NCBI GenBank assembly: GCA_964016885.1
Contig: OZ024741.1
Coordinates: 391,096,001 to 391,160,000, forward strand
Direction: 5' to 3'
Source of the DNA: Eledone cirrhosa
Lineage: Eukaryota
DNA: 64,000 nt
Positions 1 through 64,000 of this stretch are shown here, in pieces. The translations under genes and the position numbers were made by a program. The notes beneath the pieces are model-generated. The model was not told the origin of the DNA and made no database searches. It saw only the letters and a program-made list of their open reading frames with translations. Within the stretch, counting starts at the first letter, position 1, and each line of letters begins with the position of its first letter.

Positions 1-1
1 G

Positions 2-2278
2 ATGGCCCCCCCTCAGGAGAAACCAAAAATAATCAACCTCTCAAAGACACCTCTAACCAACACACAAATCAACATTTTAAGTAAGGGCCTGAAATTTACA
101 CCTACACCACGTAAACCAAACTTCCCCGAAATGAAGGATGACATCATGGAATACTGCCGAAAGCTGCGACTAACGGAATTCTTCCACAACGACACCAACA
201 CTGAAGACGAATCACTGGTTAGAAATAAAAGCAATTTCTGCCCACAAAAGGGAAGAAGTAAAGCACTGGACACGTACTGCGAACACATCACCAACTTTCC
301 CTATGAAAAAATTACAAATAAACACACGAAATCAAACCTATCTACACACGAATGGGAAGAATTATTCACACTTAGAAACAACCCTGAGATAACTATCAAA
401 GAAGCCGATAAAGGCAGTACTGTTGTCATTATGAATACGGACTACTATAGGACCCTCGCACTTAACATTTTAGAAAACAACACATACTATGAAAAAACAG
501 AAAACTACAAACACACCAAAACAATGGGGAACCTTTTGACCTTACTGAATAAATACCGCAACAGCTTAACCACAAAAGAGTTTAACTATATAAGCCACTT
601 CAAATGCAATACAAGCTCTTTTTACGGCTTACCGAAACTCCACAAATGTAAACCCATAAACGATGCATGTGACACCTCAACCAACAATTACATTGAACTA
701 ACACCACCAGAAGACCTAAAACTCAGGCCAATTATAGCAGGCCCTACATGTGAAACCCACAGACTTAGCAACTTTCTGGACATCCTACTGAAACCCTTTC
801 TACAACATATACAGAGCTACATACGAGATGACCTTGACATGCTGAAACACCTCCCTAAAACAGTAAGTGCAAATACAATTCTTGTCTCCTTTGACGTAAT
901 AAACCTCTACACAAACATACCCCACAACTATGGAATAACAGCAGTCCAATACTGGCTTAACACACACCCATCAGAAATACCGACACGCATCAACACAGAT
1001 TTTATCACTGACGGACTCCGCTTTATCCTACAAAATAACTACTTCACATTCAATGGTTCAACATACAGACAAGTATCAGGTACGGCAATGGGCACGAAAG
1101 TAGCACCCACATATGCCAACCTAGTCATGGGATTCCATGAACAACAAATATACAGTCAGTCCCTTCTCTTATTTGGAGACTCTTTCCACACACACCTCAA
1201 AGCCAATTGGAAAAGATATCTAGACGACTGCTTTATCCTATGGCAAGAAGACATGAACTCACTTACTACGTTTAAAAACATGATAAACAACATAGATAAT
1301 AACATACAATTCACAATGGAATCCAATCCTAAGGAATTAGCCTTCTTGGATATTCTCATCTCTGTAATAGACGGGAAATTAGATACAGATATATTCTATA
1401 AACCCACAGATTCCAAGCAATACCTCTTTTTCACATCAAGTCACCCAAAACATACAAAACTTAACATTCCTTACAATTTGGCCAAACGTATATGTACCAT
1501 AGTATCAGATCCACCTAAACGGGAGCAAAGACTAAAGGAACTAAAAGACACCCTTATCTTAAGAGCCTTTCCACTTGAAATAATCAACAATGGAATAGAC
1601 AGGGCAAAACACCTAAATCCCCATCAACTTAACAATCCAAAACAGAAAACCACACTCAACACCCTGCCATATGTATCCACTTTCAACCCCAGAAATACCG
1701 AAATGTTTGATCACCTACACAAAAACCTCCCCATCCTACTTAAAGATGTAAAAATGAAGTCTATTCTTGAAACACACAAGATCCTTAAAAGTAAAAGACA
1801 ACCCAAATCACTTAAACGCATTCTCACTGGACCAAATATACCCAAACTAATCCTCAACCCTACAGTTACCAAATGTGGTAGAACAAACTGTGGAACGTGC
1901 CTCTACCTCACTGAAGGACAAACATTTACATTCAAAGATGGCCAAACATTTACAGTAAAAAACAATTTCACCTGCAACTCGGAGCACTTGATTTACGCAA
2001 TAACTTGCGGTGGGTGCAAACACAACTACATAGGACAGACGGGCACCTCATTACGCAAAAGAATGACCATCCACCGCCAACAAATCCGGGACGCTAACAC
2101 AAGAAAAATCCCCTTGAGCAGCCATATTGCGAACTGCGCAGGAATGACACTACCCAACTTTAAAATCTTCCCCTTCTACAAGTGCTCAGATTCGTTCACA
2201 CAGCAACAAAGAATAAACAAAGAAAATCTATTCCTTAACAAATTTAAACCAAAACTAAACGGGTTATCACCCCAATAG
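2..2278 (+). CDS. Penelope-like element (Neptune-like) RT + GIY-YIG endonuclease, uninterrupted ORF (N-terminus may extend past the window edge)
   Basis: RT motifs FYGLPKLHK, LRPII, SFDVINLYTNIP, GTAMGTKVAPTYANL, WKRYLDD; Cys linker CGRTNCGTC; GIY-YIG LIYAITCGGCKHNYIGQT..LRKRM..H. Confidence 0.93.
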   Translation: MAPPQEKPKIINLSKTPLTNTQINILSKGLKFTPTPRKPNFPEMKDDIMEYCRKLRLTEFFHNDTNTEDESLVRNKSNFCPQKGRSKALDTYCEHITNFPYEKITNKHTKSNLSTHEWEELFTLRNNPEITIKEADKGSTVVIMNTDYYRTLALNILENNTYYEKTENYKHTKTMGNLLTLLNKYRNSLTTKEFNYISHFKCNTSSFYGLPKLHKCKPINDACDTSTNNYIELTPPEDLKLRPIIAGPTCETHRLSNFLDILLKPFLQHIQSYIRDDLDMLKHLPKTVSANTILVSFDVINLYTNIPHNYGITAVQYWLNTHPSEIPTRINTDFITDGLRFILQNNYFTFNGSTYRQVSGTAMGTKVAPTYANLVMGFHEQQIYSQSLLLFGDSFHTHLKANWKRYLDDCFILWQEDMNSLTTFKNMINNIDNNIQFTMESNPKELAFLDILISVIDGKLDTDIFYKPTDSKQYLFFTSSHPKHTKLNIPYNLAKRICTIVSDPPKREQRLKELKDTLILRAFPLEIINNGIDRAKHLNPHQLNNPKQKTTLNTLPYVSTFNPRNTEMFDHLHKNLPILLKDVKMKSILETHKILKSKRQPKSLKRILTGPNIPKLILNPTVTKCGRTNCGTCLYLTEGQTFTFKDGQTFTVKNNFTCNSEHLIYAITCGGCKHNYIGQTGTSLRKRMTIHRQQIRDANTRKIPLSSHIANCAGMTLPNFKIFPFYKCSDSFTQQQRINKENLFLNKFKPKLNGLSPQ

Positions 2279-2559
2279 AATTGTCATAAAATATAAACAC
2301 ACATACGCACGGAATCACTACTATTAAAGACCAGAGACCAATTCTGTAGAATCAGGTTTATTCGTTGACAGACCATGCCTTTGTGTGACCAACACATCCA
2401 TGTTAAACCCTGCACGTGCACACACATATATCTATATATATATGCGCACACAGAATTCACCACTGTCGGTTGCGGGGCCCAATCTACATGAAGAACTCAA
2501 TGTGATCAGAATGACTTGTATTTTAATTTCACTGTCCCAACTTCTTATATTATGGAAAA

Positions 2560-2897
2560 AATATATGTGTATGTATGTATATATATATATATTTGGAGGC
2601 CATTTCTCTGTGTGTGGGTGTATGTATGTGTATATGTGTGTGTGTGTGTATGTGTGTGCATGTGGATGTATGCATTGTGTGTGCGTGTGTGTGTGTGTGT
2701 ATGTATGTGTGTATCTGGATGTATGCGTATGTGTGTATATATATATATATGTGTGTGTGTGTGTATATATATGTGTGTGTATGTGTATATATATGTGTGT
2801 GTGTGTGTATGTTTGTATGTGTGTATGTATATATATGTGTGTGTGTGTGTATGTATGTGTGGGTGTGTGTGTATATATATATATATATATATGTGTG

Positions 2898-2928
<31 letters not shown>

Positions 2929-2965
2929 ATGTGTGTATCTGGATGTATGTGTATGTATATATATA

Positions 2966-2996
<31 letters not shown>

Positions 2997-3071
2997 GTGT
3001 GTGTATGTGTATATATGTGTATGTGTGTGTATGTGTGTATGTATATGTATGTGTGTGTGTATGTATGTGTG

Positions 3072-3124
<53 letters not shown>

Positions 3125-3178
3125 ATGTATATGTATATGTATGTATGTGTGGATGAAGGTATGTGTGTATATATAGGT
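2560..3178. repeat. Compound (TG)n/(TA)n/(TATG)n microsatellite within the PLE 3' region
   Basis: Directly visible; source of spurious VC/YI/HT ORFs. Confidence 0.95.
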
Positions 3179-3486
3179 GTAAGTGCACTAAATCCCTTTC
3201 TATCACGCTCCACTCTCCTACCCACCACAGGAAGATATGTGTATGTATATTGCTTCCACCCCCTCACTGACCAGCAGCTGGCCAGTTGGCCATTGCTAAT
3301 CTGACCTTTATAAAATAACCCACACCCCAAATAACTTCTCATTCACTACCAGAAAGGGACACAGCAGTCAACCTGTTGTTGCTACCTAGATGAAAACTAC
3401 TATGAAATCCCACAATGAATTTTATACTTGAATTTTCAAATCTCAAATTTTAACTCTTCTTATTATTAATTTTCTTAATATTAATC

Positions 3487-3534
3487 AACATTTGAAAAGA
3501 TGGCTTTTGCAGACCCATCGAAACCGGTCATTTT
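3487..3534 (+). ncRNA. Minimal type-I hammerhead ribozyme, U3-A8 core variant, in the PLE 3' terminal region
   Basis: aacat-TTGAAAA-GATGG..CCATC-GAAA-CCGG-TC-atttt; 5-bp stem II, palindromic stem III, GUC site; stem I has one mismatch. Confidence 0.7.
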
Positions 3535-3633
3535 TTATACCCTTTATTATTTCCTTACCTTATAAAATTATATGTTTTTTCACAAAAAAGTATTCTGTCT
3601 CTTATATATTCCATGTGCCATTACCAACCTCAA

Positions 3634-4272
<639 letters not shown>

Positions 4273-4274
4273 TT

Positions 4275-5776
4275 AGAGGAGCTTCAGAGAGCCAAGAAGA
4301 CGATCAAGGAGGGCAAGGCTCATGGAGAAGATGGAGTGGCATCAGAGGTGATGAAGAGGTGTGATTTTAATGATATCATCCTGGGGTTCTGTAACGGGGC
4401 ACTGGAGAAAGGAGTTGCCCCGAATCAGTGGAGGATCAGTAACATCGTCCCAGTGCCAAAGAAGAGAGATCTCTCTAACACCAACAACTACCGGGGGATC
4501 TCACTGACGTCACTTGTGGAAAAGACCCTCAACAGGATGATTCTTAACAGGATCCAGCCTGAGATGGAGAAGAAGCTCAGGGACAACCAGAACGGCTTCA
4601 GAGAGGGTAGATCAACCACCAGTCACATCCTGATGCTGAGGAGGATATTAGAGGGATCTAGAGCAAAGTGCCTTCCTGCGGTCATGGTTTTCATTGACTT
4701 TAGGAAGGCCTTTGATTCTGTGGACCGTTACTGCCTGATGAAGATCTTACAGGCTTATGGAATCCCCAAGAGGATAGTGGACCTGATATCACTGCTCTAC
4801 ACCAACACCAAAGCCCAAGTCATTACACCTGATGGGATGACAGAGTTCTTTGAGATACTGGCTGGAGTGCTCCAGGGAGATACATTGGCTCCCTACCCTT
4901 TTATCATCGTAGTGGACTATTGTATGCGCCTTGTACTGGAGAAACACCAGGACTCTGGCTTTACTGTAGCACCGGCTCAGAGCAGGAGAGTTAGGGCGAA
5001 AAAGGTATCGGATGCTGAATTTGCCGACGACATAGTTTTGGTGACAAATACAGTGAAGGAGGCAGAGGATTTGATGCGGGAGGTTGAGACTGTGTCGATG
5101 AGTGTGGGGCTGAGAATGAATGAGACTAAAACAAAATATCTGGTAGAGAATGTTGAGAAGCCAGAGGAGATCACTAATGTAGGCGGGAAGCCGCTGGAAT
5201 TGGTTGAGGACTTCCTGTATTTGGGAGCAAAGATTGGGAATACGGAAGATGATGTGGTTGAGAGGAAGAGCAAGGCCTGGGCGGCGTGCCACAGCTTGAG
5301 ATCGGTGTGGAAGTCGGACCTTCGTAGAGACCTGAAAATCCGCCTCTTCATTGCTGTAGTGGAGTCTGTGCTGCTGTATGGGTCTGAGACTTGGACACTG
5401 ACCAAGAAACTCACTCAGATGGTGGATGGGTGCTACACTAGAATGCTGAGGATGGCTCTGAACATTAATCAGTATACACTGAGGATGAAAAACTCGGAGC
5501 TGTGTAGGGGCGTCCCAAAGGTCGGCTCAAGGGTGGCACAGAGGGGACTGAGGTTGGCTGGACATGCTCACCGACATCCAGAGTTGACATTGCACTCAGT
5601 ACTCCTTTGGGAGCCCCTACATGGACACACTAGAAGAGGAAGACCAAGGTTAACGTATGTTGATGCCCTAAGGACAGACACTGGTCTGTTGGAGATACAG
5701 GACATGGCAGTGATAATGAGGGACAGAGACCGCTGGAGAGAACTCGTCCATGGATCTCGGGAATTTTACCCGCCTT

Positions 5777-5778
<2 letters not shown>
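4275..5778 (+). mobile_element. RTE-clade LINE, 5'-truncated RT and C-terminus (ORF 4336-5778)
   Basis: NYRGISL, QNGFREGRST, FIDFRKAFDSV, GVLQGDTLAP, FADD, LLYGSETW, LRLAGH, RGRP; ends directly in (TA)n. Confidence 0.93.
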
Positions 5779-5842
<64 letters not shown>

Positions 5843-6046
5843 GTAGTACACTGGAAGGTAATATCAGTAGTGGTAGAGCATTCAGTCCATGGGACTGTAC
5901 CGAGAACAATTGTTTCACCTTAGCTGATCCTCAGCTCGAGCTGAGGATCAGCTAGGATTCGTTTGCAATTATGCAAACAGCCTCTTTAAGCCATGTCAGT
6001 AGAATGACCCCGTCATTCTTGCTCTTCTGTTTGCATATAATCAGAA

Positions 6047-6090
6047 CGGCAGACACTAATGTTTCTGGGTCATTACTCTTCATCAGTACA
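6047..6090 (-). ncRNA. Degenerate minimal hammerhead ribozyme in a PLE-type terminal remnant (about 5843-6400)
   Basis: Minus strand gta-CTGATGA-agagtaatgaccca-GAAA-CATTAGTG-TC-tgc; tail with GAGTGCT-like motif at 5876-5884. Confidence 0.55.
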
Positions 6091-6610
6091 GTATACTGCT
6101 CACCTGCTAACTGTCAGAGCTAGTGAAAATATATGATATTTTCTGGAATTTACAGTGACTGATCGGCCTGATTACCATATTAACAGACTGTCTGATTAGT
6201 CAGATCTGCATATTAGCAGACCCCCTGATCAGCCAAATTTGCATATCAGCAGATAGGCCAGTCAGTTTTATGTATGGCCGGCTTTGCCATAGTCAAATAA
6301 CTAACAAATAGTTTTATCGCTCTACATTGCTGAATACAAGAAATGTATATTTGAGGTTTTCGAATATTATTAATAATATTCGATTCGTTTGCAATTATGC
6401 ATATATATACACACACAGACATACATATATGTATATATACATATATATAAGGATAAAGATTCCATAACTCCTTGTTATCGAACCAACCAACCAACCAACC
6501 GGAAATTTATAATAAATTGAAATGAAAAACCAACCAACAGTTGCTGTGTATTTATTGGCAGCATGACCCTCCCAAAGTATAACAACATTTATATACATAC
6601 ATACATACAT

Positions 6611-6644
<34 letters not shown>

Positions 6645-6645
<1 letters not shown>

Positions 6646-6816
6646 CGAATGTATATATAGTGTATTTTGCAATACACTGTATGCTTAATTAAAAGCATTT
6701 TGAAGACCTTACGCTATTGTTTTAAAGTAGTGACTATGTCACTTACTTCTATTTTCAGCAAACAAGGGGAGATAAGCTGACAGAGCTCTGTTTCATACTG
6801 TTGGTACTTATCAACA
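6645..6816 (-). mobile_element. Copy of the 9991-10410 PLE-terminal family, with U3-A8 hammerhead core at 6775-6814
   Basis: High similarity to 9991-10145; minus strand TTGATAA-GTAC..GTAT-GAAA-CAGAGCTCTG-TC-agct; 5' strand of stem I missing. Confidence 0.7.
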
Positions 6817-6904
6817 CAACGGTACTATTCCACACAATGACAGAGAGAGTAAGAAATATGTGTTTGTGTGTGTGTGCTTGGTACACGTCTATCTATCTAT
6901 CTAT

Positions 6905-8615
6905 CGACCGGACGTGCGATAGATCGTCGGTAAGTTTTTGTAAAATTTTCTTTACAAAAACAGAATTTATTATTTGAAAATGTATATTGTTTGTTAGATT
7001 AAGACCCAGGCTGAATTAACAGCTGAGTGGTAATCTCAGTTTTCGCCCCACAGGGTCGGAAATTTTATTTGAAAAAGTTTCAAAAAATTTAATATTTTTG
7101 CTACCGATAATGGCTAGCTTAGTAGAAGCAACTTACAAGATGAACAACACAGATTACAACAGACATCAAAAACCACAAAAAATGAAGCAATAGACACAAC
7201 TACAAACGGAAAAACCGACAACCACAACAACAACACCCAAAAAATAACTTTTACAGAAACAGTCACAAATAATAATAACGTTACCTCAAACTCCGCATGT
7301 ATTGGCGTCACCATGGAAACCAATATGGACAACAAAAATAAAAACAAGATTGAATCACACAGTGTACAACAGACACCAAAAACAACAGAAAAAACAACAG
7401 AAAATAAAACCATTGACATAACTACAAACGAAAAACTGACAACAACAACAACAACAATAACAACAACACAAAAAAAACTTTTGCGCAAACAGTTATCAAG
7501 GATCTCGATATCTCCAATTCGAGACAGATGCTCTCTGAAGCAAAGGAGTTTATCACTTTCGGTGAAAACGGTGGGCACCGTTTGTGAAACAGGCCTTCCC
7601 ACAACTTGTCTCGCTGACGGAGCTGCAGTCCTGGGTCAAGCGAAGACCGAAGAAGATGGGCGCCTGGCACATTGAATGCGCTCAGGCGCTCACAGTCCTC
7701 TGTCAAGTGGGCACGGAAATCAGTGGAGACTCCACTTCGACATTCTATAGAGGGTTAGTACGTCACAAGGGCGACGACGTGCTCGGAGAGACTCTAGGCG
7801 TCGAAGACGACGATCTCACCAGTCTGTTTGGTAGGAATTTCCGCCCGGGACCTATGGACAACTTCCAGAGGTCCCTGGCCTGGCAGTGCTACCGAGGAGC
7901 TCTACCAGTTCGTGACAAGATCTACAGGCACGGACGCCCCGGCAGAGATCCTTCCAAGAGGACGTGTCCAAGATGCGCGCAGGACATTGAAAGCGCCCTC
8001 CTGCACGCAATTGTACACTGCCCGGGCGTAACCGACCTGTGGAACTACGCGGAACAACTGCTGTCGCCTATGGGACAAATCCAGTTGACTGCCGAGTCCA
8101 TAGTAAGAATCAAACCGCCAACTTCTTTCAAAAACGAAAGAGAGGCGGTTTTCTTCTGTATAGTGGCTATGGTGAAAGAGGTTATATGGTGGACGAGATT
8201 GAGAGGACTGAGGACAGATGCCTTTCTCTCCGGACAACAACTCATTCCCTTTAGATACTACCTTAGAAGGAGAATCAGAGTGGAGAGAGAGGCACTACAC
8301 CCCAGTAAATTTACTGAAAGGTGGGTGAATGTGGAAAAAATGGCCCGAGAGATTGGGCCTTCTCTGTATATAAACCTGTAGGTTGAAGAAGAGAGCAAAA
8401 GGAAGTAAAAAGAGAACTTGCACAACACGCTCCTGAAGTTGAGGGTTGTTCTATCGACGGGGTATTAAACAACCCATTTGTGGCGCCCCCCCTCCTTTTG
8501 GGGATTTCGATTGTTATAATTGTTTGTTTTATATTTTTTTACACGATTGTATGTAAAATCCCCGGCATGTGTCTTTGTTTTGTCCCCTTTTCTTGTGCGC
8601 CCTTGTGGCTAATAA

Positions 8616-8616
<1 letters not shown>
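6905..8616 (+). mobile_element. Internally deleted L1/Tx1-like LINE: ORF1 N-terminus joined to ORF2 C-terminal zinc-binding (zf-RVT-like) region
   Basis: Asn/Thr-rich ORF1 start near 7110; 7584-8381 has LAWQCYRGALPV..CPRC..ES..HAIVHC; AATAAA then (TCTA)n; (TCTA)n also on the left flank. Confidence 0.8.
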
Positions 8617-8680
<64 letters not shown>

Positions 8681-8683
8681 CAA

Positions 8684-8730
8684 CAGGGGGCTCAAACATG
8701 CGGCCCGCGAACTACTTTTCTGGGGCCCGT
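8684..8730 (+). mobile_element. hAT (Charlie-like) terminal sequence
   Basis: CAGGGGGCTCAAACATGCGGCCCGCG resembles hAT-Charlie termini (recall). Confidence 0.5.
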
Positions 8731-8777
8731 GGTAGAACCTATGAATAGAAGAAAAAAAAATGTGTGTGTGTATAATA

Positions 8778-8810
<33 letters not shown>

Positions 8811-9295
8811 TTAGGTGCGCCCGGTCGATTAACTCACTCGATATGCAAATTAGGCTGCTCAGCCGCTAATATGCATAAGGAAAGTATATACTTTCAGACG
8901 TTCAATCATCTGGTAGGAAGGTATACGGTGCTGACGATAGCTAATAAGCTTGAAACTAGTACATCGTTCCTTTGTCAGTGTTGAACAAAAGGGCAACGAT
9001 GGTTGCTAAACACTGTACGACTTAATTCGGGATGTTTGTTTACAAACAAACCGAGCATTATAATAAATGTTCGGTAAATCCATACGTACATATATATATG
9101 TGTGCATGTATATATACATATACATACTACTGTACGTCTGTATACATATATGTATGTACGTATACATACTTATATTTAAGTAAAAGCCGTACTAAGAGTG
9201 AGAAATGAAATTTCGTTTCATTTTTTCCATTTATATATATATATACATACATATATATATATATATTCCCACTCTACTATATACATGCATATATA

Positions 9296-9373
9296 TATTC
9301 CCACTCTACTACCCTAAGTATTGAGTACTCTGGTGCGTTATGGTCCATCTGGTTCCTTGCCACATTTCCTTTG

Positions 9374-9375
<2 letters not shown>
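9296..9375 (+). mobile_element. Isolated PLE tail (same family as 41405 and 54255 ends)
   Basis: Reverse complement of 54255-54335; contains TTGAGTACTC. Confidence 0.75.
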
Positions 9376-9441
<66 letters not shown>

Positions 9442-9566
9442 TTACACACTTAAATATAAATGCATTTATATATACAAATGTATAAATGCATAGCTATATA
9501 CATACGTAAGTGTATGCATATATGTATGTAGATTTATATATATATATACCTATATATGTATGTAAG

Positions 9567-9862
9567 CAAAAAAGTGTTGGTAAAATCCAGTACTTCAGTA
9601 TGCGGATAGGAAGCACTCAACGAAGATATAGATTCCGGAGTTATAATAGTGACGAAACATAAGACAATTGCATGAACTCATAATCCTTTATTTACCGCTA
9701 TATATATTTCGATGATAGCCATTGTATGGCTATGACCTCATCAGGTAGTTAGTATGTTCCTGCCTGATGAGGTCATAGCCATACAATAGCTCTCATCAAA
9801 ATATATATAGCGGTAAATAAAGGATTATGAGTTCATACAATTGACTTATGTTTCGTTACTAT
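9567..9862 (-). mobile_element. Short fold-back PLE-derived element: tail plus inverted arms (9646-9748 / 9760-9862), each with a hammerhead
   Basis: Minus 9695-9748: ctac-CTGATGA-stemII-GAAA-TATATA-TA-gcgg; plus copy 9760-9813 has GAAA changed to AAAA. Confidence 0.85.
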
Positions 9863-9874
9863 GTATGTATGTAG

Positions 9875-9918
<44 letters not shown>

Positions 9919-9921
9919 GTT

Positions 9922-9950
<29 letters not shown>

Positions 9951-9958
<8 letters not shown>

Positions 9959-10410
9959 TTAGAATTGTTGCTCTGAAATAGCTATATATATATGAATGTA
10001 TATATAGTGTATTTTGCAATACACTGTATGCTTAATAAAAAGCATTTTGAGGACCTTATGCTATTGTTTTAGAGTAGTGACAGACTCACTTACTTTAATT
10101 TCAGCAAACAGGGGGAGATAAAGCTGACAAGGCCTTGTTTCTGCAACCGCTCTGTATAATCAGTTCCTGATTATTTACTAGAATTCTATAAGAACCAAAA
10201 CATCCGGCATTTCAGCAAACGGGAGGAGTAGTTGGCTTTGATAAGCATCAATAAATGCAGAAACAAGGCCTTGTCAGCTTTATCTCCCCCTGTTTGCTGA
10301 AATTAAAGTAAGTGAGTCTGTCACTACTCTAAAACAATAGCATAAGGTCTTCAAAATGCTTTTTATTAAGCATACAGTGTATTGCAAAATACACTATATA
10401 TACATTTATA
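9951..10410. mobile_element. Fold-back element, about 155-bp arms (9991-10145 / 10256-10410) with about 110-bp spacer
   Basis: Near-perfect inverted repeat in (TA)n; other copies at 6645 and 25338. Confidence 0.85.
10210..10302 (+). ncRNA. Type-I hammerhead, U3-A8 variant, with long stem I
   Basis: tttcagcaaacgggaggag..ggct-TTGATAA-GCAT..ATGC-a-GAAA-CAAGGCCTTG-TC-agct..ctccccctgtttgctgaaa; one extra A before GAAA. Confidence 0.75.
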
Positions 10411-10580
10411 TATATATATATATATATATATAGATTTTGAGTTTATGTTGGTTGTATACCAACACCTCAGTATGCAGGCTGGAGCACCCGACGAAGTGCG
10501 CAGGTTGGTTTGGTTACTCCGGAGTAGTGTAAAATAAAGTTAAATAAAAGTCAAATGATTAAAATTTAGCTTCGTTTATT

Positions 10581-10635
10581 ACTGCTATATATATTTCAGT
10601 GACAGCCATCTTTGGCTGTGACCTCTTCAGGCAGT
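10581..10635 (-). ncRNA. Canonical minimal type-I hammerhead (left arm)
   Basis: Mirror image of 10875-10929. Confidence 0.88.
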
Positions 10636-10874
10636 TTGAATTAGTATGGTATAGACAAGTACATATGTTGTTTAGGTGTATGATATTGTCAATACTCTGA
10701 TATGCCCAGTTCCTTGTTGGGTTGTTACTTCACTGGGGAACTGGAGTCATATGAGAGATATGACTCCAGTTCCCCAGTGAAGTAACAACCCAACAAGGAA
10801 CTGGGCATATCAGAGTATTGACAATATCATACACCTAAACAACATATGTACTTGTCTATACCATACTAATTCAA

Positions 10875-10929
10875 ACTGCCTGAAGAGGTCACAGCCAAAG
10901 ATGGCTGTCACTGAAATATATATAGCAGT
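10875..10929 (+). ncRNA. Canonical minimal type-I hammerhead (right arm)
   Basis: actgc-CTGAAGA-GGTcACAGCCA aaga TGGCTGTcACT-GAAA-TATATA-TA-gcagt; predicted cleavage after 10924. Confidence 0.9.
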
Positions 10930-10990
10930 AATAAACGAAGCTAAATTTTAATCATTTGACTTTTATTTAACTTTATTTTATATATATATA

Positions 10991-11945
<955 letters not shown>

Positions 11946-12798
11946 TGCATGAGTGACGCGTGTCTACCAATTGGGTGAAGATGCACACACATATTTATAT
12001 ATGTATATCTAAGAACTGTGTGTGTACATGTACATGCTTACCCATGCAGTTTTGATTGCAGATATGCATAATTTAACAGCCATAAATGCATGAAAGTTAA
12101 TCCTATATATTTATATATATATACTAAAATTTTTATTTAATAACACAAGGAATGTATAGCAGTAATAAAAAAAATCACTTATGCTTTGTATGTATATATT
12201 ATATGCGGGAGTAGATATAATGTGTATTTTCTGAGTGTGTGTGTATATATATATTTATGTATCTTTGCTTATGTGTACGTGCTATACGATAGGTAATTTC
12301 TCTAGCAATATATATATTTTGTAATGTTTAAATTCCAATTTTTAATATATTGATCTCAATTTTTAAACTAAATATCTAATCATAATTAAACAATGATTAA
12401 TTTCTCATATTATATATGTATATTCCATTCATGAATATTAATATTTCTAATTTTATTTATTCATTTCATCTCAATTGTTAACTCAACTTAATATGACATG
12501 ACTTAAGGTTTTCGTTCTCCCCCCTCTCTATATCTCTATATTTCTCTCTCTTGAGTTTTTTTCTCTCTGTTGTTTTCCTCTGTTTTCTTTTTTTCTTTTT
12601 TTCTTTTTTTTCTTTCTTCTTTTTCTTTATTTATCTCTCCCTTTCTTTTCTCCACGTCTCTCTCTCTCCGTCTTTTTACTTATCCTTAACATAACGACTT
12701 ACTAAAATAAACAAACCACTATCCTGATGTCTTCCAAAAGTAACGGTCGCATTTTGAAAGGGTATGTCAATGTTTATTTATAAAACTGGTATATATTG

Positions 12799-12863
12799 TA
12801 TTTTGTCTGATGAAGGCATACCATAATTTAACTTGGTATCCTTGAAATATGTATAATGAAATA
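12799..12863 (+). ncRNA. Minimal type-I hammerhead
   Basis: tattttgt-CTGATGA-agg.ATACCA..TGGTAT.cct.-GAAA-TATGTA-TA-atgaaata; relatives at 36702, 37129 and 54534. Confidence 0.85.
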
Positions 12864-13399
12864 AATATGGTTTTATAAATATAGTTTCCATTTGTTAATA
12901 TCGTATATATATATATATATAAATCTACATACATATAAACATACATACATTTACGTATGTATATAGCTATGCATTTATACATTTGTATATATACATGTAT
13001 TTATATTTAAGTGTGTAAGGATGTTGAGATGATTTATGTTTTTTTATTAGCTAGGGAGAAAGCTGACCAGGTACTCAGCCTCATCAAACACTAACGCAGG
13101 CCTGTGTGTGTATATATATATGTGTGTGTGTATGTATGTATGTACGTATGCATGTGTGTCTATGTTCGTATGTATGTATATCTAAACACCTACACCTTTC
13201 ATCACTTGTAACTGTTGTCAAAGTTGACATCCTTATGTTCATTTTCTTTGATTTCTTTAGTTTTTCTTTTATCTCCCTAGGGAATTCGTTGACAAGCTTC
13301 TTTTATTTATTTTCTTCGTTTTCTTCATTCAAATGCATTCACACTGGCTGTCTCAGAGACGTACAAATATGGCTTATAAAACTTACCAAATTAAAGGGG

Positions 13400-13531
13400 C
13401 TTCCAGCGCCCCTCTAGCGCCTCCCAAAGCTTCAAACGCCCCCTAATGCCCCCTTTCTCTAAAACGCCCCCCTGGAGCTCAGAAAGCCCCCCCCCCTACC
13501 GGAGGCATATTCACCCCGTTGAGAACCTTTG
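13400..13531 (+). mobile_element. hAT-like terminal region with GCCCCC subterminal repeats
   Basis: Repeated CGCCCCC motifs ending in GTTGAGAACC(T)TTG, resembling hAT-Charlie ends. Confidence 0.45.
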
Positions 13532-13597
13532 CTCTACAGTATGGAGAACAATCAAGAACGCGCAGATCTCTCTCTGTCTCTGTCTTTATATATATAT

Positions 13598-16500
13598 AAA
13601 GGCCTGGTGAAACTCAGTAACATGAGTAAAATTTCCTACCTGGGAGACTTAGCCATAAGCAATCAAGCATTATGCATGGCATTAACCGAAACGCACCTGA
13701 CAAGCAGTATAGCAGATGCAGAAATACATATACCGAAATATACTGTATTTCGTTCGGACAGGAAGGAGAGAACTCATGGTGGGGTTGCTCTGTATATCCG
13801 TGAAGATGTCACAGCAATTGTACTGTTGACACATTCAAACTCAGTCTGTGACACACTGATAGTACATATGAAGCAACTACAGACAGTAATATGTGTCACA
13901 TATCGGCCGCCCGATGCCCCTAGTCATGAGGGTAAATTTGAGGATAGCCTAAGTAGGATAGAAGAGGTCCTTGACAAACTGGACCAGGGTCTCAACATTC
14001 TGCTGCTGGGAGACTTCAACCTGCCAAAGGTCAAATGGCCTGAGGACCACCTCCTCCCTGGAATGACGTCAATAGAACAGAGACAGACGGAATCCCTGCT
14101 GGCCCTCACACACAGGCTGTTCATGGACCAAGCAATACTCCTCCCAACAAGAGGAGAAAATGTCCTGGACCTCTGTTTTACAAACAACGAAGTGCTCATC
14201 CACAATGTAAAGGTGACACCAACAATTCTCTCGGATCATAACTTAGTAGAGCTAATGATATGTGGTCCGAGAGAACCAACAGAGACAAAACCACCAAGAA
14301 GCTCCGGGACTTTATCCAGCCTTAACTTCTACAAGGCTAACTGGAAAAAGATTAAGAGAGAAATCCGGAAGCAAACATGGTGTGAAAACACCGCCACACA
14401 AGATACTAACACACAATTTCAACACTTCATGACAACGATACACACTATATGCAAAAGGTTTGTCCCGGAGAAAAAGGCAAACAGACACAAAAATCTTATT
14501 CCCAGAGATAGGAAAATCCTTATGAGACGTAGAACCAAGCTCTCAAACCAGTTGAATAGTCAACAGGAAAACAAAAGCAAGAAGGAATCCTATTTGAAAT
14601 GTGCACTACTTGGCACCGAGATTGCACTCAAGCTTTCCCATGAGAATGAGAGGGCAAATAAAGAGAACAGTGCCATAGAAAACATTAAAACAAACCCTAA
14701 GGCCTTCTTTAAATTTGCAAAAGAAACTGCCTCGGTACACTGCAAGATTGGGCCACTCTTCCATACGGACGATTCATTAACCGAAAACCCCCAAGAGATA
14801 TGTGAAATACTGAACGAACAGTACAAAAGTGTGTTCACATGTCCACTGAGGCACATGCAAATAACGAAGCCAGAGGAGTTCTTTGATGCCACAACACTAC
14901 ATCAAGAAATGGCGACCATCAACCACATAGACATAACGGAGGAGGATGTGGTGTACGCCATTGATGAAATTAGAACAAACTCAGCTGCTGGACCTGATGG
15001 ATTCCCAGCAGTTCTCTTAAAAATATGTAAGCGGGCCTTAGCAACTCCACTGAAGATGCTCTTCAGAAGCTCCTTGGCTAGCGGTGTACTACCCAGGGAG
15101 CTGAAAGAAGGCACAATATGCCCTATCCATAAAGGAGGTAGCAGAGCGGAGGCCAAAAACTATAGGCCAGTCTCCCTGACGTTGCATATCAGTAAGGTCA
15201 TGGAGCGAGTCGTCAGAAAGAAACTGATCACTTTCCTCGAGGAAAATGACCGCCTGACTAGCACGCAACATGGCTTCCGCTCAGGAAGAAGCTGCCTTAC
15301 ACAGCTGCTACATCACTACGATTGGGTACTGAAACAACTACTAGACAGCTCACATGTGGACGTGATATATCTTGACTTTGCGAAGGCCTTTGACAAGGTC
15401 GACCACGGAATGATATGTCACAAACTACACGGACTCGGCATAACTGGAAAAGTAGGTGAGTGGCTGCATGACTTCCTAAAGGACAGAAGCCAGACAGTCG
15501 CAGCAAATGCGGCCCTCTCAAAGGAAACACCAATAACAAGTGGGGTGCCTCAGGGGACAGTCCTGGGACCACTACTGTTTTTGGTGGCTCTCTCAGACAT
15601 GCCCTCTGTAGTACATACAACAACATCCCTCACTAGCTATGCTGATGACACTAAGGTAGCACAGGCAATCAAAAACCCGGCTGACGCTGCCCTTTTACAA
15701 CAAGATCTGGATGCCATATACAAATGGGCGGAAGAAAACAACATGCAGTTTAATGCTGGCAAATGCCAAGCCCTACAATACAAACCACCAAACAAACCTG
15801 CAAACACAAATATAGTACAACACAACTACACAGGACCAGGAGGGACCTATATCCCCGTGTCAAAATCGATACGAGACCTGGGCATAGACATGAGCGATGA
15901 TGCATCTTTTTCCTCACACATCATGAAAGTGGCGACAATGTGCAGGCGACTCGCTGGCTGGATCTTTGGCCTTTCCGGACAAGAGACCGAGACACCATGT
16001 TGACACTATGGAGGACATTTGTCCTAAGCCGTCTGGACTACTGCTCCCAGTTGTGGTCACCCCATAGTTCCAAACTAACCACGGAGCTTGAGGCAGTCCA
16101 GCGAAGCTACACCAAGAGGATTGCAACGATGAAGGAAACAATCTACTGGGAGAGGCTGAAGGAACTGAACCTCTACTCCTTGGAACGAAGACGGGAGAGA
16201 TACGCAGTGATCTACATGTGGAAAATCCTGGAGGGACTAGCACCAAACTTTGGCATTAGGAGCTGGACCAACCGTCGAACAGGACGTCACTGTGTGGTGC
16301 CAAAGGTCCCATCTTCCATATCTAGAATAAGGAGCAGGTATTGCAATATCCTGGAATTCAAGGGCCCTCAACTCTTCAACAAGCTGCCGAGGGATCTGAG
16401 AGATTTGCATGACGTGGAGGTGGTTGTCTTCAAGAAACATCTCGACACCTTGCTATCCAGGATCCCGGATGAGCCCACAGCAAGGCACGAGGGAAACCTA

Positions 16501-16635
16501 AGAGCAGCAGCAACAAACTCCCTCTTACACCAGTGGCCAACCTATACAGGCTGGAGATAAAATGTGTAGCAACAAGGGCGGTGTCCCAGCATGGCCTCAG
16601 CCGGATGGCTGAAACAGGTAAAAGAGTAAAAGAGT
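13598..16635 (+). mobile_element. CR1/L2-group LINE ORF2 (APE endonuclease + RT), one frameshift near 15960; 3' (GTAAAAGA)n tail
   Basis: APE: LTETHL, YRPP, GDFN, LDLCF, SDH; RT: NYRPVSL, QHGFRSGRSC, YLDFAKAFDKV, SGVPQGTVLGP, YADD; C-terminus SRLDYCSQLWSP, SLERRR in ORF 15940-16560. Confidence 0.92.
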
Positions 16636-17272
16636 ATATGTGTGTGTGTGTGTAAACCAGGGTTCGTCGCCATTCTCTCTCTTTCTTTCTCTCATTCTCT
16701 CTCTATCAGAATATCTTGCACCTCTTTCTGTATAACGACCCCCCCTCTCTCTCTCTCTCTACTTCTGCCTCTCTCTCTTTAGATGTTTATGTATATATAT
16801 GTCTGTGTAGTAGTGTTCGTGCAACCAACCAACCAATATTTATTTAGGGGCTGCATTAGACAAAAACTTGAAAATTTTATGAGTCCAAACAACTCCTGGG
16901 AACATAACGCATGTTTGTTCCAAATTTGAAGAAAATCTGAAGACCTATGTTTATACGTGTATGGGGGCTGTCAGCATGCAATTAGATATTGATATTTCTT
17001 GTGTGCGTGTTGTTTTAATGCCGCTATCGTAAAAACAAAGTTGTGGTAGTACCTCTTTAGGAGAAAGTGTAAGTGGCTGAAGGATTGTATGTGCAGCTTG
17101 GGTAGATGCAAGATGAGCTGCTTATGTACTGGTTTCAGATGTCTGAATATTGAATGTTGAACAATTAAAATTTATTAGTGATAAAATATAACGTGCCATA
17201 ACTAAACGATATTTACTTGACTCATAAAACTTAATGCACGTATATAGACTCAAAAATAACATTACAGGAATA

Positions 17273-17600
17273 TAATTGTTTCTACTTTAGGCACAAGGCC
17301 AGCTATTACCCAGTACATTACTGATACTTTATTTTATCGACCCCGTAAGGATGAAAGGCAAAGTTAACCTCGGCGGGATTTGAACTCAGACTGTAAAGTG
17401 ACGTAACTATGCTAGAAAGTATGGCGTCCAACCCTCTACCGATACTGCCAATTCACCGCTCTTATTATAGGAATATAACCAGAGCTTATAAATGTAATAA
17501 TTGTTTCTACTTTTGGCACAAGGCCAGCAATTTCCACAGTGCATTACTGGTACTTTATTTTATCGACCCCGTAGGGATGAAAAGCAAAGTTAACCTTGGC
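17273..17600 (-). mobile_element. Two tandem tRNA-derived SINE copies (family A; second one truncated)
   Basis: Minus strand A-box-like TGGCAGTATCGG, B-box GAGTTCAAATCC, core GCCTTTCATCCTTACGGGGTCGATAAAAT, tail AAAGTAGAAACAATTAT. Confidence 0.85.
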
Positions 17601-17753
17601 ATACTTATTAATTGAAGTAACAACAATTGTAAGAATAACATTAATAGAGTATATTAAGAAAAACAATACAAAAATTAGGGAAGCTTAATTCAGTAATAAA
17701 GTATCAATCACTAGGAGAGTTTCTAGTTATTAAGAGATTAATAGCTTTAAATG

Positions 17754-18034
17754 TGTTAATAGAGGTGAAAGGATTATTTTTAGAATAAGGGTCGCTCTCC
17801 GACAGGTTTGCGGTTGTACCCCTGACAGTGGAGAGACTTCTGGTGTCCTCGGCCCCAGAGCTACATCCCTACTCACCACTATAGGCGCTGAGCTGGCCAG
17901 CTGCAGGTGTGAGTCCCGCGAGTTGGAGTGGCTTTTCCAGCGCGTCTCCCTTGTCGTCCTCCGCAGGAACGCCTTCTCCATCCTGTCCGCCGGGGCTGTG
18001 AGGGGAGGAGGGGGGGGGGGGGCATCGCGTAACA
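17754..18034. mobile_element. Possible solo LTR
   Basis: GC-rich 281-bp island bounded by TGTTA...TAACA; no TSD seen. Confidence 0.35.
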
Positions 18035-18699
18035 TTCCATATTTAAGTATCCGAAACACAAAACCTGTTTATTTATTTATACTTAAGGCTGTATTGTTGG
18101 AATTCGAATCACACAGTTTAGTTGTTGTAATAGTTAATATAATAACCCAATACCGTTTAACCTAGAATACTGATGCAGTACAGTTAATTCAGTGATAGAC
18201 AGATATATTAGTGTAAGGTAAGTAAAACACATTCAACTACATACATATATACACATATAAATATGCACACTCATAAATAGATAGACATATAACACACACA
18301 CACATATATATATATATATACGTATACATATATACACACATCCTATCATAGTGTTGTGCTAAAATAGACCTAGTAGATGAGTAAAATTTACGCTCATAAA
18401 TATTACTGTTATTAGTATATATATATATTCACTTCCTCTCTGAAAATTATTCAGCGGTCCCACCTTCCCCATTTGCGAATGGGATATGAGTTAATTTTAA
18501 TCTGAGAAAATGAACTTCTCCCAACAGCCCACGCTTTTGAGCTTGATTCCTCTCTCCGTTGGACTTTATGCCCCCCCCCCTCCTATTAGTAACACCCTGG
18601 TGACAGGCCTGCCATGATGACCCTTATTGTTTACGACAGAAAGTTGAGTAAATAATAAAACCTACAAATAAAGAAATATTTAAAATTCATTGGTAAATC

Positions 18700-19575
18700 A
18701 ATTCAATTCTTCGTTTCTTTTTGGCAAATCCATCGATCACTTTGTTATAAAATGTATCAGTACCATGTTCTACCTTCATCTTCTTCAAAATGTCTTTATT
18801 CATGGAAATGAAGACCAAATTGCTCAATCTCTTTTCACTTTGAGAACACCTCATATAATTATTTACTCACTTTAATGAAGAAAACAATCCCTCACATGAA
18901 GCAAATGTGCTAGATATGATCAGAATCAAACGTAGTAATTTTGTTACTTCTGCCAGAATTTGATTTATTTCAAGTTCCCGTATTAAGTCTGCGACTTCCT
19001 GGATACTTGACGTTTTGAAAAATATGCAGCATAAACTGATTTCAGCTCACATATCGGTCCATCCAAATCCAATATATTTATATAGACATCCAAAGATGAA
19101 AATGCTTCTATCGGAAATGTTTTTCTGTAAGCGTGAAAAAGCTTCGGATTCAACAACTCAACAAATCTGAACTCTCCCATTGTTTTAAATCTTTGTTCAA
19201 CATGGTCAATAATTTCATCCAAAATTCGACAAAGTTCTTAAAACAGCTTCTGGTTCTTGATATCGACCATGCTTCTCTTGTGGTTCAGCGACACCATCCT
19301 GAACCCGGCAGTAAAATTGCTCAAACTTGTTCTAGATATCAATCAATTGTTTCTGGAAGTTTTCAACCTCATGAATGCACCTCGAAATGTTAAGCGAACA
19401 TTTTTGAAGAATCGAAAACAGAATTTCTGAGTCACTCAAAATAGTTTAAAAAACCACTAATAAAAATTTAAACTGAAAAATCTTCTCGGATTTCAACAAA
19501 CCCCCTTGCCTGTGCTAATGTTGAAGCATTCCAATCCCCTGGATTTTCTAATATGGTTGAAAATAGCCCAGAAAA
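18700..19575 (-). pseudogene. Decayed hAT transposase (C-terminal dimerisation region)
   Basis: Minus strand EVTKLLRLILIISSTFASCEGLFSSLK*VNNYMRCSQSEKRLSNL; ORF 18983-19222 IIDHVEQRF. Confidence 0.8.
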
Positions 19576-19618
19576 CAGTAATTTGAATCTATCTCCCTCC
19601 CCCCTCTCTCTCTCTCTC

Positions 19619-19652
<34 letters not shown>

Positions 19653-19658
19653 TATATA

Positions 19659-20330
19659 CTGTACTATAAGTTTGGTAGAAATATCCAAGGGTAAGAGCAC
19701 TCAGTCCATGGGACGAGTTCAGTATAATTAGTTACAACAGTGACATATACAGGTACTTATGTTTTGTTGGGTTATACACCCCAACTTATTCAGCCTGTTA
19801 TATAAAATAAAAATGGCTACCTCCACAGGTTGATTTGAGATTTTTAAGGTAGAGTTCTTCAAGGACAGGTAATTTCGAATTTAGATATAAATAAACTTTT
19901 AGATAATGTTAAAAAGGTAACTATCAAAATAAAACTACAAAAGGGGTCGGAACTTGCACAAAGTTAGTAATTCAAAGAAATTAAATTCCTTGAAATCAAA
20001 ATGAATCAGTCTGGTCTATATCGTATTCTCAGATGGATTTCGCTTCGGGTGGACAGCGACTAAAGCGGTCGAGGAGGGTATTTAAACAGTGTTTCTCTGA
20101 AGCGAGTCACGAGAGTATATTCCACTTTTCCGAGTTAAATAATCAGCAAAATTTCGTCCCATTAACATAGGGGTGGATTTTTACAAAAGTAACGGCGCAC
20201 TATTTTCCATTAAGTGGAATGTATTAGAAAAAGCCACTCCTTATGTTAATGGGACGAAATCTTGCCGGCTATGTAACTCGGAAAAGTGGAATATACTCTC
20301 TCAACTCGCTTCAGAGACGTGCATCTCGCC
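19659..20330 (-). mobile_element. Truncated Nematis-like PLE: tail, degenerate hammerhead (19749-19798), 3' UTR, EN C-terminus with inverted duplication (20093-20182 / 20228-20319)
   Basis: FSIKWNVLEKATPYVNGTKSCRLCNSEK on + strand with reverse copy upstream; acagg-CTGAATA-..-AAAA-CATAAG-TA-cctgt (two core mutations). Confidence 0.75.
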
Positions 20331-21962
20331 CAACGTGCATCTCGGACAGGCCGATTAACGACACATCCATTCCTGTAGAGTTTATCTCAAACTGGTAATG
20401 CTCCACTAGAACTTAGATATTGGAAGGCAACAAATACGTTTAATCATTGAAACACTAAACACTATTCTATATGTGAAATATTCATTACTGGAGGCATTTA
20501 CAAAGTTGTTAACCATGACTATAATGTGTAATTGAATACACTTGGATATATGTAAATAAATGTATTCAAATTTTTTTTTCTGTGAACAGAATTTATGTAT
20601 TTACCCAACTCTTAAATGATAAAACTGTCACAGACATTCATAGACAAAGGAAAATCCATTAGTGCCAAGCCTGTTCAAGAATGGCTCCAGTCATTTTATT
20701 CAAAATTTTAAAAAGATCTTTGTAAGACTTGAAAAAAAAAAGGTAACATTCAGCATGTCTTGAATGAACCGAAGGAAAAGACTTAATGAAAGATATATCA
20801 GAAATATGTCATTTATTTATTTCCGATATCTCCCTAAAATATATTCTAATTCGTTAGACACTTTCTTAACGACTTTCCAAGTGTTCATGATTGTCTTCTG
20901 CGCCTTCGTGGCCGATGGGGAAAGGAATAAAGAAGATTTGGCACGAATGCTTGCAACTGAGTGGACTCCATTAAATACGTCAAACGACTATGTAGTCGTC
21001 ACAAAGCGAGCGATGGATAAACATCTAACTCCCAAGAACAAGGATAGTCCTAACGGGCTTCTAAACGTGTTTTTCCGCCTACCAAATCTTACTCACAGAA
21101 CATTGCTCCACCGAAGGCTAAAATAGATGACACTTGCCACCTTCAAACTCGAAACCACATAAATGGGAGACAACATTATTAACCGTATAGCCATGCCTGT
21201 GTTGATGCACGAATGAAGATATATTCCCTAAGTTCCAAGTTCACTACATTCTGGTACTGTTGATTTAATGAAAGTTTTATATAGTTTAACACTCTCCTCT
21301 GAAGAATGTGTCAATGTTAAATATTCTATTACTGTACTGCATCATATTTCGTACACTAACAGTTCTTGTTTCTAATTTATCATTTCTACTGCTTAGCTGA
21401 ATAAATGTGTATACGGTTACTTGATACATCATAATCTATAACGCTCAGTGTGTGGTCATGCTCCTTTCTTATAGAAATCTACGATATAGAATTTCTTCAA
21501 TTGAAATTTACAATTCAGTATTCGAAATAGTTTCTATTGCGTCTTGGCACATCTCATTTTTTCAATTTCACCCACAATTACGCCAAAAATAGATAAAACT
21601 CAATATTTTACGATTTTTCTCTGTCATTTAAACTGCTAAACTCTTTCCACTACCATTCAAAATCTATACAACTTCATACTTTCTGCTACTTTCTCTTTCC
21701 AAGCTTGATGGTGATACTGTCCGTATTACTCTGTCATATCATCTGCTTCCCTCTATCTACAACCCACACATTTTGCTACTTTCTCTTTTATACTTCAAAT
21801 TATTACATTTCATACGAAACGACAATTATTCAAAAGCAACAGATACATTTATTCAACAAGCGATAAATCTTTTTTAAAACCTCTTTTCCAAACGCATACA
21901 AACACACACTCACTTCAACAACAACAACAACAATCTGCCTTTTATAGATAATGATAAACAAT

Positions 21963-22240
21963 AATATCCTCTATGAGGTTACTAAACCTGCTAGAAATAG
22001 CAGCTAACTCTCCCCCATATCACACCCATCCCTACTATCTTAAATTTAGAAAACATATCTTCTATGAGGTCACTAAACCTGCTAGAAACAGCAGCTAACT
22101 CTCCTCCATATCACACCACTCCCTACTGTCTTAAATTTAGAAAACACATATTCTCTATGAGGTCACTAAACCTGCTAGAAACAACAGCTAACTCTCCCTC
22201 ATATCACAACCCTCCCTACTGTCTTAAATTTAGAAAACAC
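21963..22240 (+). repeat. Three tandem copies of a roughly 92-bp unit
   Basis: CTATGAGGTYACTAAACCTGCTAGAAAYAGCAGCTAACTCT...CTTAAATTTAGAAAAC x3. Confidence 0.9.
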
Positions 22241-22496
22241 ACAGACAACCATGCAGAACAACTCCATCGCAGCTCTGTTGTTCGGCTGGCATCGTCTACG
22301 CGCGTGTTGCACAAGTACTGTGAAACAATAAATTTCAACACTTTTTTGCACAGAGATAATATCCATAGGCGAAACTACAATTGTCACTGCTGGCGCAGCT
22401 CCTGCTTCCAGGTCTGCAATTCATTCACCCAGTGCCTGGCAGACAAAAAAGTGCTGCCATAAAATGGGTGGTGCAACCTAACTTTGGTAACTTAAT

Positions 22497-22527
22497 GACC
22501 CCGAGCAACGCCGGGCTTTAATGCTAG
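22497..22527 (+). mobile_element. Helitron-like 3' terminus
   Basis: Hairpin CCCG(A)GC AAC GCCGGG followed about 8 nt later by CTAG|T. Confidence 0.65.
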
Positions 22528-22909
22528 TTTATGATAAACATGTGACAATTAGAATCAGTCTTGATAGATACGGCTAGGACATTGTTTATTCATTGAAAGG
22601 AAAATTTACAAAAAGTTGATATAGATAGATTGTAAATGTCATATTAATACACACGTGCGAGCGCACACGTGCGAGCGCACACGTGCGTGTTGATATGTGA
22701 TAATATATATAAGAAAAGTTAATCAGTTCAGCTTTGCTTGTCGTCATTTCCAGCTCGATAAATAAGATATCTATCTAGTACTCTATCGCCTGAGAAAATC
22801 ATATGAAGCACTTGCTCTTTACTGGACACAGAATGACTATGCTAAGATGGCCAAACTGAAACAGAATGAAGAACGAAACCGTGTAAAATAGAATAATTAA
22901 TAAAAAAAA

Positions 22910-23092
22910 TTGGCAATATTGGTAGTGAGTCGGACGCCATGCTTTCCAGTATAGTTACGTCCCTTTACGCCCCCCCTGAGTTCAAATCCCGCCGAGGTTA
23001 ACTTTGCCTTGCATCCTTACGGGGTCGATAAAATAAAGTACCAGTAATGTATTGGGTAATTGCTGGCCTTGTGCCAAAAGTAGAAACAACTA
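22910..23092 (+). mobile_element. tRNA-derived SINE family A
   Basis: Matches the 17273 copy (B-box, core, tail). Confidence 0.85.
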
Positions 23093-23278
23093 TTTTGTGC
23101 TATTTGTCACATCAAAGGAAACCCACAACATCCCATCAGAGAAAAGGGCAGTTTTCATCCCCTCAAGGAAGGGGATCATATGTGTGTGTGTGTGTGTGTG
23201 TGTATTTACATTTGTGTACTGGAGTCTATATGATCGACTAAATCCAAGCGACATCCTGCAAAAAGTACAAGAATAAAA

Positions 23279-23355
<77 letters not shown>

Positions 23356-23661
23356 CATAAAGTTTATTTCATATATATGTACTTATAAATACACAATTTT
23401 ATGGTGACATTAAAAAAGTGTCTTCAGAATGAGCTTCACGCTGCAAACCACAGACAGAGAACAAATTATCAGTAATTGATATAGATCGATATGTTACTAG
23501 TAGTCAGAAAACTGAATGTAGGTAAGTACAAAATAAACTCGATCACCTAAGTAAAAAAAAATTGCTTCTTTAAGCAATTCCGGGAAATATTAATCGATTG
23601 AATAACCCAAATGTATGTTGTAAGTAAATAATAATAATACTATATATATGTTATATGCAGT

Positions 23662-23830
<169 letters not shown>

Positions 23831-24358
23831 ATATGTGTATGTGTATGTATGTGTATGTGTTTCTGTTGTGTGTGTGTTATATACATTTGTATGTAAGTAT
23901 GTGAGAACCCGTGCGTGCAACAATACACACACAGAACTGCACAACTAATACACATCCGTTTTACATATTATTAGTATATTAATATAAAATCTTTGGCATC
24001 AGGTGGCATGACTTCATTACCAACAAAGAAGTCCATCAACGGACCCATCAATAAAGTGTGTCTAATATTATGTGAAAGCGTCAACTTGGTTGGCTGGGAC
24101 ACAACCCACGACTCTCAAATGCGAGACATGCTAATCAGGTTCCTGATTGGTACCTCCATTGAAAGAGGCGAAAGTGTCCCAACAAAAGTTGGAACGATGT
24201 ATTGATAGCTGCAATTGCCCGTGGACATTGGAGCACCTGGGCTGCCTCATGCACCTCAAAACGCGGGAGCTTCTCAGTCTATGTCCTCTGTGCATCTAAG
24301 GCAGTGCATTGTTATAATATTCTGCGTGCTTCTCAAAGATTTCCTCATTCATCAACAG

Positions 24359-24524
24359 TCTTCTTCTTCTTCTTCTTCTTCTTCTTCTTCTTCTTCTTCT
24401 TCTTCTTCTTCTTCTTCTTCTTCTTCTTCTTCTTCTTCTTCTTCTTCTTCTTCTTCTTCTTCTTCTTCTTCTTCTTCTTCTTCTTCTTCTTCTTCTTCTT
24501 CTTCTTCTTCTTCTTCTTCTTCTT

Positions 24525-24554
<30 letters not shown>
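24359..24554. repeat. (TTC)n, about 65 units; probable 3' tail of the adjacent RTE
   Basis: Directly visible; abuts the 3' end of the minus-strand RTE fragment. Confidence 0.95.
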
Positions 24555-24555
<1 letters not shown>

Positions 24556-24905
24556 AGAGGGTCGTGAGGGAAGACTCCCAAACACTACTTCCAGCAGGTC
24601 CTGTCAGAAGCAACCGTCTCCAACTACCCGACTAGATCCCCAAGCGAGACCCGCCAAGCTCATGGGTGTTATCCAACTATCATGCTCAAGGTTTACCCCT
24701 GGGTCTCCTGCCGTTAGTTTTGCCCATAAAATCTGTCCAGTGATTATTTCCAAAGACATTCTAACCACATGTCCGTAATATCGGAGCTGTGATCTTTCAA
24801 TTCAGAGATGTAGCGGCTCTACCTGGAGTGACTCTCTGATCTCCGAGCTATGCAATCTATTGAGTAACGTTACTCCAAAACCCTTTGGAGGAACCTCATG
24901 TCGAC
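24555..24905 (-). mobile_element. RTE LINE 3' fragment
   Basis: Minus strand IERSQLRYYGHVVRM..GRRPRG with frameshifts. Confidence 0.75.
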
Positions 24906-25337
24906 CGATTGTATTATTAATAGCTACTCGCTTTTATCAAAATTAATACAAATGATAAAAAAATCTAATATCCTCATTAAATATCTTTTGAAATCCATCA
25001 TTATCTATTACAAATTATAAAAGGATCTATTTCTTCAAATACATAATTACAGATTTTAATGATAAGCGGATCTAATATATTTCAATAATTATTCAAATCC
25101 ATCATTAAGAAATGCACAATCTATATTACAATACAGCTTTCTTGTCCGGTTGTCACACGAACGCCACGATCTATCAAGTTTCTGTCTAAAGCTGATGTAA
25201 CACAAATCTAAGATAGATGTTAGGTGGATATATACACCTCAGAACTTAAAATTGGTGGAACACTGATAAAGACACAAATTCGAGTGAGCACGCATGTTTG
25301 TCCAGCAAAAAATTGAAAACTTTTTGGCTGGACCGGT

Positions 25338-25550
25338 AACCGCCCTGTATAAACAGTTCCTGATTTTTACTGGAATTCTATAAGAATCCAACATTCAAAA
25401 CTATAAAAAGAAGTAAGTGACTAAGTCACTACTATTAATCCAATAGCGTAAAGTCTTCAAAATGCTTTTAATTAAGCATACAGTGTATTACCAAATACGC
25501 TATATATACATCCATATATACATCGCTATTTCAGAGCACCAATTCTAAAC
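25338..25550 (+). mobile_element. Copy of the 10146-10410 family lacking the hammerhead hairpin, with tail
   Basis: Aligns by eye to 10146-10205 and then to 10305-10410; tail GCTATTTCAGAGCACCAATTCTAA matches the reverse of 9958-9983. Confidence 0.75.
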
Positions 25551-27069
25551 CGAACATTATAATAAATGTATATATAAAATGCATTAAGAATAAAGTTCAA
25601 TCATTCTTCCTAGTCATGATCCTCTTCCTCCGTATGACCACCATTATCGTCGTCATTGTCATCATCACTGTCATTACCATCTTTATCATCATCAGTTTTA
25701 CGTATGTTTTTCTTTCTTGGCGCACTTTGGACGAAAACAAAAGCTTATCTTGGCTTGATGTAGCGTCAAACAACAGAGAGTGCGAGACGGGTCAACTCTC
25801 CGTCGCAAGGTTACCCCCAGCTGCTGCTGGTACTAAGTAGATTGTGAAATGAAGTGTTTTGCTCAAAGATACCACACCCCGACTCGTTTGGTAACCGAAC
25901 ACAATCTGAAGACTGTAAATTGGCTCTAACCACTAGGCCACATGCCTTAACTTTTTTCTGATTTATATTCAATTTATCCTCAACCATATTGCTGTGGTCT
26001 CTAAATTATTATATTTTTTTTAACATTGCGCAATGCTGCATGCAAACTACGCATTCTTCTCTTTTTCTCTCTCCACCTCCTCCCTCCCTCCAGATACACA
26101 TTGGTTGCCGTGCGATGGATCGATATATTTAGTCTGAAAACTGGATGTTCCTGTCGATTGCTAAGTTTACATCTAATTACAATAATTGTCGACAATCTAA
26201 AACAAAAACTTAAACAAAAACAATATAAAAACAAATAAGAACAATAAATAAGAAACAACTAATCATTTTTACTTGAAGATATTGCTTCCATGATTAACTC
26301 GAAACGGCCTGTCTCCAAGAAAAATAACTATCCAATTTATCAGAAATTTAAAATGTGAAATATTGACATTTCGCAAGCCAGCTGATATTTTAGTTGCCTT
26401 GCAGTTGTGTGTACAGGTGGATGGCATAATTGCAAGTCAAATATGGATGCTTTTCGTGTGAAAAATCTGAACGTAAGAATTATTTTATGTTGGCATGAGT
26501 AATATTGACCTCATTACCGAAACATAAGCAGATACTAGTGTCATTTTGATATCATATTTATCTGATATTGATAGGAGGAAAATAAATATGTCCTTGGACT
26601 CCGTAGTCAGAAGGAGACGGTGTTGCTGACCTACACAGACACTAACACTGGTGAGATTGTTGCGATTAATATTCAGTTTGAACATTTAATGTTAATAAAT
26701 AAACCATGCCAGAAAGAGAATTTGTGGCAACTCTGGCAAGTTCCTTCTATTTTATCCTTGGGTCGACTAAAGCATCGCGAGTAAAATCTGGTAGACAGAA
26801 ACGGCGTGGAAGTTCGTCAGAGAAACTGCTCTGGTTCTTGAGTTGTAATGTGTTTGGTGATTGTGTGTGTTACAATCACCAAACTCCTGTTAAGTCCACA
26901 ATTGTGATAGGTCTTCGGTCTTGATCCCTCCAGTTCCGGGGACCCCGAAACATGCCATTGTCACCGACCTTCCTCCTCTGACAAAGGTGTTAAAACTATT
27001 GTAACTAGGAACTTGTGATTTAAAATGATTAATTTACTATATAGGGGATGAATAGTATATACACACTAC

Positions 27070-27255
27070 TAATAATTGTTTCTACTTTTGGCACAAGGCC
27101 ATCAATTATCCCAGCACATGACTGGTACTATATTTGATCAACTTCGGAAGAATAAAAGGCAATGTTGACCTCGGTGGTATTTGAACTCAGAACATGACGT
27201 GCTAGAACAAATGTCGCAAACATTTTATATGATGTTCTAACGATTCTGCCAAACA
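27070..27255 (-). mobile_element. Diverged SINE family A
   Basis: TAATTGTTTCTACTTTTGGCACAAGGCC..TTTGAACTCAG. Confidence 0.75.
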
Positions 27256-28081
27256 CACCACCCTGTCATTAAGCCATAATCTAGTCTTCATTACGGCACG
27301 ACAGTTTCGGTGCTCTTCTTCCAAGTTTCCAAACAACCATCGTTCCCCTTAAATATGAACATTAATAAAAAAAGAAGAGCCTAATTGTATCCCAAGACTG
27401 TATGCTCACCAGGTTGGAATCTATGTTAGTTTCAATGGCGTTAAGCGACTGAGAGTTCAAAACTCCAATGGATGGAACGCTAATCCATCGCAGGTTTAAT
27501 CTCCAGCTGCTGATGGTACTCATTTTCAACTGAGCAGACTGAAAGAACACAATATGTTAATCAGTATAGGAATTAAACTCATGACATTACGCGGAATAGA
27601 ACCCTTGACATTACGATCGTTAGGCAAACGATCCAACAGTATTAATTAAACCCGTTAATATTATCATCTGGATCCAAATGAACTGCAGTCTTAGTTTGGA
27701 AATTTCAAGAAAACGAGTACGAATCGTTTTGCAGTAAACATTTTCTCGGGAACAGATTTACTTGATAATTAGAGTAATATTAAAACCCAATCATGGAAAA
27801 ATTAACACCAAACCTGATAATTATAAAAAAAAGTAATGGTTGCAGCATAAATAGTAACACCATCATTCCAATCCCAATCCTCAACATCACTTTCATTTCT
27901 ATCATCATCATCACCATCACCATCAATCCCTACCAAAATTATCATCATCCTCGCCACCATCATAATCAACATTTACATCACAACGACCATATCACTATAT
28001 TCGTCGTCACCACCATTATCATCATCACCGTCACTACTATCATCGTCATAATCCTCCTCCTCCTCCTCCTCCTCCTCCTCC

Positions 28082-28117
<36 letters not shown>

Positions 28118-28289
28118 CCAACACCAACTATGATTGATGCTCATCGTGAAACAGACGTAGGATCTTTCGTCTTAATACGGAATACATTCAACATAGAAAA
28201 CGTAAAAGACAAACATTTCATGATGAAGGAATATTTGACGCCCGAAAGAAATTCAAACGGAAATTCTAATTATTGCACTTAGATTGTTA

Positions 28290-28530
28290 TAAATAGAATG
28301 GACCTCCGTCGGATTTGACGATGATTGTTCCAGTTGTTCGATCATCGGAACAGCCTACTCATGAAATTAACGTTAAGTACGCTTAACATAGTTTTCAGAG
28401 AGATTCGGAGTGAAACAGTGTGTGACAACGCCTTTCAATTACAACTCATTCTTGCCGGTTGAATGGACTGGAGCAACGTAAAATAAGGGGTCTAGTACGT
28501 GCGGTCGGGAATTGAACTCGCGACCCTTAC
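28290..28530 (-). mobile_element. Second tRNA-derived SINE family (B); further copies near 39080-39520, 39540-39750, 40790-41150 and 47950-48300
   Basis: Shared GGAACAGCCTGCTCGTGAAATTAACGT and GACTGGAGCAA blocks; B-box-like GAGTTCAATTCC on minus strand. Confidence 0.65.
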
Positions 28531-28638
28531 TGCTAGATCTTTCATTTTCACTTATTGCCTTCAGATTATTATAAATAGTACCTAGGCGAATATAGACGAT
28601 TTTTATAGGCTAATTGACAGTCATTAGAGCGTCGGATT

Positions 28639-28930
28639 CATATGGCGAGATCGAAAAACGGCAAATGGATCTGAGTAAAAACAAAAATTCATGACATCCT
28701 AGAAATCGTTAACAAAGCAAAATGGAAGTGGGAAGAACACATTGTTAGAATGGCTGACAACAGAAGAACGACCCGCGTTACCTTATAGACTCCACGAAGT
28801 CACACAAGAAACCGAGGTCACCGGAAGACCAGTTGGCGATCGACCTCGAGAAAATTGAAAAGTTTTAGCCACGAATGATGGCGCAGCTCGGGGAAGGCTT
28901 ATGTCCACCAAACGACATTCCAGAAGATGA
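28639..28930 (+). mobile_element. RTE 3' fragment with 14-bp TSD, inserted into a SINE
   Basis: KAKWKWEEHIVRMADNRRT; TAGAGCGTCGGATT at 28625-28638 and 28931-28944; SINE B-box resumes near 28980. Confidence 0.8.
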
Positions 28931-31026
28931 TAGAGCGTCGGATTAAATGTCTCAATAATTGTTTCAGCCCATTGTATTCTGAGTTCAAATCACGCAAGGT
29001 CAACTTTGCTTTTCATCCTTTTGATGAATAAAATACCAGTCCAGTTTGACAGGACACTTTACGGTATCTGATCCGACTCAGCGCATTTTGAATTCTAGTC
29101 CGACCTTTTGTTAGGAATTGCGACCGGCAGAAAGTATCAGCTTGCAATAGAAGTGGGCAACTCATTGCATCAAAACAACCATTAGTAAACGTAACATCAA
29201 AATCACGGCTTCGTCATTGCTTCATCTTCCCAAGGATTGGATAAAACACGACAAAAGAGAACATATACAAGTTTCGAGGATTTAAAAACATATAAAAGTT
29301 CTAAATTAAGTATTTTAAAACCAAGAACATTTTAACAACAAAGAAAGAGAGAAAAAAATGTGAACTTTTAGCAGACACGTTCTCAGACCTCATCTACAGT
29401 TAAGCTGAAATTGCGCAAGGTTTTCTTTCATTCAAAAATACGTACAAAGAGATAATGAGCACTAGAAGTGTGCCACACGCAAGTGTTGAGAGAAATTGAC
29501 AATGCACTTAAATTTGTTCCGTTTATCCTAACATGTCCGCATTGTACCAGATTATTCTAGCATTATCAATAACGAGTACAGTTGCTGAACATAACTACAG
29601 CTGGTTCAAATTCATAAGACTCTACTATAGTTTTACAATGAGCGATGACAGATTTTCTGGGTCAGATTTACTCTGCATTGAAATATAGTTGGCTACTGGG
29701 GCAGAATGTAGTAAAGTAATAGATAAGTTTGTAAGATGGAAGAGGGTGCTGTAATTGATGTATCCTTAAAAGTATATCTTCTTTATGTGTTTTTAAATAT
29801 AAAATATAAATCTTGAATGAATTTAAATATACAATGACAATATTCCTGGAACCTTTATTTATCTATTCGTTCCCTCTAAGTTTAGAATCTGGCAATGCTG
29901 TTGACGGGTAGTTGTACCAATAGTTATTGATAGCTGTAGAGTGATGATTGAGAAATGTTAGTAAGGCTAAGGCATTTCTTCAATACAACGGAAGAAAATC
30001 AAGACAAAAACAACGAAAACAAGGATTAAAACGATATTCATCAGAATATAGCTATAGTAAAGACAAAATCTAGCTGAATGATGTAAAGCACTGTTTAGAT
30101 TATGAACACGATGAAAATAAAATAAAAATAATATTACACATTATGTAAATGAATTAAGAAAAGAGACATGAAGCTTATAACTTCAAATGAATGAGATACT
30201 ACAATTGGCAGTTATTTCTCCTCCTAAGAAGAAACTGCTGGAAAATTAATTAACATCTATAATGAGATTCACGAATGAAAAAGAAAAACAAAATTTGAAT
30301 TATTGAGAAGAAACAGATAGAAAACGCTTACTGGAGACATTGAAGATAACATAGTGTGTTGATAGAACTTTGTAGTAGCAAAATGAATTAAGCTAAATGC
30401 TAACTCAAAGGTAATTTAATTGTGTTGAGGATTATAGAAATGAGCACAAAGGATGAGACAAAATAGTTGAAGCTGGTCTAAGAAGGTTGAATAGAGAAAG
30501 AATTGAAAATAATTTATGAAGGATCTGTTGACATTGAAGAATATTGAATAAAGAGGGCAACCCAATGAAAATCTGACACTGGCTTTTCTTATGGGATTTT
30601 AAGTTGAAATATATTATTGAGGAACAATAGTTTGAAATTATTGATCGTGAAATGAGCGTTAAATCTAAACCGTAGAGAACAGGTATTTTGATAAGAAAGA
30701 TGCAGGATCGTTACTGGTTTTAGACGAAATAAAAGTGCCATACTATATATATATATATATATATATTCACCAAGCTTAAGCTTACAGATAACATGTACTT
30801 GTCTCTTCCTATCTTTCCGTTGCAATACCATCGTTGTTTGTTTACATGTCTCGCACGTTTCACCCTATTTTACTTTTCCCAATAACTTTATTTAGTTATT
30901 GCTCGCACCAACTAGAGGTATATGATTTTTAAAGCGATGAAATACCAATGAAAGTTGGAAGATCACTGATGAAGGACTCATTTTATTCATATGTAACCCA
31001 TGTGCAACCACGCAGCACTCCATTTT

Positions 31027-31059
<33 letters not shown>

Positions 31060-31062
<3 letters not shown>

Positions 31063-31269
31063 AAAAAGAAAAAAAAAACAGTAAAAAATGGTAAAGGGAT
31101 TTTCTCTCAGAATAACAACAAAACAATTAAATGCGGAAATCCCTATTTTGTAAATAAATGTTTTGATGTTATTCTGAGAGAAAATACTTTTACCATTCTC
31201 TACTGTTTTTTTTCTTCCTTTTTTATTATTTTTTTATATATCAACTCGTGTGTCACTTCTTAACATTCC
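31060..31269 (+). mobile_element. Short fold-back PLE-terminal element (relative at about 53880-54020)
   Basis: About 60-bp inverted arms; tail AACTCGTGTG resembles that of the 56381 element. Confidence 0.6.
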
Positions 31270-31325
31270 ATATATATATATATATATATAATATAAGATC
31301 AAAAGATGGTTAAAAGAGTTCCATG

Positions 31326-31396
31326 TATTTTATTATGCGCATTTCAAAAACAAATATCATCATGAGATGACATTTGCATTTTCGTCAGATAAAATA
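31326..31396 (-). ncRNA. Minimal hammerhead in left inverted repeat
   Basis: Mirror of 35574-35644. Confidence 0.85.
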
Positions 31397-34300
31397 GGGA
31401 GACATGATATGAAGGTTAAAAAACACTTGTGAATAGTGCAGTTTTAAATCAACATATAAAAAGAAATTTAAGATTGATGTGTGATATTTGGAAAAAAATG
31501 AGGAAATGTTGGAAATGATGAAAAAGAGGAGGAGATGAGAGTAAGTAAAGAATGATGGGGGAGGAGTATAATAAGGAAGGAGGAGATAGGAGGAGAGATG
31601 GGTGATAGAAAGAGAGAGATAGCCTTTATAACTGAGAAAAATATATTGTTTCACAGAGAGAGGTTAAAAGCCGTTGGAAGATAATATATAATTTAAAAGA
31701 ATTTGAAAATTGATGAAGAGAAATAAAATTATTAATGAAGAGAAAAAATTAAGAATAATGTTAAATTAAGGTTTGTATATTGAAGGGTTTAATAATATGT
31801 GCGATGAAAAGAAATTATTAATATGTATTAAGAATAATATTAAATTAAGGTTTGTATATTGAAGGGTTTAATAATATGTGCGATGAAAAGAAATTGTTAA
31901 TATGTATTATTAAAATTAAAATATTAATGTTATTAAGGATATAATGTGAAAAGAAGTAGAAGAGTGGATGAATTATGAATTTAGAGGAATTAGTTAGTGT
32001 TTAAGTTTGATTTTATGTAATGTAATATGTATGCGTAATATATGTAAATAGTTTGTTTACAAATGAGCGCAGAAAGCAAAGAAGAAAATAGTGTTTAAGG
32101 AAGAGAAGACTCTAACAACAAAATATATATGTTTATGAAGTATTTCCTAATGGTAATAATATAATGTAATAAAGGAGATTAGTTAGGGTTTAAGTTTGTA
32201 TAAAAAATCTTAAATTCAAGAGGACAAGAGCACCTTGTAAATCTCAAGAATACGATTTTAAACCTCAATTCCTCAAAAAATGTTTTAGTCCACTCCGACA
32301 AAACAAATAATTTATATGGTATATCTAAGGATAACTATAATAACCTTATCCTTAAAGAACTAAGGAAGAAATATCGCAAAACTAACCATGATAATTTAGA
32401 ATCCATAAACTTTGAAGCTTCTGAGATTATGTCAAAACTTGGCATCGAAAAAAAAACCGAACCATTTCTCCCAAGAACTCCGAGGATAAATCTCAAAGAT
32501 CACAAAAACAACTTTCGTACGGAACTACCTGTTAGACTAATCGCCCCCTCTAAATCAGATCTAGGGGTTGTTAGCAAAGCCATCTTGGATAGAATTACCC
32601 CACAGGTTCGTTCTAATTGCTCTACTTCTAACTTAAATTTATGGTTTGGTACATCTGAAGTAATTGGCTGGTTCAACAACTTGAATAAGAAAAACAAACA
32701 AAAATGTATTCAATTTGATATTGCCAGCTACTATTCTTCTATTTCGCTCTCACTTCTCAACAATGCTCTATCTTTCGCTTATAAATATTCAGACATCACC
32801 ACAGATGAACTTCACATCATTCTCACCGCACGTAAAACCATCCTAGAGTTCAACAATGAATACTGGACTAGAGCTGATACCTCCAACAACTTTGACATTA
32901 CAATGGGTGCTTCCAATTCATCCCAATTGACAGATTTAATTGGTATCTTTATTTTGAACTCTTTGAATCGGAAAATTCCTCAACTTCGCGGTGGAATTTA
33001 TCGGCACGATGGACTTTTACTATCTTAAATTGCAACATAGTTAACCTTAATATTATTAAGAACAATATACGTGATCTCTTTAACCAACATAACTTAAAAA
33101 TTGAATTTGATAACAACGTCAAACTAGCTAACTTCTTGGATATATCCCTTAATCTTGACACTGGCCTATAAAAACAATGAGAATCTAAATTATGTTAATT
33201 TTAAATCTAACTACCCCACTAACATTAAAAATGCTATAGTTAACAATATTGGAAAAAGAATATCAAACCTATCATCTAATAAAATATCTTTGATGCTAAC
33301 GCCAATTACTATAATAACGCGCTTTCTAAAGCCGGTTATCCTGATAAAATCAAATACAGTAAAGAAACCAATCCTAGAAGATCTTACAGTAAAATAATTA
33401 ATTATGATCATTCCAATAACTTTAATAAAAGACCTAGATACAAAAATATAATCTGGTATAATGCTCCTTTCTCCATCTCTATTAATAATAATATTCCTAA
33501 ATTATTCTTTAGTGCCCTAAATAAATGCTTCCCTCCCTCACATATCTATAGTAAAATATTTAACAAACATACTATAACATTTTCCTATTCCACTTCCTCC
33601 AACATCTCCAACATTATCTCTGAACACAACAATAAAATATTAAATACTAAATCACTTCCTTCCAACACTGAATGTCATAATAATAGCAGTAGTACTCCCG
33701 ATGTCATAGTTAACTCTGGGCTAGTTTCTGCAAACCCAAATACGACGTCAAACGTAACTTCGTCAAATGTTCTTAATACCAATCTAAATCAGGAAACTAT
33801 TATTCCTATAGTAAATAACTTCTCCAATCCAATTCCTCCTATAGATAACACTAGGTCAGTTGTTAATAACTCGGTTAATTTCTCTAATCGCAATTGTAAT
33901 TGCCCTGTTAAAAATAAATGTCCTCTCAACAACCATTGTCTCGAAAAAAACTTAATCTATGAATGTAAAGTTATAACTGACACCAATTCCTTTACCTATT
34001 TTGGCTCCACTTCCACCTCCTTTAAAGCCCGTCTTTATAATCACCATTCTCCTTTTAAATACCAACTTAAAAGAACCAACACAGCACTCTCAAAACTCAC
34101 ATGGTCCTTGAAAGACAAAAATATTAACTATAACATCTCTTGGAGGAAAGTTTGTTCTGCCTCTCCCTACTTGAATGCCTCTCTATCCAAAACATATAAT
34201 CTTTGTTTATGTGAGAAATTTACCATTATATCTAATTTAGATTCTATAATAAAAATAGACGCACTGAGTTATTTTCTCTCTGCTTGCATAAATTCCACAG

Positions 34301-35573
34301 AACATTCCATAAAGTATACAGCTAATATCTAATACTTTACCAGTTTAAAATCCTTTTTCTCAAAGGCATATATATATATTTCTTTAAAAATATACCCATC
34401 TTTCTACCTTATTTCAATATTATTTATTATACATTATATAACACTAGTTACTCATTCTATATCATTCCTATTTATCAATTCTCTTTCTTCCTCTTTTCTT
34501 TTAATTTCTAACTTCTAATCTGTACTTTTTCTTCCTAGATACTTCTCAATTCTTATTATTACTCACCACAATATATCCACTTTTCCTTCTTCCTTCATAT
34601 CATTGGCCATAAAACTTATTATTACCTTTTAAATACCTTATAGTATTACCTTTAAAAATCTTTCGTAAACATAAACATTTTTTGACGTTAGATTATTCCT
34701 CCTCAATTCATTATATTTTTTCTCCCTTTCATGCTCGTCTAACTTTTACATATTACATATCACAATACATAAAAACAAACTTAAACCCTAACTAATTTCC
34801 TTTATTACATTATATTATTACCATTAGGAAATACTTCATAAACATATATATTTTGTTGTTAGAGTCTTCTCTTCCCTAAACACTATTTTCTTCTTTGTTT
34901 TCTGCGCTCATTTGTAAACAAACTATTTACATATATTACGCATACATATTACATTACATAAAATCAAACTTAAACACTAACTAATTCCTCTAAATTCATA
35001 ATTCATCCACTCTTCTACTTCTTTTCACATTATGTCCTTAATAACATTAATATTTTAATTTTAATAATACATATTAACAATTTCTTTTCATCGCACATAT
35101 TATTAAACCCTTCAATATACAAACCTTAATTTAATATTATTCTTAATACATATTAATAATTTCTTTTCATCGCACATATTATTAAACCCTTCAATATACA
35201 AACCTTAATTTAACATTATTCTTAATTTTTTCTCTTCATTAATAATTTTATTTCTCTTCATCAATTTTCAAATTCTTTTAAATTATATATTATCTTCCAA
35301 CGGCTTTTAACCTCTCTCTGTGAAATAATATATTTTTCTCAGTTATAAAGGCTATCTCTCTCTTTCTATCACCCATCTCTCCTCCTATCTCCTCCTTCCT
35401 TATTATACTCCTCCCCCATCATTCTTTACTCTCATCTCCTCCTCTTTTTCATCATTTCCAACATTTCCTCATTTTTTTCCCAATATCACACATCAATCTT
35501 AAATTACTTTTCATATGTTGATTTAAAACTGCACTATTCACAAGTGTTTTTTAACCTTCATATCATGTCTCCC

Positions 35574-35644
35574 TATTTTATCTGACGAAAACGCAAATAT
35601 CAACTCATGATCATATTTGTTTTTGAAATGCGCATAATAAAATA
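35574..35644 (+). ncRNA. Canonical minimal hammerhead in PLE 3' repeat
   Basis: tattttat-CTGACGA-aaacGCAAATAT..ATATTTGTtttt-GAAA-TGCGCA-TA-ataaaata; predicted cleavage after 35636. Confidence 0.9.
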
Positions 35645-35798
35645 CATGGAACTCTTTTAACCATCTTTTGATCTTATATATTATTTATACTCCAGTCCTA
35701 CAAACTGTAGAGTGCTACTTATCCGATATCTGCATTGCTTTATTGTACTACAATGAAAACTCACCTCTTACATATATATATATACATACATACATACA

Positions 35799-35869
<71 letters not shown>

Positions 35870-35873
<4 letters not shown>

Positions 35874-36416
35874 GGTGGCTGCCGATGCGCCGAACGAGTG
35901 TGACTTTTTAGTCCAGCCAGCGACTTGAAAACTGTGGTACAAACACTACACTTTTGACAATTATTGACACATAGTGCTGGGCCCATGGTACCATGTGACG
36001 ACAAGTGCAGAGATATCTCCAATGCTTGTGCCGTGAAGCTTTTATAGTGAGCAAAGGCACTGCACAAAGCCAGTCCCACTCTCTTAACCAAGATGATATT
36101 TACCAAAAAGAAGAACACGTCAACATCATTGGATACCATCAGGGTTGCAGGTGCTATATCAGAGTTTTCCTTTTCCTAGAATTCTGCCTTGACAAAGGCT
36201 AAGGGGTCATCTCTCCCGGTGATTTTGGATGGCCATTGACTCTTAAGAGCTCCTTTGCCCTTTGACAGGTTTTGTTTTTAGTCCTGCAGGATGTCCAAAG
36301 TCACCCTCCTCACCAAGAAACCTTGGTCGGGGTTGCCAGTTTAGTCGCCAACGACCCGACCATGAGACAGGTTGTACTGGGATACATGTTACCAGTAGCA
36401 CCAACTGGTGACCTGA
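35870..36416 (-). mobile_element. Internally deleted RTE derivative (probable 5' UTR joined to C2H2 finger and 3' end)
   Basis: [17 protein letters not shown] resembles the finger in ORF 49735; 3' end GCAGCCACCATG matches GCAGCCATCATG at about 51047. Confidence 0.6.
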
Positions 36417-36462
36417 CATACATACATACATACATACATACATACATACATACATACATACA

Positions 36463-36540
<78 letters not shown>

Positions 36541-36546
<6 letters not shown>

Positions 36547-36896
36547 ATTAAATAAATGGAAAACTATATTTATAAAACCATATTTATTTCATTATATATA
36601 TTTCGGGGATATCATATTAACTGCCAGCTTAAACCTCTTCAAATGAAGTCGGTGTTATAACGGTATGTCGAATCTATTTATCTATAAAACTGTTTATATT
36701 GTATTTTGTCTGATGAAGGCATAGCATATTGTTAATATGATATCCCCGAAATATATATAATGAAATAAATATGGTTTTATAAATATAGTTTTCCATTTAT
36801 TTAATATTGTAAATATACTCCAAATATTTGTCGAGTGCTTTTATATCAGTTATAAATATTTACTAGTTGTAACCCAACAATTTTAAATATAACTTT

Positions 36897-36898
<2 letters not shown>
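36541..36898 (+). mobile_element. Fold-back PLE-terminal element with hammerhead (36702-36767) and tail
   Basis: Arms 36541-36620 / 36731-36811; tattttgt-CTGATGA..GAAA-TATATA-TA-atgaaata; TCGAGTGCTT at 36831. Confidence 0.85.
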
Positions 36899-36966
<68 letters not shown>

Positions 36967-37128
36967 CTATATAAATATATTTATAAACAATGAGTTAGAG
37001 ACTTTGTTGATATGTAATCAACAGAATTATGTTCATAACATATATGAAGCACTCAACGGTTAATTATAAGACAGAGTATTATAATAATAATAGTAAAATG
37101 GAAAATATATCACTATAGCATCATAATT

Positions 37129-37188
37129 TATTTCGTTATATATATTTCAGGGACACTAAGTTATAGTTTGTCTTCTTCAGACAAAATA
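37129..37188 (-). ncRNA. Minimal hammerhead
   Basis: Minus strand tattttgt-CTGAAGA-..-GAAA-TATATA-TA-acgaaata; tail motif at 37047. Confidence 0.8.
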
Positions 37189-37976
37189 TAATATTAGATG
37201 TATAAAAATGCGACATACTCATAAGAGAGATCGCATTCGATCAATTCAAAATGGGTATGTGATTCAAAATCTCAAAATTTCCTAGGATGTAAAATTATTG
37301 GGAAATATAAACAAATAAATAAATAATAAGGACAGTTAAAATAGACTCTTGAAATGTTTTTTTTTTAAATAGCGTAGTTAGATTGGTCAGAGAAAAAAAC
37401 CGTTAGATGGTTATATTTTATTACTAAGGGAAGATATATATATATAGATAAACATACACATACATACGCTTACATATATGTATATAGATCGATATATATA
37501 TCTTATATTCTAATGCTACGAAAAAATAAAGGTATATATTATATATATTTAGGGTTGCATTTACATAAGTAAATAAATAAACAAAGGGGAAGAATTCAGA
37601 TTATTTATAATAAAAAATATATTATTTTAAGAATTTATTATTGGGGCCTATAATGTAAGTATAATATATATAGTATATTATGTCAAGGAATTTAAATAAT
37701 GCCACTTATGTTACGATATATATATATGTATATATCTAAGAGAACCCATAATTATATTTATATATCTATATATAGATGACAATTAAGTTAATCATATACA
37801 TAATATAAATATATATATCTAGCTATATATTTTGTGAAATGATATGGAAATTCTGTGTAAACAGCCGCTAAATATCTCATTTCTTTTATTAATATTAGAT
37901 TTTGTATTACTAATAATATGAAGAATTTATGTATTACAACGAGACCGTTGAGGTATGTCATACCTCAATTCATGTA

Positions 37977-38040
37977 TTTTATCTGACGAGGACGTACTGA
38001 AAAAACTGCACAGTACCTTCGAAATATATATATAATAAAA
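37977..38040 (+). ncRNA. Minimal hammerhead
   Basis: ttttat-CTGACGA-gga.GTACTG..CAGTAC.ttc-GAAA-TATATATA-TA-ataaaa. Confidence 0.82.
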
Positions 38041-38182
38041 CATATATTTTGATTATGTGAATGTCTTCATTTATTACTATTCTGAATAATATATATATAT
38101 ATATATATATTTGTATGCATGTACATATATGTGTGTGTATGCGTATGTGTGTGTGTGTGTGTGTGTGTGCATGTCTGTACAC

Positions 38183-38255
<73 letters not shown>

Positions 38256-41200
38256 TGTATGTGTGTGTGAGTGTATGTATTGTTGAATCTACATCGTACA
38301 AATACCATTCACAACCAGACAATACCTTTTTTTAATTCTTTGTCAAACACATGAGATGTCTTTACCGCCACGATAAACTATTACTGGGTTCTCCAAGCGT
38401 GACACATCCCACAAACCCTTGTTTCCTGTTTACACCAAAGCAAGTCTTTGACTGACCAATACACATTCAAACCACACCTTCATGCGCGCTCACACGCACG
38501 AATCCTTAATTGCTCACGCGCTCATGTAAACACGCTCATGAATATTGGTGAATACACACTCGCATTGACGCACCACATATTACACCAAAATACACACATG
38601 TGCACACACAAAAAAAAAATAGGGCCGATGCGGCCCACACCACAACAAAAATATATTTTTGTCGCATCACCAGTCTGAGGGAGTAGATCAATAGTGGAGT
38701 CGGGTCCATAACTCCTATGGGTTACCTTGAGCCAATCCTCTGCGAAACGCGCGTAACAGGTCGATACGCAATAAATGTTTTTCATATGTAAACGAAATTT
38801 CCTCGTTTTTTCTATTATATATATATGTATGTATTTTTCATGTGAGTATATTTTTTATCATTTGTACACATGTTAAGTTAAATAAAAACCCTTAAACCAT
38901 TTGTAATTTGTTTTTCTTTATACCAAGCAGAAATACACTTATCTTCTGAACAGTATATAATTCCTAAATATTTCCACCAATATATCAAATGTCAGGCCGA
39001 TATTTCTTCTGTGCCACAGTCTTATCGCAAATAATTTCACCGATTTAACACGTACAGTGAAATATAACACACTCTTATAACGTGTGTTGGACCTTCGTCT
39101 GTTCCGACGATGAGTATTCCAGTTTTTTGTTGAAAGGAACAACCTGCTCGTGAAATTAACGTGTAAGCGACCGAGTACACTATAGGCACGTTTCTCTTTA
39201 ATGAATTTTGAAGGATATTCGGCGAAATACAATAGTGTGACTAGTAAGTCTGACCCTATAAATTACAGGTGCTTAAATCAGAAATTATTATAGTTTAAGT
39301 AACTGAACATTCTGCTGACACGTGTTCCATTAAGATAATACTCAGGAAGATTCAGTCTGTGACAAAGATGGCCCTTTAAATCATAGGTATAACTCATTTT
39401 TTGTTCAGCTGAATAGACTGGAGCAATATGAAACAGAGTGTTGGTCAAGTACACAATGTGACTTTGGGAATTGAACTTACGCTTTTACGATCGAGCACTG
39501 AACTCTCTAATCACCAAGGCACGTTCCTGTAATATGTATGCTATACCTCCGACGGCTCCGATGACGAATGTTCAAGTATTTTATCAACGGAACAGCCTGC
39601 TCGTGGAATTAACGTGCAATATGGCGAGCATTGCAGAGTCATTGTGCCCTTAACGTAATTCGCAGGGAATTTGTTGTGACACATTATGATTAGGGTGGCA
39701 CTTTGAATCACTTATACAACACATGTTTGACAGCTCAGTGTCTTTGAGCAAGATACTGTATTTCACGTTTTTCCACATCCACTGAGCTGGACAAGTAAAT
39801 TGAACCTATAATTCAAAGGATCAGCATTGTCACACTCTCTGTAACGTCGAATCTCCCCGAGAACCCCGTTGAGGTCTCAATGTCCGTTGAATGCTCAGTC
39901 ACATTTCACTGTTGATTATTTTTAGTCTATTTGTATTTTCCCCACAAAATTATTGATAGTGTTTTCACAAATTAGACGTTCTTGTTTCCTGCTTTCCCAG
40001 TATTATTTCCATCTCAGAGCTCATAAAAACAACACAAATAAGAAATAGGCTGTTTCTAATATTTCATATAAAACCCATTCTCCATTTTAAACGTGACATC
40101 AGTTGTCATTATTTATGTTGTTGATGTTATTAAAACGCCCGTTTGTTTTGAGCAATTTTACATTTAGTGTTCAAATACATATTTCTTCCTCTTTATTTAT
40201 TGTTTATCTTAATTCACTTCTTTTCTAGAAGAAATATTGTTGCTTGTATGTTTTTAAAAAATATATTTGGCTTTAATAATACCTCCTCCAGTCTGTAAAC
40301 AATTCTGTTGGAATATTTTTTATTACAAATGAAAAAGGACAAATGTTGTTGTTTTGATGGTGGTGTTGTTACTGTTGTTGTTGTTATTGTCGATGGTGGT
40401 TGTGCTGTTACTGTTGCTGTTGCTTCTGGTGGGGGTGCTGCTGCTGTCCTTGCTATTGTTGTTATTGTTGTTGTTCTTGTTGTCGATGGTGGTGGTGTTG
40501 TTACTGTTGTTGTTGTTGTAGGTGGTGGTGCTGTTACTGTTGTTGTCATTATAATTGTTAGTGGTAGTGTTGGCACTTATATTGTTGTCGGTGATGGTGG
40601 TATTACTGTTGTGTTGTTGTTGTTAATGGTGATGGTAGTGTTGTTACAGTTCTTGCTGAAGCAATTGCTTCTCTGTTGAAATGAAACATTTAGTCAGTGT
40701 CTCTAATCATGGTTTCTTCCTATCATAGCGTACTCTCTTCAGGGTGTAACTTTTATCACACTGTCAGGATATCATGTTTGCCAGCCATTTGGGTGTGTTA
40801 TGATGCAACATAGCCAGATGGGTTAAGGGTTCGCAATAATTGAGTTTTGAGTTTGATTCCACTGTCATCCTGGCCAAGTGTCATTTACCAGAGCCTCGGC
40901 TAGACCTAGACCTTGTGATGAAATTTGATAGACGTAAATTGTTTGAAAGCCGTTGGATAGATTGTACCTGTAAATCAAAGGGCTAGCCTTGTTACACACT
41001 GTCACACTGAATCTCCTTGAGAATTACTTTAAGGATACACGTATCTGTAGAATATTCTGTCATTTACATGTTAATTGCATGAGGTGGGTGTTTCGCTGAT
41101 CGAACAACTTGAACACTAATCGTCAAAAACAACGGAGATCCATCAATCGTTCTATCGATTTAAGTATGTAGGGGATAAAGTAAATTACAGTAGATCCCCA

Positions 41201-41347
41201 TTACTTTCGTTGTTCTTACAGGTGCAAGATTTGAGCTTAGAAAGCAAACACCCGAAACAGATACAGCAACGCATCTTGTCCGATAGCACGAACAATCTCT
41301 TCAACCGGTACTGTATTTTATAGACGTTAACATTTGTAGAAACGCGT

Positions 41348-41406
<59 letters not shown>

Positions 41407-41497
41407 CGAAGGAAATGTGGTAAGGAACCAGATAGACCATAACACACCTAAGTACTCAATACTTACGGTAGTAGAATGTGTAATAGGAACAAGTATG

Positions 41498-41593
41498 ACC
41501 CCGACGGCAGAGCTCAAGCCGTTTCGACGGCTAATTCTGGACTAAATAAGAATTTTTAGCCTGGTAAATAAATAGCCGAACTTCTCAGGGGGT
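41498..41593 (-). ncRNA. Hammerhead-like motif with long stem II and atypical core CUGAGAA
   Basis: acccc-CTGAGAA-g..cggcta...tagccg.c-GAAA-CGGC..GCCG-TC-ggggt. Confidence 0.65.
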
Positions 41594-43816
41594 AATTCCA
41601 TATATGGGAAGATAGTAATTGCCAAGAGAATTGGTCAAAAATTTGTTGTAAGGTAGGTTAGGGGGAGTGGGAGAAGCCCAGTCAAGCATTGAAAGTGAAA
41701 TCTATACACCAGATTCTAAGGATAGTGTATAGAAGGTAGAAAAAAGTGTACTGGAGAAGGAGAGGGGGGGGGGGGGTGTAAAAGTAGGTAAATCGAAAGG
41801 GAGTAAACAAACGAGCCATTATAAAGATGAGGAGATAAATATATAAAAAACAAATTTATAAACAAACACCAATTTCTGTTTACTATTCCATCCCCAGAAT
41901 CCCCAAATCTCTCATTGGTATTGTTAAGCTATAGAAAAGTTTAATAGGCGGAGAAAAATGCTAAATACGGGATTGTAGTGAAAGCACTTTATAAAGCCAT
42001 CTTTACAGGGGATCTGACACCACTGCAAAAGTAGTACAATTAATCAGCTTCTTCCGCGACTGGGGATTTAAAATAACCCTACAAACGTACCTAACCCGTA
42101 TTATTTGTGCGTATGAGAATGTGTATAAAAATATATAAATAACTAATAATATATAATACATAAACTTATATAACTGTTAAAAATTTTAATAATAATAATA
42201 TATTCATACCTCATTATTGTAGATAGTGGAAGTGAGAGATCGAGATAGTAAATCATGAGGAAAGAGAGAAAAAGGAGATTTGATCGTAGAAACAAGAGAA
42301 GGGAGAAATGATCAATAGAGAGAGGAAAATAAGTTAAATCGTATAAACAATAAGTTAAATCGTATAAACGAACATTGCAAAAATAAATAGTAGAATTCTA
42401 ATAGAGAGAGGAAAATAAATTTAATCGTATAAACAAAGGGAGGAAGATATGCATTGTAACATATAAATAGCGTATAATTAGATAGGGGGGAAAGAATATT
42501 TAGGCACATGATGCGTGACCGTTTATTTTCAAAATCTTAAGTTAATTAGAAATAGTCAATTAATCAAATGACATAAGATTTTAGACTATAAAATTTTAAA
42601 GGATTTATATTATTGTATTATATCAGAGTTCAAGCAATTGTAACGTGAAAGAGATAAATTTATGTTTATCATAACTCCAAAGGTACTCACAAGTATATTT
42701 AAAAGTATATTAAAATTAAGAATATAATCAATATATTAGTAAAAAAAACATTAAAATTAAGATGTTATTAATAAGTCATAAAGCATTATAAATGTATTTA
42801 ATAAGATATTATTAAACCAGATTTATCTAGATATACACATTTGTATAATTTATATATAGACTATAAAGTTTAAGGTTTAAGATGATATTAGTCACTTATA
42901 TATAATATAATTACTGTCAAGAGTGTTATAAATTTGATTCGACTAGATTTTACTGTATTTAAAATTTTACATCAATTTAAGTACAAAAAAAATTATCAAC
43001 TTGGATCTAAGGAGACTTTTATACTATAAATGTATAATCATATCCTCGTGAATCGTAAATAACCATTCAAAGTAATTAAACGGTTTACAAGTCTGAATAC
43101 ATTCAAGGTATCAAATATATAAGGTATAAGATTTAGAAAATACAAAAACCAAAATTAAATGTATTTAAACAATCTAAAGGTCATACGTACTCAACAAGAG
43201 ATCAGGTTAACAATTTCAATGTTAAGGTAGAAACGCTTAATCTAATATTAATAATAGTATAAATAATAAAAGAATTACAAGAATTTTTAATCTGAGACAA
43301 TATTGTTTCACGCTCAGAGTTATTAAACGTCTAAATCATTTCACATTTATTCAATGTTTTTTCCTGATTTTTTTGTGAAGCTTGGAATGTAGCTGTAGCT
43401 TTGTGCAAGCAATTTGAGAATAATTCGCTTTTTTTGTTAATTAACTTATCATAATTATTAATTATTAATAGGGTCTCCATATCACAAAGATTGCAGTTAG
43501 GTGATACGGATGAATTAATGTAGACTTGGCTATTACAAAGTTTTGACCAACATATTGAGTACTCTAAATTTTTGTCTTTTAAGGACCATATGAGTTGTGA
43601 TAAAGAGGTAGATAATTTCTTATCCGGATTCGAAAAAGAGTGTTTGTGATTTGAATATCTTAATTTAAAGCTCGATGAAGTTGCACCTATATAGTTGTAG
43701 GTGATGTTATTTGCTTTAACGGTACATTTATAAACTAGGTTCTTATCAAGACAATTATTTTGCAGAGGGCAATTCGATCTATTTCTACAGTTACATTTCG
43801 ATTTACTGTTATTATT

Positions 43817-44003
43817 GTGGATTGGCAGTATCGGTAGAGGGTCGGACGCCATGCTTTCCAGCATAGTTACGTCCCCTTACGATCTGAGTTCAAATCCCAC
43901 CGAGGTTGACTTTGCCTTTCATCCTTACGGGGTCGATAAAATAAAGTACCAGTAATGCACTGGGTAATTGCTGGCCTTGTGCCTAAAGTAGAAACAATTA
44001 TTA
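43817..44003 (+). mobile_element. SINE family A inserted into the PLE ORF
   Basis: Near full-length match to other copies. Confidence 0.88.
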
Positions 44004-44570
44004 TAATTTAAACTGTACACGTTATCATTGCTAATATTTGGAGGTGTTCTATTGTGAGTGCTTAAATTAATGTTATTGTTATTCACAGTATCAATATTAT
44101 TGCTAATGTTAATATTGCCATTATCCCTAATTGTTTGTTGGTTATGATTAAGAATTCTACTATTTATTTTGGCAATGTTCGTTTATACGATTTAACTTAT
44201 TGTTTATACGATTTAACTTATTTTCCTCTCTCTATTGATCATTTCTCCCTTCTCTTGTTTCTACGATCAAATCTCCTTCTTTTTCTCTCTTTCCTCATGA
44301 TTTGCTATCTCGATCTATCACTTCCACTATAATGAGGTATGAATATATTATTATTATTTAAATTTTTAACAGTTATATAAGTTTATGTATTATATATTAT
44401 TAGTTATTTATATATCTTTATACACATTCTCATACGCGCCCTCTGTATTATATGCAATTTTTCATGTTTCAACTTAAGATATATAAATATTGAGTTTTGT
44501 CATAACTAACCACTGCCATGACTAAATTATAACCATCAACATAGTCAAGGTATGTCAGGCATCAACTTAC

Positions 44571-44630
44571 TTTATCTGATGAGGACGTACTGTTGAAACA
44601 ACTCAGTACCTCTGAAATATGTATAATAAA
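44571..44630 (+). ncRNA. Minimal hammerhead (same family as 37977)
   Basis: tttat-CTGATGA-gga.GTACTG..CAGTAC.tct-GAAA-TATGTA-TA-ataaa. Confidence 0.82.
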
Positions 44631-44684
44631 ATATATTTGATCACATGAATGTCTATATTTATTAATATTTTGAAGTAATATATA

Positions 44685-45209
44685 TGCAGAAATTTTGGAA
44701 TATTTTACCTATTTTTACTGTTCCATTAAAGGATTGTACTTGTAATTTCCTAACTAGTGTTCTATCTGTTCCTGTGAAGCCTAGCTTCTCAAGATTTGTA
44801 TTGAGGCAGTTACTAATATACCCCAGTGCCCCAATAATCACAGGCATAAATCTGAAGATATAGTCAGGGTGGAGTATCTGCAGATTTCTCATTAGTTCTG
44901 CATAAATACTCTCCTTTTCGCTAATCTTTGATATTATATAGGCATCTGCTGGGTAGCTAACTTCCAATATTGTGCATGCTTTCTTTTCCCTGTCCCATAT
45001 AATAATATCTGGTCTGTTATGTCTGCATTTTATTGGGGTTTTTACTGGAATATTCCACCAGTACTCTTTCATATTATGTATGTGTATGTCTTCCACATTG
45101 CTGTAGCTTTTAATGTGTTTATTATTGGAGCTATCATTTCTACGGATTGCATTGTACATCATGCCTCATAGGTAGATAGTACCGCGATGACATCTTTGGA
45201 CAGCTGCTT
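44685..45209 (-). mobile_element. R4/Dong-like LINE 3' fragment (restriction-like endonuclease)
   Basis: HNRPDIIIWD..EVS.P..K...Y..L, PVIIGALG; homologous to 51351-51900. Confidence 0.85.
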
Positions 45210-45532
45210 ATGTATGTATATGTGTATGTATATGTGTGTGTGTACATGTACGTATGTTTATGTGTATGCGTGTAAGTATAAGTATATGCGTAGGCAGATG
45301 TTTATATATGTATGTATCTATTTATACATATATATTTATTATTTTCCCCATTACTTTACGTCCGTTATATCACCTTCGATTTCAATTCTTTTACGCTTTG
45401 TTTTGAAATCCATATCTCACTTCCTCTTCAAATAAAATCGTTCCTATGAACGATTCAGACGTCTGTGTCGAGCTCGTGTGACTTCATGAAACGTTTGGTA
45501 AATGGAATAATTGTCTTATGTTGTTTATTACA

Positions 45533-45599
<67 letters not shown>

Positions 45600-45600
<1 letters not shown>

Positions 45601-46058
45601 GTATATCTACCAACATATGTATACAGATGCATACCTATGCTAGCAAATTTATATGTTTTGTCTTAGTAACTTTGTGGTTCTATGCAAGGGGATGCAGAAC
45701 AATTATATGAAAGACGTAAATAAGAAAGTTATGAAAATTGACTTACTTACTAAAATTTCACTCCAACTAATTAGTTTCTGTGATTGATTCTTTTGAATTT
45801 GCCACTGACCAAGTAGGCAGTGAATTTTTCAATGTCTTGGAATTTAGTCCCCGCTCGCTTTTTTCCATCCACTGAATTATTTTTATATAAGTTCCCAGTG
45901 TCCTCGCATTGCCTGGAAGCTTAGCTGAGAATAGACTCCCTGATGACGTAAGGTTTCTCTGTGGATACGCTCCGTAACCATATTTATCCCTTTACAAAAA
46001 CTAATTAGTTGGAGTGAAATTTTAGTAAGTCAATTTTCATAACTTTCTTATTTACGTC

Positions 46059-46066
<8 letters not shown>
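45600..46066. mobile_element. Fold-back element (arms about 45704-45778 / 45997-46066) with mutated hammerhead at 45935-46015
   Basis: actcc-CTGATGA-cGTAAGG..CCTTTAC.-AAAA-CTAATTAG-TT-ggagt; the opposite arm retains GAAA. Confidence 0.75.
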
Positions 46067-46155
<89 letters not shown>

Positions 46156-46235
46156 CATACACGTATATATATATATATATCACATTGAGTGCTCATACGG
46201 CCTACCACATACGTACGCTTTAAGCACCCAACACC

Positions 46236-46272
<37 letters not shown>

Positions 46273-46689
46273 TGTGTGTGTGAAAGAGAGAGAGAGGGGG
46301 GGGGGAGAAGGAGCGAGAGAGAGAGGGAGAGCGGGGAGAGAGAGAGAGAGAGAGAGAGATAGATAAAATACAGATGCTCGATTTTTGTAGGCAACGTTAC
46401 GCTTTTGTAATGTAGGCTGGATGTGCGTATACAAAAAGGAAGAGGTAACTTACCGGTTTTGTTGTGCTCTATGTAGTCAATGAAACTGTTCATAGTAAAT
46501 ACCTAGTTGAATTATGTTACCAAGTAAAATAAATTGGTCCAATATGAATAATCCACGGAGTAATATGATATATATTGGTTATTAGAAAAACTAGACACAT
46601 TTATTGATGTTCAATAATATATTTATTAATACTGGAGATTCTCGTCAACTTATTTCAACATTACATAACTGACGTCCTGTGAAATCTGT

Positions 46690-47070
46690 ATACGGGGTCG
46701 ATAAAATAAAGTACCAGTAATACACTGGCATAATTGCTGGTCTTGTGACAAAAGTATAAACAATTATTACATATTGGCGGTGAATTGGCAGTATTGGTAG
46801 AAGGTCGGACGCCATGCTTAACAGCATAGTTACGTCCCTTTACGGTCTGAGTTCAAATCCCGCCGAGGTTAACTTTGCCTTTCATCCTTACGGGGTAGTT
46901 AAAATAAAATACCAGTAATGCACTGAGGTCGATTTAATCAATTTTCCCCTTCCCTTCAAATTGCTGGCTTTGTGCTTAAAGTAGAAACAATCTACTTATA
47001 TATAATGGTTTCTACTTTTGGCGCAAGGCCAGCAATTACCCCAGTACATTACTGGTACTTTATTTTATCG
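46690..47070. mobile_element. Cluster of SINE A copies (+ partial 46690-46766, + 46776-46992, - partial 47000-47070)
   Basis: Matches to the family. Confidence 0.8.
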
Positions 47071-47199
47071 AAGGGAGATAGAGTCAAGATGTGGACTAAC
47101 ATGTGGATACATTAACAAAAATAGGGCGAAACCAAAGCCGAATGTGATAAGGTCAGACAGAGGGAAGGTAAAGGGAGGGCTTCCTTGCATGTGTGTTTA

Positions 47200-47268
<69 letters not shown>

Positions 47269-47649
47269 GGCTCGCTGATATAAGAAACATCCTCTTATGT
47301 AATAGATCAAATAATGCTTTCTTTATTAATAATAATAATGCTTTCTTTATTCGATCAAATAATGAAAAAGGAAAAGAAAGAGCTGATCATGAGATCGGAC
47401 CAAGGAGATAATTTTTCAATTAGTCTTCCCATTGCTGATATCTGCGGCGGGTCACAACTCATGGGAGAAGAGGGTGGCATTTGAACTCAGAATGCACAGT
47501 GTGAGATCAGATAACGTATCCTGCCCGACACTTTCAGTTTCACCTATCCACCATTCCTGAACTTAGAGTCTAGTGATCTTGAATAAATACTGATGCATTT
47601 AATCCGATTCCCTAATACCTCTGCTAATTCACCGCCTTTCCTTTCAAAT

Positions 47650-47840
47650 AGTTGTTTCTGATTTCAGGGGAGAGGAAAGTCGATTAAATCGATCCCAAGT
47701 GCGTTACTGACACTCTATTTTATTAACTCCGTAAGGATGAAAGGCAAAGCTAACCTCGGCGGGATTTGAAATCAGAACGTAAGGGAACGTAACTATATGC
47801 CGCAAGACAATTTGTCCGACGCTCTACCGATTACTGCCAT
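47650..47840 (-). mobile_element. SINE family A variant
   Basis: GTAAGGATGAAAGGCAAAG..CTCGGCGGGATTTGAA. Confidence 0.75.
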
Positions 47841-49149
47841 CCTACTGTCCTTTTTCCTTTCAAACAATGAGAGGTAAACCAACAACGATGGTCGCTGGTT
47901 CATTTAGGAATTTAAGGATTCAGACAATTTTCTACATCCCAACAAATGTCCATATCTGTGTATTTGCTAGATCATCCGTCAGTTTCGATAAGGAATATTC
48001 TGTTTACGATCAACTGAAGGTCCAACTCGTAAATTAGCGTGCACATGTCCTGTGTGTATTCCGTAGTTCTAAGTTGACGAATTAGTGACATAAAATGTGA
48101 CAAGGCTAGGCCTTTGAATTATAGGTACAATCAACCCGATGGGCTTCCACACAGACATCTTTTACCCAATTTCGCTCACAAGACTTGGGCCACCACGATG
48201 CAATAATAAAGACAATTGCCCAAGATGTTACGCAATAAGATCGAACCCAAGACCTCACGATTGCGATGCAAAGCTCTTAAGCACTTGGTGATGCCTGCAT
48301 CCACACTTTGTAATTTACATAGTAATTTGTTCGCTACTAAATTGGCAAACCACTGTTTGTTATAAAAGAAAAAAATAAAGAAAAAGCGCCAAGATCAATA
48401 GGAAATCTCTAAGGTTGTATTTTATATTTGCCACAATATTTTCTAGTTTAGATGTTTAATGCTTCATGCATCAAATATGTTAACATCCACTGATCTGATG
48501 AATCATTGTGGACAGGGTTGTAATGTAAAATCTTTCTAATATGAACGAAAGCAATGAGTATCAGTCGTTAATTTATCTTGTTATAATAATGAGAACATGT
48601 CTTGTATTGCAATGTGGGACAGTGTAATCTCTTCAGAATATTGAAGCCATTGCAACATGAAGCATAACTGAGTGTTCATGTTTGCTAACGATATTCTATT
48701 CCTATAAATTAGAATACCATTTTGTGCTAAAAGTAGAAACAATTATATTACATTCCATTTCAAATTATTTACGATATTTGAGCTTATATAATAATATTCA
48801 CTTCAGTTTGTCGTTTCCTGGTGTGTTTACATGTAAATGATATCGCACGGCCTCTACGTGTAATAAACATACTAGGAATTTGCCACAATTATGTGTAAAT
48901 ATGATGCTTGCAAGCTCATGTATGTTCTAGCGATTCCTCCCACCCGAAATTTCATACATAGGAACAAAGCGCTTTCATTGGAATTTAGACAATATCATCT
49001 GGGCATTGTATGTATCTACGTACGTGTATTTGTATGTATGTATGTATGTATGTATGTATGTATGTATGTATGTATGTATGTATGTATGTATGTATGTATG
49101 TATGTATGTATGTATGTATGTATGTATGTATGTATGCATGTATGTATGT

Positions 49150-50914
49150 ATGCAGGAATGATTGTGGGAACTACAGAGGTATATCATTGCTTTCTGTCGT
49201 AGGGAAAGTTTTATGTAGGGTGCTTCTGGACCGTCTGCTGACATACATTGCACATTGTGTTCTTCCTGAAAGTCAATCTGGTTTTCGTGCTGGACGCGGC
49301 ACTACTGATATGATCGTCTCAGCTAGACAGCTCCAGGAGAAGTGCATGGAACAAGGCTTGGATCTGTATCAGGTTTTTGTCGATCTGACAAAGGCTTTCG
49401 ATACTGTTAACAGAGATGCATTATGGAAGGTTTTCCAGAAACTTGGTTGCCCTGATAAGTTCCTTGCTTTAGTTAGGTCTTTCCATGACGACATTAAGGC
49501 TTGGATTAATGTCGGGGGTAACATGTCGGAGCCTATCTCAGTAAAAAATGGAGTGAAACAGGGGGATATTCCAGCACCGACCCTGTTTGCCATATACTTT
49601 GCAATGGTTTTCTGTATTGCATTCAGGAATTGCGAGCATGGTGTTTACATCCGATATCGAACCTCAGGCAGCATATTTAACAAAGGCGCTTTGATGCAAA
49701 GACAAAAGTATTTACATCAGTCATAAGAGACCTCTTGTATGCAGATGATTGCGATCTTGTAGCGCACACAGAGAGTGATATGCAGCACATTTTGAATGCA
49801 TTTTCTGACGCTTGCACTGCCCTAGGATTGACTGTCAGTCTCAAGAAAACCGTCGTCATGTACCAACCTGCCCCTGGTAAACAGTACACTGAACCAAATA
49901 TCTATGTGTATGGCAAACGACTTGGAGTGGTTGATCATTTTGTCTACCTGGGAAGCACTGTCAATCGATACAGCAACCTTGATAGTGAAATCTCACTTAG
50001 GATTAGGAAAGCAAGTGATGCTTTCGGAAAGCTAGAAAGGCGACTCTGGGGTCGGCGAGACATATGCAGGAGGACAAAGGTAAAGGTGTACAGGGCATGT
50101 GTGCTCTCTTGTCTTCTTTATGCCTGCGAGACCTGGGTCACATATCGACACCACCTTAAGCAATTGGAGCGTTTCCATCAGATGTGTCTCAGACGGATCC
50201 ATGGCGTTCACTGGAGGGACCACATCAGTGATGTCGAGATTTTGGAAAGCTCTATGTGTGACAGTATAGAAGCTCTTGTGCTTAAGCAACGACTCCGTTG
50301 GAGTGGTCACCTTGCCAGGATGAAGGATTCTAGAATACCAAAACAACTCTTTTATGGAGAGTTGGTTAAAGGAAAACGACCGCCACATAAACCAAAAAAG
50401 AGGTATAAGGATTCCTTGAAAGCCTCTCTGAAAGACGCTAACATCTCTGCTGATACATGGGAAAATATTGCTGCTGATCGTAATAAATGGAGAAAGACTG
50501 TATATGAGGGAAAAGTTGCTTTTGAGGCATCTCGAATCGCATACGAGAAAGTAAAGCGGGATGTGAGGAAGGGCATTGCTGTGGCACTTCCAGACGGCGA
50601 GAGTCCTCCTATGGTGCTGACATGCAGCGTCTGTGCGAGACTCTGCCTAAGCAAAGCTGGACTCGAAAGTCATCTTCGCAGTCATAAAGTAAGACCAGTG
50701 GTTGACTACCAGGCTGCTGTTGGAGATGCTGCTCATCATGCTTGCCAAACATGTGGTAGAGATTGTAAATCAGCAGGAGGGCTCAAGCGACATGCAAAAG
50801 TACACGAACTCCAACCACAGCCGACTATTCCCAGTGAATGTTTTGGTTTATTATTATTATTATTGTTATTAATGTATATGTGTGTGTGTATATATATGTG
50901 TGTGTATATATGTA

Positions 50915-50962
<48 letters not shown>

Positions 50963-51058
50963 CTTCTTTTTTTTATTTTTATTTTATTTTTTATTTATTT
51001 ATTAATTTTTTTCCCTCGTGCAATGGCCATACTCGATAACGAGGGGGCAGCCATCATG
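49150..51058 (+). mobile_element. RTE (BovB-like) LINE: RT with frameshift near 49690, two C-terminal C2H2-type fingers, 3' end interrupted by microsatellite
   Basis: NYRGISLLS, ESQSGFRAGRGT, FVDLTKAFDTV, GVKQGD, YADD, LLYACETW, LRWSGH; CSVC..H...H and CQTC..H...H. Confidence 0.92.
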
Positions 51059-51350
51059 TATGTATGTATGTATGTATGTATGTATGTATGTATGTATGTA
51101 TGTATGTATGTATGTATGTATGTATGTATGTGTGTATGTATATGTTCTTTTGGTTTTATAATTTTATAAACTTTTATCAATAGCGAGAGAGTCGGTTTCT
51201 AACATAGGTACAAGACTTTCTCATTGAAATTTACACATCAACTAGGTAGATATGTATGCATGTCTGCATGCATGCATGTGTGTGCAGGTATGGATGCTAA
51301 TATATGTGTACATGTGCATATGCTTTGTATCTGTACATGTGAATATGCAG

Positions 51351-53500
51351 TTATAAGATGCAGAATTTTGGAAATGTTTTACATAATTTTACTGTTCTAT
51401 TAATGGATTGTACTTGTAATTTGCTAACTAGTCGTGTTCTTTCTGCTTCTGTGAAGCCCAGCTTCTCAACATGTGTACTGAGGCTGTTACTAACATATCC
51501 CAGTGCCCCAATAATCACAGGCATAAATCTGAAGGTGTAATCAGGGTGGAGTATCTGCAGATTTCTCATCAGTTCTGCATAGATGTTCTCCTTTTCGCTA
51601 ATCTTTAATATTATATAGGCATCTGTTGGGCAGCTAACTTCCACCACTGTGCATGCCTTCTTTTCCCTGTCTCATATTATATCAGGTCTGTTATGCCTGC
51701 ATTTTATTAGGGTTTTTACTGGAACATTCCACCAGTACTTTTCCATATTATGTATTTGTATTTCTTCCACATTGCTGTAATTTTTAATGTGTTTATTGTC
51801 GGGGCTATCTTTTCTACGGATTGCATTGTACAGAGTTTTGGCCACTACATCATGCCTCATAGGTAGATAGTACCGTGATGACATCTTTAGACAACTGCTT
51901 ATGACATGGGTGACATCTTCGACCTTAATTCTGCAGAGTCTGCATTTGTTGCCACATCTAGGTGTTTTGCCTGCATCCCTATCTCTTTTGTGAATCAGGT
52001 ATTTTGTGTTGATTTCCTGTTCTTGGATTGCAAAAGCGTATCCTTCAAAGTGGGAGCCAATATAGCGGTTGTTTGTCCAAGATAGACTACTTTTTTATCT
52101 ATATTACTCTCACTCTGGAGCTGCCTTGTAACATATCCATGAATGATATTTTGCTGATAAGCATGCAGTTTTTCATCCATGGATTCGCTACGGTATTGCT
52201 GGGCAATATCCCTGGGTATCAGTTTTTGATTATCATTCAGGGAGTATCTTTCAAGAAGTTCCTTCTCAAAACTCATGATCTTTCTGTTTCATGCTGACAT
52301 ACTTGCTCAGGAGATGGGCTCCTACGTTTAGGGGTTCGTAAATGTTGTCGAAGGGATATGATGCGACATTCAAATGCTGTCTGGACTGATGTTAGGCCTC
52401 TGCCTCCCTGCTTACGTGTCATGTAGAGGTTGTCTTGTCACTGTTGATGTGGAAGTTTCCGGTGTCGTTTAGGATTTTTCGAGTTTTAACATCAATTACT
52501 CGGATTTCGTCTATCGTCCAATTGAGTATTCCAAATATTGGTGTTAGGACAAACACAGCAAACACATTGGGAGCCCCTGTTTTATTGTGCGCAGAAAGTT
52601 TTGATGACCATAAGTTTCTTAATCGGGTGTAATATTCCCTGGTTACGCGTTCCTTATTACAAATACCATTATAGGATATGTTCTCATCTATCCCCAGGTA
52701 TCTGTAGCAGTCTTCATCAGATAACAGTGAAACAATTAGACCATTTATAGAAATGTTACTAGATTGGGTTATAGTTTTTCCCCGCTTTACAATCATATAT
52801 GAACATTTATCTTGTCCAAACTCCATTCCTATATCTTCTGAACACTTTGTAACCAGGTCAAGATTTTTCTTCATTCCGCTTATGTTCTTGGCATAGAGTT
52901 TCACGTCATCCACAAAAACATTATGGATTAAGTTCGTATTTCTGTACTCCCGTGGGCCTATGATGTATCCTTTACATTTCTTGAGCAGAAAGGACAAGGG
53001 ATTTAACGAAAGGTTAAATAGTAGCACAGAGAGACTGTCTCCTTGAAATATACCCCTGTGATATTCTATTCTATCAGTGAAAATAGTCTTCCTTCTCTGC
53101 TTTTAACTTTAGGATAGTAGCCCAAGAAGAAGACGACTTCTCTATGGCTGTGATAATAATGTGTGGGACTTTAGCAAGTCGGAGGGCCTCTATTATCCAA
53201 GTGTGGGGAACAGAATGAAATGCCTTCCTGTAGTCCAGCCAGACTGTAGCCATTTTCCTCTTATGTTGTCGCACCTTCGACATCGCAGTTTTGTTAATTA
53301 GGAGTTGTTCAGCACACACCCAAATACTTTCTTTCCGGCTGCTTGTTCATCTGTGATGATGTCATTACTGTCGCAGTGATCTTGGAGGAATAGGTTCAGG
53401 TAGGCTATATACATCTTATACATCAGGTTCTGGCATGCAATGGGTCAGTAGTATTTGCCAACTGGGACCAGTTTTGTTTGTTCTATTGGCAACCATTCTG
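51351..53500 (-). mobile_element. R4/Dong-like LINE (RT, CCHC, RLE), decayed
   Basis: WLDYRKAFHSVPH, GIFQGDSL, FVDDVKL, YRYLG, CRLC..HVISSC, RHD, RPDII; many frameshifts. Confidence 0.88.
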
Positions 53501-54010
53501 ATATATGTATGTATGTATTGTAATTGCTCCAGCTACTAAGTGACCTCTGTCCGGACAGCGAAAGCTACTCCTTCATTCCTTTTCTCCACAAATGGTTTCC
53601 ATTTCCAGAAGAACGTATAGCCAACACGTCTTGTTGATAGATGACTTTCACCACTAAAACGGGTTTTAGAGAGTTCATTGGTGGTCGAATTAGGCATCTG
53701 AGAGTTCTTTTTTCAAGTTGGTAGTGCCCACCAAAACGGCTAAGGTCAACACTAAGAGAGAAAGAAAGAAAACTACAGACAAAAATGTGAACTTTTCTCC
53801 GTATATATGTATGTAAACAATTTTTTCACCCATATTTTTATTGTTCTTATTAATATGCAAATTAATTGCATTATACCCTTCTGTCGTGTAAAAAAGCGTA
53901 TAAGCTGAAACCGGTACAAATAATGCGGCAATTCCTATTGTGTAAATAAATGTTTTGATGTTATTCTGAGAGAAAATCCATTTAGCATTTTCTACTGTTT
54001 TTCTTTTTAC

Positions 54011-54081
<71 letters not shown>

Positions 54082-54166
54082 TGTGTATATGTAGGTTTGT
54101 GTGCGCGTGTACACACGAACACACTGATGTGTATGTGTACGGATATATATGTGTGTGTCCATGTCC

Positions 54167-54250
<84 letters not shown>

Positions 54251-54254
54251 ATAT

Positions 54255-54459
54255 AATGAAGGAAGTGTGGTAAGGAACCAGGTGGACCATAACGCACCAG
54301 AGTACTCGATACTATTGGTAGTAGAGTGGGTAATAGGAAAAGGTCCAGGGCCCCGACGGCAGAGCTCAAGCCGTTTCGACGGCTATTTCTGGACTAAATT
54401 TAGTCCAGAAATAGCCGCCGAAATGGATTGAGCTCTGCCGTCGGGGTCCTGAACATTTT

Positions 54460-54463
<4 letters not shown>
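54255..54463 (-). mobile_element. Fold-back element of the 41405 family: tail plus about 66-bp palindrome arms centred near 54398
   Basis: ..GGCTATTTCTGGACTAAA|TTTAGTCCAGAAATAGCC..; retains only the 3' half of the hammerhead. Confidence 0.85.
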
Positions 54464-54492
<29 letters not shown>

Positions 54493-54533
54493 ATGATATT
54501 AATAAATGGAAACTATCTTTGTAAAACCATATT

Positions 54534-54594
54534 TATTTTATTATGTATATTTCAAGGGAACCAAAATTTTGGTACGCTCTCATCAGATAAAATA
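54534..54594 (-). ncRNA. Minimal hammerhead
   Basis: Minus strand tattttat-CTGATGA-..ACCAAAATTTTGGT..-GAAA-TATACA-TA-ataaaata. Confidence 0.8.
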
Positions 54595-54659
54595 CAAACG
54601 TTGTTTTATAAATATTGAAATATCCCAAAATCAAGAAATTATCGTTTTAAGTTCAGTTT

Positions 54660-55116
54660 GAATAATTGTTTCTACTTTTGGCACAAGGCCAGCAATTACC
54701 CAGTGCATTACTGGTACTTTATTTCATCGACCCCATGAGGATGAAAGGCAAAGTTAACCTTGGCGGGATTTGAACTCAGAATGGCAAGGGACGTAACTCT
54801 ATGCGTCAAAGCATGGCGTCCGACTCTCTAACGATACTGCCATAAATGTGTTGAAGTGGTGGAATACCAATTTTAAAAATTGAGAGATAGTACTAATTAT
54901 TGGATCTATTCTAATCATGAGTTATTATATAGTGAATTGGCAGTATCGGTAGAGGGTCGGACGCCATGATTTCCAGCATAGTTACGTCCCTTTACAATCT
55001 AAGTTCAATTTCCGCCGAGGTTAACTTTGCCTTTCATCCTTACGGGGTCGATAAAATAAAGTATTAGTAATGTACTGGATAATTGCTGGCCTTGTGCCAA
55101 AAGTAGAAACAATTAT
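54660..55116. mobile_element. Head-to-head SINE A pair (- 54660-54843; + 54932-55116)
   Basis: Two near full-length copies in opposite orientation about 90 bp apart. Confidence 0.88.
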
Positions 55117-55287
55117 ATAGATAATATTTATAAGTATATTTTATGAAGAATTAAGGTTGCAAGTATATTTTACTTTATTATATTATATAACTCTTTGCTT
55201 ATATATATATATATATATTAATAAAAGGTGACAGTCAAGTTTGCAATTTTCGTCGAAAATTGCAAACTTGACTGTCACCACAGAATA

Positions 55288-55326
55288 TGAACCTGAAGAT
55301 TGCGAAAGCATGAAAGTACTTGTTCA
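55288..55326 (+). ncRNA. Ultra-minimal hammerhead preceded by a 53-bp palindrome (55227-55279)
   Basis: tgaac-CTGAAGA-tTGC gaaa GCAt-GAAA-GTAC-TT-gttca. Confidence 0.75.
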
Positions 55327-55473
55327 ATTAACATTTATTATTCTACCATACTATTTCATTATAAAATCATTATAATTTTAAAGGATTGTAAATAAAATGA
55401 GTTAATCAAAGTTGGAATTCCTTTTATTAATATAATCTTCTATACACAATCATACACACACCTGTGTATATTT

Positions 55474-55588
<115 letters not shown>

Positions 55589-55672
55589 AAAGGTAAACAG
55601 AAATAACAACGCAATCGGTACAGTATATGGAAGGTATATATTAGGTTAACGCTTGATATAGCAGGTAGAGGG

Positions 55673-55708
55673 TCTTAACGTTTCGGACGCTAGTCCTTCA
55701 CCAGAAGA
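55673..55708 (-). ncRNA. Penelope-type minimal hammerhead with A6G change
   Basis: Minus strand tctt-CTGGTGA-aGGAC tagc GTCC-GAAA-CG-TT-aaga. Confidence 0.65.
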
Positions 55709-56350
55709 TAAACACACACACATATATATATATTATTTGTCTAAGCAGAAAGTACCTGATTTAGGAGTTGCAGAAACCCAAATGCTGGATTTTACCAACC
55801 TTTCAGGGGTCCGGGTATAATTTTCAATCATATTTTATTTGTTTGACCCGAATTACTTGGTCGTTTCTATGGCTGTGCGGATAATGGATTAACCATCGTC
55901 TCAATGTGTTTGGCCTTTTAACTTATCTTGTAGCTCTAGTTCACTAGCTTCTATGGAGCGCTTGCCACACATCTCAGAAGTTGTTTTTCGCTAATTTCCA
56001 ATAGCCGAAATACGATTCTCGCTAATTTATATGTGTATTAATCTCCAGAGTCTAGAAATTGACCAGTTAATCTTCTTGATTTTTTTAGTTAGTTCTATTG
56101 ACTGATGAATAGCTTTTGTTAATTTTAAAACCATTCTGCTGAGAACTTAAATTCGTTTTGTGATATTTTGCAATTTGCAATAATAACACACATACTGAAT
56201 TCATCCGCCAAATATCTGAGTAATATGTTAGTACTTCTAATGTACAAACCATATTATATCATTGAGTCACGACCGGAGCTGAACCAATTCTCTTCGACTA
56301 GCTTCGTATAGCAATATTTATATATATATATATATATACATGTATATACA

Positions 56351-56380
<30 letters not shown>

Positions 56381-56384
<4 letters not shown>

Positions 56385-58204
56385 AAAGAATAGAGGTGTA
56401 AGACACGAGTTATGATATATTGGTAAAAGGAAAAGAAAATGGTGACAAATTGTTCCCAGTGAAAAATAGTTTAATTAGGAATAAGTAAAAATTAGTAATA
56501 GTATTGGTTAGTATTCAGTTTTGGTTTTAAGTTTTACCGGTTGCGTATTTCTAATGCTTTTCAAAAATAATTTTGAGATAGAGCGCCCGTGATGTTTGCT
56601 CTAATCTGATTAGTTTTGGAAATTCTACCTGTTTTATGTAAAAAAAAGTGGCTCCAGATGTATGAAAAAATTATTGTGGTCAAAACAATTTTGATTGGTC
56701 GGTAGAGGTCATGTGAATGTTAAAAATTGATTTTCCGCCAAATGTAGGTTTGTCTCGGCTGATTGAGAAGTCACTGAAAAATAAGTCTTTCAAGACAAAT
56801 ATGTGTGTGTGTGTGTGTGTGTAGTAGTAGTAAAGAGGTTCGTTGTTGTGATAATGGTCAGCAGGGATGTGTGTGCGAACCGCAGCCTGCTGACAGTTCA
56901 AATGCCTATTAAGACAAGTGTGTGTGTGTGTGTGTGTGTGTAGCAGAGTAATTCGTGGTAGAGGGATCGGTCAGTAGGAATGTGTCTGTACGTGTGTGGG
57001 AGATATTTTAACATGTTAAAAGATATTTTTCAGCTCTTGTCTTATACGGAGAAGTGTGTGTGTGTGTGTGTATATGTCTCTTTGTATGTTAATGTACGCG
57101 TGTGTATGTGTGTATGTATATATATGTGTGTATGTGTGTGAGAGAATGTGTGTGTGTGTGTGTGTGGGTGGACCAGTATTTTTGTGATACTGGTGAAAAT
57201 GGTGTACATTATTCGATATTTTCAGTAAAAACGATTCTCTCAATAGAACATCAAAAACCTTAATAATAAAAGGTGTGAAATGATATATAGTATTGGCATA
57301 ATACCAAGGTGTGTGTGAGTGTCCAGATTGTACATACTGCAAGGGGAATCCATTAGGCCTTGCCGTATTGGAATACTTGTGTACAAATATGTATGTGCCC
57401 ATCAGTGTGAAATGCATGTGTGCGTATATGTATGTGTGTGTGTCGGCACGTTTATATCTATAGACATCAAAAGGTATGCAAATATGTGTGTATATTTGTG
57501 TTGCACCATAGAACATGAGTGTTTACGTATGTCATTGTGTTTATATGTGGATAGAGATGTATGTAAGATGTATGCTGATGTAGGTATGTATGTTGACGTG
57601 TGTATGTTGTGGGTTCGTCTTAGGGAGAAGTGTTTAGACGGGGTCCGTATTTGTTAATAAAGTGAGATTCCTTGCTGATGCGCTGGGTGTGGGTGGCATT
57701 ATCTTTAAATTTGTAGAGGGGAAAGATTCTGAAGTTGGGATGATTTTGGGCGGCACAGGTATCAATGTGTTCACTCAGTGGTATTTGCCTCTTTACTACT
57801 ACTACTACTACTACACACACACACACATATTTGTCTTGAAAGACTTATTTTTCAGTGACTTCTCAATCAGTCGAGACAAACCTACATTTGGCGCAAAATC
57901 AATTTTTAACATTCACATAACCTCTACTGACCAATTAAAATTGTTTTGACCACAATAATTTTTTCATACATCTGGAGCCACGTTTTTTACATAAAACAGG
58001 TAGAATTTCCAAAACTAATCAGATTAGAGCAAACATCACGGGCGCTCTATCTCAAAATTATTTTTGAAAAGCATTAGAAATGCGCAACCGGTAAAATTTA
58101 AAACCAAAACTGAATACTAACCAATACTATTACTAATTTTTACTTATTCCTAATTAAACTATTTTTCACTGGGAACAATTTGTCAGCATTTTCTTTTCCT
58201 TTTA

Positions 58205-58211
<7 letters not shown>
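56381..58211 (-). mobile_element. Truncated Neptune-like PLE: EN C-terminus (57620-57790), 3' UTR, about 424-bp inverted repeats (56415-56838 / 57788-58211), short tail
   Basis: RQIPLSEHIDTC..NFRIFPLYK..QRISKESHFINKYGPRLN is homologous to the C-terminus of ORF 2-2278. Confidence 0.88.
58060..58097 (+). ncRNA. U3-A8 hammerhead variant (mirror at 56531-56568), with A13C change
   Basis: attt-TTGAAAA-GCAT tagaa ATGC-GCAA-CCGG-TA-aaat. Confidence 0.55.
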
Positions 58212-58275
<64 letters not shown>

Positions 58276-58946
58276 ATATATGTACATATATATATATACA
58301 TATATATACATGTATATATATGTACATATATATATATACATGTATATATATATGTACATATATATATACATATATATACATGTATATATATGTACATATA
58401 TATATACATATATATACATGTATATATATGTACATATATATATACATATATATACATGTATATATATGTACACATATATATACCTGTATATTTGTTTCTG
58501 TGTGTGTGCACGCGCGCACGCACATATGTGTCTGTATTGGTTCACCTTGTCAGTGAAATTTATTAAATGTGATATCTATTATGTTATCTAGATGACAGCA
58601 GATCCTTTAGTAGCTAATTAGTTCAATTCAGAAAACCGAGAAGTATGCCATCTTGTTTGTGGCTGGAGTTACTTATAACAAATGTCATTCTCGACATTTC
58701 ACTCTTCACACATTCAAAATATTCAAAAAATTACTACTGTCTGATCAAGGCAGAGAAGTGGGAATGTCGTTATGTGTTCTGGTTCTCTATGATCTGAGTT
58801 CGAATCCCGTCGAGGTCAAACTTGCCGTTCCACTTTCTGAGATCGGTAAATAATGTATCAATTCTTCTCTCCTCTCCCACTCTCTCTGTCTGTCTGTCTC
58901 TCTCTCTCTCTCTGGAAGAAATCTACTGGGTCTGGGTTTAAATGTC

Positions 58947-59007
<61 letters not shown>

Positions 59008-59289
59008 TTATCAGAGTGTTGTTGTTTGCTTGAAGCATTGTTGAATAGGGAACATAAATTTAAATAATTTTGAAAACCACACAATGCATTAGAAAATTAA
59101 AATTGCCAAGATAACAACAGAATCTTACCGTAGCAAATTTAATAGTCCCAAATATTTTCGGGTTTAAAAACCCATTATTAAAGGAGTAGCCCTGTTGGTT
59201 TTCACTTCAATTCATAAATTCTCGGCTGGCTGGTTGGTTCGATAACCGGAAGGTTATTTATATATTGTCAAAGCTCTTTCGTCACACAT

Positions 59290-60940
59290 TCTGTGACCTC
59301 AGTGACTAGTTTTTTTTATTTTGTGTGTCTCTCCTTTGTTATGTCCTGTTTTGTGTTGTGTGCTTAGTTTGCGCATGCTTTACATCCATGTGTTTGTGTG
59401 TGTTTTTATTAGTTTATTAATGCGTTTATTTATTTGTCACTAGTTGGTTGTTTGTTCTATCTGTGTGTCTGGTTTGTTTTGTTAGTTTGGTTTTTGTGTG
59501 TGCCTGTATGTCTTCATTTTGTCCTTAATTACTAGTTGTGATGTTGTTATTCCACTTGTTGTTTTCTGTTGGAGTTCGTTTATATTTGTTGCCTCCGTGA
59601 TTTGCCTGAGCATTGCATCTTTTCTGTGTGTGAATATAATTTTTATCTCTGTTCTCTCATCATCATCATCATCCGGCGGCATCAGCCGAAATCGACTCAA
59701 CAATTGATCGGAGTATGAACTTCAGTGTATACTTCGAAGGATTGCCGCAGCTCCCGGCGACCGCAGCGCAGTATTGCGAAAAGCCGATAACAGCAGGTGA
59801 AATACGGGAAGTGATGTCTGACTGCACGAGGGGTAAATCGCCAGGTTTGGATGGTCTGCCCTTCGAGCTTTATGCGTACATGCTAGACTTGTTCGGCGAC
59901 CTCTTGGCAGATGTCAACTGCAACTGGCAGCAGAACGGGAGCATTCCCAGTTTTATGAGCCGGGGAGCGGTGGCGCTGTTGAGAAAAGACCCGAACAAAG
60001 GGGACGTTATAGACAACTTCAGGCCCATAACTCTGTTAAAGACAGATTTCAAGATTTTGGCCAAGGTGTTAGCAACGAGACTGGCGCTTGTCGCTGGTAA
60101 TCTGGTAGGAGAGGCGCAGACATGCACCATTCCAGACAGATCCATCCACGACAACCTCCACCTCATGGGATAAATCATAGAAAGAGTGGTTAAGGAACCT
60201 GGCAGTGCTACCGAGGAGCTTTGCCAGTTCGGGATAAACTCTACAGGCATGGAGGTGCCGTCGCCGGGCATGTCCGAAATGCGCGCAGGGTGACGAAACC
60301 GTCCTGCATGCTCTCGTCCAGTGTCCGAGCATTTCTGACTTGTGGGTTTATGTCGAACACCTGCTGTCGCGTGTAGAACGGATCCGGCTATCAGCTGAGT
60401 CCATCGTGAGGATTGCCCCGCCCTCTTCCTTTAGCCGGGAAGGGCAGGCAGTTTTTATCTGTCTGGTGGCCATGGCGAAAGAGATAGTATGGTGGACACG
60501 TTTGAAAGGGCTGAAGACTAGCACTTACCTCTTCGGTGATGCCCTGACTAACTTCTTCAAATTTCATTTGAAAAGGAAAATCAGGGTAGAGAGGGAAGTG
60601 CTCTCTTCCCAGCATTTTGTTGAAAGATGGGTGAGAGAGGCAGGAATGGCCCGAGTGAATGGACCTACTCTGAGGATATGCCTGTAAATTGAAGGTGGAA
60701 AACTGGGAGGGGGCACTTTCCCCGGTAGTCAAGGTCACTGTGGCTTTTTTAATGGGCTTTCTCCACGAATGTCCCTCGGAAGTCTCCCCCTCCCCCCTAT
60801 TGGAGAATTTTTCAATGTTTGTTTTTTGTTACATCCTCTCTTTTTTTTTACACGCAGAAATGCCCATTTGTACCGTCCTGTATTGTCCTGTACTGTCCTT
60901 CATGTCTACTTTGTATAAACCCTTGTGGTGAATAAAGAAA
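59290..60940 (+). mobile_element. Rearranged L1/Tx1-like LINE: inverted ORF1-like piece, RT N-part (59715-60200), deletion, zinc-binding C-terminus (to 60687), AATAAA, (ATT)n
   Basis: GKSPGLDGLP, NFRPITLL.TDFKILAK; C-terminus homologous to 7870-8381. Confidence 0.85.
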
Positions 60941-61172
60941 GCATTATTATTATTATTATTGAGTCTGAACGGACGTCTTTTTGCTCGCTCCCGTAAGTTC
61001 ACTTATTTACCTATCAAAACTGATTTTTTGAATTTTTGTTGCTGTGTAAGGCATACAAGCCCTTGGAATTTGCCCTGTGAAGGGGGAAAGAATAATATTT
61101 GGGCCTTTTGGCCCAAATATTTGAACTTTTTTGCATTTTAAAAATTTACGAAGAAAAAAAACAAAAAAAAAC

Positions 61173-63146
61173 ATGGCTGAGCCACGCCCTCCAGCAATAT
61201 GTTGGCTGTCGTGCGACAACGACGTAGAAGTTGAGAGGAGCGCTACAGCGAAATTAACACAAATTGATAACACAAACACCACCACAAACAATGTAAACAA
61301 AGACACCAATAATACCAATAAGAACTCTAATTTTGAAAAAAATGACAGTAACAGTGACAACGAAAATACAGATTACAAAAAAATATGACAAATGCAACAA
61401 CAATATCAACACCACTAACATGAAAACAAATAGCGACAATACCAACAGCAACAATACCAACTGCACCGAGAACAACGGTGGCAACAAAGACAACAATGAT
61501 AACAGCGACAGTGATAACAACAACACCAACAAGAACAACGACAACGACAACAACACCCCCAACGAAAACAAGAAGAACACTTTCGCTGCGGCAGCAGCAA
61601 AAAAGAGGCCATGCTTTAACATGGACCGCTCAAACAAAGATGAAAAGTTGACCCAGGCATGGAAGCTCATCAAGCAAGAGCAAATCTGGGCCAACTTAAC
61701 TGTCCCGGTAGAAGCCATTGGGGCAGTGGAGCGCAGAACGGTGCATTATAGATGCATCTCAGCACAAACCAAAAGGGCAGCTTTAATCCCACAAGCAGAT
61801 GTCGAAGTCGCGCTGAGGTGCATCAGAGAAGACACCGAATACATAGCGTGGGGAAGACAGTACGGCACCATTTCGGTGTTGTTCAAGTCAGAAGCCCTCG
61901 CTATGAAACACGCTAAGACTCCTTGCAAAACCAGCAAGATCATAATGTACCCCTCCCACATGGGAAAAAGAACGGCCCGTCTTCGCATTCCCAGAATCCC
62001 ACCAGGACTTGACATGTGGTGGCTTCTGGGATGTGTGATTGTGGAGGGGACGGATACCGTCCCTATAGAAGTGACCAGAACGGCCAGAGAGGACTGGTCC
62101 GGGGTTGACCTGGAGATTCTTCTCCAGATCAGGCTCGAGAATGTGAAGACAATCCCGGACCACACCCGCCTTCAGAATGGGACGGTCATTCACATTATGA
62201 CCGAAGCTAAAGGGCCGCATTGTTTTGTTTGTGGGGAAAAAACCCATTTGCGAGCCTTCTGCCCTCAACTGCTGAAAGAGGCAAGGGGTCGAAAGGCTCC
62301 ACTGCTGCCGACGCCGGGGCGAGGACCACAACCAACACCAGCACCGGCAAAACCACCAACAACAACACCAATAGAAAGACCACCACCAACATTGACCACC
62401 CAGTGGGGAAACGAGGAAAGCTGTCAAATTACCCCTCCACCCAAAAATACACACACCAATAAAACGACAAACATACACACAGACACACTTACAGACACAG
62501 ACCCCTCATCTACCAGTAGTGAAGATGAGGGAAAACCAAAATACAAAAAAGGAAACAAAAAGAAAAAAAAAAAACTCAACAAAGCACAAAATCACCCACA
62601 ATAAAAAACGCAGACACCACCCACGCAAACATCTCTCCAATAACACCAACATCAACACCACCATCACCATCACCAGAATCCCCCAAACGCAAACAACCGA
62701 AACAGACGCAAGAACAAATATACACACAAACATCTGAAACCAAAGACACCGCACTCACAACAAACACAGTCACAACCGAAACAACACCACCAAAACCATC
62801 ACCACCACAGCCACGAAAACAAATAAAATCACACCAACAAAACATACAAAACTTCGTGCTCGTCAGGAGGGCCAACAAGGAACTGATGGCCCTCGTAGCA
62901 CGAAGTGAAAATATACAAAAAGAGGGGGAAATTTTTAAATCGAGCACATTTCGCGTGCCGGAAGATTTGGTTCTGGTGCGAATGTCGCTCGATTTATGCA
63001 AAGAAATACGAGACACCTTTCCTCGGGACGTGGGAACCCCGAACGTAAAACCCACTTCAAGACTTTTAAAGGAGTTCCCAAAAGAAACCCCACCAACTAT
63101 GGAGGTCGAACCACCCGACCTTCACAAGAGCCCGGAAGGTAAGTAA
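61173..63146 (+). pseudogene. L1/Tx1-like ORF1 (Asn-rich N-terminus, CCHC knuckle), frameshifted
   Basis: ATG at 61173; CFVCGEKTHLRAFC; frame changes near 61380 and 62600. Confidence 0.8.
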
Positions 63147-63178
63147 ACCTTTCCTCTCTCTCTTTTTAACCTGCCAAC

Positions 63179-64000
63179 ATGGCCGTATTAAGAGTAGGAT
63201 GTTTAAATGTTCGAGGCCTGGGATCGTCCTGGAAGCAGGGTCACCTGCTCAACGACCTCAGGTCTCTAGAAATGGATGTAATTGCCGTCAGCAAGATCAG
63301 GATTTCCGACACACGCGCACTAACCCCCATTTTCGACGACTATCAGATTTTTGCATCTGTTAGCCGGCCGGGAATGGGAGGCGGGGTGGCAGTGCTGTTT
63401 AGGAAAGGCCTGGATCTCGAGGTAAGGTCGATCTTTCGGGACCCGGACGGGAAGTTGGTGGTCCTGGACGTGAACAATAACGAAGGTGGTGTCTTTAGAC
63501 TGGTGGCCGTCTATGCTCCTACTGGGGAAGGACGGCCGGACTTCTTTAGACGCCTGGAAGCCTTTCTGGGTACGTCTCGCTCTTTACTGTTAGTGGGGAA
63601 CTGGAACAGCATCTTAAACGCACGCTGGGACTGTGTGGGAGTATCCGATAGGAGCGGGGGGTACAAAAGCCTCAAGTACCTGATCAGCCAGTTCCAACTG
63701 TCTGACAGGTACCGACTAGATTTCCCTAATGCGCCAGTGTGGACCTGGACTAACCGCATAGGGTCATCTAGATCGTATATAGACAGGATATTCATTAGGA
63801 AAATAGACAGAAATAGTGTAAGCTGTCCACGTTTTGAAACGGTCGCCTATTCAGATCACAAGTTTGTGATCTGTATGGTCGACCTAGATAAGACGCGTAG
63901 GTTAGGACCTGGTTACTGGAAGCTAAACATGTCATTTCCGGCACGTAAGGCTTACAGGGACCAGGTCAACAATTTAGTTAAGAAAAAGTTGACAGGGGGA
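63179..64000 (+). CDS. L1/Tx1-like ORF2 APE endonuclease, runs off the window (absent from the ORF track)
   Basis: Manual translation MAVLRVGCLNVRGL..GGGVAVL..VYAP..GNWN..SYIDRIF..SDHK. Confidence 0.88.
   Translation, partial: MAVLRVGCLNVRGLGSSWKQGHLLNDLRSLEMDVIAVSKIRISDTRALTPIFDDYQIFASVSRPGMGGGVAVLFRKGLDLEVRSIFRDPDGKLVVLDVNNNEGGVFRLVAVYAPTGEGRPDFFRRLEAFLGTSRSLLLVGNWNSILNARWDCVGVSDRSGGYKSLKYLISQFQLSDRYRLDFPNAPVWTWTNRIGSSRSYIDRIFIRKIDRNSVSCPRFETVAYSDHKFVICMVDLDKTRRLGPGYWKLNMSFPARKAYRDQVNNLVKKKLTGG

Follow-up and report, generated by a model that had tools for sequence, protein, structure and literature searches.

Head-to-head copies of a Penelope-like element 3′ end and a probable breakpoint hotspot in hammerhead stem II

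A loop-less palindrome built from two half-hammerheads

The window, i.e. the whole stretch of 64,000 nucleotides analyzed here, is animal DNA rich in repeats: it contains (TA)n tracts, remnants of LINEs and numerous fragments of Penelope-like elements (PLEs), and from its repeat motifs it looks cephalopod-like. The feature at 54255-54464 is a short PLE insertion, consisting of two head-to-head copies of a PLE 3′ end in (TA)n. Only 54333-54464 is palindromic, with perfect pairing of the inner 19 pairs, and 54255-54332 forms a tail on one arm. The left 145 nt of the feature align with a longer relative in the window (41400-41547; the copy starts at 41407). The left arm was annotated from this alignment, from the landmarks of the relative's hammerhead ribozyme (HHR) and from the relative's fold. 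No open reading frame is found in the feature itself, and (TA)n lies on both of its flanks, which would hide any target-site duplication. The feature and its closest copies are made up as follows.

54170-54254, no strand: (TA)n target microsatellite, left side
54255-54332, minus strand: 78-nt PLE tail, on this arm only; presumed interval between two reverse transcriptase (RT) start sites
54333-54398, minus strand: left arm body
54350-54354, minus strand: left arm, HHR stem I 3′ strand
54355-54356, minus strand: left arm, cleavage UC
54357-54373, minus strand: left arm, palindromic stem III
54374-54377, minus strand: left arm, GAAA
54380-54385, minus strand: left arm, basal stem II 3′ strand
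54392-54398, minus strand: left arm, apical stem II 3′ strand
54391-54406, no strand: head-to-head junction and palindrome centre, GGACTAAA directly followed by TTTAGTCC, loop-less
54399-54464, plus strand: inverted arm without tail, identical to the left arm at 59 of 65 positions
54465-54490, no strand: (TA)n target microsatellite, right side
41407-41640, minus strand: longer relative, with tail (41407-41483) and complete type I HHR (41490-41596); reference for read mapping
9296-9380, plus strand: same family, a copy consisting of the tail alone and stopping at the tail boundary, with (TA)n runs on both sides

At the matching place, the relative reads GGACTAAA-TAAGAATT-TTTAGCCT. Comparison with this copy did not find the native 8-nt loop TAAGAATT at the junction of the feature, and the native partner strand is missing as well: TTTAGTCC is not the 5′ strand of the hairpin, TTTAGCCT, and is instead the plain reverse complement of GGACTAAA. 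A first-pass annotation had matched the centre of the palindrome to the apical stem II hairpin of the relative. This correspondence is borne out for the centre and its left half, and does not extend to the right half, which is the left half inverted. The junction is compatible with two cDNAs that each stop at the equivalent of 41547 and share a 2-nt overlap, AT.

The feature holds just the 3′ half of the HHR, twice: the stem I 3′ strand, the cleavage site, stem III, GAAA and the stem II 3′ strands. Because the CUGANGA core is not present in its arms, it cannot be an active ribozyme. The type I HHR with palindromic helix III, situated near the 3′ end, is complete in the relative, where the core reads CUGAGAA, with one deviation from CUGANGA. 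On the minus strand the core lies at 41588, GAAA at 41525 and the cleavage site at 41503; the bipartite stem II spans 41526-41581 (56 nt), and the predicted fold gives stems I, II and III as expected for an HHR. Judged from this sequence with its deviating core, self-cleavage of the relative is a putative activity. Traits of EN+ PLEs are seen in the feature, namely an inverted 5′-truncated copy of the 3′ end beside a direct copy, and a tail at one end only.

Beside the relative, a plus-strand stretch (41880-42098) resembles PLE RT motifs 6-7, with a profile score that is not significant (HMM E=0.54). At 42098, 751 reads depart from the window sequence, and by eye the letters that follow read VNFLDVTLD in frame. 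The sequence past ~41880 is probably a different piece and not the relative's own UTR. Treating 41407-44437 as one element, and as a same-family counter-example, was dropped, as reads leave the window sequence and depth drops at 42098.

Breakpoints in the window and in the family

Rfam gave no match in the whole window at the gathering score, and the PLE open reading frames of the window were not recognized by Pfam. A descriptor scan found 19 type I HHRs in the 64 kb, one per 3.4 kb, and none in the reversed window. These HHRs belong to many families, and most have a palindromic stem III. Twelve inversions in the window were examined, including the following.

10001-10400, no strand: inversion in another HHR family; short tail-bearing arm ends at the stem II base, long arm tail-less; neither contains the other
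36541-36898, no strand: inversion in another HHR family; short arm without tail, ending in the stem II loop (36621); long arm carrying both an HHR (36710-36759) and the tail
45597-46066, no strand: inversion; short arm, with a probable tail, stops 3 nt into stem II (45781); long arm without tail, HHR 45940-46010
10433-10980, no strand: counter-example; 223-nt perfect arms both pass the whole HHR and meet 122 nt upstream, with a tail on the left arm
31291-35772, plus strand: Hydra-like PLE, near full-length and broken, with RT, GIY-YIG, HHR (35582-35636) and tail; its 909-nt tail-less inverted arm passes the HHR; counter-example and model of the architecture
56416-58212: inverted repeat of ~420 nt with a one-sided 38-nt tail; it flanks 950 nt rich in microsatellites, and an HHR was not detected

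The tail at 10001-10400 is confirmed as family sequence by the copy at 25498-25548. In all nine inversions with both outer ends readable, exactly one arm carries a tail, and a defined 3′ start of its own connects each arm to target DNA. The shorter arm is the tailed one in 10001-10400 and 45705-46066 (also in 11054-11942, if that is one insertion); therefore, neither arm in these two can be a copy of the other.

The first-pass annotation had listed several arm ends within stem II or at the HHR 5′ edge. The end at 36621 does lie inside the stem II loop, those at 10145 and 45781 are merely 2-3 nt into the stem II base, beside GAAA, and the one at 9748 is, as claimed, at the HHR 5′ edge. The supposed end near 6816 proved to be that of a solo truncated copy without inversion, in which BLAST homology stops at 6794 and the remainder was placed by eye. 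Counter-examples had been omitted from that list: other inversions end upstream of the HHR core by 122 nt (10758), 807 nt (34775) and 40 nt (55253), one (11795) ends 138 nt downstream of the cleavage site, one (20094-20317) ends inside the endonuclease coding sequence, and another (56416-58212) ends in an element where no HHR was detected. With the feature left out, stem II holds the end of three of the seven HHR-bearing inversions, against an expectation of 1.0 under a uniform null (P=0.058); other families read through the HHR in 4/7. The window alone thus shows weak enrichment in stem II and does not prove it.

Several further structures were observed in the window. A complex insertion at 10990-11942 combines an arm with a tail, a tail-only copy in inverted orientation, a (CA)n run, and a long arm that lacks a tail and holds an HHR (11590-11657). 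A near-perfect palindrome of 53 nt, with 26-nt arms around a 1-nt spacer, occupies 55227-55279 and lies 40 nt upstream of an HHR core. The 3′ end of the element is missing from its inverted arm. It is the best fold-back candidate in the window, yet it is outside stem II. Two minus-strand HHRs at 5905-6086 lie ~150 nt apart in a retrozyme-like arrangement, and a perfect 34-nt palindrome (5921-5954) is centred on stem I of one of them. In the palindrome at 31061-31225 and 53880-54015, the long arm starts directly after the GAAA-CCGG-TA box of a degenerate HHR in the relative; by eye, truncation at the cleavage site is possible. At 54661-55118, an abundant SINE-like repeat occurs in two copies, 78% alike, in opposite orientation and 80 nt apart; they are probably two insertions forming a palindrome-like pair. 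The tails of two related HHR families (9565-9645 and 10433-10529) align weakly over ~50 nt, and this alignment suggests that the PLE tail may hold a conserved signal.

For the family of the feature, four public runs were aligned to 41407-42606 at 80% likeness. The best-matching organism supplied X3 (contigs) and X9 (RAD reads); from other organisms, X7 and X8 contributed 10 and 8 pieces only. X3 depth summed per 40-nt bin was 1.39M, 0.78M (tail), 3.59M, 1.33M, 0.157M, 0.014M, 0.003M and 0.048M. Contig depth thus drops ~75-fold across stem II and the core, so that short arms outnumber long ones by this factor in X3, where summed depth is not copy number, varies 3-5-fold with alignability and would show a deeper cliff if subfamilies had another loop II. 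Over 45 nt, the raw-read depth of the tail decreases by only 19%, compared with the ~75-fold fall over 200 nt in contigs. As a rough estimate, the family comprises on the order of 10^5 arms, given depths of 5-20 for individual contigs and the presence of four arms in the 64 kb. X9 molecule ends sit on AATT sites (41533, 41594, 41871 and 42038); X9 depth is shaped by restriction digest at AATT, and was therefore not used as evidence. Long pieces in X3 and X7 span stem II gap-free (records 4, 5, 10 and 13), which makes the relative a fair reference for the long form.

Loose ends pile up at 41543, where consensus agreement over 83 contigs is 0.37, indicating that the flanks are many and different. 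A further 28 loose ends at 41547 have a mixed consensus and include a 41547/41533 junction with a 3-nt overlap. In all nine opposite-strand joints the long arm ends in stem II (41528-41582), orientation and far ends being deduced from table numbers and not from the sequences. Five of them end at 41542-41544 (P ~0.002 under a uniform null) and are joined with no unaligned letters between. The partner ends scatter over 41443-41506, five of them inside the tail. Joints 41525/41467, 41542/41528, 41543/41435 and 41543/41517, with strand unstated, were left out of this count. No joint is listed with arm ends less than 35 nt apart, although the feature is such a case, indicating that near-perfect palindromes are under-detected. 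In X8, i.e. in another organism, one contig (record 19) holds a piece that starts at 41543 after unrelated sequence. Microhomology at the joints is 0-1 nt in 9/9 against the reference, or 0-3 nt with the letters of the feature; 83% of random pairs give 0-1 nt, so that this is chance level.

We also observed a second, tail-less 3′ end joined to (TA)n that recurs at 41483, in 247 contigs of X3 and 4001 reads of X9, plus 86 further X3 contigs. Loose ends mark both 3′ starts (41409/41416 and 41483/41497). Side lengths would put the far end of the long arm at the tail boundary in four joints (41483, 41483, 41487 and 41496), and by the same reckoning the arms of joint 41472/41528 would not overlap.

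41542-41547, minus strand: probable family breakpoint hotspot in the apical stem II 3′ strand, where the RNA:cDNA hybrid turns AU-rich and weak

We consider the stem II hotspot probably real in the PLE family of the feature. The breakpoint concentration claimed by the first-pass annotation is in this respect upheld by the family reads, through the nine joints, the mixed loose ends at 41543 and the depth cliff; the inversions of the window alone do not prove it.

Two primers or one

On balance, twin priming from two RT start sites followed by end joining explains the feature best, and we prefer it, with some reservation, to folding back of the cDNA. From the observed anatomy, the one-sided tails, the second (TA)n-joined 3′ end and the breakpoint pile-up, we infer two primers, RT drop-off and joining of ends. 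Two target-primed reverse transcriptions would start on opposite strands of a (TA)n site. The first cDNA would start at the outer 3′ end of the RNA and give the tailed arm; the second would start 78 nt inside and give the tail-less arm. The template would be uncleaved RNA, because both arms pass the cleavage site. Both cDNAs would stop in the apical stem II 3′ strand, at the transition from a GC-rich to an AU-rich stretch, and their ends would be joined with an overlap of 0-2 nt, AT in the feature; a shared stop base would yield a palindrome without a loop. The ribozyme would be at most a passive landmark for cDNA ends and not a primer.

The first-pass annotation had proposed that RT stalls in the HHR and that the stem II cDNA folds back to prime the second strand, which for the feature requires that the loop was lost later. 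Breakpoints do cluster in stem II, its cDNA is predicted to fold once copying extends at least to 41562 (-5.1 to -7.4 kcal/mol, z ~ -3), and at some of the 41547 loose ends the sequence runs on into the inverted strand, with a 3-nt overlap. The short 5′ palindrome at 55227-55279 looks alike, albeit outside stem II, and self-priming has already been proposed for PLE palindromes in the available text of PMC3846280. However, no hairpin is predicted for a cDNA that stops at 41547 (0 kcal/mol). Fold-back needs a cDNA that reaches 41555-41562 and should leave the loop in the product, but the feature has neither the loop nor the native 5′ strand, and the predicted junction form occurs in none of the nine joints. 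Furthermore, the G-U pair of the apical stem in RNA becomes a mismatch in cDNA, depth is already down ~4-6-fold, on a noisy estimate, before the 5′ strand of the hairpin, and joint microhomology is at chance level. The arms are nested in the feature itself, but do not contain each other in 10001-10400 and 45705-46066. Nor does the position of the stop point to a stall at the HHR: the stronger stems I, III and basal II are passed, and the drop-off would lie in the weak apical stem II. HHR-less Naiad PLEs form the same inversions and tails, according to the parts of PMC8557442 available, and the ribozyme is therefore not required for them. Fold-back priming thus appears unlikely, though it may account for a minority of insertions, since near-perfect palindromes, the class it would produce, are under-detected; the DNA-level priming role that had been assigned to the ribozyme is unsupported.

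It is similarly improbable that the arms inherited their end from a master RNA already ending in stem II. The ~75-fold excess of short arms is what a successful non-autonomous derivative would give, the ends gather near the tip of the palindrome in the window, and the effect is much weaker in other families. Against a single master flank stands the mixed sequence past 41543 (agreement 0.37 in 83 contigs); in addition, partner arms vary from joint to joint, and the single X8 contig places a 41543 start after unrelated sequence in another organism as well. We give equally little credence to ordinary 5′ truncation with distance decay, compounded by artefacts from diverged subfamilies, the RAD restriction site and selectively chosen window examples. 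The cliff does begin where conserved GC-rich sequence meets the AT-rich loop, the conserved block past it is only ~24 nt, X9 ends fall on AATT sites, the window enrichment has P=0.058, and the sequence beyond ~41880 is probably not the relative's UTR. Divergence, however, would not predict five joints at 41542-41544 without unaligned letters. The long pieces of X3 and X7 cross stem II gap-free, and the 19% fall of raw-read tail depth over 45 nt contrasts with the ~75-fold contig fall over 200 nt.

Returning to twin priming, the predicted melting temperature of a 10-nt RNA:DNA hybrid falls from 32-48 through 21 to 8 degrees over 41533-41554, and is also low near the second start site. In this model a weak hybrid would account for the position of the hotspot as well as ribozyme structure does. 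A more far-reaching reading is that the two RT starts of the PLE serve dimeric two-strand priming, with stem II as a built-in cDNA terminator and joining point for both cDNAs, mass-producing half-ribozyme palindromes of 60-140 nt. We regard this as rather doubtful; if true, the ribozyme would have a role in transposition that does not depend on cleavage, and inverted pLTRs and tails would share one mechanism. Should the hotspot reflect only AU-rich drop-off within a single family, it adds modestly to repeat annotation.

Known systems and searches beyond the window

In LINE-1 twin priming, the inverted part is mostly non-overlapping. The second start here differs in lying at a fixed site of the RNA, and the two arms frequently carry the same sequence. 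The likeness lies in a second priming at the target, two joined cDNAs and an inversion on the 5′ side, as summarized in the available part of a review (Ostertag and Kazazian 2001 via PMC10760644). Two nascent cDNAs on opposite strands are conceivable in the family of the feature by analogy with the purified Poseidon PLE protein PAc. As far as the accessible text of PMC11167929 goes, PAc nicks and extends both target strands, its RT starts at two sites that bound the tail, and it uses uncleaved RNA, HHR cleavage not being needed; its HHR overlaps the ORF start. Inversion junctions and cDNA ends within the HHR are not treated in that text.

The portion of PMC3846280 available describes inverted 5′-truncated copies and palindromes at junctions, and puts forward self-priming on an antisense template as a hypothesis. 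Like the EN+ PLEs with inverted 5′-truncated pLTRs in this source and in the consulted part of PMC8557442, the feature has a head-to-head 3′ end, a tail at one end, a junction palindrome and an AT-rich microsatellite target. Tails in the window are mostly ~45-110 nt (78 nt in the feature's family), compared with 30-40 nt in the available text of these two papers. Copies here are mostly just 60-140 nt long. The accumulation of ends in stem II is not described in the same portions. The Hydra clade, as presented in the available text of PMC8557442, shares (TA)n insertion and a canonical 3′ HHR with the window elements; the feature itself has no ORF. A tentative link of the feature to Hydra comes from its architecture and from the weak RT-like stretch beside the relative. 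Neighbouring elements (32204-34332 and 43331-43876) have DKT, CxCX5C and, at the C terminus, GIY-YIG, and match RWK/DKT proteins.

PLE hammerheads have been found in pLTRs, including opposite-strand pairs, and solo copies are widespread, according to the part of PMC4209133 available. The type I hammerheads described there have a CUGANGA/GAAA/UH core, palindromic helix III and long helix II, as here; the relative differs in its CUGAGAA core and bipartite 56-nt stem II, and the feature in holding the 3′ half twice, with no core. Non-LTR retrozymes (10.64898/2026.07.22.740005, available in part) are likewise abundant, non-coding, PLE-derived and equipped with type I HHRs. They are head-to-tail tandems with whole HHRs, whereas the feature is head-to-head with half an HHR; with no head-to-tail units each bearing a whole HHR, it was ruled out as a retrozyme.

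Inverted repeats, tails, HHRs and the self-priming hypothesis are already known for PLEs. What is likely new here is the sharp family-wide end point inside the ribozyme, and the junctions likely argue for two primers rather than self-priming. A full-text search of mostly open papers, in their main texts, returned nothing on PLE stem II breakpoints or PLE twin priming, and the available text of the octopus repeat paper makes no mention of ribozymes or palindromes. The origin of PLE inverted repeats and tails and the role of the hammerhead are stated as open questions in the accessible parts of PMC8557442 and PMC11167929. The family of the feature preserves junctions naturally and in great abundance, with a sharply defined end point within the ribozyme, and in this record self-priming and twin priming become countable as loop kept or not, and arms nested or not.

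A family-specific pattern gave no match in metagenome and viral contigs, and a scan of viral contigs found no Hydra-type endonuclease. A generic HHR pattern matched at least 120 loci in viral contigs, which were judged likely chance matches. In metagenome contigs, a Hydra-type endonuclease was present in 80 loci, 38 of which have a sense-strand HHR 83-212 nt after the match. These 80 loci hold one distinct 3′-end inversion, which reads through the HHR and is too few for a test. The Hydra-like PLE of the window (31291-35772) has a 1.25-kb UTR ahead of its HHR, compared with the 83-212 nt of the metagenome loci, and carries an Asn-rich insert between RT and endonuclease. In two metagenome loci (L147, 2847-3211; L148, 635-999), three differing sense-strand HHRs stand in a row after one Hydra-type endonuclease.
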